From NCBI GenBank assembly GCA_965263295.1, contig OZ253665.1, positions 2,016,001-2,080,000 on the forward strand: DNA of 64,000 nt. The letters are read 5' to 3'. Shown here in pieces: positions 1 to 64,000 of this stretch; the first letter of the stretch is position 1; every line of letters begins with the position of its first letter. Below the pieces are notes generated by a model. The model had not been told where the DNA came from, did no database searches, and saw nothing but the letters and a program-made list of their open reading frames with translations. The stretch is from Spirochaetia bacterium. GTDB lineage: Bacteria; Spirochaetota; Spirochaetia; SP-2023. Both the position numbers and the translations under genes were made by a program.

Positions 1-220
1 TAGTCAAACGGGCAAAGGTCTCGTGCATCATTGAGACTGTGCGCATCTGTTCCTTAGAGAACTTGCTTGGGCGCTTAAAATCGTACAGTCTCACGCGCTT
101 GCGCCGCTTTGGCTTACCCCCATTGTTCTCAGCCAAGGCCACATCTGGCGAGAGCTCCTCACCACTTGATATAGAATTCAGCAGCTCGTCTATCTCGTCC
201 TGGGAAAGCGCTTCTGTCAT
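1..220 (-). CDS. fliM: flagellar motor switch protein FliM, 5' part (runs off the window start)
   Basis: Hand translation from ATG at 220: MTEALSQDEIDELLNSISSG...VRLYDFKRPSKFSKEQMRTVSMMHETFARL. Contains the LSQxEID CheY-binding peptide and YDFKRP motif; directly downstream of fliL. Confidence 0.95.
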   Translation of the reverse strand, partial: MTEALSQDEIDELLNSISSGEELSPDVALAENNGGKPKRRKRVRLYDFKRPSKFSKEQMRTVSMMHETFARLT

Positions 221-255
221 GCCCTATCCTTTCTACCTAGTAAAAACTGCGAAAA

Positions 256-810
256 TCAAAAATCCAAAACCTGGAAATTTGTAAACACAGCTTCTTCAAT
301 CTTACCGTTCTGTAATAACTCGTTGACCCTGATTTTTAACTCTTCCTTGACGCGGTCCTCGTTGGTGCTACTGAGTTCGCGCGCCGTATGACTGGAGAAG
401 TACTTGCGAAAAAAGTCTGTAAGCTGGGGCTTACGCCGCGTCAACTCTTCACTAAGGTTGGGAAACTTTTCACCGTCGTACCCCAATTCTATTTTCACGG
501 TCACCGAACGCGGAGACGCATCCGCAGTACGGGTCCGCAAATCTGGGATCTGGTCATAGTACGTGTAAATCGGATTATTGACAGTGAATTCGTTCGAAAT
601 CTGTGTCAGCTGCGTGTTGCGATCGCCACTGTCCAAAATTTTATTCGTAAAATAAGAAACTACCACCATGACGATAAGAAAAATTAAAGCGACCGCGACA
701 TAGACTAAAGCCTTTACTATTAGACTACTGCCATTCTTGCGTCTCTTAAGTCCCTTTGAATCGCCAGCGCTTTCTTCGGCAACTTCTTCTACTACTTCAT
801 CATCCGCCAT
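256..810 (-). CDS. fliL: flagellar basal body-associated protein FliL
   Basis: 184 aa, single N-terminal TM helix, C-terminal ELKIRVNELL..GKIEEAVFTNF; SD GGGAGG; upstream of fliM. Confidence 0.9.
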   Translation of the reverse strand: MADDEVVEEVAEESAGDSKGLKRRKNGSSLIVKALVYVAVALIFLIVMVVVSYFTNKILDSGDRNTQLTQISNEFTVNNPIYTYYDQIPDLRTRTADASPRSVTVKIELGYDGEKFPNLSEELTRRKPQLTDFFRKYFSSHTARELSSTNEDRVKEELKIRVNELLQNGKIEEAVFTNFQVLDF

Positions 811-888
811 TGATTTCCTCCCTGGTCCTTAATTGCACCAACTGCAAGCCAGTTCTTTGAAGCAAATTTTACAGGATTTCAGATACTC

Positions 889-917
889 ATAATATGAAGT
901 TTATGACTTTTTTTCAA
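889..917 (-). promoter_or_regulatory. sigma70-type promoter for fliL-fliM
   Basis: Minus strand TTGAAA (917-912), 17-nt spacer, TATTAT (894-889). Confidence 0.55.
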
Positions 918-1167
918 GCCGGAAATACTTCCCAAGTGACACGATGCACCACATAATTGACAATATTGCGACAGAACACAGCAAAACATTCGCCAAGTGC
1001 GACCCAAGCCACCTCAACATTCTCGTTGACCAAGGCTAAAACTTAAGTTATTTCTACGAGCAGTGCCTAAATTAAAAGATTTTTGAAATACGTACCTCTA
1101 TCTTTATTAAAAAGAGCGTAATTCTTGAACTTTACTAATATTAAAAATATTTGTAATATATTTACAA

Positions 1168-2907
1168 ATGTCTTATTTATTTTGGGTTTTCTTATCAGGC
1201 TTAGTTTTTCTTACACTTCTTTTAGCCTACATTTTTAACTACCTTAGAAGTAAAAGTAGTAACAATAGCCATGAAGGCCAGCCGAAAGAGCAATATGGCT
1301 CAAAAGACCTGCGAGAAATGGCCAAGTTACTCAATAGCGGCGGGACTGAGAATGCCCGCTTGGTTATTGGGCAACTAAGTGGGCGTAAGCTAAAAGGTCG
1401 CGAGACAGCCGATCTCCTTGCTCTACGCATGCGAGCTTACTTTAAACTCAAGGAACACAACAATTCCCTAAACAGTGCCTTACAACTATCCCGCCAACCG
1501 AGCTATGGCCGCTTCTGCTCAGAAATTGAACTGATTAAGCATTTGGCCTTTAACTATGCCATATTAGGACATAATGAAAAATCCTACAACGAATACATAC
1601 TGCTGGTTCAGAAATGCCCCCAAAATATAGAATATCTTTACGGCGCCGCAAATCAAGCCTTAAAAATGAGGCAATACGAGACGGCTATTTCCTTGTTTGA
1701 AAAGGTCTTGCAAAAAGATGCAAACCATGGGGCCAGCCTTTGCAAACTAGGCCGTATTTTTTATGAAAAGAAGCTCTATACTCAGGCTTTAGACTATTTG
1801 AACCGCGCATACTACTGTAATTATGACTCAAACGAGCTCCGCTACTACCTGGCCTTAAACCTGATGCAGACCAGCGGTAGAGATATGGCAGCCCTAACCC
1901 TGCTGAGCCGCGTTTCCAAAGACCCAGCCTGGGCCAAACGAGCACTCCCACGGCTGGTTAAGCTCTCCCAAAAGATGAGAAATTATCCGAAAGTCGTGGC
2001 AGCTATTGATGAATATCGCAATCTTTTTGCCAAAGAGAGTGGCAAAAACTTTCTGAATGAGCTGACTTTGCTGCAGGCCAGTGCTTACAGGCACATGCAC
2101 CACCTAGACAAAGCCTGTAATTTATGGGCACAAATTCCCTGCGACAGTTTACACTACGCAGAAGCCCAAGAGCAATTCCTGCTATTCAAGGAATTCGTTG
2201 AACCCGGCATTTTCTATGACTACATACACGCCAAGCCCCAAGATTTTGTCAAGCTTTGTACAAAGGTCTGTGACTTTAGCATTATTGCAGAAGGGCCCAA
2301 ACGCCAGTTTTTCTTGGAAGGACATCGGTTAGAGCTTATCTCAGGAGGAGACGACAGCCCTGCAAGCATTGCAGCTGAACAGTCAGAAGCGGGGCATCTT
2401 CAAGTTGGAACCAGCCGATACGACAAAGAACCAACCATTATGGGAGCACTAGTTCTCCAACGCTTTCAGGAACGCAGGGATTCCAGTAGAGACAAAATTA
2501 ATAAACTTGCTCCTATTCTTCATTTTTATTTGCGCCTTGATCAATCTTTTAGAGAAGAGGACCTACAATACAACTTATATACGCTTGGCATTGATTTTGA
2601 AAAAGATTATGAGAGAGTCATCAATATTCACATATATGCTTTCCATCGTGTCTCTCCAGCAACATTCGCCCATAGAAACAATATAAATATAATGGTTCAT
2701 CAGCCAAAAGAATTCCAAGAAGAGCTGCTAAACTTTGGGCACAAACAACCCAGTACAGCTGCTACCCCAAACAAAGAAAATACAAACAGCAATACCCATT
2801 TGTTGGAGAATTCTAAACAGCAAGCACAAGAAAAGCTTGATCAAGCTGCTAATTCTGCCGGTTTTCAGCCAATGTCTCCGATTCAAGTCAGTAGCCAGAA
2901 CCATTAA
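1168..2907 (+). CDS. membrane-anchored tetratricopeptide-repeat protein
   Basis: 579 aa; N-terminal TM, then TPR-like helices (YETAISLFEKVLQKDANHGASLCKLGRIFYEKKLYTQALDYL); low-complexity C-tail. Confidence 0.75.
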   Translation: MSYLFWVFLSGLVFLTLLLAYIFNYLRSKSSNNSHEGQPKEQYGSKDLREMAKLLNSGGTENARLVIGQLSGRKLKGRETADLLALRMRAYFKLKEHNNSLNSALQLSRQPSYGRFCSEIELIKHLAFNYAILGHNEKSYNEYILLVQKCPQNIEYLYGAANQALKMRQYETAISLFEKVLQKDANHGASLCKLGRIFYEKKLYTQALDYLNRAYYCNYDSNELRYYLALNLMQTSGRDMAALTLLSRVSKDPAWAKRALPRLVKLSQKMRNYPKVVAAIDEYRNLFAKESGKNFLNELTLLQASAYRHMHHLDKACNLWAQIPCDSLHYAEAQEQFLLFKEFVEPGIFYDYIHAKPQDFVKLCTKVCDFSIIAEGPKRQFFLEGHRLELISGGDDSPASIAAEQSEAGHLQVGTSRYDKEPTIMGALVLQRFQERRDSSRDKINKLAPILHFYLRLDQSFREEDLQYNLYTLGIDFEKDYERVINIHIYAFHRVSPATFAHRNNINIMVHQPKEFQEELLNFGHKQPSTAATPNKENTNSNTHLLENSKQQAQEKLDQAANSAGFQPMSPIQVSSQNH

Positions 2908-2989
2908 ACCAAAGCTAACCGGAAAAGCCCACAGGCAAACACCTCGATTGATTTTAAATCGGGGAAAAGCAAGACGAAAAAATTAAAAA

Positions 2990-3865
2990 TCACACATTAA
3001 TAAGCAATAGACTACGCTGGTGTTTACATTGTGGTAATTCAAACAAGCTATGGCAGCTTGTTCTCAGGTGCAAAGCCGCAAGCTCTTCTTCGGCCAATTG
3101 CCAGCTACCTTTATACAACAGGGCAGATCTTAGCCAAGGTACAACAGCAGATTCACCCGGCTGCAGTTGAAGCTTTACAAACACCTGACGCAACTGTTTC
3201 CAGCTCTTCCTATCCAAGGGGCGGAAGGCCCGACAAGTGACAATACGCTGTAGCAGTCCCGCGGGAATTTTCTGGGCCCACTGGAGCATATCCTGATCGG
3301 CACTACCTTGTAGTTTTGACCATTGTTCAACCGGATGTTCACAAACCGTGACGACATCGCGCAAGCCCAATTCAATCAGCATAGACCGCAAAATATTGGC
3401 CCGCCGAACGCCAGGCTCAATCAAATAGACCTGCAGAACACTTTCGTTGGGCTGCATCTGGCAATACAATTTGAGACACAGCGCAAGAGGTATACCCGGC
3501 AACCCTAGCCCACTGCCGACATCAATGATTTGCATATGGGCAGAGCAGCCCTGTTGCTCCCGTAAACGGCCCTGTGCAAGCAGCAAAATCGCGCCACTAA
3601 CACTGTCCAACAGATGCAAAGGCACAAAGTCCCGTTCATTCTGTTCACCAAGCAGGTGAAATGCCTCATGCCATTGTAACAGTATCTGCGCATATGCTTT
3701 TAGGCATTCACTCAGAAAAGGCAGCGACTCCCGCCACCAAGCAGTCAATGCATTCCAATCTCTGCCTGCAGCTACATTAGGTGGATTAATACCGACTTTC
3801 AAATGATCGGGTAATTCAGCTAGCCCTTGCCTCAACAATTGCTCTTGGCTCTGGTTCCACTCCAA
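2990..3865 (-). CDS. rsmG: 16S rRNA m7G527 methyltransferase RsmG/GidB
   Basis: Motifs HLLDS, IIDVGSGLGLPGIPLA (SAM-binding), VTCRAF, LLYKG; TTG start uncertain. Confidence 0.85.
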   Translation of the reverse strand: MEWNQSQEQLLRQGLAELPDHLKVGINPPNVAAGRDWNALTAWWRESLPFLSECLKAYAQILLQWHEAFHLLGEQNERDFVPLHLLDSVSGAILLLAQGRLREQQGCSAHMQIIDVGSGLGLPGIPLALCLKLYCQMQPNESVLQVYLIEPGVRRANILRSMLIELGLRDVVTVCEHPVEQWSKLQGSADQDMLQWAQKIPAGLLQRIVTCRAFRPLDRKSWKQLRQVFVKLQLQPGESAVVPWLRSALLYKGSWQLAEEELAALHLRTSCHSLFELPQCKHQRSLLLINV

Positions 3866-3878
3866 AATATCACATCCA

Positions 3879-5018
3879 CTACAAAGGCAGACTCAAAATT
3901 AAAAAGAGGGATCCCCATACAATCATGACAAGCAAGGCTGCTATTTCGACACCGGCGCTCAACTTCTCAACTTTGCCGGCGCCTTGCGCACCACCTAAGC
4001 GCAAAGCATTTATCACCAGTGACTCTGCCCCTTTCTTGCTCCCAATCACGGCAAAACTAAGCAGAGTCATGGCTATCATGCCACCAATTGAAACCCCAAC
4101 GACCAAAAAGATCGTTATCCCAAGTATCTGATTCAACAGGCCAAACATCAACATAACAGAACAGACCGGACACGGTATCAGCCCAACTCCCAAGGCCAGG
4201 AACCAAGACGAATTGGGCGTATTTTCACTCGTCTGAGTTTCCTGATCGCACTCTGCATGCAGCTTTTTATGATGCTGATGGTTGTGTCCGGTTTCATGTG
4301 CATGATTATGCTTATGCACATGGCTGTGTCCGTGACCACAACAGTTATGGCCACCTCTCAGGTGGGATACCAAGTGCAAAACTCCCCAAATTACAATAAT
4401 GCTATAACTAATAACCGAAACGATGCTTTCGACCCAAAAACTTTGCGAAAAAGTTAAACTCAGAATCTTGTATGTCAAAAACACCACCAAGGCCGCGGAG
4501 ACACTGTCAACAATATTAATAAGGGCACTCAGCCACAGCCCTTGCTTTAAAGAAGCATTTTGTGTCATGAAGTAACTGACAGTAAACGTTTTGCCGTGCC
4601 CAGGCCCGATGACGTGAAGAAAGCCAAACACGATGGCTAATACCAAACCCAAAATGTACAAATACCAGGAATCAGACCAACGACTACGTTTAAGCTCCAG
4701 CGCTGTGCGGCTGACTTTAGCCTGCATACTGCGCTGCCATTCTCTAAACCACGGGGGCAAAACGGTTATGCGCAGCAACTTCGCACGCCAATTCAATTGT
4801 CTCGTCCCAACCTCCGCCTTACTTGAGCCAATCTGACTAGGCTGCGCTTCGACACTATCAGTTGCATTGCTGTTTGCTCCGCGTCCGCCCCGCTTAAACG
4901 GATCTTGCTGTGCGGCCAAGCTATTGCTCACAAAATAAAGAAATAGCATAAAAAATCCAGCGAGCAAATTCAAGCCAAACTGATTCAGGGCCTCACTTTT
5001 GGCTAGACGATATTTCAA
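3879..5018 (-). CDS. RcnA/HoxN-like (NiCoT superfamily) Ni/Co/Zn transporter
   Basis: GFLHVIGPGHGKT motif, His-rich loop (HNCCGHGHSHVHKHNHAHE), GLIPCP motif, multiple TM helices. Confidence 0.85.
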   Translation of the reverse strand: MKYRLAKSEALNQFGLNLLAGFFMLFLYFVSNSLAAQQDPFKRGGRGANSNATDSVEAQPSQIGSSKAEVGTRQLNWRAKLLRITVLPPWFREWQRSMQAKVSRTALELKRSRWSDSWYLYILGLVLAIVFGFLHVIGPGHGKTFTVSYFMTQNASLKQGLWLSALINIVDSVSAALVVFLTYKILSLTFSQSFWVESIVSVISYSIIVIWGVLHLVSHLRGGHNCCGHGHSHVHKHNHAHETGHNHQHHKKLHAECDQETQTSENTPNSSWFLALGVGLIPCPVCSVMLMFGLLNQILGITIFLVVGVSIGGMIAMTLLSFAVIGSKKGAESLVINALRLGGAQGAGKVEKLSAGVEIAALLVMIVWGSLFLILSLPL

Positions 5019-5046
5019 ATTCCTTACCTCCCGTTTGAAATTACTA

Positions 5047-5781
5047 TCAAGAACTTTTCACGCTGACAGCTCTTACTGGATAGGGCCCCCATATCAAATT
5101 CTGTACTGTAAATTCTTTACTGCTAAAATGCACTCCAGCAGCGCTGAGCCCGGGCTTCAGCAAAGAATCAAAGGCTATATAGTATTCCTGATCTTCCAGA
5201 TAAACTATGTATTCTTGCCCCGCTCCGAGTGGAAGCCCTTTTCCTTCATGTTCCGGAAATGGGACAAAGAACTTATAAATAATCTTGCCATCCTCGATGG
5301 AAGCATGGAAATCCTTTGCTGTCCCCAAGGATAAATTTTGTCGTTTACCGGCTCCCACTTTTTTCACAAACAGGAAGTAATTAATCTCTTTCAGGTGTAC
5401 AAAAGCCTGCTCATAAACAGGATTTTGTTCCTCTGGGTCTAATTTACCATTTTTATTGCGATCAAAATCAAAAATCAGCATGGAGCTGTAAATCTGATCA
5501 AAGCTCCAGCGAACCTCCGTCCCATTTAAAAATGAACCATCTGACGACAAGCGCGGACTCAGTAAGCCATCAATAAAGATGTGTGGGTGTGCCATTAATT
5601 GGCCAAACCCCAACAATAGACCTAATAAAGCCCCCCAAATAATTCGACACAGCCTATTAATTTTGCCATTGTCATACATATATTTTTTTAAATTATTAAG
5701 CTTCATCATTTTGTATAAGCACCTCAAATACATAAGGAGACAGAGTCTAACTGAGAAAAATTTGACAACAAAGCAATGCAT
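5047..5781 (-). CDS. DUF1007-family periplasmic metal-binding protein (real start probably ~5679)
   Basis: Signal peptide ending LMA followed by HPHIFID; W.FD..YS and EF-hand-like DFDRNKNGKLD; adjacent to the RcnA-like permease, the usual pairing. Confidence 0.8.
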   Translation of the reverse strand: MHCFVVKFFSVRLCLLMYLRCLYKMMKLNNLKKYMYDNGKINRLCRIIWGALLGLLLGFGQLMAHPHIFIDGLLSPRLSSDGSFLNGTEVRWSFDQIYSSMLIFDFDRNKNGKLDPEEQNPVYEQAFVHLKEINYFLFVKKVGAGKRQNLSLGTAKDFHASIEDGKIIYKFFVPFPEHEGKGLPLGAGQEYIVYLEDQEYYIAFDSLLKPGLSAAGVHFSSKEFTVQNLIWGPYPVRAVSVKSS

Positions 5782-6099
5782 ATTTTGATTACAAAATACT
5801 CTAAGATATATTATGAAATGGAGCCATAATTTTCCAATAAATATTTTTATCCGTTAAAATTTGCTTCGTATATGTGAACTAATGAAGAAAACCGAATTGT
5901 TTCTCACGCATTGCTCCTTTTATCCGGAATACAATACTAGTCAGCTCAATTATTATCATTTATATATTACTGAAAATTAGTCTTTGATTCCACTTGTGAA
6001 TCCCCATCCTACAGCTATTGTATAAAAAGCTTAACTTTCGATATATTTCAATGAACTGAAATCGAAATAAATTACAATATTTTATATAAGGGATTATTT

Positions 6100-6720
6100 A
6101 TGATGAAAACTATAACAATTGTTGACGGTGGTTACTTTAAAAAAGTTGTTGTCGTAAAGCATAAACTGGCACACCGGCAATATACAGATTTTTTATATGA
6201 TAATATTCGCTGCTGTGAAGACGAGGATGAAGAGATAATGCGCATCCTCTACTATGACTGCCTGCGCTACGAAGGAGAACAAACCCTCCCCATTTCAGGT
6301 AAAGCCAAACGGTTTCACGGCAACCCTACCGAGTTTGATGGACTGGCCGCTTATGATCTAATGGCAATTCGCTTAGGTGAACTGCGATTTCGAGGTTTCA
6401 TCCTGAAACAGGAGGGCAACAGCTTTAACCGCCTCCTCAACGATAACGATTTCTTGGCTAGCTTTGAGCAGAAAGGCGTAGATATGCGCATTGGGCTGGA
6501 CATCGCTCACTACTCCGAAAGGCGCCTAGTCGATCGTATCATCCTCATCAGCAATGACACCAACTGCATACCTGCCATGAAAGAAGCCCGTAAAAATGGC
6601 GTACAAGTTATAACAGTGGAGTTCGCGGGACAAAGCTTGCATCGCGATCTGGTAAAACACAGTGACTTTGTTCGGCCTCGCGACATTATTGACCCCGATC
6701 TGGAATGGGAGAACTCATAA
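6100..6720 (+). CDS. NYN domain (LabA/DUF88, PIN-like) protein
   Basis: IVDGGYF, RILYYDC, QKGVDMRIGLDI, IILISND...AMKEARKNGVQV motifs. Confidence 0.85.
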   Translation: MMKTITIVDGGYFKKVVVVKHKLAHRQYTDFLYDNIRCCEDEDEEIMRILYYDCLRYEGEQTLPISGKAKRFHGNPTEFDGLAAYDLMAIRLGELRFRGFILKQEGNSFNRLLNDNDFLASFEQKGVDMRIGLDIAHYSERRLVDRIILISNDTNCIPAMKEARKNGVQVITVEFAGQSLHRDLVKHSDFVRPRDIIDPDLEWENS

Positions 6721-6740
6721 AGAACATCAATCGACAACGC

Positions 6741-8219
6741 CTATGGATCCCCAGATTTTTCTTGGGTTTCCCGAAATACCACTTGCAATACTTCTTCAAT
6801 TTTAGCCAAACGGACGAGCTTTAAGTCAGAAGTAATATTTGGTTTAACCTTTTGTTCCTGTTGCCTGACAGGCAATATCAATTGTTGCATGCCAAATTCG
6901 GCCGCGCTGCGCAAACGCTGTTCTTCATGCTTGATTGGCCGCAGCTCCCCAGCTAACGACAGTTCGGCGGCTGAAGTCCAGTTCTGTGGTAAGGCCTTGC
7001 CCAGCCGTGCGCTGAGTAGCGCCAATGCCAACGGCAGATCCAAAGCTATGTCCTGTAGACGCAGACCTCCAGCCACATTGATATAAATATCTTGGTCAGA
7101 AAATAAAACTCCCGTGTGGCGCTCTAATACCGCCGCAATCCGCGAAACTCGGGCATTATCCAGGCGGTCGGCAAAAATACGCGACACCGCACCCTTCGCC
7201 GCCACGGTCAGCGCCTGGACTTCCACCAGCAGGCTGCGTGAACCCTCGTGCACTGGCCCAATGGCTATGCCCGCAGGCAAGTTTCCTTCACGCTGCGACA
7301 AAAAATACAGTTGCGGACTTTCCAGCTCTTCTAGGCCCGCATTGCCCATTTGCAGAATTCCCATTTCTGATGTCGGACCAAAACGGTTCTTGTTGGCCTG
7401 CAAAATACGCAAGTCGTGCTCACCATGCTCAAAGTAAACCACACAGTCCACCATATGCTCCACCGTGCGCGGCCCAGCGATAATTCCATCCTTTGTCAAA
7501 TGGGCAACCAGTAACATGGTCAGCTGGTACTCGCGGCAACAATCCTGTAAAACCTGAGTTATGTGGCGAAGTTGCGACGGCGTTCCCGGAACCATGCCAA
7601 GGCAGGGTTCCAAGATAGTCTGCAGGGAATCAATGATCAGCAGCTCGCCTTGCCGCTGCGCAATATCCGCCTCAGAAGGGCGGCGACGTATTTCGGCAAC
7701 GATATTGCCTAAATGGTTACTGCACAACAAAGAAAACTGACTTTCAGCGCAGCCTAAACGCTGCGCACGAATTTTCAACTGTAAGGCCGATTCTTCTGCG
7801 GAGACATAGGTTACACGGCGCTTCTGTCGCTGCAGGCGCGCAGCCACCTGCAATAATAAAGTTGATTTACCAATACCTGGCTCACCGCCCAACATTACCA
7901 CCGAACCCGGCACAAGCCCGCCACCCAACACACGGTCAAACTCAGCAAAACTACTGCTCAGGCGCTGGATTTTTGGCTTCGGCACTTCAGCAATCGCTAT
8001 AGCTTGATTGTGCCCCCGCTCTCCCCCTCTGATACCCGTACCCGCCCGTCCTTCGGCGGGAGCCGAAACACCGGACGGGCTGGAGGCCCCTAAGTGGCCA
8101 GAAGCCATGACTTGCTCCGAAAAGCTATTCCAAGCCCCACAATTGCGACAACGCCCTTGCCACTGACCTTCCTGTTGTCCACAGACAGAACAGATAAAAA
8201 TTTTTTTGAGCTTTGCCAT
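6741..8219 (-). CDS. radA: DNA repair protein RadA/Sms
   Basis: Zn finger CSVC...CRNC, Walker A GEPGIGKST, KNRFG motif, Lon-like C-terminal domain. Confidence 0.97.
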   Translation of the reverse strand: MAKLKKIFICSVCGQQEGQWQGRCRNCGAWNSFSEQVMASGHLGASSPSGVSAPAEGRAGTGIRGGERGHNQAIAIAEVPKPKIQRLSSSFAEFDRVLGGGLVPGSVVMLGGEPGIGKSTLLLQVAARLQRQKRRVTYVSAEESALQLKIRAQRLGCAESQFSLLCSNHLGNIVAEIRRRPSEADIAQRQGELLIIDSLQTILEPCLGMVPGTPSQLRHITQVLQDCCREYQLTMLLVAHLTKDGIIAGPRTVEHMVDCVVYFEHGEHDLRILQANKNRFGPTSEMGILQMGNAGLEELESPQLYFLSQREGNLPAGIAIGPVHEGSRSLLVEVQALTVAAKGAVSRIFADRLDNARVSRIAAVLERHTGVLFSDQDIYINVAGGLRLQDIALDLPLALALLSARLGKALPQNWTSAAELSLAGELRPIKHEEQRLRSAAEFGMQQLILPVRQQEQKVKPNITSDLKLVRLAKIEEVLQVVFRETQEKSGDP

Positions 8220-8414
8220 ACAAAAGTTACCTCGAAATTGCCCCTAAATTGTCAAAGGTCAAGCAAAATCATCGCCCGGTTTTTTCACATTTTTTTCGCA
8301 CGTATCAGATTAGACCCTCAACGAAGCCCTCCCTATCAGGGCCCCCAAGATTCCAATTTTTTCCAGGATTGCAACTTTTTCCAGTGCGAACTTTATGAAA
8401 TTAAGTTTACTATT

Positions 8415-9380
8415 TCAAGCACGAATGTTAATTACTTCGTAAACATAATGTTTAAACATCAGATCCTGCAAACCACTGCAAAGTTTTATATTCAAATTAT
8501 AACCTTGGTTTATTTTGTCAATTTTGCGCAGCTCCTCTAAATTATATTTTTGCACACCTCTCAGCATATCTGCCTTCAAAGCCTTCGTACGCACATATTC
8601 AGCAATACAAACATCTTCAAAGGAATCAAAGCGCATTCGCTCCTTGATTTGTAAAAGTTTGTACCACTGATACAGCAGCTGCATGATCAGGGAAACAATT
8701 TTTGAATGGCCCTGTAATAACAAGCTGTCCACAATTTGCAAGCTATGTCCGAGCTTGCGTTCTACCATGTAATGAAATAAATCATACACCGTCGCATCGC
8801 GACTTTGGGTAAAAATCTGGCGCAACAATTCTTCGCTGAGCAGTTCAACATCTCTCTGATTTTCCAAATACAGGAATACAGTCGCCAGCGTGCGCTCCAA
8901 AGTCACAATATCGTTAGAAACCCTCTCAAACAGAACTTCTATCGCTGAAGCTTCAATTCTCTTGCCATAACTTTGACAAAACGTTGTAATATGCTGTTTT
9001 TTTTCCTCTTCATTCAATTCCCAAAATACTTTCTGTTCACTTTTAGGAAATACTTTTTCTAACGCTGCTGAAACTTTATATTCTTTGCTAAAAAGGAAAA
9101 ATATGTTCTTTATATCCTTTGCCTTACGGCACAGAATGCAAAGCTCAGCCAAACGCTTTCGATCCTTGGAACTCAGCAAGTCAATATCTGAGAGCAGAAC
9201 AGGTGGAATATCACCAAACAAAGGCGGAGATAGCAGGAGGCTCTGCAGTTCATCCAAGCTTACGCTAGAAGCATGGTAGCTCTGCAACTGTTGCGTGGAA
9301 AGTTTATTCTTATGCAGAACTCTGGCCATGGTCTCGCGTTTGCGAAACTCCTCAGGACCTAAATACAAAAATAACTGCAT
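8415..9380 (-). CDS. holA: DNA polymerase III delta subunit
   Basis: LFLYLGPEEFRK start, SPPLFG motif, clamp-loader helical pattern; downstream of HPr as in other spirochaetes. Confidence 0.85.
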   Translation of the reverse strand: MQLFLYLGPEEFRKRETMARVLHKNKLSTQQLQSYHASSVSLDELQSLLLSPPLFGDIPPVLLSDIDLLSSKDRKRLAELCILCRKAKDIKNIFFLFSKEYKVSAALEKVFPKSEQKVFWELNEEEKKQHITTFCQSYGKRIEASAIEVLFERVSNDIVTLERTLATVFLYLENQRDVELLSEELLRQIFTQSRDATVYDLFHYMVERKLGHSLQIVDSLLLQGHSKIVSLIMQLLYQWYKLLQIKERMRFDSFEDVCIAEYVRTKALKADMLRGVQKYNLEELRKIDKINQGYNLNIKLCSGLQDLMFKHYVYEVINIRA

Positions 9381-9419
9381 TGTTACAGCCTACAGATAAG
9401 AATACTTGCTAGGAAACCT

Positions 9420-9677
9420 CTAATGGAAGCCATTAGCAAATAAATTTTCCAGAGCCTCAAGAACGGCCGTCTCGTCTTCTCCCTTGGCCTTAAGGGCAAA
9501 CTCGTCGCCCTTGGACAAACCCAAAGAAAGTATACCCAATATGGAACGGGCATCCACTACTTTATCGCGGTGAACTAACGCAACGGTGGCATTATACTGC
9601 ATTACGGTCTGCACTATCTTTGCCGACGGCGATGCGTGAATGCCTGAAGCATTGGTTACTTTAATCGTTTTCTCCAT
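9420..9677 (-). CDS. ptsH: HPr-family phosphocarrier protein
   Basis: MEKTIKVTNASGIHASPSA (His15 equivalent), VDARSILGILSLG (Ser46 equivalent); ATG at 9677. Confidence 0.88.
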   Translation of the reverse strand: MEKTIKVTNASGIHASPSAKIVQTVMQYNATVALVHRDKVVDARSILGILSLGLSKGDEFALKAKGEDETAVLEALENLFANGFH

Positions 9678-9701
9678 GGCTTGGGTCAGAATGATCACAT
9701 A

Positions 9702-10031
9702 TTAGAAATGTGGCGTGTGTTTACTACTGTCGCTGCGATGATGATCCACATGCTTTGAGTGCGCACGACGACATTTTTTTTCTAATTCTTCAAAGAGATG
9801 CTCCAAACCTGGATACAGTTCCCGACTGCTATGAGAGATATGACATTTGACCTTCCAGCGGAAATGGATATTAGCTGTCAGATTATGAAGATGCTCAGTC
9901 TCTTTATGAATGGTAATAGTTAAATCTTCAATATGCTCTTCAAATTTCTTAATGCGGTGCAACATTGAGTCAACAAATTGTCTGTTGTGGTCACTCACAT
10001 TAAACGCAGCACCCTTAAGCTGAAAGTTCAT
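9702..10031 (-). CDS. hpf: ribosome hibernation promoting factor (HPF/RaiA, short form)
   Basis: 109 aa with the HPF fold pattern, immediately downstream of rpoN. Confidence 0.8.
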   Translation of the reverse strand: MNFQLKGAAFNVSDHNRQFVDSMLHRIKKFEEHIEDLTITIHKETEHLHNLTANIHFRWKVKCHISHSSRELYPGLEHLFEELEKKCRRAHSKHVDHHRSDSSKHTPHF

Positions 10032-10090
10032 TCAGATATATCTCCTTAAATATATAAAATTAGGACTAGGACAGTCACAAGCAGAGTTTC

Positions 10091-10119
10091 AGTATAACAA
10101 GTTTACAGGCAATATACAA
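10091..10119 (-). promoter_or_regulatory. sigma70-type promoter for hpf-ptsH-holA
   Basis: Minus strand TTGTAT, 17 nt, TG-extended TATACT. Confidence 0.5.
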
Positions 10120-10175
10120 TAATTTTTAGTGATGTATCACATTTAATAATGCATTGTACTGGTTTATTTTCGGTT

Positions 10176-11654
10176 TTATAAACGACCTTCACTCTGAAGC
10201 TCTGCACGATACTTGGCAACCGTCCTGCGGGCTATTTGAATTCCAAATTTTTCCAGGCGAAAAACTATTTCAGTGTCGCTCAGCTTTCGGCTAAACGACT
10301 GTTTTTCTTCTCCCCTCTTACCTTGCCTTCTGGACCCATTTCTCCTTTGCGGCAAGCTAAGTGGAAACTCCTGAAGCAGTTCCAGTATCCGTTCCTTTAT
10401 CTGCTCGCGAGACTGACCACTTGGTGCCCCTTGACTAAAGAAAAATCGCAACGGATATGTCCCCCAAGGAGTTTTACAATATTTACTTTGTATACAACGA
10501 GAAACAGTGGATACATGCAAATTGATATCTTCAGCCACATCCTGCAGCGTCATGCTTTGTAAATCCTTGACACCCAAGAGAACAAATGCCTGTTGTTGTT
10601 GAAATACGCTTTGAGCAATGTGTAACAAGGTTTCTTCCCTACGCTGTAACTGTTGTAACAAGATTTCTGCTTCCTGGCGTCTACGCCGTTGCTCGGCCTT
10701 TTCTTGCTGTGAAACACCTTTCATGGTACCAATTTGTAGTTTTGCCCCCAAATTATTCAGTAACTCAACTTCAATCATTCCGCTTTGGGCATTTTGACAA
10801 ACTTGTATTTCAGGATAAATATGAAAGTTCTGGGAATTGTTACTCAAGTGGTAACCACGTGCGGGATAGGGCTCAAGCTCCCTCAAGTCTCGCAATACAC
10901 TTTGGGCTTCGACTTGGTTTAATCCCTGTCGTTCAAGGTAGGCAAAAAAGTCCTCCAGGCTACCCAGGACTTCCAAACTTGGCAAGTTTTGTAATACACT
11001 CACGAGCTGCGAATTGGGAAAGCGAAGCTTAGCTTGCACGAGTAAGCTCTGTAGTGGAGAATCACAGGCACAACCGACAGGTTCCAGCTCTTGTATGCGC
11101 TGTAAAATTTTTGTCAGTTTATTCCTGCGCAATGCAGCTTTGCCTTTGGGCAACATGCTGGATGCAATGAATACTGGATTCTCATAGTTTAAACCGCGCT
11201 CATCCAAGTTCTGCAAAACCAGTTCACAAAATTCTTTCTCTTCTTCACTCAATTGCCATAAGTAAATCTGTTCGCGCAACACATTACGCAAATCAGGAGT
11301 ATCAGAATCCAATGAATAATTTTCCAGCATCTGCTGTCTGGCATCGCTGCGTTCAACCAGCTCATCTATGGAAAGAAAGCGGCCATTTTGCCACTGATTC
11401 TCAAGACGCCATTCACCTGGATAGCTCCGACGCCGCTTTTGCGCAACATTACCCTGCTCCCATTCCCTGGGCTCACCATCCTTCCACTGTAACTCCGGAT
11501 ATTTTTGACAGAGCGCTTCAATTTCGGCAAGCAATTCCGTAACTCCACTTTGCAAAAAATATAACGATTGTTGCTGAAACTGATTCAGCCGCATTTCCTG
11601 CGCCAAGCTTTGTTGCTGTTGTTGACTCTGGCCTGGTCCCGAACTTGCCGCCAT
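10176..11654 (-). CDS. rpoN: RNA polymerase sigma-54 factor
   Basis: Q-rich region I, HTH LHVSTVSR, RpoN box ARRTVAKYR. Confidence 0.96.
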   Translation of the reverse strand: MAASSGPGQSQQQQQSLAQEMRLNQFQQQSLYFLQSGVTELLAEIEALCQKYPELQWKDGEPREWEQGNVAQKRRRSYPGEWRLENQWQNGRFLSIDELVERSDARQQMLENYSLDSDTPDLRNVLREQIYLWQLSEEEKEFCELVLQNLDERGLNYENPVFIASSMLPKGKAALRRNKLTKILQRIQELEPVGCACDSPLQSLLVQAKLRFPNSQLVSVLQNLPSLEVLGSLEDFFAYLERQGLNQVEAQSVLRDLRELEPYPARGYHLSNNSQNFHIYPEIQVCQNAQSGMIEVELLNNLGAKLQIGTMKGVSQQEKAEQRRRRQEAEILLQQLQRREETLLHIAQSVFQQQQAFVLLGVKDLQSMTLQDVAEDINLHVSTVSRCIQSKYCKTPWGTYPLRFFFSQGAPSGQSREQIKERILELLQEFPLSLPQRRNGSRRQGKRGEEKQSFSRKLSDTEIVFRLEKFGIQIARRTVAKYRAELQSEGRL

Positions 11655-11761
11655 ATTCTCACCCCCACAATGTAAAACTCATTTTTCAGTAAATTGCAAA
11701 ACATAGAAGAACCATGTCAACAATATCTCAACAGATTAGCAATAGACAAAATAGACCAGGG

Positions 11762-12532
11762 TCACATCATCTGAGTCTCCATCAAATACAAACCAATCGC
11801 CAAGTGGGCAGCCATCTCGGTGCGTAAAGTCACAGGGCCTAAACTTTGTAGATGAAATTTATAATTTTCGAACAATTCCAGTTCTCGCGCTGTCCAACCT
11901 CGCTCAGGCCCTAAAGTAATTATATAGGGTTCTTTTTTATCTGAATGCCGAAATTTTCGAACTTGCCCATGTTCTTCTAGTGCAATGCAGTTTGCCAATT
12001 TAATACTTCTTTTTTGCCTTTGGTTTTCAGCCAAGTCCAAGAACTCCCGCAAATTCAAACCACTACGTTTAGAGTAATACAATTGTGGCAGCCGATTAAT
12101 ACGCCCCTGCTCTGCACCCAGAATTAAGTTTTGCTCCAGCTCTTCCCAAATGTGACTCTTACAATAATCTCCTTCACATAAGTCAGACTGAATTAAGGTA
12201 ATCTGTTCTATTCCTGCCGCTGCAAAATCCCGCAAAAGACGTTTTAAGACTGGCGGTCTCGGAAGACCAAGCCCAATATGCAATGGCTGCCAACAATTCG
12301 GCTCTTTTGCAGAATATTGCACGGACAGGATACCCAATATAGAACCATCATCTCTAAGCTGTAAAACTTCAAAATATCCTGATTGACAACTATGCAAAAT
12401 CCCAGCTTCAAAGCGATCCCCCACTCGGGCTTTCAATATACGACGTAAATGCCGGGTTCTGTAATCGTCTGCAGGCAAGATACAACGAAGTGTGTCATCA
12501 AACTCAGTAGTGCGGAACAGAAGCCGATTCAT
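11762..12532 (-). CDS. rsmE: 16S rRNA m3U1498 methyltransferase RsmE
   Basis: HLRRIL, GAEQG, LGPERGW, SLGPVTLRTEMA SPOUT motifs. Confidence 0.9.
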   Translation of the reverse strand: MNRLLFRTTEFDDTLRCILPADDYRTRHLRRILKARVGDRFEAGILHSCQSGYFEVLQLRDDGSILGILSVQYSAKEPNCWQPLHIGLGLPRPPVLKRLLRDFAAAGIEQITLIQSDLCEGDYCKSHIWEELEQNLILGAEQGRINRLPQLYYSKRSGLNLREFLDLAENQRQKRSIKLANCIALEEHGQVRKFRHSDKKEPYIITLGPERGWTARELELFENYKFHLQSLGPVTLRTEMAAHLAIGLYLMETQMM

Positions 12533-12546
12533 CTTATTCTTTAAAA

Positions 12547-12562
12547 TGTTCCACGTGAAACA
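12547..12562. promoter_or_regulatory. parS chromosome partition site
   Basis: TGTTCCACGTGAAACA, exact match to the parS consensus TGTTNCACGTGAAACA; intergenic, 5.6 kb from dnaA. Confidence 0.88.
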
Positions 12563-12680
12563 ATCGGTGAAAAATCGCTAAAAATTGAGTTTCAGACTTT
12601 GTCTCAAAATGTTTGCTGATTGAGACTGATCTTTTATCCTCATGAAAATCCCCCATGGAACAAAAAAAATCAGTCTGCTG

Positions 12681-13805
12681 TTAGGCTCTTTTGTAGTTAT
12701 TTTTAGTAGCCAGCCTCAGCAGCCAACGAGGTAGAGGGCGCTGCCAACCTTTGACCTTCAAGCCAATACCCCATTTTTTGACGATGGGTATGTTATATGT
12801 TTCAACAAATTCAATTAAACTGCCGTCCGGCTCTTCCAAGTAGGCAAAGCGTCCATTGGCTATTTGGCCTATTGAAAAACTATCCTTTGTATCCACAGTA
12901 AACTCACAACCAAGTTCCTCGGCTAATTTTGTCATACAACTGACATCAAAGCATAAATGAATAAAGCCTGGGTCGCCCCAATAGCGATCCGCATACAAGT
13001 GCGGAGCCTTAGTCAAATGGAGTCCCTCACGCATGCTTTGTTGGAACTCTTTAAGCGGTGTTTGTAACACTTCAATTAATTCAATTTCACCTACTCCAAA
13101 AAATTGCCCATACAGTCCCGTTTCAGGTCTTTCTCGCTGTAGTACCACACGACGAAATCGACCAGAATTAGCCTTATTCAATACTGAGAAGCCCCTCCAG
13201 TCCGGCCAGTCTCCTTCATCTTTATTGTCAACATCCTGAATGACATGGCTATAACCAAGTATATTACGGTAGAATTTCAAGGAGGCATCCATATCCCGGA
13301 CCCCGACGACGACACCCAGAACTCCAGCACAAAATGACGGGCCATCATCGACAAAAAAGCTACGCCTGTCTTCAACTAACTGGAACCACGAACCAAATAC
13401 TGAAAAATAGCAACAGCGCTCGCCCGTTGGGCGTTCGGTGATATCCCCCAAGACTTGTAAACTGCTCTCTGAATCCTGCCGTAGACGTTTGACAATTGTC
13501 TCAATTCCCTTACAGCGTAATTTACAAATCAAAAATCCTGTGCTGCGCAAACTCATATCCGCAGGTTGAGGGAGTGGAACGCGGCTAAGATGTTGCCATA
13601 TTTCCAAACCAGCTCCTCCATGTGAATTCAGCACAAGGGCAAGATCTCTACGGCAGACTTCTCCACCGGTATAACGCAGCATAAACGGAGCATCACCCTG
13701 ATCGTTAAACACCACCGTACGGAATCCCAAGACCGTTGCAAACCAATCCAAGGCAGCTTCCTTGTCCATTACTCCCAGACCGACTTGTTGAATCGCATTA
13801 ATCAT
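12681..13805 (-). CDS. VOC (glyoxalase/bleomycin resistance) family protein with tandem domains
   Basis: IQQVGLGV, GLEIWQ, VGVRDMDASLKFYRNILG, HLCFDV, AYLEEPDGSLIEFVE. Confidence 0.85.
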   Translation of the reverse strand: MINAIQQVGLGVMDKEAALDWFATVLGFRTVVFNDQGDAPFMLRYTGGEVCRRDLALVLNSHGGAGLEIWQHLSRVPLPQPADMSLRSTGFLICKLRCKGIETIVKRLRQDSESSLQVLGDITERPTGERCCYFSVFGSWFQLVEDRRSFFVDDGPSFCAGVLGVVVGVRDMDASLKFYRNILGYSHVIQDVDNKDEGDWPDWRGFSVLNKANSGRFRRVVLQRERPETGLYGQFFGVGEIELIEVLQTPLKEFQQSMREGLHLTKAPHLYADRYWGDPGFIHLCFDVSCMTKLAEELGCEFTVDTKDSFSIGQIANGRFAYLEEPDGSLIEFVETYNIPIVKKWGIGLKVKGWQRPLPRWLLRLATKNNYKRA

Positions 13806-13967
13806 TCATACTCCTGTGTCATTATGTCTCATACAAGAACTATTTGGCATTTATAAGGATTGTAGCCATTTCAAAAATCCGTATTGCGATTAATACTCTG
13901 CTACATTCTAGATTCATTTTAAAGCAGCCTACCTGATCCCAAGTAACAGCAAGGGAAGCACTGCTTG

Positions 13968-13983
13968 TGTTCCACGTGGAACA
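13968..13983. promoter_or_regulatory. parS chromosome partition site
   Basis: Perfect palindrome TGTTCCACGTGGAACA, extending to a 22-bp palindrome at 13965-13986; intergenic between serC and the VOC gene. Confidence 0.88.
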
Positions 13984-14036
13984 CAAACAGCTAGATATCA
14001 AAGGAAATTCATCTATCATCAACCCAAAACTATTGT

Positions 14037-15119
14037 TTATGAATTCTTTGCCTGAAATTCTCCCATAAACTCTATCAGTGCATCTACACTAGCTGGGCTG
14101 ACAGCATTGTACAGTGATGCACGCATTCCCCCTACGGAACGATGTCCCTTCAAACCTTCCATTCCACGCTTTGAGGCTTGCTCCAGGAATGCTGTATCAA
14201 GACTGGCGTCACTCAATAGAAACGGCACATTCATCTCCGACCGAAACGAAAGGTCGACAGGATTGTTGTAAAAACCATTACTCAAATCAATGAATTTATA
14301 CAATTTTTCCGCCTTTGCTTTGTTTTGTTCCCGCATTGCGGACAAACCACCCAAGTCTTGCAGCCATTCCAGTTGCAACATGGCCATGTACACAGCGAAA
14401 CCCGGCGGCGTATTGTACAACGAGTTATTCTCGGCATGTAAGTGGTAACGCAGATAAGCTGGTAGTTTCTTATTGCACCACTCTAATAAGTCCTTGCAAA
14501 TGACGACAAGGCATAGACCAGCCGGGCCTAAGTTTTTCTGCGAACCGGCATATACAATGCCAAATTGCTCCCAATTCAAAGGACGAGACAAGATGTCGCT
14601 AGACATATCGGCAACGATAGGGCAGGGGACCTTTGGAAATTGCTTCCATTGCACACCGTGTATTGTCTCGTTAGAACAAACGTGCAAGTAAACAGCATCT
14701 TCTGGAACATTGAGGATCTCAGGTAACTTACAAAATTTATCAACCCGACCATCATAGGCCACATGCAGCTCATCGGCATATAACTTTAAATCAGCATGTG
14801 CTTTATTTGACCAGGCACCAGATATAACAATACTTGCCTTTTTGCGGTGACCGTGCAATAAATTCATTGGAACCATGCCAAATTGCAGTGTGGCGCCTCC
14901 ACCTAAAAGTAAGACTTGATGTGTCTCCGGAATCTGTAAAAAGCTATTTAACAAGCTAATACAGCGATCATGTACCTCGTAATAAGTTTTTCCACGATGA
15001 CTCAGTTCTAATAAAGATAGGCCATAGCCTTGATAATCTACCAGTTGTTCCTGTGCCCGTTGTAAAACCGGGCGAGGAATTGCGGCCGGACCTGCAGAAA
15101 AATTATGTTTCTTTTTCAC
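14037..15119 (-). CDS. serC: phosphoserine aminotransferase
   Basis: NFSAGPA, ELSHR, GGATLQF, ADMSSDILSRP, PLP lysine in AGSQKNLGPAG, GHRSVGGMRASLYNA. Confidence 0.97.
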   Translation of the reverse strand: MKKKHNFSAGPAAIPRPVLQRAQEQLVDYQGYGLSLLELSHRGKTYYEVHDRCISLLNSFLQIPETHQVLLLGGGATLQFGMVPMNLLHGHRKKASIVISGAWSNKAHADLKLYADELHVAYDGRVDKFCKLPEILNVPEDAVYLHVCSNETIHGVQWKQFPKVPCPIVADMSSDILSRPLNWEQFGIVYAGSQKNLGPAGLCLVVICKDLLEWCNKKLPAYLRYHLHAENNSLYNTPPGFAVYMAMLQLEWLQDLGGLSAMREQNKAKAEKLYKFIDLSNGFYNNPVDLSFRSEMNVPFLLSDASLDTAFLEQASKRGMEGLKGHRSVGGMRASLYNAVSPASVDALIEFMGEFQAKNS

Positions 15120-15221
15120 ACGTACCCCTTTGGCTGGTAGTCCCTAAAAAAAATCAAGCAAAAAGCTTTTTCTAAGGACTGTATCTATATATTTAAATTC
15201 ATATAAATTCTACGGTCTCCA

Positions 15222-16001
15222 TTATGTAGACAAACCAAACAAACGACATGCATTCTGATACAAGGCCAACTGAATTTCTTCAGCAGCCTCAAGTCGAACC
15301 TTGCAAACCTGCTCAACAGTATACTTCAGATTAGCAGGGTGATTCCGCTGCCCTCGCTTTTGCTCTGGAACCATAAATGGGCTTTCCGACTCTACGAGTA
15401 TGCGTTCCAATGGTATGACTTTCAATACATCATTTAATGCCTTAGCCGTCCGATACGTTATATTCCCTGAAAATGAAAAGTACAGATTATCATAATGTTC
15501 GCAGAACTTCTTTGCTGTAGCCAAATTGTCCGAATAACAATGCAGCACAGCTCCCTTGCTTGGAAAATGGTTACGGAGAATTTCAAAAATATCCTGACTA
15601 GCTTCGCGATTATGGATTACGACAGGTTTTTGACTCTGTTCTGCAATATCTAATTGCTCAATAAATAAGTTAATCTGGGCAGCCCGGCTACCATATTTCC
15701 TGTAGTAATCTAGTCCTGTCTCCCCCAGAGTCAGGACCTTAGTTTTTTTTAAACTATCAATCAGTTCCTGCTGCCAATGTTTTCCAAGTGCTGTAACCTC
15801 AGAAGGAGAAATACCGGCGCCAAAATACACATTGTCAGCCAGGCGCAAACCATTATAAAGGCTGTGAAAATCATCTAGATTATTTGTTATAGCTAAAATT
15901 GCAGATATACCCGCACGTTTAGCTTCTTGCGCAATCAAATATTGATCAACACTGTCTTTAACTATTAGCCCCATATGGCAGTGAGTATCAAACATTAACA
16001 T
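15222..16001 (-). CDS. tatD: TatD-family hydrolase/DNase
   Basis: DTHCH, GETGLDY, IHNREA, LHCYS, ESESPF. Confidence 0.93.
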   Translation of the reverse strand: MLMFDTHCHMGLIVKDSVDQYLIAQEAKRAGISAILAITNNLDDFHSLYNGLRLADNVYFGAGISPSEVTALGKHWQQELIDSLKKTKVLTLGETGLDYYRKYGSRAAQINLFIEQLDIAEQSQKPVVIHNREASQDIFEILRNHFPSKGAVLHCYSDNLATAKKFCEHYDNLYFSFSGNITYRTAKALNDVLKVIPLERILVESESPFMVPEQKRGQRNHPANLKYTVEQVCKVRLEAAEEIQLALYQNACRLFGLST

Positions 16002-16127
16002 AAAAAGAAACCTATTTAAATTTTAGATAGCTGCATCTTAGAAGAACGATACAAATTATTCAACATAAGTATCCTAAGTATATTGAATAAAAATAAAGAG
16101 AGTAAGCAAAGCTTTCAAATTCTATGA

Positions 16128-17642
16128 CTAACTAGCTTTCTCCTCAATTTGACTCAGCTTAGTGCGCAATTGTAAAAGACGTAAATTATCAGGATAAAAA
16201 TTTAACCCAGTCGTCAAAATACGCTCGGCATCACGGTAGGCCCCGGCATTTATCCTGGCTACCGATTGATTATAGATATTTATAACATGGGTATTTTCAA
16301 CACTAGATTCCATTTTATGGAAAAATACGGTATCGCGTAAAGTCTTCGGATAGTTGGCCAATATTTTAGCCGCCTTATCGAACTTTTTGTTGCGCAATAA
16401 TAAATTCAGTTCATTACCGTACAAAACTTGGTATACTTCCTTCATGCTGCCCCGGCTTAAAATATCGCCCTCAGCAAGGCCCTTGACTTCTATAAGCTTA
16501 GTTTCAAAACTCAAAGAAGATGAATTAACAATATTTTCTAATTGTTTCTTTTGAAGAATGCCAAGCAGTTTACGCTGATTTTGTTTATTTAACAGCTGCT
16601 TGGCATTAAAATTAGCAAGACGCTTTTCTGCACTAAGATATTCACCTTTCTCGACTAGGCTCAAAACCGAATTGTAAGCAATTACATTGCGTATTTCGCG
16701 AAGAATCTCGCGTTCACCATATGTCTGCAACACGACGTCTGTAAATTCTAACGATTGGTCCACTTGCCCAGACTGGCTTAAATTAAAACTGTACTGAGAA
16801 ACCATAGAGAAAAAATCTTGAATATCTTGCTCAGCCTGGGTAAGAGTAGCCAAATCTGCCGCCAATGGTATCATCTGTTCCAAGACGCGGTAATTCTGGT
16901 TGCTTTGGTTTAAAACATAAAGGCGATTCTGCAAAATCAAACTGACAAACTCGGCATCACTCAAAAGCTTACTTTCACGGTACTTATTCTTCGGAACATA
17001 GACTAGGCCCGTCGTGGATGTAAACGAATCCATAAACTCTTTATTATAACCGGGATCAAAACCATACTTTGATGTTGTTTCCACATAGATATTTCGCCCG
17101 TCTGGCCCGATTAAGTTGACAAATGCATGGTCGTATGTTCCCACCCCCATAGCTTCAAAACCAAGGGCCCTAGACAAAACCAGATATAGAGCTGCCGAAG
17201 AGACACAATTAAATATACCATTCTGGAATAAAACATCCAAACGGGTTTGTAAAGCCTCATACCGTGTCAGAAAACCAAACATATAACGCAAAATCTCTTC
17301 ACCTCTCTCATAATCAGTATCTAGCGGCTCCAACAATTTTTTCAGGTCATGAATATAAGTTTGAACTATAGCGCGATAACGAGGATGCTCCTCTCTTGAA
17401 ACACCCGAAGCATCAAGACTCAGCTCAAGTAACCGCTCCCAAGACCATATATCATCAGCTTCTTTTAAGAATCCTCCCTTTTTCACAGCCGCTAAGAATT
17501 CCTTCCTCGCTACTATCCGGGGAAACCTTCTGCCTGAAGTCGCTTCCTGAGCAGAAAGCCCAAACTCAAAAATCGACAAGACCCAGGTACATAATATAAG
17601 CCCCAAAACGAAATGACGACAAAAAACGGACATAAAAATCAA
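16128..17642 (-). CDS. exported transglutaminase-like/TPR hypothetical protein
   Basis: Signal peptide; FNCVSS...HAFV...VETT as a Cys-His-Glu papain-like triad candidate; helical repeats at the C-terminus. Confidence 0.65.
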   Translation of the reverse strand: MIFMSVFCRHFVLGLILCTWVLSIFEFGLSAQEATSGRRFPRIVARKEFLAAVKKGGFLKEADDIWSWERLLELSLDASGVSREEHPRYRAIVQTYIHDLKKLLEPLDTDYERGEEILRYMFGFLTRYEALQTRLDVLFQNGIFNCVSSAALYLVLSRALGFEAMGVGTYDHAFVNLIGPDGRNIYVETTSKYGFDPGYNKEFMDSFTSTTGLVYVPKNKYRESKLLSDAEFVSLILQNRLYVLNQSNQNYRVLEQMIPLAADLATLTQAEQDIQDFFSMVSQYSFNLSQSGQVDQSLEFTDVVLQTYGEREILREIRNVIAYNSVLSLVEKGEYLSAEKRLANFNAKQLLNKQNQRKLLGILQKKQLENIVNSSSLSFETKLIEVKGLAEGDILSRGSMKEVYQVLYGNELNLLLRNKKFDKAAKILANYPKTLRDTVFFHKMESSVENTHVINIYNQSVARINAGAYRDAERILTTGLNFYPDNLRLLQLRTKLSQIEEKAS

Positions 17643-18120
17643 ACCTCAACAGACGGGATAACACGGCTACTTAAAAACACGAAGTAACAGGCACGACAAA
17701 GAAAACATAATACTACAAAAAACCATGGGGAAAAGCGAGGATAAAAGAACAAAGCATAATTCTTCCTAAGGAATATAACTGTATTGTTTATATGTAAATA
17801 TAAAATTATCCCAGCTAAAAACAATGCCAACAAATACATCAATACTTATATAAAAATTTTGATGTATGAGAAGCGTAAGATCAAAAAGAAACAAGCTACT
17901 CGTAAGCTGTTACAAAGGTATAACAGACTCTTCACAAGAACTTTATTTGCTTTATATAAAAAAAGATATGATCCAAAAATCAATTAAATTTTTTAAATTA
18001 TTTCTCTTGTTTCAAGCCACTCATTTCGCTACATTTCTCCTTGAGGGACGGGGAACAATTTATAGTACACATCCGTGTACGACCGGTCTCCACTCGACTA
18101 CACGTAGAGCGGAGCATTTG
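17643..18120. other. probable oriC region (AT-rich divergent interval upstream of dnaA)
   Basis: Very AT-rich; gene direction and G/C skew flip here; parS sites nearby. No perfect TTATNCACA box seen, so the location is inferred. Confidence 0.5.
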
Positions 18121-19485
18121 ATGGAGAATACAGAATTTATTCAGTTGTATAACGAATTCAAAGCGGAACAAAGCGATGATTTTCATTTTCAACTATTGTC
18201 TGAAATGATTGATATTGGATATATTCAGGGAAACCGAATAACCCTGAAAGCGCAAAACGAGTTTAGCCGAGATAATTTTAAAGCACGCTATTTATTGTCT
18301 TTGCAAAAAAAGGTTTTACAGAAAACAAAAAATGCTCTGCTAGAAATCATATTGGAGCGGCAGGCAAAAAGCTCGGCAGATTCATCCATTGAAGCCGTGC
18401 AAACGCAAGCTTTATCATCTCGTATTCCCTACACTCAAGAATTTCAATTCGGTGGTAGCAGTCGCAGTGCCGACAATATCGACTATAAGCAAACATTTAT
18501 CAATTACGTTGAAGGTAATCACAACCGCTGGGCTATTGCTGTCGGCAAAGCATTGAGCAAAGAAAAAAATGAAAGTTATAATCCTTTCTTTGTCTGGGGA
18601 AATGTGGGCCTAGGTAAGACTCATTTACTTCATGCCATAGGAAATGCTTGCAAAGATCGCCACCAAAAAGTTCAATATACCAATACGGAAACGTTCTTTA
18701 ATAATTTCGTTCGGTCTATCAAAACAAATAAACAGGAATATTTTAAAAAAAAATATCGCAATGTAGACGTCCTCTTGTTTGACGATATTCATGACTTGAA
18801 GAAAAAAAATGCTGCGCAGGAAGAGCTTTTTTATATTTTTGAGCATTTTAGGCAAGAGGGAAAACAGCTGGTCTTTACTTGCGATCGGCCTCCACACGAG
18901 CTCAAGGAATTTACCGAGCGTCTGCTCAGTCGCTTGAAAAGCGGTACGAACGTCAGCATTGGGCAACCTTCTTACGAAGTCCGTTTAGCGATTTTAGAGG
19001 CTAAGTCCTCAGAGCTAGGTCTCGGCTTATCGCAAGAGCTATTACAGTTTCTTGCTGAAAATATCAGCGATTCCATTCGAGATTTACATGGATCATTAAA
19101 AAAAATACATACGCTTACCGGTTTACTTGGCCAACAAATTGACGTTGCCATGGCTAGTCGGGAATTGCAAGAATTCTTTGGCAGCCGGCAAAAGCCAGTC
19201 TTAGTGCGAAATATTCAAACTCATGTCGCTAATTACTATAATTTGGAACTTGCCGATATTTTGGGGAAACGGCGCAATGCCAATATCGCTTTAGCCAGGC
19301 AGGTGGCCATGTTTCTATCGCGAGAGCTAACTCCCTTGTCGACTACTGAGCTGGGTCAAGAATTTAACCGTGATCATGCCACTGTAATTACAGGCGTACG
19401 CAAGATTAAGAAAATACGAGAAAATGATCAGAAATTTGCCAGTGAATTGGATTGCTTGAAGCGAGAAATGCAGGCTGCTTACTGA
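18121..19485 (+). CDS. dnaA: chromosomal replication initiator DnaA
   Basis: ATG at 18121 with GGAG SD (ORF-track start 17866 is over-extended). YNPFFVWGNVGLGKTHLL, LLFDDI, RLLSRL, ARQVAMFL, RDHATV. Confidence 0.97.
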   Translation: MENTEFIQLYNEFKAEQSDDFHFQLLSEMIDIGYIQGNRITLKAQNEFSRDNFKARYLLSLQKKVLQKTKNALLEIILERQAKSSADSSIEAVQTQALSSRIPYTQEFQFGGSSRSADNIDYKQTFINYVEGNHNRWAIAVGKALSKEKNESYNPFFVWGNVGLGKTHLLHAIGNACKDRHQKVQYTNTETFFNNFVRSIKTNKQEYFKKKYRNVDVLLFDDIHDLKKKNAAQEELFYIFEHFRQEGKQLVFTCDRPPHELKEFTERLLSRLKSGTNVSIGQPSYEVRLAILEAKSSELGLGLSQELLQFLAENISDSIRDLHGSLKKIHTLTGLLGQQIDVAMASRELQEFFGSRQKPVLVRNIQTHVANYYNLELADILGKRRNANIALARQVAMFLSRELTPLSTTELGQEFNRDHATVITGVRKIKKIRENDQKFASELDCLKREMQAAY

Positions 19486-19505
19486 CCTGTGTCAAGGAGT
19501 TGTTT

Positions 19506-20627
19506 ATGAAATTTAACTGTAGTTTGGTTAATGTCTTGGGACGACTGAAACTAGCCAATGAGGTTGTATCTTCGAAAAACTCGGTGGGTTTGTTCAACAG
19601 CATATTGATTCGAGCGGATAAAAACCATTACGTCACCATAAAGTCGACGGACACGAAAATATCATTTAGCTCCGTTTTTGCGGCAGAAGTACAGGAAGAG
19701 GGCGAAATACTTGTATTTTGCGGTAGGTTGATGGGAATCCTGGGAACCATGAAGGACGGAGATATTGCCTTTCATACGGACGAAGCCCAAAGCCTGCTCC
19801 ATATTGAACCTTTAACGGGGCAAAAGCTAAAACTTGAGCTGCGCTTATTGAGTCGTGACCGTTTTCCACATATACCCGAAGTTGTCGACAACGAATATTT
19901 TGAGGTGGGGCAAGAAACTTTTCTTGAGATGATTAGCAATACAAGTTTTGCTGTTTCACATGACGAGACGCGCTATTATTTGACGGGCTGTTACCTTGAA
20001 CGCAGCGAAGAAGCTTTTACCATGGTGGCTACAGACGCAAAGCGCTTAGCCCTGTTTCACGAAGAAGTTCTAGACATACCTATTTTTGATGGTGTAATTA
20101 TACCGCCAAAGGTCTTGCACTTTTTGTCAAAAGTCACAAGCGGAGAAGGTAATTTAAAAATTGCGGTAACTCCCAAGCGTGTATACTTTAAAATTGATGA
20201 ATATGACATTTCATCGGTACTGATTGATGGCAAGTTTCCTGAATATAATAAAATCTTGCCGAAAGGCTCGGAGTCTCGACTCGTATTAGATCGAGAGGAA
20301 TTCTATGAAGCCGTGCATCGTATTTCGATTATGACAGAGCAAGATTCCAAGACTTGTACTTTAATTATTAGTGACAACCATACTTTAACGATATCTGCCA
20401 AAGGTAGTGAAACGGGAAGTGCGGAAGAAGAAATTTCTTATGAAGGCAAACAGGCTAAGGACTTGACTTTGGTTTTAACCAGTCGCCACTTACTAGAGCC
20501 TATGAAACAAATGAAAAATGCTAAAGTGATATTAGAATATACGTCGGCAAAGGAACCGGTAAAACTTCAGGCTGAGGGTGAAGATCGTTACTTCCATATC
20601 TTCATGGCTCTGAGTCAGGAAGATTAA
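19506..20627 (+). CDS. dnaN: DNA polymerase III beta sliding clamp
   Basis: AAGGAG SD then ATG at 19506; FAVSHDETRYYLTG, VATDAKRLA, LIDGKFPEY. Confidence 0.96.
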   Translation: MKFNCSLVNVLGRLKLANEVVSSKNSVGLFNSILIRADKNHYVTIKSTDTKISFSSVFAAEVQEEGEILVFCGRLMGILGTMKDGDIAFHTDEAQSLLHIEPLTGQKLKLELRLLSRDRFPHIPEVVDNEYFEVGQETFLEMISNTSFAVSHDETRYYLTGCYLERSEEAFTMVATDAKRLALFHEEVLDIPIFDGVIIPPKVLHFLSKVTSGEGNLKIAVTPKRVYFKIDEYDISSVLIDGKFPEYNKILPKGSESRLVLDREEFYEAVHRISIMTEQDSKTCTLIISDNHTLTISAKGSETGSAEEEISYEGKQAKDLTLVLTSRHLLEPMKQMKNAKVILEYTSAKEPVKLQAEGEDRYFHIFMALSQED

Positions 20628-20637
20628 TTTATTCGTT

Positions 20638-20706
20638 TTGTCGTTTCAAGTTGTCGTTTTAAGGTAAATTTTATGGGGTGAAATCTTATGGAATAAAATC
20701 TTATGA
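20638..20706 (+). repeat. tandem 13-mer x2 followed by three 11-mers at a 15-bp period
   Basis: TTGTCGTTTCAAG/TTGTCGTTTTAAG at 20638-20663; AAATYTTATGR at 20666, 20681 and 20696. Confidence 0.75.
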
Positions 20707-20786
20707 TAGGGTATTGCGCTCTCGTCGCAGTTTTACAATAATGCTGCGGCGCAAAGTTGTCAGCGCCTTCAAATGTGTCAAGCAAT

Positions 20787-20858
20787 GCCAAAATAGCTCA
20801 GGGGTAGAGCGACGCACTCGTAATGCGTAGGTCGTGGGTTCAATTCCCACTTTTGGCT
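20787..20858 (+). tRNA. tRNA-Thr(CGT), CCA not encoded
   Basis: Acceptor GCCAAAA/TTTTGGC, D-arm GCTC/GAGC, anticodon stem ACGCA/TGCGT with loop CT-CGT-AA, T-arm GTGGG-TTCAATT-CCCAC. Confidence 0.97.
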
Positions 20859-20949
20859 ATTTTTATTATATATGAGCCGGGCGGGCCCAAATGGCGCAAA
20901 ATTGCCCGAAATAATCCAGCTTTGTTTCGGCATGCTAATCGTTTAGCTT

Positions 20950-22626
20950 TTGCTTGGTTTTTTTGCCGGGCCGCCGTTTCCGGGGCAACTTGGGGAGGGC
21001 TGTTTGAAACCATCTTTGTTCTTACGTGTCATGTGCATAAAGCTGGTGAGTTCTCTGATCTTGTCCGCCTATTTACAGGCCTATGAGCTGTCTCGTAGCA
21101 AGGTGTCTTCTGTTCCGCGAGCAGACGAACTTGAACTGTTGGCACAGTTACCTCTTGTTCCCCATGAAATGCGCGGTTCCTGGCTAGTGACAGTGCACAA
21201 TATAGATTGGCCGAGCCGGCCTGGAGCTCCGATCAAAGAGCAGCAAGCTGAGTTGTCGGAGTTACTTGATCGGGCTCAGTATCTGGGTTTGAATGTTGTA
21301 TTGTTTCAAGTCAGGGATGTGGCAGATGCTTTTTACCCGTCAAAAATAGAGCCTTGGTCTGCCTTCCTTACCGGTCAACAAGGGGAGGCTCCCGAACCGT
21401 TTTGGGATCCATTGGCTTTCGCAATTGCAGAAGCCCACAAACGAGGTTTGGAATTGCATGCTTGGTTGAACCCTTACAGGGTGGGCTATCTGTCTCAAAG
21501 CCGTTTTGCTCCGTCGCATATTTTTCGCCAAAGACCAGACTTGGTGCGTTTGTATGGCGATAGTTACTGGTTGGATCCGGGAGATCCCGACTCGGAAGCC
21601 TATATCCTGAAAGTGGTGGAAGATATTGTAAGCCGATATAAAAATCTTGATGGCATCCATTACGATGATTACTTTTATCCTTATCCTGAGGTGGGGGTCT
21701 CCTTCCAGGATGATGTGACAAAAAAAGCATATGCGGATACTAAGAATTTGGCTAGCTGGCGCCGTGAAAATATTGATCGCTTAGTATATAAGACATATAA
21801 TCTGATTAAAAGTATAAATCCATATCTGAGTTTTGGAATCAGCCCGTTTGGCATCTGGCGCAACGACCAACCTGCCGGCGTGCGGGGATTGGAATCTTTT
21901 CATGAATTGTATGCCGACTCGCGCAAGTGGTTGCGGCAGGGCTGGGTAGACTACATGGCTCCTCAGTTCTACTGGGCACCGGACGCTCCTCGGCAGCCTT
22001 ATGATAAATTATTGGACTGGTGGTTATTGCAAAATAAACAAAACCGCCAAATTATATCTGGTATTAATGTCGCCAATCTAAGGCAGGCTGGAAATGTAGA
22101 CTTTGAAGATGTGCTGCATAAAGTTAATATGCGCCGAGAATTTGGCGGTGATGGTGAAATTTTCTATTCTTTAGGGAAAATTAATACACCAAAATGGTAT
22201 TCAAATGTAAGGAATCTCTATCCATACCAGGCTTTACCTCCTCTAGTTGGTCCTAATCGACCGCCGCTGCCTGCGCCGGGTATAGGAATAAAACTGGAAG
22301 CCGCGCTGGCTACGCACACAGATGAGTCAGGCACAAGTGGGGCTTGGCAATTGAGTTGGCATCCTGAGTATAGCGCTTCGGCTCGCATGCGGGCGCAAGC
22401 ACAAGAACCTAAATATTGGATAATTTATTATCATAAAGAGGGGATTTGGAGTTACAAGATTTTTCCCGGCTGGGTGCGGGGAATAAGGGTTAGTATGCAG
22501 CAAGATTTAGACCCACGTTATTTTGCCGTGGCGGCAGTCGATAGAGGCAATGCCTTGGGCAATATGGCCTGGTTTGGCTCCATTCCTGTAGAGGATGTCC
22601 GGCAGGTTCGACTTGCGAGCCAGTAG
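20950..22626 (+). CDS. GH10-like (DUF187, YddW/DigH-type) glycoside hydrolase; start uncertain
   Basis: EMRGSWLVTVHNIDWPS, LFQVR, ELHAWLNPYR, DGIHYDDYFYPY, FGISPFGIW, VDYMAPQFYW. Confidence 0.9.
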   Translation: MLGFFAGPPFPGQLGEGCLKPSLFLRVMCIKLVSSLILSAYLQAYELSRSKVSSVPRADELELLAQLPLVPHEMRGSWLVTVHNIDWPSRPGAPIKEQQAELSELLDRAQYLGLNVVLFQVRDVADAFYPSKIEPWSAFLTGQQGEAPEPFWDPLAFAIAEAHKRGLELHAWLNPYRVGYLSQSRFAPSHIFRQRPDLVRLYGDSYWLDPGDPDSEAYILKVVEDIVSRYKNLDGIHYDDYFYPYPEVGVSFQDDVTKKAYADTKNLASWRRENIDRLVYKTYNLIKSINPYLSFGISPFGIWRNDQPAGVRGLESFHELYADSRKWLRQGWVDYMAPQFYWAPDAPRQPYDKLLDWWLLQNKQNRQIISGINVANLRQAGNVDFEDVLHKVNMRREFGGDGEIFYSLGKINTPKWYSNVRNLYPYQALPPLVGPNRPPLPAPGIGIKLEAALATHTDESGTSGAWQLSWHPEYSASARMRAQAQEPKYWIIYYHKEGIWSYKIFPGWVRGIRVSMQQDLDPRYFAVAAVDRGNALGNMAWFGSIPVEDVRQVRLASQ

Positions 22627-22640
22627 AAATTGAAGTATTT

Positions 22641-23000
22641 TTAACTTGTGCATTCATTATTGGGGTTGTTTTCGTTCGGCGGCAAGCTGGCTTCGACGCG
22701 CTGAGCCAGTTCCTTTAATGTTATCGTTTCCGGCTCGTCTTCGGCCAGAATATTTTTCAGCTCCATTAGGCTGTCCGTAATCGCTCTACCTGTCTTGGAC
22801 GATAGTTCCAGCAGTTGGAGCAGAATACGTTCTTGGCGGATTAAGGCATCGTTTTGTTCTTCAAGTAGTTCAATCCGTTCTGCCTGTGCCTGTAGGGCTT
22901 CAAAAAGACCGAAGTCTTCATCATCGAAGTCGTCAGCTTCGGGGACGAACAAGGTGTGCATGCGTCCTCTAACAAAAACATTCTTTATCATTGCCATCAT
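22641..23000 (-). CDS. hypothetical acidic coiled-coil protein
   Basis: 119-aa ORF with protein-like composition and a heptad pattern; no family recognised. Confidence 0.55.
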   Translation of the reverse strand: MMAMIKNVFVRGRMHTLFVPEADDFDDEDFGLFEALQAQAERIELLEEQNDALIRQERILLQLLELSSKTGRAITDSLMELKNILAEDEPETITLKELAQRVEASLPPNENNPNNECTS

Positions 23001-23105
23001 TTTAGAAATCTAAAGAAAAAAGGACAAGGATTAGAATATTTTTTACTTTTGCGGAGAGCTCCATTTCCCTCGTTTTTTAGATGGTGTAGTTACGAGATAT
23101 TTTAA

Positions 23106-23486
23106 ATGGTAAAATTATCTTTTCTCAGTTTAGGAGTAAGGTCAATAGCAGTGCATCGCAGGCATGATATTTCAGATAGGGTTTGGGCGCTATTGGAACC
23201 GCATTTGCCTGGTTGTTCAGGAGTTTGGGGTGGTGTAACAATAGACAATCGCCTGTTTATCAATGCCGTTTTCTCAATCATGCGCACGGGTCCGCCGTGG
23301 CGAGATTTACCGCCTGACTATGGCGGCTAGAGTAACACGCATCGTCGTTTTATTCGCTGGCGTGACAAAGGGATGTGGAAAAGATTTATGGAGATATTGA
23401 TCGATGAGCCGGATTACAAATGGCTGATGATCGACGCCAGTCATTGCAAGGTGCATCCTCATGCGGCGGGTGCCGCAGGGGAATAA
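23106..23486 (+). mobile_element. IS5-family transposase remnant (internal stop, 3' truncated)
   Basis: RRHDISDRVWALLEPHLPG...DNRLFINAV...RTGPPWRDLPPDYGG*SNTHRRFIRWRDKG.W...WLMIDASHCKVHPHAAGA. TAG at 23328-23330 where Trp is expected; C-terminal DDE half absent. Confidence 0.9.
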
Positions 23487-23572
23487 ACGCAAATTGCAGA
23501 TACCAAGACACAGGCATAAGCCCGTATTTTGTGAACCAAACGTCTCCTTGCGCACAGTTGTCTGCGCGACCG

Positions 23573-24840
23573 TTATGCAAACAACGGGACCAGAAGACTG
23601 CAAATCAGTAATATGAGGGCGCCTCCTATGCGCGAGGAAATCTGGGCAAAGGGCATTAGTTGCATGCGGTGAGCGGCAGACAAAGTGGCCACGTCACCTG
23701 TGCCCCCCATGTTGGCCATACACAGCCCGGCGGCTATAGCGGCTTCAATTGGGTAAAATCCGACCAGATGGCCGACCCAGCCGGCCCCCACAACGGTACC
23801 GACCAAGACGAAAAAAATGATCAGCACCCCCGTCAGCGTGATGGAGGCAATCACTTGTGCCATATTGATATAGGCCATGCCGATACCGATCAGCAGGGCA
23901 AAAGTCCAGTTCTTCATGGTGAAGCGATACCAAGAAGAGGCGGCCTCGCAGACATCACTTGGCACGACTTTAATAATTTTGAGGAAAGCGACCAGCAGAA
24001 TCATTAATGCGTAGGGATGCAGGGGAATAAATTTGCCCAGAATCTGGCCGGCGACATAAGCGACAAGCGATGCCAGCAAACCAATGCCCAATGAGTTGAG
24101 GCCGGGTGTGTCATTGGGTTTTTCTTCTACGCTAAAGCCGGGCATGATTACACCGTTGCCAGAAAGCCGGGGATAGCGTTGGCCTAACCGATTGAGTAGA
24201 CCGCCCATGATAATGGCGAGAACATTTCCCAAAATCACGTTGGGCACAATGATGGACATGTAATATTCGACTGGCTTTCCAAGAACTTCCTGATATATTT
24301 GCCCCATTGGTACCGCGCCGGCGCCCATGCCCCCCCCACGATCGGCAGGTCAATGAATGTGATGGCATCGCGCACGGAATAACCAAATACAAAGCCTATT
24401 GCGGCTGCGAATAATGTCGCGAATATTACTGCGGCGATCAGAGGCAGCGCAAAGCGTGCGCCAGCGCGGGTCAATAGGTGCGGATCCATCCCCAAAATAC
24501 TGCCAGTGATCAGGGCGCAAATATAGAAGTTCAAAAATCCCCCTTCCTTCATAAAGGAGATGGCAGCTTTGGTTACCGGCTCGGGCAACAATTAAAAATA
24601 CACAATGGCCGACGCCCCAAAGAGACAAAGAAAAACCCCGCCACCGAGATACGTTCGCAAGATGGGCAGGCGATCGCCGATGAAGCCGAGTAGCTCACCC
24701 AAAATCATCAATACCAATAAATTACCAATCATGCCTTTGGGCAGGACACCGATGGCGATGCCCCCCAAAGTGATTATAAAAAAGATCGCAAATATCGGGA
24801 GTTTCATTCCAAATATTTTGACTTGCGCTAAATTCTTCAT
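23573..24840 (-). pseudogene. 2-hydroxycarboxylate (citrate/malate) transporter, 2-HCT family, disrupted
   Basis: ATG 24840 with GGAG SD; in-frame TAA at 24592-24594; -1 frameshift in a G8 run (24330-24337) within PIVGGGMGAGAVP; intact C-terminal CMANMGGTGDVATLSAAHRMQLMPFAQISSRIGG. Confidence 0.9.
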
Positions 24841-25304
24841 TTTAAATACTCCATGTTTAAGCCAAGGCGCTGCAATTTTGTTTTTAACTGCCCGCAAAAA
24901 AAATAGCAGGCCAATAAATTCAAACTTTTCATACAATCCGGTCACCTTTTTATGAAACAAACCGGGGTGCCTGGCATCACCGTCAAGTTTTCGGGTTTCC
25001 AGTTCGTAAATCCGCACATTACTTCAATTGTGGCACGAATTCCAAAAGCCGAGTCTGGCATGAGCCTATTCTATTTCTGATGGCAGAATTTTGTTTAAAT
25101 CCTTTCTTTTTAAAAATACTATTATAGAATTGCCGATTTAGCAACTAAAAATTTCTTTTCTCTGAATAATCTTGAATTTTATTTGAGACGGCAGGGCAGA
25201 CACAAATAAAGCGCCACAAATGACTCAATGGCCTATCGTCCGTCTTTCCGATCTGTTTTTGAATAGTTTGAAGTCGCCGGACTTTTCAAGCCGTGAGTCC
25301 GTCT

Positions 25305-27578
25305 TCAACCGAAATGCCGCAAGCCCAGGAAAGTGGGCAGAATCTCCGGCTGCTCACGCCCCGCTGGATACAACAGGTACACGGGCAAAGAAGCTCTTCC
25401 CAGTTGATTCAGTTCGCTTTCCAGCTGCGCGTTGGAGCTTGTCAGTTCAGCTTTTAGATACAGGATTTGGCGATTTTGCAGAAATTCGCGAAAACGTGAG
25501 GTATGTAACAGGCGCGCCTGGTTCAACCTGCAAGTGACACACCACGCCGCCGTATACTCAATAAAGATACCGTAACCCTGCTGACGCAGGTTCTTTAGCG
25601 CCTCTTTCTCCGCCGGCAGGCCGCTATAAGCTAAAAAACTCGGAGCTTCTATACCATCTGCACCTTCCGCAACATTAGCCTGAAAATCCAATACACTCAG
25701 AGTTTCCGCCTCTTCCTTGTCAGGGGTCATAGAAGGCTGCAAAACGGCTTGGACCTGCCATAACAAAAACAAAGAAAGGCTGGCACAAAACAGCGTCTGC
25801 AGAAACCAAGATGGGCTCCCCGCTCGTTTACCGCTTTGAGCTGAATGTGCTTGTCCCGAATCCTGCAAACGCTGGCTCAGCCACAACAACCAAGCCAACA
25901 GCAATAACGACTGCAGGGCACGCAAGGCATCCGCCGCGCCCAATAAGGCCTGCAGAACACCATAAAAGTAAAGTGCGGCGCCCAACATGACAAAACCCAG
26001 GACAGCCTCGACAAGGGGCATGCGCAGCTGCAGTGCCTGCAAAGCGGCTTGCAGGCGCTCCCCCCTCGGCCCCCCCAGGGGGGCCGAGGGCCTTAGGCCA
26101 GCTTCTGTTTTGCCCCAGCCTAACTGATTAAAACGAAATAGCCTTTTCCCCCGTCCCTGCCGATCAGATGAAGGCTCTTCAGAATCTCTTCGTCCCGACT
26201 GTGTCGCAGATGAGTCTAGCCGAACCTTATCGGGACGCAGAAACAATGCGGCGAGGACGGCATACGGCAGCCACAATCCCAAACCGATGACAAACAAGCC
26301 AAGCAGAGCCAAGGCCAGGGAGTCCTGCAGCAAATAGAGCCCTAATATAGGTCCCAAAAGAGGGGCGGAACACGGCGTTCCCAAGACCACAATCAAAGCT
26401 CCGTGGCCGACGTCGTAAGCCAATTCATGCAAATTTCCCAAAGAACTACGGGTGGAAAGCCTGCCAAGAATTTTCGACAGGAATTGCGGCGTACGAAACG
26501 AAAAGAGCCCCAACAAGCTCAAACCCATCGTGAAGAGCAGGAGTAAAACGCCGTAGACCAGTAGCGGCTGCTGCAGTTGGAAGCCCCACAACAGGCCGCG
26601 CTTGCCCTGCCACAGCGCAAATAGTATCAGCCCCAGGATGCCAAAACTCAGCTCAATGCCCAATAAAGTATACAGAGGACTGCGCCATACCGCGATCTGG
26701 CGCCCGTGCTCTGCCTCGGATGGCAAAGACTGAACCAATAAGTTCAGCAGCTTCTGCAACTTTAAGGAAAAAATCGGAAAAATACAGGGCATCAGGTTCA
26801 AAATGATTCCGCCCAACAGGCTCAGCAACAGCACCCCCAACCAGTACAAGAATGACAATTTTTCAGTTGCAGCCTGAGCCTCTGTCCCTGCGCTTCCCGG
26901 CCAGTCCTGCGGCAGGGACAATGAAGAGACCAAAGTCTGGGGAAAGAAGCAGTTACCCCGTTCATTGCAGAGCTGGTATCGCAAACTCAATGTCAACTCC
27001 GAGCCGGCCGCCAGTGCAGGGCTTGCCGAGAAGGCTTGTCTGAGCTCAACGCTATCCGTGTAGTAAGATATCCCCTGGGCCTCGCCAGAAGGAGCCGGCA
27101 TCAGCTCCGAATCCAAAGGTTCCAAAAGCCCCTTGCCCTCGTCCGGGACCTGCACAGCAATTTGCAACAGCTCGCGGTTCAAATGGTAGGCGGGGGGAAT
27201 GACAATCTTCGTGACTAAATAAAACTGGCTGGAGTCTCGATCTGCAGGCGGACCGGCGGACTGCCATACAAAAGAAACCTTGGCAATTTTTGGAATTTTG
27301 GGAACTTCGGGAAGCGCTAGCCCCGCCCAGTCCCGTTTAACCGGCGCGGGAGAATTGCGGGGATCCCCATCGCCAGAGCTGACGGACGGGGAGAACAAGC
27401 CTTCAGCTTGAGTTTCAGCTTGAGTTTCAATTGAGAGTTCGACTTGGGGTTTATTAATTGGGGATTTAGCTTCGCCTGTAGATCGGGCATCCTGAGCCCA
27501 GAGCAGAGCTTTGCTCGCCGATACCGACATGCAAAGCAGGAAGCCCAAAAGTAAGACAGTTTTCGTTCGCGCAGGCAA
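25305..27578 (-). CDS. dsbD: DsbD-family thiol:disulfide interchange protein
   Basis: Alpha-domain CNERGNC, TM-domain LMPCIFP and GTPCSAP, thioredoxin domain AAWCVTC. Confidence 0.9.
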   Translation of the reverse strand: MPARTKTVLLLGFLLCMSVSASKALLWAQDARSTGEAKSPINKPQVELSIETQAETQAEGLFSPSVSSGDGDPRNSPAPVKRDWAGLALPEVPKIPKIAKVSFVWQSAGPPADRDSSQFYLVTKIVIPPAYHLNRELLQIAVQVPDEGKGLLEPLDSELMPAPSGEAQGISYYTDSVELRQAFSASPALAAGSELTLSLRYQLCNERGNCFFPQTLVSSLSLPQDWPGSAGTEAQAATEKLSFLYWLGVLLLSLLGGIILNLMPCIFPIFSLKLQKLLNLLVQSLPSEAEHGRQIAVWRSPLYTLLGIELSFGILGLILFALWQGKRGLLWGFQLQQPLLVYGVLLLLFTMGLSLLGLFSFRTPQFLSKILGRLSTRSSLGNLHELAYDVGHGALIVVLGTPCSAPLLGPILGLYLLQDSLALALLGLFVIGLGLWLPYAVLAALFLRPDKVRLDSSATQSGRRDSEEPSSDRQGRGKRLFRFNQLGWGKTEAGLRPSAPLGGPRGERLQAALQALQLRMPLVEAVLGFVMLGAALYFYGVLQALLGAADALRALQSLLLLAWLLWLSQRLQDSGQAHSAQSGKRAGSPSWFLQTLFCASLSLFLLWQVQAVLQPSMTPDKEEAETLSVLDFQANVAEGADGIEAPSFLAYSGLPAEKEALKNLRQQGYGIFIEYTAAWCVTCRLNQARLLHTSRFREFLQNRQILYLKAELTSSNAQLESELNQLGRASLPVYLLYPAGREQPEILPTFLGLRHFG

Positions 27579-27592
27579 TTTCGACCACCAGC

Positions 27593-28348
27593 TCAGCGAT
27601 AAACTACGCTATAACGTTTTTCCTGCTTCAACAGGGCAAAATCCAAGAGCCGCAAGCGAAACTCCACCGTATTGGCACTCTGCTTCCTTCCACCCGTTTG
27701 CGAGATCACTTTGCCGGGCACCTGAACAGAAATGACGGCCTCAGACTTTGGCAAATCGCGCCGGGCCTCGGAGCCAAAACTGTATTCAATCATATCCATA
27801 TAGTCACTGCGCTTCATGTCTTGAGTTCCTGCCGGGCCATAGAGCTGCAACAAAGCGTTGTCGCGCACAGCTGGGAAACGCCGCTCCAAAGCCTGATAAG
27901 TCTGGCGGTTGATGGTAATCGACAAGCGGGTATTACCACTCGGATCTTTGCTCCACGCAAAGAAATCATTGTCACTGATGTTCCCTGCAAAGTTCTCAAA
28001 ATGAAAGGCGATGTTGTACTTCCCCTTAGTCGTTGACTCGACACGGACATTGCTGACGTTTTTTGTGCGCTTCAATTCCTTGGCTATGTGCTCAGGCTCC
28101 AGCAGTTCTTCTCCCGCAGGAATACTCGCAGCCATAATGTCAATGCTGTCGAGCATATACGAAGGCAACTCCAGACTCAGAGCCATACTGCCGCGCCCCT
28201 CAGCTTCCAGGACAATCTTATTTTGCACGCTGCAAGAGAACAGCCCCCACAAGGCCACAGTTCCAATAACTAGCGGCAGATTGCGCTGCCATTTTGTAAA
28301 TCGTTGCACAAAAATACTCCTTACAATATCACTGTTAATGGGCATCAA
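27593..28348 (-). CDS. putative lipoprotein (LppM/DUF3153-like)
   Basis: Hydrophobic stretch with lipobox-like LFSC; C-terminal VQVPGKVISQTGG motif. Confidence 0.6.
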   Translation of the reverse strand: MMPINSDIVRSIFVQRFTKWQRNLPLVIGTVALWGLFSCSVQNKIVLEAEGRGSMALSLELPSYMLDSIDIMAASIPAGEELLEPEHIAKELKRTKNVSNVRVESTTKGKYNIAFHFENFAGNISDNDFFAWSKDPSGNTRLSITINRQTYQALERRFPAVRDNALLQLYGPAGTQDMKRSDYMDMIEYSFGSEARRDLPKSEAVISVQVPGKVISQTGGRKQSANTVEFRLRLLDFALLKQEKRYSVVYR

Positions 28349-28486
28349 AAGCGGCCATCAAGCGCCACCTGCCAGAACCAATCTTTTATTCTATCAGTCA
28401 ATATCGGGCACATATTTTAAGTGAAATTTTCAAATAATACATTAACATAAGTGTGATTTTTTATAATATTTCATTGGGGACAGCAT

Positions 28487-31400
28487 CTATAAATACTTGG
28501 TAGACCATTGCCGCAGTAGTTCCAGAGCCTTTTCGGCGTTTAATTGCTCCAGACCTGGGTCTTTGTCCTTCAAAGCCTGCAGCTCATTGAGCAACAAATC
28601 GGCCTCGCTAAAGAGCAGCCTGGCTTCGCGTGCCCTGTGCGAACGCTTGCCCTTTTCTGACGGCAAGCTCTCTTCGGCAGTACAAGCCTTCTCAAGTTCC
28701 TGAAATTGCTCTATATCTGGAGCGCCCCCCCCGCCCAGCTCCTGCTGCAAGTCGACGATTGCGTTCACCAGCATGGAAAACAGCCTGCCTTCCGACTCCT
28801 CTGCGACAGCGCGGGGAGCAGTCCGACCCTTGCCTTCTGTGACGGCTTCCCGCAATAATCTGTTGCACAGCTCGTAAAGTTCTTGGGCCCGGCTCTGCCC
28901 ACAGTCGCGACGAGCTCTATCCAGGCGTTGGGGAAACGGAGTGATATCGCCGATATCAATCGGTTGATTACGATCGTTTGACGGCCAAACTTGCTGCTGC
29001 AGAATTTCCTGAGCGCGCGCGGTAACTTCGGCGGGGATGCCGGCAAGGGATGCCACATGCACACCATAAGAACTGGCAATAGCCCCTTCTTGAACGTGTT
29101 TCAGGAAGCGAATTTTTTCGCCACTCTCATCTACAGCTAAACATAGCAACTTCAAATGACTCTCGCATAGCGTTGTCAGCTCGTGGTAATGGGTGGCAAA
29201 TAGTGTCAGGCACTTAAGCTTATGTAAAATGAACTCGCAAATGCTCTGGGCGATAGCCAGGCCATCGCGGGTACTCGTGCCGCGCCCCACTTCATCCATA
29301 ATCACCAAACTCTGGCGGCTGGCCTCGTTGAGGATGCGTGCGGCCTCCTGCATCTCAACCATAAAGGTCGACTCGCCGCGCGAAAGGTTATCCGATGCCC
29401 CGACACGACAAAAAATACGGTCGACAATAGGTAAGCGTGCCCGCTTGGCCGGCACATAACAGCCTATCTGGGCCAACAAAACAATCAGGGCGTTCTGCCG
29501 CAGATAGGTTGACTTACCGGCCATGTTAGGGCCAGTAATGAGAGCGAAGAAACGTTCCTCATCCAGCTCCAAATCGTTTGGAACAAAGTTTTCATCGCGC
29601 AGATATTGCTCCACCACCGGGTGACGCGCGCCCTTTATCGAAATTAATGAGTCCTGTTCCAGCAATTCGGGGCGAACATAGTTGTGGCGCTGGGCCAGCT
29701 CGGCAAAGTTAGCTAACACGTCCAGCTCGGCCAGAGCTTGGGCCAGCTGCAGCACCAGCGGTGCATAAGGCTGCAGTTGCTGGCGCAGTTCTTCAAAGAG
29801 CTGGCGCTCCAACTGCACAATTTGCCCATCGGCACTGCTGAGCTTTGCCTCCAGCTCGGCCAACTCTTCAGTGCTGTAACGCTCGCCGCCGACCAAAGAC
29901 TGCCGCCGGATAAAGTGCTCAGGTAATTTGGCCTGGGCCGCTTGGTTTTTAGTTATTTCAAAATAGTATCCAATGATTTTATTGTATTTTAACTTCAGCT
30001 TGCTCAGACCGGTCAAACTTTGTTCCCTGGCGACATAAGCATCGAGAATCTGACGGCGATCACTGAGCATGCGGCGCAATTCATCCAGCTCCTCCGAGTA
30101 ACCCGCGGCAATCATACCTCCTTCATGCAGGACGACAGGCGGATTCTCGGCCACACTGTGCAGCAGGAGTTTACGTAGTTCCCCTAATTTCTGGCGCCCT
30201 CTACTCTCTGTATCTGCCGCGGCCTCTCGCTCCATCACATTTCGGCCGGCTGGCGCCATTGGCTCGCTCAGCAACTGCCGCTCTGACTGGCGACTGGAGC
30301 AGGGATTTCCTTCGTCGCCTAGGGACTTGTCCAGCCCCCAAAACAAATCGCACAGGCGGTGCGCATTCTTGCTTTGGCGCAGTTTATCGTACATGGCCTC
30401 ATAAATGCCAATAGACTGACGTAGAGCCACTAAATCACGCGCATTTGCCTTAGCCGTAACAATACGGCTCATCACCCGCTCCAAGTCACAGAGCTGCGCC
30501 AAGTCCTCGCGCAGATTGCCACACAACAGAGAATCATCCAGGAGGGCAGCGACTCGCTCATAGCGCTGTTCCAACAAATCCCGCTGCAACAGAGGGCCGC
30601 GCAGCCAGCGGTGCAGGCAGCGCGAGCCCATCGCACTCTGACAATGGTGCAAGACCTGAAACAGGGTATAATCGCGCGCCCCGCTCTGGATGTTTTGAAA
30701 GACCTCCAGATTGCGTAAAGCGGCGGAATCGAGCTGCAGCTCCTCCTTGCGGCGCAACGGCAAGAGCCGCTGAACATGGGCCAGGACTCCGGCCTGCAGC
30801 TGGTTCTGCTGCAAATACTCAACCAGCACCCAGGCGGCTCCCAAGGCGGCGCCACTATCAATATCAGCCGGGTTCAGCTCATCAAAGCCAAAGCCCTTCA
30901 AACTCTGCACTCCAAAAAACTCAGTCAGCTTGCGCTCGGCGCTTTCTGGCGCGAAGCACCAGGCCGGAATGCGATTGCAAAGACGCCCTTCGTCCGCCCC
31001 CTGGCGCCAAAATTCGCTACTGAACTCATCGTGCAACTCTTCCATCAACAACAGCTCGCGCGAGGAGGCCAACAATAACTCGCGCTGCAGCACTTCGGCG
31101 CGCAACTTGTCGCTGGGAGCCATAAAACTGCCGGCCACGAACTCCCCCGTCGAAAAGTCAAGCATGGCCATCCCAAGGAATTGTCCCAGGCGGCAAAACG
31201 CCTGCAGGTAATTGTTCGAGCTGCGATCCAAGTAATTATCCTGCAACACGGTACCGGGCGAGACGATTTCGACCACCTCGCGTTTACTAATGCCGCGTCC
31301 AGATTTTTTTGGCAGCTCGGTCTGCTCACAGATGGCTACGCGCTTGCCGAGCTGCAGCAGGCGCCTTACGTAGTTATGCACGGCATGGTAGGGGATACCG

Positions 31401-31576
31401 GCCATCGCCAGGCCCTGACGCTTAGTCAGTGTCAAGTTCAAGAGACGACTGACTTCTTTGGCGTCATCGCAGAACATTTCGTAGAAGTCGCCCATGCGGA
31501 AAAACAGCACTGAATCTTTATGTTTTTCTTTTATTTCTTTGTATTGCCGCATCATGGGGGTATCATCGCCAGCCAT
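28487..31576 (-). CDS. mutS: DNA mismatch repair protein MutS (MutS1)
   Basis: TPMMRQY, GDFYEMF, TGPNMAGKSTY, STFMVEM, DEVGRGT, FATHY, SYGVHVA. Confidence 0.97.
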   Translation of the reverse strand: MAGDDTPMMRQYKEIKEKHKDSVLFFRMGDFYEMFCDDAKEVSRLLNLTLTKRQGLAMAGIPYHAVHNYVRRLLQLGKRVAICEQTELPKKSGRGISKREVVEIVSPGTVLQDNYLDRSSNNYLQAFCRLGQFLGMAMLDFSTGEFVAGSFMAPSDKLRAEVLQRELLLASSRELLLMEELHDEFSSEFWRQGADEGRLCNRIPAWCFAPESAERKLTEFFGVQSLKGFGFDELNPADIDSGAALGAAWVLVEYLQQNQLQAGVLAHVQRLLPLRRKEELQLDSAALRNLEVFQNIQSGARDYTLFQVLHHCQSAMGSRCLHRWLRGPLLQRDLLEQRYERVAALLDDSLLCGNLREDLAQLCDLERVMSRIVTAKANARDLVALRQSIGIYEAMYDKLRQSKNAHRLCDLFWGLDKSLGDEGNPCSSRQSERQLLSEPMAPAGRNVMEREAAADTESRGRQKLGELRKLLLHSVAENPPVVLHEGGMIAAGYSEELDELRRMLSDRRQILDAYVAREQSLTGLSKLKLKYNKIIGYYFEITKNQAAQAKLPEHFIRRQSLVGGERYSTEELAELEAKLSSADGQIVQLERQLFEELRQQLQPYAPLVLQLAQALAELDVLANFAELAQRHNYVRPELLEQDSLISIKGARHPVVEQYLRDENFVPNDLELDEERFFALITGPNMAGKSTYLRQNALIVLLAQIGCYVPAKRARLPIVDRIFCRVGASDNLSRGESTFMVEMQEAARILNEASRQSLVIMDEVGRGTSTRDGLAIAQSICEFILHKLKCLTLFATHYHELTTLCESHLKLLCLAVDESGEKIRFLKHVQEGAIASSYGVHVASLAGIPAEVTARAQEILQQQVWPSNDRNQPIDIGDITPFPQRLDRARRDCGQSRAQELYELCNRLLREAVTEGKGRTAPRAVAEESEGRLFSMLVNAIVDLQQELGGGGAPDIEQFQELEKACTAEESLPSEKGKRSHRAREARLLFSEADLLLNELQALKDKDPGLEQLNAEKALELLRQWSTKYL

Positions 31577-31677
31577 TCCGCTACACTCCCTCCCCTAGCT
31601 TACGCCAGACTAAATATCGCGGGCGTGCCAGGCATTTGCAAAGACATTTTCAGCTGCAACGCCAGCACGAGCGGCCA

Positions 31678-32739
31678 TTAAGCATCGACATCGTCCCAAT
31701 ATCCTAGCCGTTGGACTTCAGGCTCCAGTTCAAAACCACAACGACGGCGTACCTCGCTCCTGATCCGGCAGGCCAAGGCCCAGATCTCGCCGCTGCTAGC
31801 ACTTCCGCTATTGACGATAATATTGCCGTGCCAAGGTGCCAGCTGAGCGCCCCCGACCCGTAGGCCCTTTAAGCCCAGACTGTCGATGATCTGGCCTGTA
31901 GGAGCGCCAAAGGCGCGGTTATTTTTAAAGAACGACCCGCCGCAAGGCAAGCGGAAATGCCCCTTGACAATACGGTCCTCAAGGAAACTCTGCATTTCTC
32001 GCTCCAGACTCTGGGCTCCTTGTTCGCGCAGTTCTAACTCCACGGCCACAATCAGTGCTCCGGCCAATTCGTGGCCGGAATCCAGCTGGAAATGCGAATA
32101 CTTATAGCGCCAATCTTTTGGACTGAGCTCAACCCAGCGCAACTGCTCTGGCGCATAAGCCACCGGGCTCACGGCTGGAGATCCAGCATGGGCCCTGCTG
32201 ACGCCACGCGGTGGTATGGCGCGCGGAATACACTGTACCCGGCGCACAACTTGCGACATTTCGCCCCCATAGCAGCGCGCATTCATGTAGACGGCCCCGC
32301 CCAAGCTACCCGGCATACCATAAAAATGATGCAGACCGGCGGCGTTACGCCCCGCGCAGTAACGACACAATGCCGACATATCCCAGCCACTTTCGGCGCA
32401 CAGCCGGCCGCGTTCAGCCTGCCACTCAATCCCCTGCAGACGGCGCAGGCTCAGCACGACTCCGCGCACACCGCGATCAGCGACCAGCATATTCGCTCCG
32501 CCTCCGAGTACACTGAGCGCGGCAACAGGTTCAGACTTGCCATCACTATGGAATTCAGCTAATAATTGCAAGGCCAGCTGCAGCTCGGCACGGCCGCGCG
32601 GTAACAATAAAAGTTGCGCATTTCCGCCTGAAGCAAAACTGGTAAACGGAGCGAGTGAAATATCCCGGTACGCCGGATAATCGGGTTGCGCAACGTCGAT
32701 TTTCCGATATATTTCCTCTGTATAAATTGATTTGGGCAT
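31678..32739 (-). CDS. murB: UDP-N-acetylenolpyruvoylglucosamine reductase
   Basis: LGGGANML, GMPGSLGGAVYMNA, GSFFKN, HGNIIVN, LEPEV. Confidence 0.95.
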   Translation of the reverse strand: MPKSIYTEEIYRKIDVAQPDYPAYRDISLAPFTSFASGGNAQLLLLPRGRAELQLALQLLAEFHSDGKSEPVAALSVLGGGANMLVADRGVRGVVLSLRRLQGIEWQAERGRLCAESGWDMSALCRYCAGRNAAGLHHFYGMPGSLGGAVYMNARCYGGEMSQVVRRVQCIPRAIPPRGVSRAHAGSPAVSPVAYAPEQLRWVELSPKDWRYKYSHFQLDSGHELAGALIVAVELELREQGAQSLEREMQSFLEDRIVKGHFRLPCGGSFFKNNRAFGAPTGQIIDSLGLKGLRVGGAQLAPWHGNIIVNSGSASSGEIWALACRIRSEVRRRCGFELEPEVQRLGYWDDVDA

Positions 32740-32849
32740 GCTTTCTCCCCGCAGCCGGGACTATACCCTACAAAAGATACCCCGCGATTTTGTCGGACAA
32801 AGAGCTTGCACAGTAAAATGGCAGGGTATTTTTTGTGTATAAATTGAGC

Positions 32850-33071
32850 TTAACGACCGTGGCTTTGTTTTCGGGCCTCTAGGCGATCCTTACGCATTTG
32901 CTTGCGGAGTAACGCCTTGCGCTTACGATTGCGAATCAGAGAAGGCTTTTCAAAGTATTCACGACGACGCCATTCGCGAATGATGCCTTCTTTTTCAATC
33001 AAACGCTTAAAGCGTTTGATGGCTTTTTCCAATGGTTCATCTGCGCCAACTTTTACTAGTGCTATGTTCAT
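32850..33071 (-). CDS. rpsU: 30S ribosomal protein S21
   Basis: [34 protein letters not shown] 33071 after AAGGGG. Confidence 0.95.
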
Positions 33072-33173
33072 CACCCCCTTAATTAACAGGATATTAGATA
33101 ATTTTGACTTTCTTGTGACCCAAATCAGCGTTGGCACCTCAGCTCAGTAAAGCAGAGTCCCGAAATTCTGCAA

Positions 33174-34256
33174 TTAACGCGCTGAAATCATAGAAATAAT
33201 CTGACTTGTGTCAATCAAAGGCTCTTCAAAATACACACTCGGATCAACTCGCTGTGCCGAGACCCAGAGCTCGGAATGCAGATGGCTACCCGTCGCAAAA
33301 CCGGTTTTACCGACTTCGCCTATCAGATCGCCTTTTTTGACAAGCTCCCCCTCGTTGACGTTTATCGTACTCAAGTGTTGATATTTTAAAAACACTCCGG
33401 GCAAAACGGCAATGATCGCCGTCAGACCTGTAACGATGCGATCTTCGGCCATGACTACCAGACCATCGCCAGAAGCCAAAACTTTCACCCCCTGGAAAGC
33501 CGCCAGGTCATAGCCCTTATGCACGCTATTCAATATCTTTCCGCCGGGATAGACGTATTTACGCACATAGCCGTAGGCCGAGGACGGCCAACCCTGGCCA
33601 TCTTCCAAGGGACGTAGCAAAGTGCCACTGTAATACAAGTCTTTCGGGTTGTCTCTCTTGATAATAGCCCACAGGCGATTGGCTTGAATGCGTTGTTTGG
33701 CGATAATATCGGGATCCTTAGGGTCCAAGATAGCTTGCATCTGGGCATTGATTTTAATAGTTTCACTAGGGAAGTCATGCTCTTGTATATAAACTGGGCG
33801 CTCCAGCAAATGACTGTGCGAGCTCTTTTTCGCCACACTCGCCCGCAGCATATAATTCCCTGCAGGCAAAGTGGAAGTAATTCCTAACAGGCCAACGTTC
33901 ACCCAATCTGTCATGCGGCCGTTCAGCTGTTTGGCCAAGGTCTCGCGCTCATAGTTAAACAAAAAACCATTGCTGTGGGCTACCACCTTGCCTTTTGCAT
34001 TGAGCAACGTATATTCCACGCTCTCAATGCGACTCAAAGGGTAGACAAAGGATTGTAAGATTCGTCCCTGTTCGACACGATCGGGAGCATAAAGTTTCTG
34101 GGCCGGTAACTGTTGGATACTCCATGCCCCCCAGACAAAAGCGCAGATGCTCCAAACATTTACAAGCCTTATGGCGGCCGGCCCGAGTTGGAATAATCCA
34201 GATAACAATCCCGACAGCTGCCTCTGCACAGTGCTCCGCTCCATCTTTATTCTCAC
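33174..34256 (-). CDS. M23-family metallopeptidase
   Basis: HKGYD and ATGSHLH zinc motifs; N-terminal TM/signal. Confidence 0.9.
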   Translation of the reverse strand: MRIKMERSTVQRQLSGLLSGLFQLGPAAIRLVNVWSICAFVWGAWSIQQLPAQKLYAPDRVEQGRILQSFVYPLSRIESVEYTLLNAKGKVVAHSNGFLFNYERETLAKQLNGRMTDWVNVGLLGITSTLPAGNYMLRASVAKKSSHSHLLERPVYIQEHDFPSETIKINAQMQAILDPKDPDIIAKQRIQANRLWAIIKRDNPKDLYYSGTLLRPLEDGQGWPSSAYGYVRKYVYPGGKILNSVHKGYDLAAFQGVKVLASGDGLVVMAEDRIVTGLTAIIAVLPGVFLKYQHLSTINVNEGELVKKGDLIGEVGKTGFATGSHLHSELWVSAQRVDPSVYFEEPLIDTSQIISMISAR

Positions 34257-36610
34257 ATTGACTCCCTTAATTTCCTTGCTTCTGGCGCTTGCAGATTTAC
34301 ATTATTTTGCTTTGGAGTTGGATTCTCATGCCGTCTGATATCGACAATTTCCAACTGAAATCTCAACTGTCCCTGGTAATGATTTGCTTGGATGTGGTAC
34401 AGAATATCAACTACATCACCTCTGACAAAATCTTTTGTATATCTTTCTGCCGCACGCCAGAAGACGGCGTTCAGACTCCGCCCCTCTCCCTCTTGGCAAA
34501 CGTCAGCGACACTTGCCTGTTCCATTTCATTGTGGACTTGCATCTCGGCTGGTTGGCACGGACGCAACAGGAGGCGCAAGTGACCAGCGTCACTACGTCC
34601 TAGAGGCTGTACGTCTTCTAGCTCTAGGCCACAGCTCAGCAACAGTAATTCAGGCCACTCCATGCCATATGGCGCAAGCGGGGCCCACAAACGTTCCAGC
34701 AACCCAGGATTCAGCATTTCCAAGGGAATTTCAGCATCGACTGAGTATTTTGCTCCCCCTACGTCCACAACTTCTTTAGCCTGCGGCAGCGGCAATAACT
34801 TCAAGAAAGCCGACCACAAATCTTTCTGGCGTTCCGCACTTATCGAAAAACCGCCGGCGGCCTGATGCCCACCATAATTGCTGAACCAGTCCGCCAACGG
34901 TTCGAGCAAAGAGAACACGGAAGGATCTCCACTAGAACGCAGCGAACCCGACCAGTGCCCCGCGTTTTGCCCGTCCCCGCCTTGAGCGATGACCGCGCAG
35001 GGCACACCGCCATACTGCTGGCTCAAGCGCCCTGCAATCAAGCCGGTTATGCCCCGCGACAACTCTGGAATGGCGACATATACGAGCTGCCCCTGCGATT
35101 CTTTGAAACTTTGCCGAGCTGGATTCTGGGCCAAGGCCAAGAATTTTTCGCTCTGTTCACGCCGCTCTTGGTTTAGCTGCACTAGCTGCCGGGCCAATAA
35201 TCGCCGTTCGTCGCCACTCTCTGCAGTCAACAGGCTAGTGACTAGAACTGTGTTGCCCATGCGTCCGGCGGCATTCAGCACGGGAATAACTTTCCACGAC
35301 AGTTCTCTAGCGTTCAGTTCCCGGCCTAAAAGACCGAGTTCCAGCAGTAACTCGCGCAGCCCGGGACGCGCTGCGCGGCTGAGCTTCTTGAGCCCCTGCT
35401 CGACAATAATGCGATTCTCATTGTGTAGCGGCATCATATCCGCAATGCTGGCTACAGCCATTAGGTCCAAGCTCTGCTCAAGGAGTTTCTGTGGCAGGGT
35501 CAACTGTCTCTCCAGCATAGACAATAGCAACTCAACCTGACAGTCAAAAAAATCCAGCTTACGATATCTTGCCTGCCGGCTCATGCGAGGCAACTCTTGA
35601 CGCAGTAACACAGGGTCTTGCAAGGCCCCACACTGACGCAAACGTTTGCCCAGGCCAGAGAATTGACGCAGCAGCTCGTCGCACAAGTTAAGCAGGTAAA
35701 TATCGCTGGATTGGCCGTAAATATTTGCCAGAGCGTCATGCGTTGCGGCTGCTGTGAAGCTACACAACACCTCATTTTGGATATAATAAAACAGGCGTTC
35801 GGCATCTTCTTGCCCCTGGAGCTGCAACTCCAGGCGGCTTTGTACGCAAAGGTTTTGAATTTTAGCTGAGCGCACCAGCACATCTGGCTTGCCATCTTTT
35901 TTTTGCACTACAATATCCAGCAGGCAGAAGCGCTGACTATTCCCTTCAAGCTGACCGAGCTCTTTCATATAGGCCAAAGCCCAAAGGAACTTGCCCGCCA
36001 CACTGGCCGCACAAATACTGGCAAACGGATAATATTCACCTTTTTCGTTAGGGCTGTGCGGATTGACCAGGGCGTAAGCTGCCGGGCGCTCTTCCTTGGC
36101 CGCATGGTGGTCCAGCACGACTACGTCGATGCCTTGCTCGCGGGCCGCCGCAATTTCGACGTGGTTGGCACAGCCACAATCTGCTGTCAGAATCAGGCTC
36201 ACCCCCTGCTCCGCAGCCTCAGCTACCACGCTCAAACTCAAACCATAAGAATCATCTGCAGTTGGGTTGCGAAACTGCAGCTTATCTCGCGCCACGCCGA
36301 GCTCCAGGAGGCCATGGTAGAGTATGGCTGTAGAACTTACGCCGTCCACATCTCGATCGCCAAAAATCAGAACCTGTTCGCCTTCGTCAATGGCACTGAC
36401 AACACGTTCGGCCGCATCATACATCTCACTGAGAAGAAAGGGATTATGCAAATAACGCGGGCTTTTTTCCAGAAAAAACAGCAGCTCTTCGCCTTTAGTA
36501 CAGCCTCGCCGGGAAAAAATCGAACTGAGCAAGACGTCAATTCCCAGAGCTCGGCTCAGCTCGCGCACACTACGTTGCCCTAGATCTTCTTTGTGCCAAA
36601 TCATCGACAC
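34253..36610 (-). CDS. recJ: ssDNA-specific exonuclease RecJ
   Basis: GDRDVDG, TADCG, LDHH, ADMMPL..ENR, NAAGR, GSLRS, GGHQAAGG; long insert after the DHH motif. Confidence 0.95.
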   Translation of the reverse strand: MSMIWHKEDLGQRSVRELSRALGIDVLLSSIFSRRGCTKGEELLFFLEKSPRYLHNPFLLSEMYDAAERVVSAIDEGEQVLIFGDRDVDGVSSTAILYHGLLELGVARDKLQFRNPTADDSYGLSLSVVAEAAEQGVSLILTADCGCANHVEIAAAREQGIDVVVLDHHAAKEERPAAYALVNPHSPNEKGEYYPFASICAASVAGKFLWALAYMKELGQLEGNSQRFCLLDIVVQKKDGKPDVLVRSAKIQNLCVQSRLELQLQGQEDAERLFYYIQNEVLCSFTAAATHDALANIYGQSSDIYLLNLCDELLRQFSGLGKRLRQCGALQDPVLLRQELPRMSRQARYRKLDFFDCQVELLLSMLERQLTLPQKLLEQSLDLMAVASIADMMPLHNENRIIVEQGLKKLSRAARPGLRELLLELGLLGRELNARELSWKVIPVLNAAGRMGNTVLVTSLLTAESGDERRLLARQLVQLNQERREQSEKFLALAQNPARQSFKESQGQLVYVAIPELSRGITGLIAGRLSQQYGGVPCAVIAQGGDGQNAGHWSGSLRSSGDPSVFSLLEPLADWFSNYGGHQAAGGFSISAERQKDLWSAFLKLLPLPQAKEVVDVGGAKYSVDAEIPLEMLNPGLLERLWAPLAPYGMEWPELLLLSCGLELEDVQPLGRSDAGHLRLLLRPCQPAEMQVHNEMEQASVADVCQEGEGRSLNAVFWRAAERYTKDFVRGDVVDILYHIQANHYQGQLRFQLEIVDIRRHENPTPKQNNVNLQAPEARKLRESM

Positions 36611-36720
36611 CAGTCTAGCGAAACTCCAACGCCTTTCACAGAGCCAAAGACAAGAGAATATTAGCCACGAGCAAGGCCTAAATTATCAGAAAAGAGGAAT
36701 TAATATAGAGTCAGTTCTTT

Positions 36721-37653
36721 CTAATCTGGCAGATACTTGCGTAAGTGCTTCGCAGAGAGACAGCGGGTGTGCCAAAGGTAGGCCAAGTTGGAAATTAAGT
36801 AGCGTTTAAACAGGCGGCGAGGTTCCTGCAACAGGCGAAACAACCACTCCAGACCAATATGCTGCATCCATAGCGGAGCGCGGCGAAGCTTCCCTGAATG
36901 GAAAAGAAAGGCAGCTCCTACCCCTAGTTGTACCAGCGGCAGAGTTCCTTTATTTTGAGCCATCCAAACTTCCTGCTTGGGGCAGCCAATACCTACAAAC
37001 AAGAGCCGAACTCCACTCTGACGAATAGCCTCCAGCTCCTCTTTCTTCGCGGCTTCACCTACAGAGCGAAAAGGCGGCGCAAAAGCGTAGGTCACTTTCA
37101 AGTTGGGGTACCGGTGCTTTAAATTCAACTGCAGCAACTCCAGACTCCCCGCCGTACCACCGTAAAGTCCAATCGGGATACCGCGCTTAGACGCCTCACA
37201 GCACAATGCACTCATCAAGTCCGGGCCACATACTCGCCGCTGCTGGCTGTAGCCTAACTTACGCAAGGCCCAGACGATCGGCATCCCATCGGGAGTCACG
37301 AGGTCAGCTTCGTCACAGATACGACGGAATTGCTCATTGTAAAAACTTTCCATACATACCGTTACTGGCGCAACGCAAACATAGCGCCCAAACATGTCGA
37401 GCTCCCCGTTAGCCGCCGGCCCGGCCCAGCGACATATTGTCTCGACAAAGTCTGCAAAAGACCCTAAATTTACTTTCAAATGCAAGACTTGACTCTGCGC
37501 CAGATATGGCCGTTCAGCTGGCCCGACATCCTGCTCCACATTGTTATCCTTTAAGAAAAACCAGTAGAAAAAGGAGGTTATGGCATGCCATAACCTCCTT
37601 AATAAGATCTTTTCGAACAAATAAAAATTCTCAGGACTGACCGATCGCCACAA
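36721..37653 (-). CDS. WecB/TagA/CpsF-family (GT26) glycosyltransferase; true start probably downstream of 37653
   Basis: PDGMPIVW, RVCGPDL, GIGCPKQE, GVGAAF, RAPLWMQHIGLEWLFRL.QEPRRL. Confidence 0.92.
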   Translation of the reverse strand: MWRSVSPENFYLFEKILLRRLWHAITSFFYWFFLKDNNVEQDVGPAERPYLAQSQVLHLKVNLGSFADFVETICRWAGPAANGELDMFGRYVCVAPVTVCMESFYNEQFRRICDEADLVTPDGMPIVWALRKLGYSQQRRVCGPDLMSALCCEASKRGIPIGLYGGTAGSLELLQLNLKHRYPNLKVTYAFAPPFRSVGEAAKKEELEAIRQSGVRLLFVGIGCPKQEVWMAQNKGTLPLVQLGVGAAFLFHSGKLRRAPLWMQHIGLEWLFRLLQEPRRLFKRYLISNLAYLWHTRCLSAKHLRKYLPD

Positions 37654-38083
37654 TTAACATAGCCAAAACGAAAATAGCTACCGATTCTACAATACCAGCC
37701 AAGAGAATATAACCGGCAGTACCTTTTCCCTCAGTCTCGACAAACGCATCACAAGCAGCAGCCATTACACGCCCCTGATACCAAGCTGAAAAACCCATGC
37801 CCAAACCACCAGACAAACCGGCGGCAAACAAAGCCCCTGGGGCGGCCACACCTTGAGCACCAAGAATGGTAAACAACAGCACAATGCCGTAAATTGTCTG
37901 GGACAGAGGGAAGGCAGAAAATGTTGTCAGCATCGTCGGTGCAATTTTACCTGCAAGCAAGGATTTTTTCATTGCTCCAACGGCACCCTGAGCCGCACTA
38001 CCTGTACCCAAAGCAGATCCTGCAGCAGCTAATCCCAGTGCAATAGCTGCACCCATTGTTCCAATATCTAAGTCCATTGGCAA
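37631..38083 (-). CDS. ntpK: V/A-type ATP synthase subunit K
   Basis: Four TM helices, PLSQTIYG, conserved Glu in GIVESVAIF. Confidence 0.93.
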   Translation of the reverse strand: MPMDLDIGTMGAAIALGLAAAGSALGTGSAAQGAVGAMKKSLLAGKIAPTMLTTFSAFPLSQTIYGIVLLFTILGAQGVAAPGALFAAGLSGGLGMGFSAWYQGRVMAAACDAFVETEGKGTAGYILLAGIVESVAIFVLAMLIVAIGQS

Positions 38084-38105
38084 ACTCCCTTTACTTTTAA
38101 AAGTT

Positions 38106-39998
38106 TTATTTTATACGACGTTTAGTGAAAGGCTGATACTTGTGTCCGGACCATTCCAGACCGATGTGGTTGGAAAATTCCAGCATGTTCAAACGTACTG
38201 CGTGAACAATCACAGAAAGGCAACCCAGTACAAAGTTGATGACATGACCGATAAGCAACACGAGGACACCCGCAAGCAGCAGCAGAACTCCCAGCGAGCC
38301 CCCTGCAGAACTGACAATGCCCCCTCCCATACTGTTAAAGCTTGAAGCAATTGAAAATGAGGCAATCCCCACTGCAAACAGACGGATATACGACATGATA
38401 TCACCAAAGAGCCCCACAGTATCCAAAAATGTTGTAAATAACCCAGTCAAACCGCGCAGGATCCCAGTGAAAAAATTCACCCCACGTTCCTGTTGTCCAA
38501 AACAGATGACGACTCCAAGACCGCCCAGAAGGCTAGGCACAGCCTGCGATGGAATACTGTCACCGATGCGCACCATCCAGAGCAGCACCCAGTACAGGCC
38601 ATTAATCATGGCAATCATGCCCAGGTTAGTCAGGGCCTTTAATTCACCGCATCTAAGTTCACGCAGCATACGCCACAAGTGCGCGACAATCAGATGAACG
38701 GCACCTAAGCTAAAGCACAACCACATGATAAAATTTTGCTGCTCTTTGGCACTGTGCTGAAACAACTCAGGATATACCGAAAGCTGCCAAACGCTATAGC
38801 TCTTGAACAGTTCCATACTGGCAATACTTTGGGAACCGAACCAAGACCCTGAGGCCGTCCCCCAAATGAAAGTCGCCAAACCTGAAACGTAGAGCATCTG
38901 CACAAGACTGCTAAACTTCTTTGTCGCTATTTGAGCGACCAAACCAAGCAATATAATGACTAAACCATAGACAGCATCACTCATAATCATTGCGACAAAT
39001 ACGGTGAAGAAACTAAAGAACGAAAATGATATGTCAGGTTCATGATAAGCTGGCGTCACTTCGAGAAAAGACATTACTGGATTAATCATGCGCGAAATAA
39101 AATTCTGCTTTAGTTTAGTTGGGGCCCGGTCCCCTTGATTTAGATCAACATCACGGAGCACCAGCCCAAACGAATAGTTCTTGGCCAACAGCTTCAAGTC
39201 GTTGACACTCTCTTCTGGAACATAGCCACTCAGCAGGAAAAGGCCATCACCAACGTCTTCCAAACTGTTGTATGCCTTTTCAAACTCAAGTTGATCGGCG
39301 AGATCTTCGCTATAGGCAAACAGCACATTTTGTTCAAAGAGCCGATCCCGAAGATTCTTCTCTATATTTCTGTTGCGCTGTTGTAATTTCTCAATGCGCT
39401 TGCGGGCCTCTGCATTAGAAGAATCTGGCAAATCAAGTTCTACAGGTAAATGAGCAAAGAGTTCCCGCTTCTCTGTTTGGCCAGTCATCCCCCTGTCAAC
39501 GACAGCGACCAGAGTTTTGTCGGTACCCATGCGATCAATCACGAGATACTCAATCGGGCTCTCCCGCAAAAAAGAGAGATGGTGATCATTTACCGCAAAC
39601 AAATGGATTTCAATTCCATCCGCTTTCAGATCGCGAATCAGGTTGGGATCAAATTCCTCCCAAGGCAAACAATTCTTGACCCGCTCCTGCAGTATGTGTA
39701 TCTCTTCATTATTGCGTTGTTCTTCCAAAACCAGTTCGTTCAGATCCTGCTGCAAAGCCTCAACCTTGGCGACATCGTAACTGGATACCATCTGGTAGCT
39801 CTGCTTGGGGGCCAGGGACTTAAAGCGCTTCAGAATCACCTCCAGGCTAGCCAGCCCTCGGTGCAGTTGAGCAATTTTTTGGGATTCATAACGCTGCTGA
39901 TCAATATGCAAAACCCCTAGTTGCTGGACTTTTTCCAAGCAGCTCTTAACATGGCGCTCCTGCAACAGGATAAAGCAGCGCTTCATTGCAACGATCAT
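38106..39998 (-). CDS. ntpI: V/A-type ATP synthase subunit I
   Basis: DIMSYIRLFAVG, VHAVRLNMLEF, YQPF. Confidence 0.95.
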   Translation of the reverse strand: MIVAMKRCFILLQERHVKSCLEKVQQLGVLHIDQQRYESQKIAQLHRGLASLEVILKRFKSLAPKQSYQMVSSYDVAKVEALQQDLNELVLEEQRNNEEIHILQERVKNCLPWEEFDPNLIRDLKADGIEIHLFAVNDHHLSFLRESPIEYLVIDRMGTDKTLVAVVDRGMTGQTEKRELFAHLPVELDLPDSSNAEARKRIEKLQQRNRNIEKNLRDRLFEQNVLFAYSEDLADQLEFEKAYNSLEDVGDGLFLLSGYVPEESVNDLKLLAKNYSFGLVLRDVDLNQGDRAPTKLKQNFISRMINPVMSFLEVTPAYHEPDISFSFFSFFTVFVAMIMSDAVYGLVIILLGLVAQIATKKFSSLVQMLYVSGLATFIWGTASGSWFGSQSIASMELFKSYSVWQLSVYPELFQHSAKEQQNFIMWLCFSLGAVHLIVAHLWRMLRELRCGELKALTNLGMIAMINGLYWVLLWMVRIGDSIPSQAVPSLLGGLGVVICFGQQERGVNFFTGILRGLTGLFTTFLDTVGLFGDIMSYIRLFAVGIASFSIASSFNSMGGGIVSSAGGSLGVLLLLAGVLVLLIGHVINFVLGCLSVIVHAVRLNMLEFSNHIGLEWSGHKYQPFTKRRIK

Positions 39999-40633
39999 GC
40001 AGCCTCCCTCGCAGAATCTCTGGCCGCATCCGCAGCAGAATTGCGCTCTTCTAATTTCTTTTTAGCGATTTTACCACAAACGACGGCCGCTGTCTGTTGA
40101 TCTCCCATATATACGGCAATTTTTTTAATATTTGCTTTAGTCTCAGGTATCCTAATCTTTTCAAAAAGGTTCACACGCTGTGTCGTCACGCGCAACTCGG
40201 CCTCCAATCGGCGTTTCTGTTCCTGATAGATATCGTGCTGCAAGCGCAGGGAAATAGTGTCCTTAATAGCCTGAATACCGTGATCTATCCATGGAGGTGT
40301 ATCAAATAGATCATAGACCATCACATTAAAAGTCACTTTCTCAAACACGGGGATCTCAACACCGGCAATGTTGCCAGAGCCAGTAATTAGCTCACGTACC
40401 GAAAGATAATCCTCAAAAGGGAAACCTTCAGCATAAAGTGCCACCCAAGATTCCAGATGGCTCTGAAAGGCCTGCAGTTGCCTGAAGACCTCATCAGCTT
40501 TTGCTTGTACCCCAGCAATTTCTACTTGCAATTGCTGTTTCTTGAGCTGCAGGGTCGGCAGGTAGCGCTGAAACATTTTCAAAGCGTCTTTTTGTTTCTT
40601 CAACTCGTTTTTTGTCAACTTTATCTTAGCCAT
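39995..40633 (-). CDS. ntpD: V/A-type ATP synthase subunit D
   Basis: MAKIKLTKNELK, LPTLQLKKQQL, TTQRVNLFEK. Confidence 0.95.
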   Translation of the reverse strand: MAKIKLTKNELKKQKDALKMFQRYLPTLQLKKQQLQVEIAGVQAKADEVFRQLQAFQSHLESWVALYAEGFPFEDYLSVRELITGSGNIAGVEIPVFEKVTFNVMVYDLFDTPPWIDHGIQAIKDTISLRLQHDIYQEQKRRLEAELRVTTQRVNLFEKIRIPETKANIKKIAVYMGDQQTAAVVCGKIAKKKLEERNSAADAARDSAREAA

Positions 40634-40668
40634 AGCAAACAAGTCCTCCTATATCGAAATAGCCAGCA

Positions 40669-41988
40669 CTAGCCAATGCTCCTGCTCTTCGGCCAAAATT
40701 TCTCAATCAGATTTGAACGCAGGCCGGTTTCCTCCGGCTCAAAGCATTCACAGAGTATCTTCCAACCGTTATCTAACTGCTGCTCCAAAGGGACATTCAC
40801 CGACAGATCCATCATCTCGGACTCAAATAGCTGACCATATTTGAGCAGCTTATTGTCCCAGGAACTCATGGCAAAACCCATAGATTGCTTTTCCAGCGAG
40901 GATCTATAGTTTGCGTACAGCTTGATCATACCATCCATAATGGCACGATGATCTTCACGAGTCGCATCATTTACTTGCTGCTTAAGGCGCGACAGCGAAC
41001 CAAAAGGTTCAATGCGGCCGCCGCGCAGGTAGTACTGACCTTCCGTAATATATCCCGTGTTGTCGGGAACCGGATGGGTGACATCATCCCCCGGCATAGT
41101 CGTAACGGCGAGCAAAGTGATTGAACCGCTACCTTCAATGTCCACAGCTTTTTCATAGCGAGAAGCCAGCTGGGAGTACAAGTCCCCCGGATAACCGCGG
41201 TTCGAAGGGACCTGTTCCTGCGTAATCGCAATCTCCTTCATGGAGTCCGCGAAGTTGGTCATGTCCGTCAACAGAACCAGAACGTTCTTGCCCTGCAAGG
41301 CAAATTTTTCAGCAATGGCCAACGAAATATCGGGCACCATCAGACATTCGACCACAGGGTCTGAAGCCGTGTGCACAAACATGATTGTCTTGCTCAGGGC
41401 ACCACCTTCTTCAAGGGTATCACGGAAATACAAGTAATCGTCATACTTTAAGCCCATGCCCCCCAGTATAATCAAGTCGACTTCAGCCTGCATGGCGATG
41501 CGTGCCAACAACTGGTTATAGGGTTCACCAGAGATAGAAAAGATCGGCAACTTTTGCGACACCACCAGAGTGTTGAAAAGGTCAATCATCGGAATGCCGG
41601 TGCGGATCATGTGCTTGGGGACGATGCGCTTTGCCGGATTAAACGAAGGGCCGCCGATCGTAATCAGGTTCTCCTGCAGCGTGGGGCCGTTGTCTCGAGG
41701 TTCTCCAGAGCCGTTAAAAACCCGGCCTAACAGGTTTTCAGAAAAAGAAACGCGCATCGGATTGCCGAAGAAACGCACTTCGTCGCTAGTCGAAACACCG
41801 CGGCCACCGGCAAATACTTGCAGGGTTACCACGCCTTGATCCAGCTTAATAACTTCAGCCAAAGAGGCGCCAAAACGAGTTTTGATCTCGGCGAGTTCGC
41901 CGTAGGCAATCCCTTCGGCGCGAACGGTAATAACGCTACCGGCAATGGTTTCAATCTTGCTGTAAACTTTATTCGTCAATTGACTCAT
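40669..41988 (-). CDS. ntpB: V/A-type ATP synthase subunit B
   Basis: [34 protein letters not shown]. Confidence 0.97.
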
Positions 41989-43775
41989 GCTTTGGCCTCC
42001 AAAATTTCTTCCGCACCTTCTTGGTATCCAAGTCCCTTGGATTGAATCAGATCGCGAACTTCTTTTTCTAAATTTCTAAATTCAGCTGACGGCTGATCAT
42101 TGTCCCAGGCTGTCCCATTCATATCCAAAATCAACATGCGCAACTTGTTAAAAAACTGGCGGGCTTCATCCTTGTCATCAAAGTCAAACTTGGTGAGCAG
42201 ACAATGCAACAACAGGGCAAACACATAGTCCTGGCGCTCAGGTGAAACTGCGGCATCGACTGGGTGAAACGAATTTTGCTGAATATAAGTGGAGTCGATT
42301 AATTCACCTTTTTCATAAATTATGTAATCGCCCATTGAGGTCCCCTCTTCGCCAACCACTTTCATCATGGCTTCAACCTCAAAACCACGGTGCAGAATGC
42401 GATTCGCAAAGTCACGCTTGGCGTCGGGAACGATACCCCTATACTTGCTCCACGACTCAATCGGGTGAATCGCCGGGAACTTGCGCGCGTCAGAACGCTC
42501 ACGCGACAAGCCGTGAAAGGCGCCAACCACCTTCAGCGTCGCTTGCGTCACGGGTTCTTCAAAATTCCCGCCGGCCGGGGAGACCGAACCGCCAATGGTG
42601 ACCGAACCAATTTCGCCTGTGTTCAGGCGCACAATGCCAGCGCGTTCATAAAAGGCGGCAATACTGGACTCCAAATACGCAGGGAACGCCTCCTCCCCAG
42701 GAATCTCTTCCAGACGGCCCGACATCTCACGCATGGCCTGAGCCCAACGCGAGGTAGAGTCCGCCAACATCAAGACGTTTAACCCCATCTGCCGGAAGTA
42801 CTCGGCCAGGGTGACAGCGGTGTACACAGACGCCTCGCGCGCCGCCACGGGCATCGACGAAGTATTGCAAATAATAATTGTACGTTCCATGAGCGAACGG
42901 CCGGTGCGCGGGTCATTCAGTTCGGGGAATTCAACCAGCGTCTCCACGACCTCACCGGCACGTTCGCCACAGGCGGCAATAATGACAATATCCACTTCAG
43001 CGTGGCGGCTGGTGACCTGCTGCAAGACAGTTTTACCGGCGCCAAAGGGACCGGGAATACAATACGTCCCCCCCAGGGCCACCGGGAAAAAGGTGTCGAC
43101 CAGGCGAACCTTGGTCACCATCGGCTCAGTCGGTTTCAGACGTTCGGCATACCGGGTGATCGGCCGCTTTACCGGCCAGGTAAACACCATGCTTAACTTG
43201 TGCTTTTTGCCAGATTCAATTTCCCGAATCTCGGCAATCTCTTCCTTAATCGTATATCGCCCGGCCTTTGCAACTGAGATGACCTCACATTTGGCGTCAA
43301 TGCCAAAGGGAACCATAATACGGTGCTGGAAAGCGCCTTCTGGAACGGTCCCGACGGTATCGCCGCCACTGAGACGATCACCTTCAACGGCCTGTGGCGT
43401 AAAATCCCACTGACGGTCACGGGGCAGCGGTTCCAGATAGACTCCGCGCTCCAAAAAGTGCCCCGCGGCTTCCGCCAACTCAGGCAGGGGGTTTTGCAGA
43501 CCATCGTAAATCTGAGTCAACAGTCCCGGCCCCAGTTCCACGGCCAGCAACTCATCGGTAAACTCTACCACAGCGCCGATACGCAGCCCTTTAGTCGGCT
43601 CAAATACCTGCAACTGAGCTAGGTCACCGCGGATACGGATGACCTCAGCCTTTAGACGGCGAGCCTCTTTCCCCTCGTCGAGGGCAATGTAGGCGACTTC
43701 ATTCAAAGACACTTTGCCATCAAATGCCACGGTAACCATGTTACCATTTACGCCTTGGATTTTCCCTTGCGCCAT
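41985..43775 (-). CDS. ntpA: V/A-type ATP synthase subunit A
   Basis: [35 protein letters not shown]; no intein. Confidence 0.97.
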
Positions 43776-44329
43776 TACACTTCTCCTACCTTCTCATCTT
43801 CGACAATTTCTTTGCTAACTTTCTCATACAGCTCTTTCCCGGCGTCTTGTTGCCATAGAGCCGAGCGCTCCAAGATTTTCAACTTCAGCAGGTAGCAAGC
43901 GAGGAATACCATATCAAACAGCCGAGCGCCACACAGCTCGTCGAGCTTGGCCCAGCGCAACTGATCCAAGCCCCGCTCAATGGCAAAAGGTCCTTGCTGC
44001 AGAATCTGCTCCACGGCAGCAGCCATCATGGCGCTGCCCGCCGCACCACTGCGCGGCTTGGCAGCGCCGCCACGCTGCCCTATCATTTTCAAACGCTGCA
44101 TCATCACCTGATTGCGCAGTGCGACTTCCCAGGCATAGTAATCAGAAAAAAAGCCCGAATTTAACACCCGGCGACTGGCCTGGCCAAAGTCCAAATCACT
44201 CAGCTTCTCAAAATCTGCCCTCGAAATATTCGTCGATGCCGACTGTAAAAAATTCTCACTACTCAACGGAGGTTCCATGCCGTAAGACAGAGAAGGCAGC
44301 GAGGTACAAAAATAAATATACTCAGCCAC
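43775..44329 (-). CDS. DUF2764-family V-ATPase subunit C-like protein
   Basis: YIYFCTSLPSL, WEVALRN, YLLKLKILER; lies between E and A. Confidence 0.8.
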   Translation of the reverse strand: MAEYIYFCTSLPSLSYGMEPPLSSENFLQSASTNISRADFEKLSDLDFGQASRRVLNSGFFSDYYAWEVALRNQVMMQRLKMIGQRGGAAKPRSGAAGSAMMAAAVEQILQQGPFAIERGLDQLRWAKLDELCGARLFDMVFLACYLLKLKILERSALWQQDAGKELYEKVSKEIVEDEKVGEV

Positions 44330-44348
44330 AGCGATAACCTAGGCTCAA

Positions 44349-44942
44349 TTAAGACAAGTACGAGACGAATTTGGGATTCAGGAGCTGCGCCAAAGTGTTA
44401 CTGATTTCTTCATCGGTAAAATCAAAGTAAGCGGTACCGTCGCGGAAGCTGATGCGCAGGCCGGCTTTCATGCCCTCCAGAGGCTTAATGGCAAATTCGT
44501 CGTCCAGCATTTCATCTTTCAGCTTTTTCAGGAGGCTGTCCGCCAGAGCCGCGGCATCAGAAGTAGAAAGCTGTAGTTCTATCGCCGTACCGGCAGACCA
44601 GCCTTTCATTAGACCCAAAACAATCCGCTCCAGACTCTCGCCACTCAAGACCTGGGCGACATCTTGCTGCAATAACTTACGGAACAATTCTTCCAGTTCT
44701 TTGCGGACGGCCAGAACCACATCCCGTCCGGCCTGACGCAGAGAGTCTTCGACTGTTTTTTTTAGCTTTTCGGTCTCTGCTTCAACCTTGCGCAGAGAGT
44801 CGCGCCCGCTCTCCTCGGCACTGGCAATTATACGACGAGCTTCTTCTTTCGCCTGAGCGATGATATCTGTCGCCTCTTTGCGCGCACTCTCCACTCCGTC
44901 CGATTTAATACTGCGAACCAGCGGATCTAATTGTATTTCCAT
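44349..44942 (-). CDS. ntpE: V/A-type ATP synthase subunit E
   Basis: IKSDGVESARKEA coiled coil, AYFDFTDE. Confidence 0.9.
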   Translation of the reverse strand: MEIQLDPLVRSIKSDGVESARKEATDIIAQAKEEARRIIASAEESGRDSLRKVEAETEKLKKTVEDSLRQAGRDVVLAVRKELEELFRKLLQQDVAQVLSGESLERIVLGLMKGWSAGTAIELQLSTSDAAALADSLLKKLKDEMLDDEFAIKPLEGMKAGLRISFRDGTAYFDFTDEEISNTLAQLLNPKFVSYLS

Positions 44943-45056
44943 AAAAACTTACAGCTCCTTTCTAGTTGGGCTCACTCTTAAAGTTCTGTATTTTGAAAAC
45001 GACATTTCAGACAATACCAAAACAGCGCGAGCAGTTGATTATAGAACGACCTAACT

Positions 45057-45473
45057 TTAAAGTATACTATTAATTCTTTCAAGTACTTTTTTACGATCCA
45101 GCGGCTTAACGATATAATTTTTGGCGCCAAGCATGAGCGATTTTTTTACCATTTCCTGTTTGCCCAAGGCGCTGACCATGACTATTTTTGCCGATGGATT
45201 GCTCTGCATTATTTTCTCCAGAGCCGTCACCCCATCCATCTTTGGCATGGTAATATCCATTGTCACAATGTCTGGCTTGAGTTCATGATACTTGGCGACA
45301 GCTTGTTCGCCATCTTCGGCTGTCCCGACGACATTAAAGCCTTCAGAACTAAGTATTTGAGTAATCTGCTTGGTCACAAAAATTGAATCGTCCACAACCA
45401 AAACTGTATATGCACCTTCTTTTTTCGGCACGTTGCCAGTACCAATCTTTATGTCGCCAGACACAGCTTTCAT
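45057..45473 (-). CDS. cheY: chemotaxis response regulator CheY
   Basis: VVDDS, MDITMPKMDG, VSALG, YIVKP. Confidence 0.95.
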   Translation of the reverse strand: MKAVSGDIKIGTGNVPKKEGAYTVLVVDDSIFVTKQITQILSSEGFNVVGTAEDGEQAVAKYHELKPDIVTMDITMPKMDGVTALEKIMQSNPSAKIVMVSALGKQEMVKKSLMLGAKNYIVKPLDRKKVLERINSIL

Positions 45474-45525
45474 AAATAACTCCTTATTTAGAGCTCATAA
45501 AATTAAAGTTACGAGCGTCGATAGG

Positions 45526-46008
45526 TTACTCAGTTTGGGCAAGCTTGTCAAAAATGGAGATATTAAAATCCACCATGCCTAGTTCTGTATCCAACGGCAG
45601 AATCAGAATCTCCCGCGGAGAATGAGCCAATCTCATTTGTTTACCGATAAAAATTGCCGGAGGTGTAATATCAAAGGTAAAACCCATTTCTTGCAGTTCT
45701 GTAATTGCCCGACCCGCCACCATATTGGCAATTTCCTGAATGGTTGACTGAACCATTTCATTAATTTCGCTAAATTCTTCTCCATTTATCTCATTGGCAA
45801 TGTTTAAAGCGGTATCCTCTTCCATATCCAGCAAGACCCGACCTTCAGCTTGCCCGGTAAGGCCAATCACGGCAACCAGCCCCATAACCTGCTGCGAATT
45901 ATGTTTTTTCAGGTATATTTTTTCCCGCGAAACTCGGTCTTCGCCTAAGAATTCGCACATTATAGAGTATGCAGCTTTCACAAATGGATTGATGTACTCA
46001 ACTCTCAT
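45526..46008 (-). CDS. cheX: chemotaxis phosphatase CheX
   Basis: MRVEYINPF, IGLTG, EIANM (ExxN), DITPP. Confidence 0.95.
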   Translation of the reverse strand: MRVEYINPFVKAAYSIMCEFLGEDRVSREKIYLKKHNSQQVMGLVAVIGLTGQAEGRVLLDMEEDTALNIANEINGEEFSEINEMVQSTIQEIANMVAGRAITELQEMGFTFDITPPAIFIGKQMRLAHSPREILILPLDTELGMVDFNISIFDKLAQTE

Positions 46009-47705
46009 TTCTCAATTACCTCTTCTGTCTTCTTGCGATAAATTTTTAGCGGTTCGCGTTCTACCAAAAGCCACTCGGTGGGATCTAACTCTTCATTATC
46101 TCCTATGACCAGCAAACCATCTCCCTTAAGCGAACGACTAATAGTTTGCAAGACATGCTTCTGGTCCGCCACGGCATGCCGAGACAACAAGTCGCGGACC
46201 ACAATTAAATCAGCACTCGTGTGCGGCGTCGAGTGTATGACATCCTGATACTCAAAAATGATGCGGTCTTTCAGCTCCTTTTTAAAACCGTACCCTTCAT
46301 TACCTCGCTTCTCGTTCAAATGCTCCCGCAACCATTTTGGCAATTCCGACGGAGCGCCGACACTCTGGAGCGGAGCTTCAGATACTTCCAATAAATCAGA
46401 GTCTGCAGCCCGAACCTGCAAGTTTGCTTCAGGCGCGGCATTGACCAGAGACGCCGCGAGCGAATACGTTTCCCGTCCATTGCTACAGCCTGCGTGCCAA
46501 ACATTTAAATTGCCGCTTCGGTTGTGGAAGTGGCGACTCAGAGCCTGCTGCAAAGTTCCCGACCAATAACTTTGTGAATCTTTAGATCTTAGCAACTGAA
46601 TGAACTCTTTGCGATTATGCAAAGATTCGAGAACTTCATTGTCGGGGACATTAATACTTTTAGATCGGCGCCATTCATGCCATCTTCGTTCCACCACACG
46701 GGCATTCAACGGCGAGACGACAAAGCCCTCTCTGGCCAGGGCTTTCGCCAGCATCACTTGACCGTGAGTCAAGCCTGTAAAGTTATCCGGGACAAGCTCA
46801 TCTTGATGGTCGGCTGCGGAAGATTCTGCGGCCATGATTTCTTGTTGGCTAGAATCATCCTCAGCGACAGACTCGTTTTGGTGTTCATCTTTTGTTCCAG
46901 CCGGTCGCCCCGGCTCTTGTTGAATTTGGGTTGCGGCGGCCTGTTCCTGCGAATTATTTAGCGCCACTGCAGGCGCAGTGACCATATCTCGTCGAGCTGG
47001 AGCTGGATACGACGGCTCCCTGGCAAGGCTTGAGGTCCCAGGAGGAGCCCCTATCTCCTGCTGAGAGGATGGGTATTCCACCGATTGCCTCAGCGGCAGA
47101 TTGCGGCTCTGCTTCCTGGCGATACGGGCAAAAGTGGCATCAAAGTCAAACCCTGCCGATTCACTGGGATCCAGGTTGGGATCAATGATTCGATCCATAG
47201 CCAGAATTATATACAGCTGTTCCTTGTAGTCGACAATTCCATCAATATACGGTACATCCAGCTCTGAAAACAAAGGATGCGAGCTTTGAATCATCTTGCG
47301 GTCAATGCCTACCACGTGGCTAATATTATCGACGATGATGCCAATATTAATAGAGCCAAATGTCAGGATAATCAAGTCTTCACAGATATCATTATTGCCG
47401 GTAATATCCATTTCGGAGCTCTCTTCTGTGATTTCCAGATTAAAGAACAAGCGCATATCAATAATGGGAATAATCTCACCGCGCAGGTTGAATACCCCGC
47501 GCACATAGTTTGCGGTGTTCGGCACATAGGTAAAACGCCGGGCGCTAGAAATCTCCTTAACTTGCATTATGTCAATTCCATAGGCCTTGCGGCCGAGACT
47601 AAACGTCACCATGCGAAAATCGTCCATGGCGGCGGCGACATCGCGGCGCTTTCCACCTTGCGAAAGAGTCCCACTCTGTGCTTGTGTTTTCAAGTCCTCA
47701 GGCAT
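46005..47705 (-). CDS. cheW: CheW-CheR fusion (Borrelia CheW3-like)
   Basis: N-terminal CheW (YGIDIMQVKEI, GVFNLRGEIIPIID), long linker, C-terminal CheR-like domain (VWHAGCSNGRETYS). Confidence 0.9.
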   Translation of the reverse strand: MPEDLKTQAQSGTLSQGGKRRDVAAAMDDFRMVTFSLGRKAYGIDIMQVKEISSARRFTYVPNTANYVRGVFNLRGEIIPIIDMRLFFNLEITEESSEMDITGNNDICEDLIILTFGSINIGIIVDNISHVVGIDRKMIQSSHPLFSELDVPYIDGIVDYKEQLYIILAMDRIIDPNLDPSESAGFDFDATFARIARKQSRNLPLRQSVEYPSSQQEIGAPPGTSSLAREPSYPAPARRDMVTAPAVALNNSQEQAAATQIQQEPGRPAGTKDEHQNESVAEDDSSQQEIMAAESSAADHQDELVPDNFTGLTHGQVMLAKALAREGFVVSPLNARVVERRWHEWRRSKSINVPDNEVLESLHNRKEFIQLLRSKDSQSYWSGTLQQALSRHFHNRSGNLNVWHAGCSNGRETYSLAASLVNAAPEANLQVRAADSDLLEVSEAPLQSVGAPSELPKWLREHLNEKRGNEGYGFKKELKDRIIFEYQDVIHSTPHTSADLIVVRDLLSRHAVADQKHVLQTISRSLKGDGLLVIGDNEELDPTEWLLVEREPLKIYRKKTEEVIEK

Positions 47706-47785
47706 GGAAGACCTCCCTATTCGGTGCTCGCGTGCTTTCTAAACAGGCCTTGCAAACGCAGGCCTTGCAAACAACGGCACCGCAA

Positions 47786-50206
47786 CTAAAACCTTTTTTG
47801 CTCGCGCATGAAGCGCTCAAACTGAATCCCTAGATCCAGCAGCTGGCTGACATCAAGAATCAACGAGACGATGCCATCGCCCAAGATCGTGGCCCCCGCC
47901 ACTCCTGGTGAATGTGTATAACGATCGACCAACGGCTTAATCACCACGTCTTCTTCGCCAATTAGGTTGTCAACCATCAAGCCCACTCGCCGCTCCTCTG
48001 TCCCGACAACGACCACAAACATGTAATCATCCGCCGGCGCAGTTTGATCTTCCAGTTGGAAGATACGATTCAAGCGCAAAAGTGAAATGACATCGTCCCG
48101 CACGCTAATCACTTCATAGTTGTCAATCAGATGAATGTCGGCAGGTGTAATGCGGATACTCTCTGCTACCGCTGTAATTGGAATGGCATAAACTTCTGAG
48201 CGCACCCGAACTAACAAACCCTGAATAATAGCCAGAGTCAACGGTAGGCGGATGGTGAACCTAGTGCCGTAACCCGGCTCCGACCAGACATTGACGTTGC
48301 CGTTAAGCTTTTCAATTTGCTTCTTTACTACGTCTAGCCCGACACCTCTGCCAGAAATATTGGTGACCTCCTTGGCAGTCGAAAATCCAGGGTCAAAAAT
48401 CAGGTTAAAAGCTTCCTGCTCAGTCAACTGCTTATTCGGTGCAATAACCCCGTTGTCAACCGCCTTTTGGCGCACTTTCTGCAAAGATATCCCGGCGCCG
48501 TCATCGGAGATCTCAATTATGACGTTACTGCTCTCGTTTATCGCGGAAAGCTTGATTTTGCCGTTTTCAGGCTTATTGGTCTGAGCGCGCAGTTCTTTAT
48601 TCTCAATGCCGTGATCCATTGAATTACGCACACAATGCATCAATGGGTCCACCAATTCTTCCGCAACTGACTTGTCAATTTCGGTCTCTTCTCCTTCCAG
48701 CACCAGATCGACTTTTTTGTCCAGCGAGCGCGCGAGATCGCGCACCAGGCGCGGGAAGCGCGAAAAAACTTGACTGATAGGTATCATGCGCATGCTGAGT
48801 ATAGATTCGTGCAAGTCGTTAGTATTGCGGGCTAGGTTCGCCGATGAATTACGGAACTGTGCAATGATGCTCTTGAGCTGATTCTCCAAGGGGTTAAACA
48901 AATTGTGGATGCGTGTGGACTGATCATGCAACTTCTTACGGGCATTGCGCACCGCTGTATTCTGCAAATTCTCATCGTTTCCACCATCTAGATCCCTTAA
49001 TAATGTGGAACTATTCAGTAGCTCCTCAATCATCGTATTCAGCTGGTCGCGCACTTCCATATGAGCGGAACGCATTTCACTGACGAGGTTGATCAATTGG
49101 TTATTCACCTGATTAAAAGTCGCTTTATTAATGACAGCTTCGCTAACCAGGTTAAGGATTTCATCGACTCGGCGGCTGTCTACGCGCAACACAGAAGAAT
49201 TTCCACCCTCCTTTTTCGGCGCTGCCTGCCGGGACGCCTGACTTTTCGGCGCTTCTACTGCGGCATCTTTAGTTTTGGCAGACTCTGTGGGAACATCTGC
49301 GGTCGTTATACCATCTTGTCGTGCTAAAGAATCGCTGTCGGGCGAGCCGAGGCTCTCCTCTTCCTCGCTCACAAGATCGCCTTGGGCCATCGTTTCATCT
49401 AACAAGTTAACTTCAGTTTCCAGAGTAACGTCGGGCAACATGGCAAAATGCAGGATTTCAGACATTTCGGCTGAGGATTCCAGATAAAAATCTACATATT
49501 CAAAGAAATTATCCTCGTATAACTCTTCAAAATCGGGGTGAGTAATCCAAATGGTCCCCAAGTCCTTCAGGCGAGCAAACTCCTGCACCGAGCCAATCGT
49601 ATTCATCGGGTTTGACTCGTCAAAGTGAACGCGGACTTGATATACAGGATCTTTAACTTGTTGCAACAAATCATCATATTCCGCCCGCGACAGCAGGCTG
49701 GGAAACGATGCCGGGTCCTTGGCCCCACTTTCTTCTTGCACAGCTGAATTGGCCGAAATCGGTGCAGCCGCCGCGGATTCTTTGACTGTCGCGCTCTTCT
49801 GATGGGCAATGCCATTCACCCAGTCGACCAACTGCTTTTCTAGGGCCGTGGTATCTTGCGAATACATGCCGCCGGCCATGCGTTCCGCAGACATTTCTTT
49901 AATCACGTCTATAGAATCCAAAAGCAGGTCCGTAATGGCCGGGCCAATTTCCAGTTTGCCATTGCGCACTTCGTCGAGTAAGTCTTCTACCTTGTGGGTA
50001 AAGAGGGCCAATTCGTTCATTTGCACCGTGTAAGCCCCGCCTTTTAATGTGTGGACAGCCCGAAATAATTCATCGACAGAATCGTGGTCCTGAGGGTCGC
50101 TCTCGATGGCCAAGACGGTGCGCTCCATTGTGTCCATCTGCATTTCTGCTTCGATAAAAAAATCTTTGAGTAGCTCTTCGTTTTCCGGATCTAAATAATC
50201 GCTCAT
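47786..50206 (-). CDS. cheA: chemotaxis histidine kinase CheA
   Basis: Hpt FRAVHTLKG, P2, LRVDS dimerisation, HCVRNSMDHG, SGRGVGLDVV, C-terminal CheW-like domain. Confidence 0.97.
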   Translation of the reverse strand: MSDYLDPENEELLKDFFIEAEMQMDTMERTVLAIESDPQDHDSVDELFRAVHTLKGGAYTVQMNELALFTHKVEDLLDEVRNGKLEIGPAITDLLLDSIDVIKEMSAERMAGGMYSQDTTALEKQLVDWVNGIAHQKSATVKESAAAAPISANSAVQEESGAKDPASFPSLLSRAEYDDLLQQVKDPVYQVRVHFDESNPMNTIGSVQEFARLKDLGTIWITHPDFEELYEDNFFEYVDFYLESSAEMSEILHFAMLPDVTLETEVNLLDETMAQGDLVSEEEESLGSPDSDSLARQDGITTADVPTESAKTKDAAVEAPKSQASRQAAPKKEGGNSSVLRVDSRRVDEILNLVSEAVINKATFNQVNNQLINLVSEMRSAHMEVRDQLNTMIEELLNSSTLLRDLDGGNDENLQNTAVRNARKKLHDQSTRIHNLFNPLENQLKSIIAQFRNSSANLARNTNDLHESILSMRMIPISQVFSRFPRLVRDLARSLDKKVDLVLEGEETEIDKSVAEELVDPLMHCVRNSMDHGIENKELRAQTNKPENGKIKLSAINESSNVIIEISDDGAGISLQKVRQKAVDNGVIAPNKQLTEQEAFNLIFDPGFSTAKEVTNISGRGVGLDVVKKQIEKLNGNVNVWSEPGYGTRFTIRLPLTLAIIQGLLVRVRSEVYAIPITAVAESIRITPADIHLIDNYEVISVRDDVISLLRLNRIFQLEDQTAPADDYMFVVVVGTEERRVGLMVDNLIGEEDVVIKPLVDRYTHSPGVAGATILGDGIVSLILDVSQLLDLGIQFERFMREQKRF

Positions 50207-50305
50207 ACCGCAATCTTTCTCCCAAACCTGCTAGCGCCCTACCGAGTGTACAGAGAGGCGGACGGCAAGGCTGTCGAATTGTAGCCCAGACTTGAGTCTA
50301 TGGGA

Positions 50306-50335
50306 ATCATATCACTGAAACTTTTTAGTGCACAA
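50306..50335 (-). promoter_or_regulatory. sigma70-type promoter for the che operon
   Basis: Minus strand TTGTGC, 18 nt, TG-extended TATGAT. Confidence 0.4.
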
Positions 50336-50583
50336 GTAATTTCTTCATAATTATGTGTAGATTTTAATCCAGTAATATTTCTAATATTTGGCAGTCATCG
50401 CAACTGAAGGAGCAGATGCAAGACAACTTGGCAGAAAGCCTCAGGCTGACTACAATGACCCAATTGACAATAGAATGGGCTCAAACAAATTCTGCCCGTT
50501 TTCATGTCGCCCGTAGACACATCAAGCGCCCCAATACAAATTATTGACAAATTCTTGTCAAATAACATATTCAGGAGATTTTT

Positions 50584-52623
50584 ATGAGTAATATTTCGCA
50601 CAAAGCAGCGAACAACATCCGCATTCTCAGTGCCGCCATGGTTGAAAAAGCCCGGTCCGGCCATCCCGGCGGCGCCATGGGCGGTGCAGAATTTATCAAT
50701 ATTCTGTACTCTGAATTTTTGCGCTTTGACCCAGACGATCTAGAGTGGCGCAATCGCGACCGCTTTTTCCTCGATCCCGGTCACATGTCGCCGATGTTGT
50801 ACTCCCAGCTCGCCCTGATCGGAGCTTATGAAGTCAGCGAACTGGAACAGTTCCGCCAGTGGGGTAGCCCGACTCCCGGCCACCCAGAAAAAGATTTTAA
50901 GCGCGGCATTGAAAATACCTCCGGGCCACTGGGGCAGGGGCACGTATTTGCCGTCGGTGCCGCTATTACAGAAAAGTTCCTGCGAGCCCGCTTTGATCGC
51001 GCAGGCTCCTGGATGTCGCACAATATCTACGCCTTTATCTCGGATGGCGGTATCCAAGAAGAAATTTCCCAGGGAGCGGGGCGCATTGCCGGTCACTTGG
51101 GGCTCGACAACCTGATCATTTTCTACGACTCCAACGACATTCAATTATCCAGCGCAACTGGCGTGGTCACCAGTGAGGACACTGCGGCCAAATATCGGGC
51201 CTGGAACTGGAATGTCATCGAAATCAAGGGCAATGATCCCGAACAAATCCGCAAATCTTTGCGCGATGCCCAGGCCGAGCAGCAGCGCCCGACCCTGATT
51301 ATTGGCAAGACTATCATGGGCGATGGCGCTCGCGACGCCCAGGGCGAATCCTTTGAAGGCCGCCACAGCATCCACGGTCAACCGCTCTCCAAGGCCGGAG
51401 CCTCACTGGAAAAGACCATCGAAAACCTCGGCGGCGAGGCGGCCAAACCCTTCCAGATCTTTGCCGACGTCCGCACTTACTATCGAGAGTGCCTGGACAA
51501 AAAGCGTGCCGAAGTCAAGGCCCTGAAGGCCAAAGAAAATGCCTGGCGCCAAGCCAATCGGGATATGGCGGCAAAGTGGGATCAGTTTTTTGAGCGTCGC
51601 TTGCCCGCCAACTTGGACTTTGCCGGGCTGCCGGTCAAAGAAAACGTCGCCACCCGCGCCGCCTCCGGTTCCACTCTCGCGGAACTGGCGAACAAAGTCG
51701 AGAACCTGATCGTCGCCTCCGCCGACCTTTCGGACAGCGACAAGACGGACGGATTTCTGAAGAACTCCAAAGCCTTTCACAAAGGCGACTTTTCCGGCGC
51801 ATTCCTGCAGGCTGGGGTATCAGAACTGACCATGGCCGCGGTAGCAGCGGGTATGGCCTTGCACGGCGGTGTGATTCCGGCTTGTGGTACTTTTTTTGTA
51901 TTCTCTGACTACATGAAACCCGTGCTCCGCACTTGCGCCCTGATGGAGCTACAGGTTATTTTCATTTGGACCCATGACGCCTTCCGTGTCGGCGAAGACG
52001 GCCCTACTCACCAGCCAGTCGAGCACGAAGCCCAGCTGCGGCTAATGGAACATCTGCAGAACCACAGACACAAAAATTCCACATTGGTGCTGCGTCCCGC
52101 AGATGCCCATGAAACCGTCGTCGCCTGGAAGATGGCCCTGGAGAATCGCGCCACACCGACTGCGCTAATCCTTTCGCGTCAGGATATACAAAGCCTGCCG
52201 GCAGCCTCCGGCAACCGCTATCAGGAAGCCTTGAGCGCGAGCAGAGGCGCTTACATCGTGCGCCGGGAAACGACACCCGACGTCGTGTTGCTCGCTTCTG
52301 GTTCAGAAGTCGCGACCCTGGTGGCAGGTGCCGAGCTACTGGCCCAGGACGGGATCAAAGCCCAGGTTATCTCCGTGCCCTCGGAAGGTCTGTTGCGCAA
52401 TCAGGACGACTCTTATAAAACGCAGATTTTGCCTCCAGGTGTCCAGCGTTTTGGTCTGACGGCAGGTCTGCCCGTGACTTTGCAGGGCTTGGTTGGCGAG
52501 AACGGCAAAGTGTGGGGTTTGCCCAGCTTTGGTTTTTCCGCCCCGGCGGGTGTACTTGATGACAAACTAGGTTACACTGGCGAGAATGTGCGAACCGAAG
52601 TCAAAAACCTGCTCAGTAAATAG
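50584..52623 (+). CDS. tkt: transketolase
   Basis: SGHPGG, TPGHPE, SGPLGQG, SDGGIQE, THDAFRVGEDGPTHQP; AGGAG SD. Confidence 0.97.
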   Translation: MSNISHKAANNIRILSAAMVEKARSGHPGGAMGGAEFINILYSEFLRFDPDDLEWRNRDRFFLDPGHMSPMLYSQLALIGAYEVSELEQFRQWGSPTPGHPEKDFKRGIENTSGPLGQGHVFAVGAAITEKFLRARFDRAGSWMSHNIYAFISDGGIQEEISQGAGRIAGHLGLDNLIIFYDSNDIQLSSATGVVTSEDTAAKYRAWNWNVIEIKGNDPEQIRKSLRDAQAEQQRPTLIIGKTIMGDGARDAQGESFEGRHSIHGQPLSKAGASLEKTIENLGGEAAKPFQIFADVRTYYRECLDKKRAEVKALKAKENAWRQANRDMAAKWDQFFERRLPANLDFAGLPVKENVATRAASGSTLAELANKVENLIVASADLSDSDKTDGFLKNSKAFHKGDFSGAFLQAGVSELTMAAVAAGMALHGGVIPACGTFFVFSDYMKPVLRTCALMELQVIFIWTHDAFRVGEDGPTHQPVEHEAQLRLMEHLQNHRHKNSTLVLRPADAHETVVAWKMALENRATPTALILSRQDIQSLPAASGNRYQEALSASRGAYIVRRETTPDVVLLASGSEVATLVAGAELLAQDGIKAQVISVPSEGLLRNQDDSYKTQILPPGVQRFGLTAGLPVTLQGLVGENGKVWGLPSFGFSAPAGVLDDKLGYTGENVRTEVKNLLSK

Positions 52624-52648
52624 CCCTCTAGGTTTAAATTGGGCGTGA

Positions 52649-52680
52649 AAGGACCCGGCAACTTTTGGCCGGGCTTCTTA
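52649..52680 (+). terminator. putative intrinsic terminator after tkt
   Basis: CCCGGC...GCCGGG stem followed by CTTCTT (weak U-tract). Confidence 0.45.
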
Positions 52681-52770
52681 CGCTTAACCTGGACTTGGCT
52701 TGACCTTGGCATAACTCTGGTACAACTTGGGCATATGGCCATCACGGGGCAATCCGACTAGAATATCCAC

Positions 52771-53382
52771 ATGATGATTCGTCGCTTTGATTCATTTACT
52801 ATAAATCCTTTGTCTAATTTTCTACGCAAGTTCTGGGTGGCAATACTATGGCTGACCTTCATTGCCATTTTTTTTCTCAGCACAGCGAGCTACCAGCTCA
52901 AAAGCAGCCACAAGAGCCATATTCTGCTGTTTCCCAGTGCCAGTAGTGAATATGACGGCCAGGATTTCAGCCATCTCTACGCCGAACAGCGCAAGGTTCC
53001 CGTGCCTCAAGTTCTGCCTGCCGAATGGAGCCTGGAAGAGCGCAAGATCTACTACCTCGCCAAAGAATTACTGTATGGCCCCGGATCCCGTATGATCCGC
53101 TCCTACCCCTTTGTCCCCAAGGGAACCAGGCTGCAAAGCCTGGCCCTTCAAGACAACGACCTCTATATTGACTTTGACGCGACCCTGCTGAAGGCCAAGT
53201 CGGAACACCATTTCAACACTGATGCCATACTGGCATTGTTTGAGAAGGTTCTACGCCTGAACTTCCCCGGCCTCAAGGGTATCTATTTCACGGTTGAAGG
53301 CATGAGTGTCAAACGTTTCCGCCAGAAACTCTCACAAGCACAGCAGGCCGAAGGATTCTCAGACAAGCCCATAGATGAATAG
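52771..53382 (+). CDS. GerMN-domain protein
   Basis: N-terminal TM; KELLYGP, VPKGTRL, LYIDFD, IYFTVEG. Confidence 0.8.
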   Translation: MMIRRFDSFTINPLSNFLRKFWVAILWLTFIAIFFLSTASYQLKSSHKSHILLFPSASSEYDGQDFSHLYAEQRKVPVPQVLPAEWSLEERKIYYLAKELLYGPGSRMIRSYPFVPKGTRLQSLALQDNDLYIDFDATLLKAKSEHHFNTDAILALFEKVLRLNFPGLKGIYFTVEGMSVKRFRQKLSQAQQAEGFSDKPIDE

Positions 53383-53488
53383 TTATCATACACACGGGGG
53401 AACGCAAGCGATGACGCGCCTGCATATCAGCGAGGAATTATTGTGAAGGCCCTTGCCGATTGACAACTGACAGGCGTATTTTGTGTAT

Positions 53489-56383
53489 ATGAATGCCGAA
53501 CAATATACCCAGAATTGCCTTGAAACTATGCAGAATGCCGCAAACATGGCAGCGGAGCAGGGGCACGGCCGCGTAGGCGGTCTACACTTGCTGGTCAGCT
53601 TGCTCAGCGGTGACAGCCTCAGTCAGAACCTGCTTGAAACTTGTGGCTATTCTTCCTGGCCTGTAATCTTGACCCGTGCGCGCGAACAGCTAGGTCAGCT
53701 GTCACAACAGGCCCAGGAAGGAAACAAAATTGATGCCGACGTCCAGCTCAACGAGATATTGCAAAACGCGGCTCAGCAAGCCCGCAAGCTAGGGGATAGC
53801 TTTGTCGGCAATGAACATATCGTGCTGGCGCTGGCCGGCCTCGCGCCGAAGGCGCAAACGCAGCCGCAGAGACAACACGAAAATGTCGATTGCCTGACTC
53901 TGATTCGTGAAGCAGGATGGAATCATCAACAACTCAAACAAGCTTTGATACAGATCCGCCGGGGCCGAGACCCCGGCAATAATGCCACCGCCACCATGGG
54001 CAACATGGGCAACATGGGTAACATGGGTCGTGCCATGGATGATACCACAGGTGCCGAACGCGCAGGGCAACCGGACGAAAATCATATTCTGAAGCGTTTT
54101 TGCCAGGACTTTACCGCTTTGGCCGCCGAGCACAAACTGGATCCCGTAATCGGCCGCAACGACGAAATCCGGCGCTGCATGCAAGTCCTGCTGCGGCGAA
54201 CCAAAAACAACCCCGTGCTGATCGGCGAGCCGGGTGTGGGCAAAACCGCCATTATTGAAGGTCTGGCCCAGCGTGTTCTGAGCGGAGATGTGCCGGGTAC
54301 CCTGAAAAACAAACGGGTGCTGGCCCTGGACATGGGCAGCCTGGTCGCGGGAGCCAAATATCGTGGCGAATTTGAGGAACGCCTCAAGGCGGTCATTGGC
54401 GAGCTAAAGGCCGCAGAAGGCCGCGTCATTCTGTTTATCGACGAGCTGCATACCATTATGGGTGCGGGGGCTGCCGAAGGCAGCACCGACGCTTCGAATT
54501 TACTCAAACCCGCGTTGGCGCGCGGCGAGCTGCATTGCATCGGCGCCACTACTTTAAATGAGTATCGCCAGCACATCGAAAAGGACAGCGCACTGGAACG
54601 CCGCTTTCAGCCGATTGTGGTGCGCGAACCCGACAACAATTCGGCCCTGGCCATACTGCGCGGTCTGAAGGAACGCTACGAGCTGCACCACGGCGTACGC
54701 ATTCGCGACGATGCCTTAGTCAGTGCCGTCAAACTTTCCAGCCGCTACATCCCACAACGCTTCCTGCCGGATAAAGCCATTGACCTGGTTGACGAAGCCG
54801 CCAGCCGGGTGAAAAGTGAGCTGGAAAGTCAGCCGCTGATATTGGATCAACTCGATCGCCAGATCATGCAAAAAGAGATGGAAATTTACTCTCTCAAGAG
54901 CCAGAACAGCAAACTTAGCCCCAGCGAAGAGGAACAGCTGCGCACGCTGCAGCGTGAACTGCAGAGCTTGCGCGAACAAAGGGACGGCATTTACGCCCGT
55001 TGGCAAAAAGAACTCAAACGCATGGAAAAGCTGCGCGGAGCTAAAGAACGGGTGGAAACCTTGCGCCAGGAGCTGGAAGAATGCCAACGCCGGGGCGATC
55101 TTGAACGGGCCTCGCGCATCAAGTATGAAGACCTGCCTCAAGCCCGGCAGCAAAGGAAAGAGGCCGAAGCCCAGTTGCGCCAGCAGGCTCAAGGTAGAGA
55201 GACAGACAAGCGTGACGGCGAAGCTAAGCTATTGCGCGAAGAAGTCGGCGAAGCTAAGCTATTGCGCGAAGAAGTCGGCGAAGCTGAAGTGGCCGCAGTG
55301 CTATCCAGTTGGGTTGGCATTCCTGTGGAGCGCATGCTGCAATCCGAACGCCAGCGTTTCCTGCTTCTCGACCAGCGCCTGTGCCAAAGAGTCAAAGGCC
55401 AATATCAGGCTGTCGAAGCCGTCAGTCGGGCCATCCAGCGCAGCAAGAGTGGCCTGGCCGACCCGGCCCGGCCTCTAGGCTGTTTTCTGTTCCTCGGCCC
55501 CACCGGCGTCGGCAAGACAGAACTCGCAAAGGCCCTGGCCGAAGAATTGTTTGCCACACCACAAAGCGGCGCGGAAGCAGGGCCGACCATCTCCCCGGCT
55601 AACTACACGGGTGGAACAGAAGTGCGCCATAATCCGCTAATTCGTATTGACATGAGCGAATACAATGAGCGCCACAGCACTGCTCGGCTAATTGGTGCAC
55701 CTCCCGGCTACGTTGGTTATGAACAGGGCGGACAGCTCACCGAACGGGTGCGCCGTCAGCCTTACAGCATCATTCTCCTAGACGAAATGGAGAAGGCCCA
55801 CACCGAAGTTCTAAATATTTTCTTGCAGGTATTGGATGAAGGGCGCCTCACCGATGGGCAGGGTCGCACCGTAGACTTTCGCAATTGCGTAATCATATTC
55901 ACCTCCAACTTTGGCAGCCAGCAGCTACTTGCAGAGTCCGACTGGGAACGGGCTAAAATGCAGGTACAGCAAGCACTGTATCGCAGCCTAAAACCGGAAT
56001 TCTTGAACCGCCTCGATGAAATCATTTATTTCAATCCGCTCGGTTCGCAAGAGATTCGCCAAATCGTGCGCCTACAATTAGACCAAGTCCATCGCCTGGC
56101 TGCGGAGCAACATCTTCAGGTTGAAATTGGTACGCGCTTGGAAAGCCTACTTGTCAAAGAAGGATATTCCCCTGAATTTGGTGCCCGCCCACTCAAGCGC
56201 CTGATTCAGAACTACATTTACAACTCACTGGCTCAACACTTACTGGCAAACCATGTAAACGAAGGCAAGCTGTTGCGCCTGGAACTGGGGCAAGACGGAC
56301 AAATACAGATCCAATGCAGTCAACTGGAAAGCAGTAGCCCAGTTTCTCAGGAAGCTCAACTCAAGCTGCCTTTTCCAAAATGA
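53489..56383 (+). CDS. clpB: ATP-dependent chaperone ClpB
   Basis: Two AAA+ modules ([16 protein letters not shown]), coiled-coil middle domain, GYVG pore loop, GARPL; ATG 53489. Confidence 0.95.
55216..55285 (+). repeat. perfect 30-bp in-frame tandem duplication in clpB
   Basis: GGCGAAGCTAAGCTATTGCGCGAAGAAGTC x2 ([10 protein letters not shown] x2), bounded by CGGCGAAGCT microhomology. Confidence 0.95.
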
Positions 56384-56432
56384 GATGACGCCCCTTATTT
56401 CTCAAATAATGTAATGGCTCGTTACGACCTAT

Positions 56433-56464
56433 AAAAACAAAAAACCTTGGCCCGGAGGCCAAGG
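56433..56464 (-). terminator. intrinsic terminator, minus strand
   Basis: 8-bp stem CCTTGGCC/GGCCAAGG with 4-nt loop, followed on the minus strand by TTTTTTGTTTTT. Confidence 0.8.
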
Positions 56465-56513
56465 CTAAGATTTGAATCATTTGGGAGGGGAACAATGAAT
56501 TTCAAATCTCGCT
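56436..56513 (-). ncRNA. candidate ~80-nt small regulatory RNA
   Basis: sigma28-like promoter, then a 14-bp hairpin with GUUCCCCUCCCA loop, then a terminator; no minus-strand ORF explains the terminator. Confidence 0.5.
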
Positions 56514-56517
56514 CCTA

Positions 56518-56544
56518 TTATCGTCTCCCTCTTTGTAAAGTTAA
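56518..56544 (-). promoter_or_regulatory. sigma28 (FliA)-like promoter
   Basis: TTAA-N15-GACGATAA versus consensus TAAA-N15-GCCGATAA (10/12). Confidence 0.45.
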
Positions 56545-57327
56545 TAGTTTTTTTAAAAAAATAAAAAATCTTAAAGAATTCTTCTGGCGTTCCAATATTT
56601 TTCTATAAACCATAATAAACCACTTAAATATAAATCAAGTAAAATGATATAACTTCAGTTAACGGGATACGGTCAGAAATCTTCTTGCCATGGCAGGAAA
56701 GTAGAGACTTTTCTGCTCATCTACAATAATTTTAGCTAATTTTTGTTTTATTTTAAGGATAAAATTAATCATATAATAGATATTTTATCCACATTCCAGA
56801 ATGTTCTTCTATCCATCTTGTCGATAGCCGCACTCCGTAAGTCCAGAGCGCAGTTTATCAAAGGAAAGCATCCCCCAATAGTTTTCCTCATAAAAGGGTC
56901 AAACTTTGATTGAGCAACTGACGCTATATTATTTTGTTACCAGCTCACGTTTGTCCATCATGAATCTGGTTTAAACCCAGACTGCAAAAGCCAGAATACC
57001 GGCAACGCAAATCAAACTATAAAAATTTTCTTGTTGAATAACATGTTGGCATTAAATACCAGAGAATCAGTCATCACATTTGAACTACAGGGTGGAAGAA
57101 TCCTGCAAGATACTGTTTAAAAATAATTTAGAAGCCAAGTATATTTAGGAGTTAAACCACATTTTACGGTCGCCAAGTGCTTGGCCAGCCACATTCCCGG
57201 CACATTTAAGTTGTAAGCGCATGGCTTGTCTGTTAATCTATATATCCAGAGGGTCGAAACAAGCCAAAAGCCATTATAAAAAGTATTTCGCTCATTTTCT
57301 AAAAGACTTAGAAGATGAATCAAAGAC

Positions 57328-57690
57328 ATGGAACCGCCCAATATGCCAACCTTTCTAATCAAAAACGACAAAATCAAAGCAGATGACAGCTCCATTATTG
57401 TGCAAAGCGACAACGCCTCCAATGGCAAACGGCTACGCATTCCAGAAGAGACGGAATGCATTAAAGTAGTATTCCATCAGCCCAATCTTATGTGCAACAT
57501 TGACTCCGTTTGCCGGTTGTTTATGGGGATAAACTCAGTTTACCAGCTATTTGAACGTGCAAGATCTCTGCATGATATTGATAAGATTGTCGCCATAAAC
57601 TTGCCGAGCCAAACGGGCAAGCAGCGCCCAGAAACCTTCCGCCACGACAAAAACCAACCGGAACGAGAGCCTGCCGCCTTAAGCCATTAA
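57328..57690 (+). CDS. hypothetical protein or gene fragment
   Basis: 120-aa ORF with protein-like composition, no family recognised, no clear SD. Confidence 0.35.
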   Translation: MEPPNMPTFLIKNDKIKADDSSIIVQSDNASNGKRLRIPEETECIKVVFHQPNLMCNIDSVCRLFMGINSVYQLFERARSLHDIDKIVAINLPSQTGKQRPETFRHDKNQPEREPAALSH

Positions 57691-57722
57691 GCTACTCGCC
57701 ATCCCTTTTTAGCACACTCTCA

Positions 57723-60700
57723 ATGCCCCGCCCCGCAATCAAGCGCAAATGTTTTGCCCAATATTTTTACAGGCGAGTTATTCTCGTCAGTTTGACCTGT
57801 CTTCCCCTTGCCGTCCTGGCGAGTATGGCAAGCCACTCACTTCCGCACTTGAGCGCACAGGGACGCCAAGATCAAATGCGGAGCGATCAGGCTCAGCCTA
57901 AAATTGAGCTGCTACCAGCACGCCAGCCCAGTCCCCAAACCAGCAGGGACAAAATAGATCGGCAGGACACACTACATATCTTGGCCAGGCAGTGGCTGGC
58001 AAAAATACAACAATTGAGCAACAGTTATGCTAGCTTCCAAACTTGGGAGTCAAGCAGCTTGCGTGAAGCCTCCCCCCAGGAATTCGCCTTGTTTCAAGCC
58101 ATACATCAATTGGCAACTCATTATGGTTTTACCAGCCAGCTCTACAGTTTGAATCAGCTCCATACCATGCATTCCTTTTCCCACAACCTGGAAATCCTAA
58201 TCCCCGCAGGCCTACCTCGCCCCAATAGTAGCGGCTTGCCCGAAGAGTCCTGGCCTCAGGCATATCAAGGAAAACGGGAAGTCCTACTGCTAACCCCGAT
58301 ATCCGGGAATTCCGCCCAAGACATTGTCACTTTACTACTATTCATGCATATCAGCTCACAGCAGCCCCCCCCCCTAGCTATGCGTCTCGTTTTCCTCGGC
58401 TCTGAGTTCAAACCCCAATTCGTTCGGCAGAGCAACAGAAAGGAGCAAGGGAGCATCGGCTCTCGTACTTTTATCTATCGCTATCAAAAAACCCGGCCCT
58501 ATGGCTTACTCTACTTCCATCACCTGGAGCAAACGCTTCCAAACAAAGAAACCGCGATCCATACAGTACAAGAATCGGCAGCCTACTATGCCCGTAAACT
58601 AGACTCGGCAATGCAGCATCTCGGCTCTCCCGACTTCTGGAAACAGATGCGAGAAAGCCAAAATCAACAAAATCAAGCCCTCCGCGAATCCGCAAGTTTA
58701 AATCTGGCATTACCAAGCACACTGCAGATCATCTACAGCGGCAGCAAGAGTCAGTCACCGGCACGCGATGCCTTGCAACTAGCTAGAGCCCTACAATTGG
58801 CTCAAATCCCCTTCAATTTTAATAATGGCCTAAAGTTACTCCAAACCTTGCAGCCCGCAACAGACAGCGCTCTGCTTGACCCATACATCGAGCGGCAATG
58901 GCCAATTGCAGCAGTCAGCCAAAGTACCCGCGACAGGCTAACGAATGAAGAGACGGCATTACAATTAGTACACCTGGCGAGCAGCTTAAAGTTTTTCCTA
59001 GATATAAAACGGGAACAGGCCAGCGCAGAACAAGTCTTGCTCCCAGCTCAGCACGCCACCACCACTAATTCTGGCAACGCCTCGGGCCACAAGTTGCCCG
59101 CAGCAGCAGAATTTGGCGGACGTCATTATTGGCTCTGGAACTTGCCCCTTTATCTATCGAATTTTACAGGGAACGGCAGCTTTAATTTAGCATATTTCTC
59201 CGAACGCCAAATTCTGGTGTGGGTTTTGCTGGCCATCGGGATTTTTGCCTTCTCAAGCTTCCGAGCTCATTCCCAGCTACATCAGCTCCGAGCCATCCAC
59301 CAACTCCCAATTGGCCGGATATTACAAACTATAGCGACTATCTTCATATTGATTGCCGCTTATGTGTTGTTTGCCAACGAAGCCCTATTACTAGTACTAC
59401 AGCTCATTTCAATGACAGGATTTAGTAGCCTAAATGACTTAGATAAGCCCGGCAGCTTAAAGCTAGCTGCAGCTATTATTATCAAAATTCACTTCGCCTT
59501 ACTGTTTCTTTACAGCGCCGCACTTGGCCTAAACCTGGAAAAACGATTTGAAGTCAGGCTATTGCCTTACATCGGCCAGAGCCTCGCATTTATAAACCTA
59601 TTATTAATTATATCAAAAGATTTTAGCCTGGCTATTGCCGGTCTCTATTTGTTTTTTCTTCAGAGTCTTTATGCTTTCATACCCAGCCACAGCAGCCGTA
59701 GGCGGCCGCTGTGGCTCCTCCAAGACCTTTGGCACTACGGCATTATTTTCCTGCTCTTTCTACCTTACGTTCTGTTAATGCTAACTCTGCCCCTATCGCC
59801 AGAAAGCCTGTTACTCTTGCTGGGCAGCCGCAACGTTTATCTATATATTTTGACGCTACTTATTTTCATGCCCGGCCTCTTATGGCACTTTACCCAGATA
59901 CAATTCTGTCGCTGGCATTACCCGCGCAATTACCGCAATTTCTTACTGCGGCGCATGGGCTGGTATCTGGGCACGATTCTACTCGCCACTCTGTTCTTGC
60001 TTGTCGGCCCTGCAGATGAATCCGACACAAACTCCGCAAAAGGGTCTTCAATAGCATCAAAGGCCTCTAATCAACCTAGCCTACGGCTGAAAGAACATTT
60101 TATTCTGCCTGAATATCTTCACCACAGTCCCACTCCGGAGCAAGCCACAGGCAGTAAAATTATCACCCTTGAACGACTCAGCCCGTCGAGCCGCGAACTA
60201 TCTCAACTCAGTTTAAACTTCGCAAGCCCAATTAGTTCATTAGCCCTGCGGCAAAACCGGGGAGGACAGCAAATTGAGCTACAGGAGTCCGCCCTGTTTC
60301 GCACGAGAAACTCACCTCAGGCAGATCATGTATTCTCAGGGCAAAACTTGCAGAAGCGCCTATGGCAGCGCGACTTGCAGAGTTTTGAGTTAACGGCCCT
60401 CCAGCAATTGGGAGACCGTCTTTTCCGGCACGACGGCAACCGCATTCGCGAGAATAATTCCAGTATCCTAAAGCTGCAAAGCCAAATTACCCTCGACCAT
60501 ATCGCAGCCCAACTGCGCTCCCGTCAACTGAAACTGCTTTCTGCCAACGTCCCTTTTACGATTCCCCATAATATACCCAATATACCACCAGAGCGCACAG
60601 GTTCCGATACTGCAAAGCTGCAGGCCAGCCATTTAATGTTAGGCGCTTATCCGCCCGCCGACCTGAGTATAGAACTCCTGTTGCATCGCAAATCTGAACC

Positions 60701-60935
60701 GTTACAATTATACTACAGTATCACATTGCAAATCCCGGCCAACTTCAATTCTAAATTGGATTCCCGCTCGCAAACAGACAGCCAGGAAGACGAGCCTCTC
60801 AAACTGCTGCTGCCGCTGCTTAGCCACTTAAAGCAAAACACGGCCAAAGGCCAAGCTCCAGACAAACTAAAGCCCGGTGTCGATTACCAACATATTGTAG
60901 AAATACAAGGCCTCCAAATCAGTCTCGAATATTAA
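57723..60935 (+). CDS. large multi-pass membrane protein with a degenerate M28-peptidase-like N-terminal domain
   Basis: Signal/TM, LVFLGSEF...IGSRTFI motif, roughly 8-9 TM helices, soluble C-terminal domain. Confidence 0.65.
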   Translation: MPRPAIKRKCFAQYFYRRVILVSLTCLPLAVLASMASHSLPHLSAQGRQDQMRSDQAQPKIELLPARQPSPQTSRDKIDRQDTLHILARQWLAKIQQLSNSYASFQTWESSSLREASPQEFALFQAIHQLATHYGFTSQLYSLNQLHTMHSFSHNLEILIPAGLPRPNSSGLPEESWPQAYQGKREVLLLTPISGNSAQDIVTLLLFMHISSQQPPPLAMRLVFLGSEFKPQFVRQSNRKEQGSIGSRTFIYRYQKTRPYGLLYFHHLEQTLPNKETAIHTVQESAAYYARKLDSAMQHLGSPDFWKQMRESQNQQNQALRESASLNLALPSTLQIIYSGSKSQSPARDALQLARALQLAQIPFNFNNGLKLLQTLQPATDSALLDPYIERQWPIAAVSQSTRDRLTNEETALQLVHLASSLKFFLDIKREQASAEQVLLPAQHATTTNSGNASGHKLPAAAEFGGRHYWLWNLPLYLSNFTGNGSFNLAYFSERQILVWVLLAIGIFAFSSFRAHSQLHQLRAIHQLPIGRILQTIATIFILIAAYVLFANEALLLVLQLISMTGFSSLNDLDKPGSLKLAAAIIIKIHFALLFLYSAALGLNLEKRFEVRLLPYIGQSLAFINLLLIISKDFSLAIAGLYLFFLQSLYAFIPSHSSRRRPLWLLQDLWHYGIIFLLFLPYVLLMLTLPLSPESLLLLLGSRNVYLYILTLLIFMPGLLWHFTQIQFCRWHYPRNYRNFLLRRMGWYLGTILLATLFLLVGPADESDTNSAKGSSIASKASNQPSLRLKEHFILPEYLHHSPTPEQATGSKIITLERLSPSSRELSQLSLNFASPISSLALRQNRGGQQIELQESALFRTRNSPQADHVFSGQNLQKRLWQRDLQSFELTALQQLGDRLFRHDGNRIRENNSSILKLQSQITLDHIAAQLRSRQLKLLSANVPFTIPHNIPNIPPERTGSDTAKLQASHLMLGAYPPADLSIELLLHRKSEPLQLYYSITLQIPANFNSKLDSRSQTDSQEDEPLKLLLPLLSHLKQNTAKGQAPDKLKPGVDYQHIVEIQGLQISLEY

Positions 60936-61098
60936 TTGCCGGCAAGCGGCCTCTCTAGAAGCTGCCAGCAACGCTTTATGCTTTGACATCACTTGGCTAA
61001 TTCAGATGGCTAATTCAGAATACGTCTTGCCAATCTTCTAAATATGCACAATACTCTGGAGAGCTAAGCATAAAAGCAGTATAAAGGGATCAAGAACC

Positions 61099-63444
61099 AT
61101 GCGAGAAAAACAATACCTGGACTTTGGCTGGCACTATTGCCCAGAATTTCAAGAACAGTTCATCGCCGCAGCCGCTCGCGGTCAATACAGCGGCTCATGG
61201 CAAGTCGTGCAGCTTCCCCACACAAATATTGAGTTGCCCAATTCCTATTTTGACGACCGTGCTTTTTCCTTTACTTCCGCCTATCGCCACAGCCTCCGCT
61301 TGCCGCCTCGTCGACACGAACAGCAAATTGCCTTACTGCGCTTTGAAGGCGTCATGAACTTCGCGGAGATTTTTTTGAACGCTCAGCCAATCGGCCACCA
61401 CAGAGGCGGCTACACTCCGTTTGAAATTGTCCTGCCGGCAGACATTGCCCGCTGGGGTGCAGACAACGAGCTACTGGTAAAAGTAGACTCCAGTGAGCGC
61501 AGTGACACTCCGCCCTTCGGTTTTGTAATCGATTATTTGACTTACGGTGGTATTTATCGCGAGGTCAGTCTCCAAATCTGCGAAGCTTTGCGCTTCACGG
61601 GCGTAAAGCTCACCCCGCAAATCTTTGCACCGCAAGATATTTGTGACGCACAGAGCCGGGTGCGCGGCAAGCTCAGCCTGGAGATAGAAATAGCCAACCC
61701 ATTTAAGCTTCAAGGAGAACGCGAACTGGAACTGAGGCTGCACGAACTCGGAGTTCAACAACGTTACTCTGTGAATCTGTGCGGACGCGACTGCGAAACA
61801 TTTTTCCTGGAGGGCCCAGAGTTAAATGACTTGCAGCTCTGGGATATCGGGCAAGGCCATCTATACGAGGTGGGATTGCAATTGCATGAAAGTGATAGCT
61901 ACACTGCCCATATCGGCTTCCGCGACTGCCGTTTTACACCAGAAGGCTTCTGGATCAACGGCCGCTATGAGAAGCTGATTGGCCTCAACCGCCACCAGAG
62001 CTACCCCTACGCCGGCTATGCCATGCCTGCCAATGCGCAGAAGAAAGATGCCGACCTGTTTCGAGAGTATGGCTGCAACATCCTGCGCACCTCGCATTAC
62101 CCGCAGCAACGAGATTTCATTGAATACTGTGACCGGATCGGGCTCTTGGTGTTTACCGAGATCCCCGGCTGGCAGCACATTGGCGATTCCGAGGCCTGGC
62201 AGCAACAGGTACTCGCAGACGTGCGCGACATGATTCAACGCGACTACAACAGCCCCAGCATTGTTCTGTGGGGAGTGCGCATCAACGAGAGCCGCGATCA
62301 CCATGAACTTTACAGCAGGACCAACGAACTGGCGCATCGCCTTGATCCCACACGTCAAACTGCCGGAGTACGCTGCCACCCCAACAGTGAATTACTTGAA
62401 GACGTTTATACCATGAATAATTTTGCGCTGAATGGCCGTTTTGACGAAGGGGGCGGCAAAGGCTTGGTGGCCCTAAATGGCCAGCACGAAATCACGGGCT
62501 TAGACTACCCCGTGGCCTACTTAGTCAGTGAATCCAACGGGCATATGTTCCCGACCAAGGCCTGGGACCCGGAAGAACGGCGCACGGAGCACGCGGTGCG
62601 GCACTTGCGCGTGATAGATGCCGCCCAGGGCACAAAGCAGCACTGCGGCAGCATCAGTTGGTGCGCCTTTGACTACAACACTCACCACGACTTTGGCGCT
62701 GGAGACAAGATCTGTCACCACGGTGTCTTTGACATCTACCGTCAGCCAAAGTTTGCCGCCTGGGCCTATCGCAGCCAAAAAGCACCCAGCGCAGAAGTGG
62801 TTCTGCAGCCCCTGAGCTGCTGGGCGCGCGGCGAGCGCGACGAATGCTTGATGGGGCCGCTCTGGGTCCTGCACAACTGCGACTACATCACACTTTACAT
62901 CAACGACAAGCCACAAGGTGGAGAACACAGCAAGGTATTCCCCGCGCGGAGCCTTTTCAAAGGACTCGCTCACCCGCCCAGTGTAATCTGGCAATTGGAC
63001 AGCGTCTGGGGCGAAGCTTTTAGAGGCGCGGAAATAAAAGGCTACATTGACGGCCGCGAAGTAGCCTCGCGCCGCTTGGCGGGCAACCCTTGGGCCGCGA
63101 GCCTGTATATTGAGCCCGACCAAGCCCAGCTCAATGCGCAGCGACCGGAAGCCACGCGCATCCAGCTCCAGGTTCGCGACCAGCTCGGCAACACATTGCC
63201 ATTTTTCATGGGCAGCGTACAGCTGCAAGTCTTTGGGGCTCAAGTCAAAATCTATGCCGATGAAGTCACAGCCATCGACACGGGCCAACAAGTCTTTTCC
63301 ACCCTCCGCGGAGGTTCTTCCGCCATCTGGTTGCTCAGTTGTGGCGAAGCAGGCACGGTCAACATTGCGGCCCGGGTCTTGGGCTACCCGCAGTTGACGT
63401 TCCAAACTCAAGTCACCATCAAATTACCCAGCAAATCACCATGA
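61099..63444 (+). CDS. GH2 beta-galactosidase
   Basis: FEGVM, GGYTPF, GGIYREV, GLNRHQ, RTSHYP, acid/base WGVRINES, nucleophile region LVSESNGHMFP. Confidence 0.93.
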   Translation: MREKQYLDFGWHYCPEFQEQFIAAAARGQYSGSWQVVQLPHTNIELPNSYFDDRAFSFTSAYRHSLRLPPRRHEQQIALLRFEGVMNFAEIFLNAQPIGHHRGGYTPFEIVLPADIARWGADNELLVKVDSSERSDTPPFGFVIDYLTYGGIYREVSLQICEALRFTGVKLTPQIFAPQDICDAQSRVRGKLSLEIEIANPFKLQGERELELRLHELGVQQRYSVNLCGRDCETFFLEGPELNDLQLWDIGQGHLYEVGLQLHESDSYTAHIGFRDCRFTPEGFWINGRYEKLIGLNRHQSYPYAGYAMPANAQKKDADLFREYGCNILRTSHYPQQRDFIEYCDRIGLLVFTEIPGWQHIGDSEAWQQQVLADVRDMIQRDYNSPSIVLWGVRINESRDHHELYSRTNELAHRLDPTRQTAGVRCHPNSELLEDVYTMNNFALNGRFDEGGGKGLVALNGQHEITGLDYPVAYLVSESNGHMFPTKAWDPEERRTEHAVRHLRVIDAAQGTKQHCGSISWCAFDYNTHHDFGAGDKICHHGVFDIYRQPKFAAWAYRSQKAPSAEVVLQPLSCWARGERDECLMGPLWVLHNCDYITLYINDKPQGGEHSKVFPARSLFKGLAHPPSVIWQLDSVWGEAFRGAEIKGYIDGREVASRRLAGNPWAASLYIEPDQAQLNAQRPEATRIQLQVRDQLGNTLPFFMGSVQLQVFGAQVKIYADEVTAIDTGQQVFSTLRGGSSAIWLLSCGEAGTVNIAARVLGYPQLTFQTQVTIKLPSKSP

Positions 63445-63611
63445 GCAGAGTCGTCCGTATTCGGCATGACTACACTTGAGATCGCCCAATAAGCGGCCTT
63501 GTCGTTCCACCGGCGCGCATTGGCGACAAGCAGGCGTTTAATTAAGCAAAATACCAAGCAAATTCAAGCAAATCCGAACAAATAAAGACAAATAAAAGGT
63601 AAGGAAATTTT

Positions 63612-64000
63612 ATGGATATTATAATCACCAAAAACTTTTATGAGTCGAGTGCCCGCGCAGCACAGAAATTCATCCAGCTAATGCAGCGCAAGCCCGATGC
63701 CCAATTGGGCCTGGCTACCGGTGGCAGCGCCGAAGGCATTTATGCCGAACTAGTTGCCGCCTATAAAGCGCAAAAAATAGATTTTTCACAGGCCTCCAGC
63801 ATCAATCTGGACGAGTATGTGGGCCTGGACGGCAATCACAAGCAAAGCTATCGCCACTACATGGATCAACACTTTTTCAACCATATCAATATTAAAAAAG
63901 AACGCGCTTACGTGCCCGACGGCAAGGCCGAGCCGGCAAGCGAACTGCAGCTGTTTCGGAACAAACTCCATTCGAGGCCAGTAGATCTGCAACTGCTTGG
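63612..64000 (+). CDS. nagB: glucosamine-6-phosphate deaminase, 5' part (runs off the window end)
   Basis: Hand translation: MDIIITKN...LGLATGGS...NLDEYVGL..NHKQSYRHYM...VDLQLL; AAGGA SD. Confidence 0.93.
   Translation, partial: MDIIITKNFYESSARAAQKFIQLMQRKPDAQLGLATGGSAEGIYAELVAAYKAQKIDFSQASSINLDEYVGLDGNHKQSYRHYMDQHFFNHINIKKERAYVPDGKAEPASELQLFRNKLHSRPVDLQLL

Follow-up and report, generated by a model that had tools for sequence, protein, structure and literature searches.

The window (the whole stretch of DNA that was analysed, 64,000 nucleotides of contig OZ253665.1 from a member of Spirochaetia) carries at 56433..56544, on the minus strand, a candidate conserved RNA gene that is almost certainly real, and which represents, in diverged form, a predicted small-RNA family spread over much of the phylum. 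The RNA is predicted to be transcribed by FliA and probably blocks, with its C-rich loop, translation of fliF and ftsZ, and often of fliP, fliZ and fliI as well. The features referred to below are as follows.

56541..56544, minus strand: -35 element of a sigma-28-type promoter, TTAA, read off the window
56518..56525, minus strand: -10 element GACGATAA, separated from the -35 element by a 15-nt spacer
56494..56510, minus strand: 5' arm of the first hairpin in the fold, with the genus-specific GAGAUUUGAA..UCAUU
56482..56493, minus strand: exposed loop GUUCCCCUCCCA, the predicted seed, unpaired in the fold
56467..56481, minus strand: 3' arm of the first hairpin, from the fold and comparison with relatives
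56433..56466, minus strand: intrinsic terminator, with a 10-pair stem at 56443-56466 and a U-run to about 56433
53483..56383, plus strand: clpB, a convergent neighbour outside the unit (Pfam ClpB/AAA domains)
808..822, minus strand: ribosome-binding site and start of fliL, the target proposed earlier (FliL Pfam match)

The predicted transcription unit and its family in spirochaetes

When the minus strand was re-read, promoter, hairpin, C-rich loop and terminator were found where the initial annotation had placed them. Judging from the spacing, transcription would start at about 56511. The first hairpin has 15 pairs, with the closing G-U counted, and a 2-nt bulge, and the U-run of the terminator serves the minus strand only. 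For the 75-nt RNA the folding energy is -30.7 kcal/mol (z -6.2), a stability equalled by none of 200 shuffles, and opening of the loop UUCCCCUCC costs 0.02 kcal/mol. The loop of this fold is C-rich and GGA occurs in none of its loops; a CsrA decoy of the CsrB type, which requires several loop GGA motifs, was rejected on this ground. The promoter-plus-loop pattern occurs once in the 2.4-Mb genome (2.41 Mb). The promoter motif by itself is weak evidence: when one mismatch is allowed, the window has five copies where 0.6 are expected. The unit reappears, with identical hairpin and terminator stem, in contigs from two public DNA runs, which rules out an assembly error. A search of the window with Rfam 15 gave nothing at or above the gathering threshold but one tRNA. 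Upstream of the RNA, at 56600-57700 of the window, lies about 1.1 kb of AT-rich DNA with no nameable gene; two frames, 114 and 120 aa long, overlap there in opposite directions.

That this is a stand-alone small RNA unit, as first claimed, is borne out by the genus Ca. Haliotispira. All three congeners of the window's genome carry the unit, and its neighbour genes vary between genomes and can face either way, which argues that it is self-contained. Spacer and flanks vary within the genus, whereas the -10 box, the loop and most bases of the stem do not. The four sequences keep 99 of 100 pair cells without any double change, and the terminator changes between the relatives preserve pairing.

A covariance model built from the four genus sequences found matches in 11 of 151 genomes of the class. 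Seven of these were weak and combined the same promoter shape and a terminator with another stem and the loop G(U/G)UCCCCUCCCAGUU. The promoter-plus-loop pattern was present in 208 of the 401 genomes of Spirochaetia, in single copy for the most part, versus about 11 in the reversed control, a figure counted by eye. Promoter, hairpin and terminator were seen together at 65 of the 66 loci inspected, a set chosen non-randomly. A second covariance model gave 21 matches, 20 of them true, in 40 mostly pattern-negative genomes, so that 208 must be a minimum. Outside the class Spirochaetia, 14 of 20 inspected loci were clear members and 2 were partial, and two large families yielded 1/23 and 0/24. L161, L319, four of the 20 outside-class loci and three non-spirochaete rows were dropped as false positives. 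At two outside-class loci, L385 (G473) and L384 (G454), two tandem terminator-like hairpins stand 3' of the RNA.

Loop and promoter are kept in related spirochaetes and the stems covary, which is what the initial annotation had proposed to check. The loop core CCCCUCCCA is present in all verified homologues, and the core UCCCCUCCC(A) is nearly fixed across the family. Among 40 aligned homologues, with the stem pairs named by hand, double changes occurred in 16 of 20 pairs, a count reached by 0 of 500 shuffles, and in 7 of the 8 terminator pairs. In this alignment 90% of cells pair, versus at most 48% in slid controls. RNAalifold found only the terminator in the 40 rows, because the first stem is badly aligned. 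The usual stem, that of most spirochaetes, has a UGUCGG..UAUAG 5' arm and UGUCGG..CCGACA pairing. Rfam assigned no family to 11 typical homologous loci (best suhB, 31 of 41 bits). A DNA search of 40 relatives missed every distant homologue, its two weak matches being T-rich flank, and a metagenome scan with the genus-specific pattern returned no match.

Evidence for sigma-28 control

It is very likely, judging from the conserved motif and its distribution, that the RNA gene is driven by sigma-28. The promoter of the unit matches the mapped sigma-28 promoter of T. denticola flaB2, for which a -35 TTAA and a -10 CCGATAA are given in PMC9481697. The -10 box GACGATAA is invariant in all four genomes of the genus, with a variable spacer, and this box turned up unasked in 7/7 distant covariance-model matches. 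At the -35 positions, which lay outside the search pattern, the first T is kept in 59 and the third A in 64 of 65 homologues. The claim of a sigma-28-type promoter also called for fliA in the genome and for the same motif at flaB genes. Both were found in the four genus genomes, each of which has fliA and TAAA-N15-CCCGA before one flaB.

Across the class, fliA and the RNA co-occur. We detected fliA in 299 of 401 Spirochaetia genomes and in 200 of the 208 that are pattern-positive. Of the eight exceptions, five are genomes of 68-88% completeness and three come from fliA-less families. Six such families gave 3 pattern matches in 94 genomes, and the covariance model rejects both of those tested. 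It is possible to read the same -10 bases as a sigma-70 GATAAT, 16 nt from TTAACT; this would leave the fixed CGA and the co-occurrence with fliA unexplained.

A separate observation concerns the flaB leaders. A conserved hairpin, GAGCACGGAUGCUC with a GGA loop, precedes flaB by about 40 nt (near G000 1414846; L013-L016), and in all four genus genomes it lies 3' of the sigma-28 promoter of one flaB. It presumably resembles a CsrA site. A csrA motif search of called genes of at least 90 aa found none, with a size limit that would miss csrA. The leader of a second flaB (G000 606281; L009-L012) has a CTCCCTCAT..GAGAGAG hairpin before the ribosome-binding site in 4/4 genomes; no sigma-28 motif was seen there.

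Complementary start sites and their possible explanations

To score the start regions we fetched the flagellar and division clusters and calculated seed energies for 37 genes, counting a site of -19 kcal/mol or lower as strong. Such a site precedes fliF in 33 of 42 cases and ftsZ in 24 of 32, followed by fliP (15/27), fliZ (13/26) and fliI (10/36); these counts overstate the pattern, because related genomes are not independent, and some of the start codons, which came from our own scripts, are wrong in the fliP and fliZ rows. The cluster genes other than these five have a strong site in only 17 of 889 cases, among them fliM with 5/27 and flgE with 0/26. In the window's genome 11 of 1738 genes reach the same threshold. 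When 34 genomes that carry the RNA were searched without bias for UGGGAGGGG before ATG, the 30 loci returned included three at fliF, two at ftsZ, one each at fliP and fliE, and two that were the RNA gene itself.

The composition of the sites also points to the loop. Pairing with the 16S tail is nearly equal for fliF (-11.4), ftsZ (-11.4) and fliE (-11.1), and so does not single out fliF and ftsZ from fliE. Immediately 5' of the G-run, U stands in 58 of 79 sites, compared with 106 of 505 other sites, and one base further out C stands in 38/79 versus 94/505, both in agreement with the AG of the loop; complementarity beyond these two flanking bases was tested and showed no enrichment. Many fliP sites read CUGGGGGGGGAAUG and fit the loop through a G-U pair. 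A perfect 12-nt complement had no non-self site in three of five genomes tested, which indicates that the targets are not perfect matches. Taken as a whole, repression of fliF and ftsZ by the RNA seems probable in most spirochaetes; repression, not activation, is assumed from the position of the sites.

Could the RNA be real and sigma-28-driven, and yet not act mainly by occlusion of fliF and ftsZ? The G-rich sites would then be kept for a bound protein or for an unusual mode of initiation, and the loop would bind a protein, or protect or open its partners. Three genomes, G040, G067 and G132, speak for this possibility, as they retain strong fliF and ftsZ sites while the RNA was detected neither by pattern nor by model, nor (in G040 and G132) at the PBP1A locus. 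So does Ca. Haliotispira, where the loop is unchanged while the fliF and ftsZ sites decay. On the other hand, the sites depart from the 16S-optimal form in just the way that the loop predicts, and the poly-G sites of fliP carry G in place of A opposite the U of the loop. The 11 genomes without detected RNA together have fliF at -19 in 4 and ftsZ in 3 of 7; eight of them, in a split from the three genomes named above that was made after the data were seen, have mostly ordinary sites (fliF 1/8, ftsZ 0/4 at -19). An unfiltered model search recovered one missed RNA copy, in G305. We regard action other than by occlusion as unlikely, and prefer pairing over the start regions of fliF and ftsZ.

Predicted pairing with flagellar ribosome-binding sites, as originally proposed, stands for fliF, fliP, fliZ and fliI, but not for the genes first named, fliL, cheA and cheW. 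The complementarity noted at fliL (12 of 15 nucleotides) does exist, as do UUUGGGAG in the cheA leader and GGGAGG before cheW. However, when the 1738 start regions of the window's own genome were ranked with opening energies included, fliL came 70th, cheW 125th and cheA 345th, the last two having been scored in this genome only. The GGGAGG site of fliL is missing in all three genus relatives, and a fliL seed energy of -19 kcal/mol or lower was found in none of 26 other RNA-bearing genomes. Five flagellar genes, fliL included, do fall in the top 5% here (5/35, p 0.03, uncorrected for Shine-Dalgarno strength). A feedback of the RNA on the fliL and cheA-cheW mRNAs is, in sum, very improbable.

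Two further explanations would place the function of the element elsewhere than in a trans-acting RNA. The unit might be a cis element, which would serve the downstream PBP1A gene as leader or attenuator or else be a mere terminator of the upstream gene, and a PBP1A-like gene indeed adjoins it at 65 of 86 loci. Yet in the genus and outside the class the neighbours are unrelated and in either orientation; a TTGAC(A/T) -35 element follows the terminator at 36 of 64 loci, which suggests that PBP1A has its own promoter; and a second hairpin and a fixed loop are unnecessary for a terminator. We give a cis role little credence. Least credible of all is a feature of the opposite strand, where a small peptide gene would have its Shine-Dalgarno and ATG sequestered in the manner of type I toxin-antitoxin loci: the window does have there a Shine-Dalgarno, an ATG and a 37-codon frame, overlooked before, and GGGAGG-N6-ATG opens MNFKS.. 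frames in 4/4 genus genomes, but these frames vary from 13 to 37 codons within the genus, such a start exists in only 12 of 65 homologues with lengths of 1-46 and no common peptide, and promoter and U-run are oriented the other way. A type I toxin-antitoxin locus was rejected for want of a conserved peptide frame opposite the RNA.

Proposed role, known RNAs and the copy in Ca. Haliotispira

In the established flagellar hierarchy, sigma-28 transcription follows completion of the hook-basal body. Under the mechanism we propose, the RNA would accumulate once this structure is finished and sigma-28 is released from FlgM. The C-rich loop would start pairing over the Shine-Dalgarno sequence and up to the start codon, which would lower synthesis of the MS ring (FliF), the export gate and the division ring (FtsZ), so that new motors and division would be restrained during filament growth. 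FlgM and FliA are both reported in T. denticola (PMC9481697).

More tentatively, and with somewhat less than an even chance of being right, the RNA might be an ancient phylum-wide checkpoint from flagellum to division, where shut-down of FliF and FtsZ translation times septation relative to the growth of the periplasmic flagella; Borrelia-like spirochaetes would have lost sigma-28, the RNA and the sites together, and Ca. Haliotispira would have kept the seed, swapped the stem and gained a new target. Spirochaete shape and motility need periplasmic flagella, which are rebuilt at each division, and how this is coordinated is described as open in PMC11607428, where Borrelia is stated to be without sigma-28. 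One short RNA whose fixed seed is complementary to fliF and ftsZ alike offers a cheap and direct test of a link between division and motility, in a family found in half or more of the sampled Spirochaetia genomes, treponeme-like ones included. To our knowledge, one seed kept across a phylum is rare among base-pairing RNAs.

An unpaired C-rich loop as anti-Shine-Dalgarno seed is known from RsaE/RoxS and RNAIII of Firmicutes, whose promoters differ and whose targets are metabolic or virulence genes; the Rfam models of these RNAs do not match the spirochaete one. The E. coli RNAs UhpU, MotR, FliX and FlgO share sigma-28 control and post-transcriptional flagellar tuning with the predicted spirochaete RNA, but are UTR-derived, MotR and FliX pair within ribosomal-protein coding regions, and the accessible text of PMC10578931 reports no fliF or ftsZ target for them. 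The closest likeness is to CjNC1/CjNC4 of C. jejuni (CJnc10/CJnc170, FlmR), sigma-28 RNAs predicted to pair over the ribosome-binding sites of earlier flagellar genes (PMC4626219, PMC11187230). As far as these two sources describe it, FlmR is likewise a stand-alone short RNA with a sigma-28 promoter and a conserved pairing region followed by a terminator, and its genomic position differs between species. In contrast, FlmR has 44-47 nt with the pairing region 5' of one stem-loop, targets the sigma-54 genes flgE, flaB and flgP, and ranges over thermophilic Campylobacter, whereas the spirochaete RNA has 75-95 nt and a hairpin-loop seed, its sites are at fliF, fliP, fliZ, fliI and ftsZ, and its range is much of the phylum. 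No Rfam family joins the two, and layout, length and targets, as described, differ. The properties expected of an RNA of the FlmR kind were found here, namely a conserved sigma-28 motif, co-presence of fliA, non-coding character, its own terminator and conserved structure, together with complementarity that is class-wide (fliF, fliP, fliZ, fliI) and weak in the window's genus. By this analogy, the spirochaete RNA is predicted to work like FlmR, probably as a separate family that differs in layout, range and the ftsZ site.

A description of the RNA was absent from the literature searched, which included few subscription papers; Treponema RNA candidates are listed in PMC8040213 and PMC8551640. 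The latter also cites micro-sized RNAs of T. denticola, and a term search of the accessible text of PMC8632094 found no treponeme named.

The window's copy may be regarded as a natural experiment, in which the seed is the same, stem and locus are new and the ancestral sites have decayed. The stem of the genus is unrelated to the usual UGUCGG..CCGACA, its loop is without the GUUUA tail, and the gene is displaced from the usual place before the PBP1A gene. In all four genomes the fliF site has shrunk to GAGGGG (6 nt) and the ftsZ site to GGAGG (5 nt), with weak seed energies of -11.6 to -13.8 for fliF and -9.3 for ftsZ. In the window's genome they rank 52nd and 138th of 1738; among 159 orthologue pairs with G003, ranked by the weaker of the two energies, they come 3rd and 8th.

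The sole site strong in 4/4 genus genomes, GGAGGGGA(A/G)AUGAAC, precedes the gene after lspA, which encodes a membrane protein of 91-93 aa. It ranks second of 1738, with seed energies from -17.8 to -21.7, and through UUCAUU, the arm specific to the genus, pairing could reach across the start codon. The protein has no NCBIfam match, and the atlas gives a lead only, to a spirochaete family at 0.89. As a class-wide target this gene was rejected: a start was called in 18 of 20 regions, several of them non-orthologous, and the best energy among these was -14.7. The moved gene, the replaced stem, the shrunken fliF and ftsZ sites and the new post-lspA site suggest that the target set in the genus is likely to be partly rewired.

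Several minor observations were made in the same genomes. The flagellar superoperon of G000, the window's genome, is split, with ftsZ, flgB-fliI, flgE-motB, fliL-flhG, fliK-flgD and fliA in six places, whereas in most fetched genomes these genes lie within about 35 kb; this break-up may bear on the decayed sites. A gene for a vWA-like secreted protein (G000 477498, L035; G002, L053) has UUUGGGAGGGGAAC before its start, a site that takes the top rank in G000 and is absent from G001 and G003 at three mismatches. At G000 627935, plus strand (L039:1514-1654), a 14-nt perfect complement to the loop and 5' arm spans the start of a 47-aa acidic frame with no Pfam match. Finally, in G002 C1 the start signal GGAGGGGAATTACAATG occurs 13 times in two clusters, at 1862835-1911407 and 2663950-2683446, which suggests an expanded gene family with which the RNA could pair.
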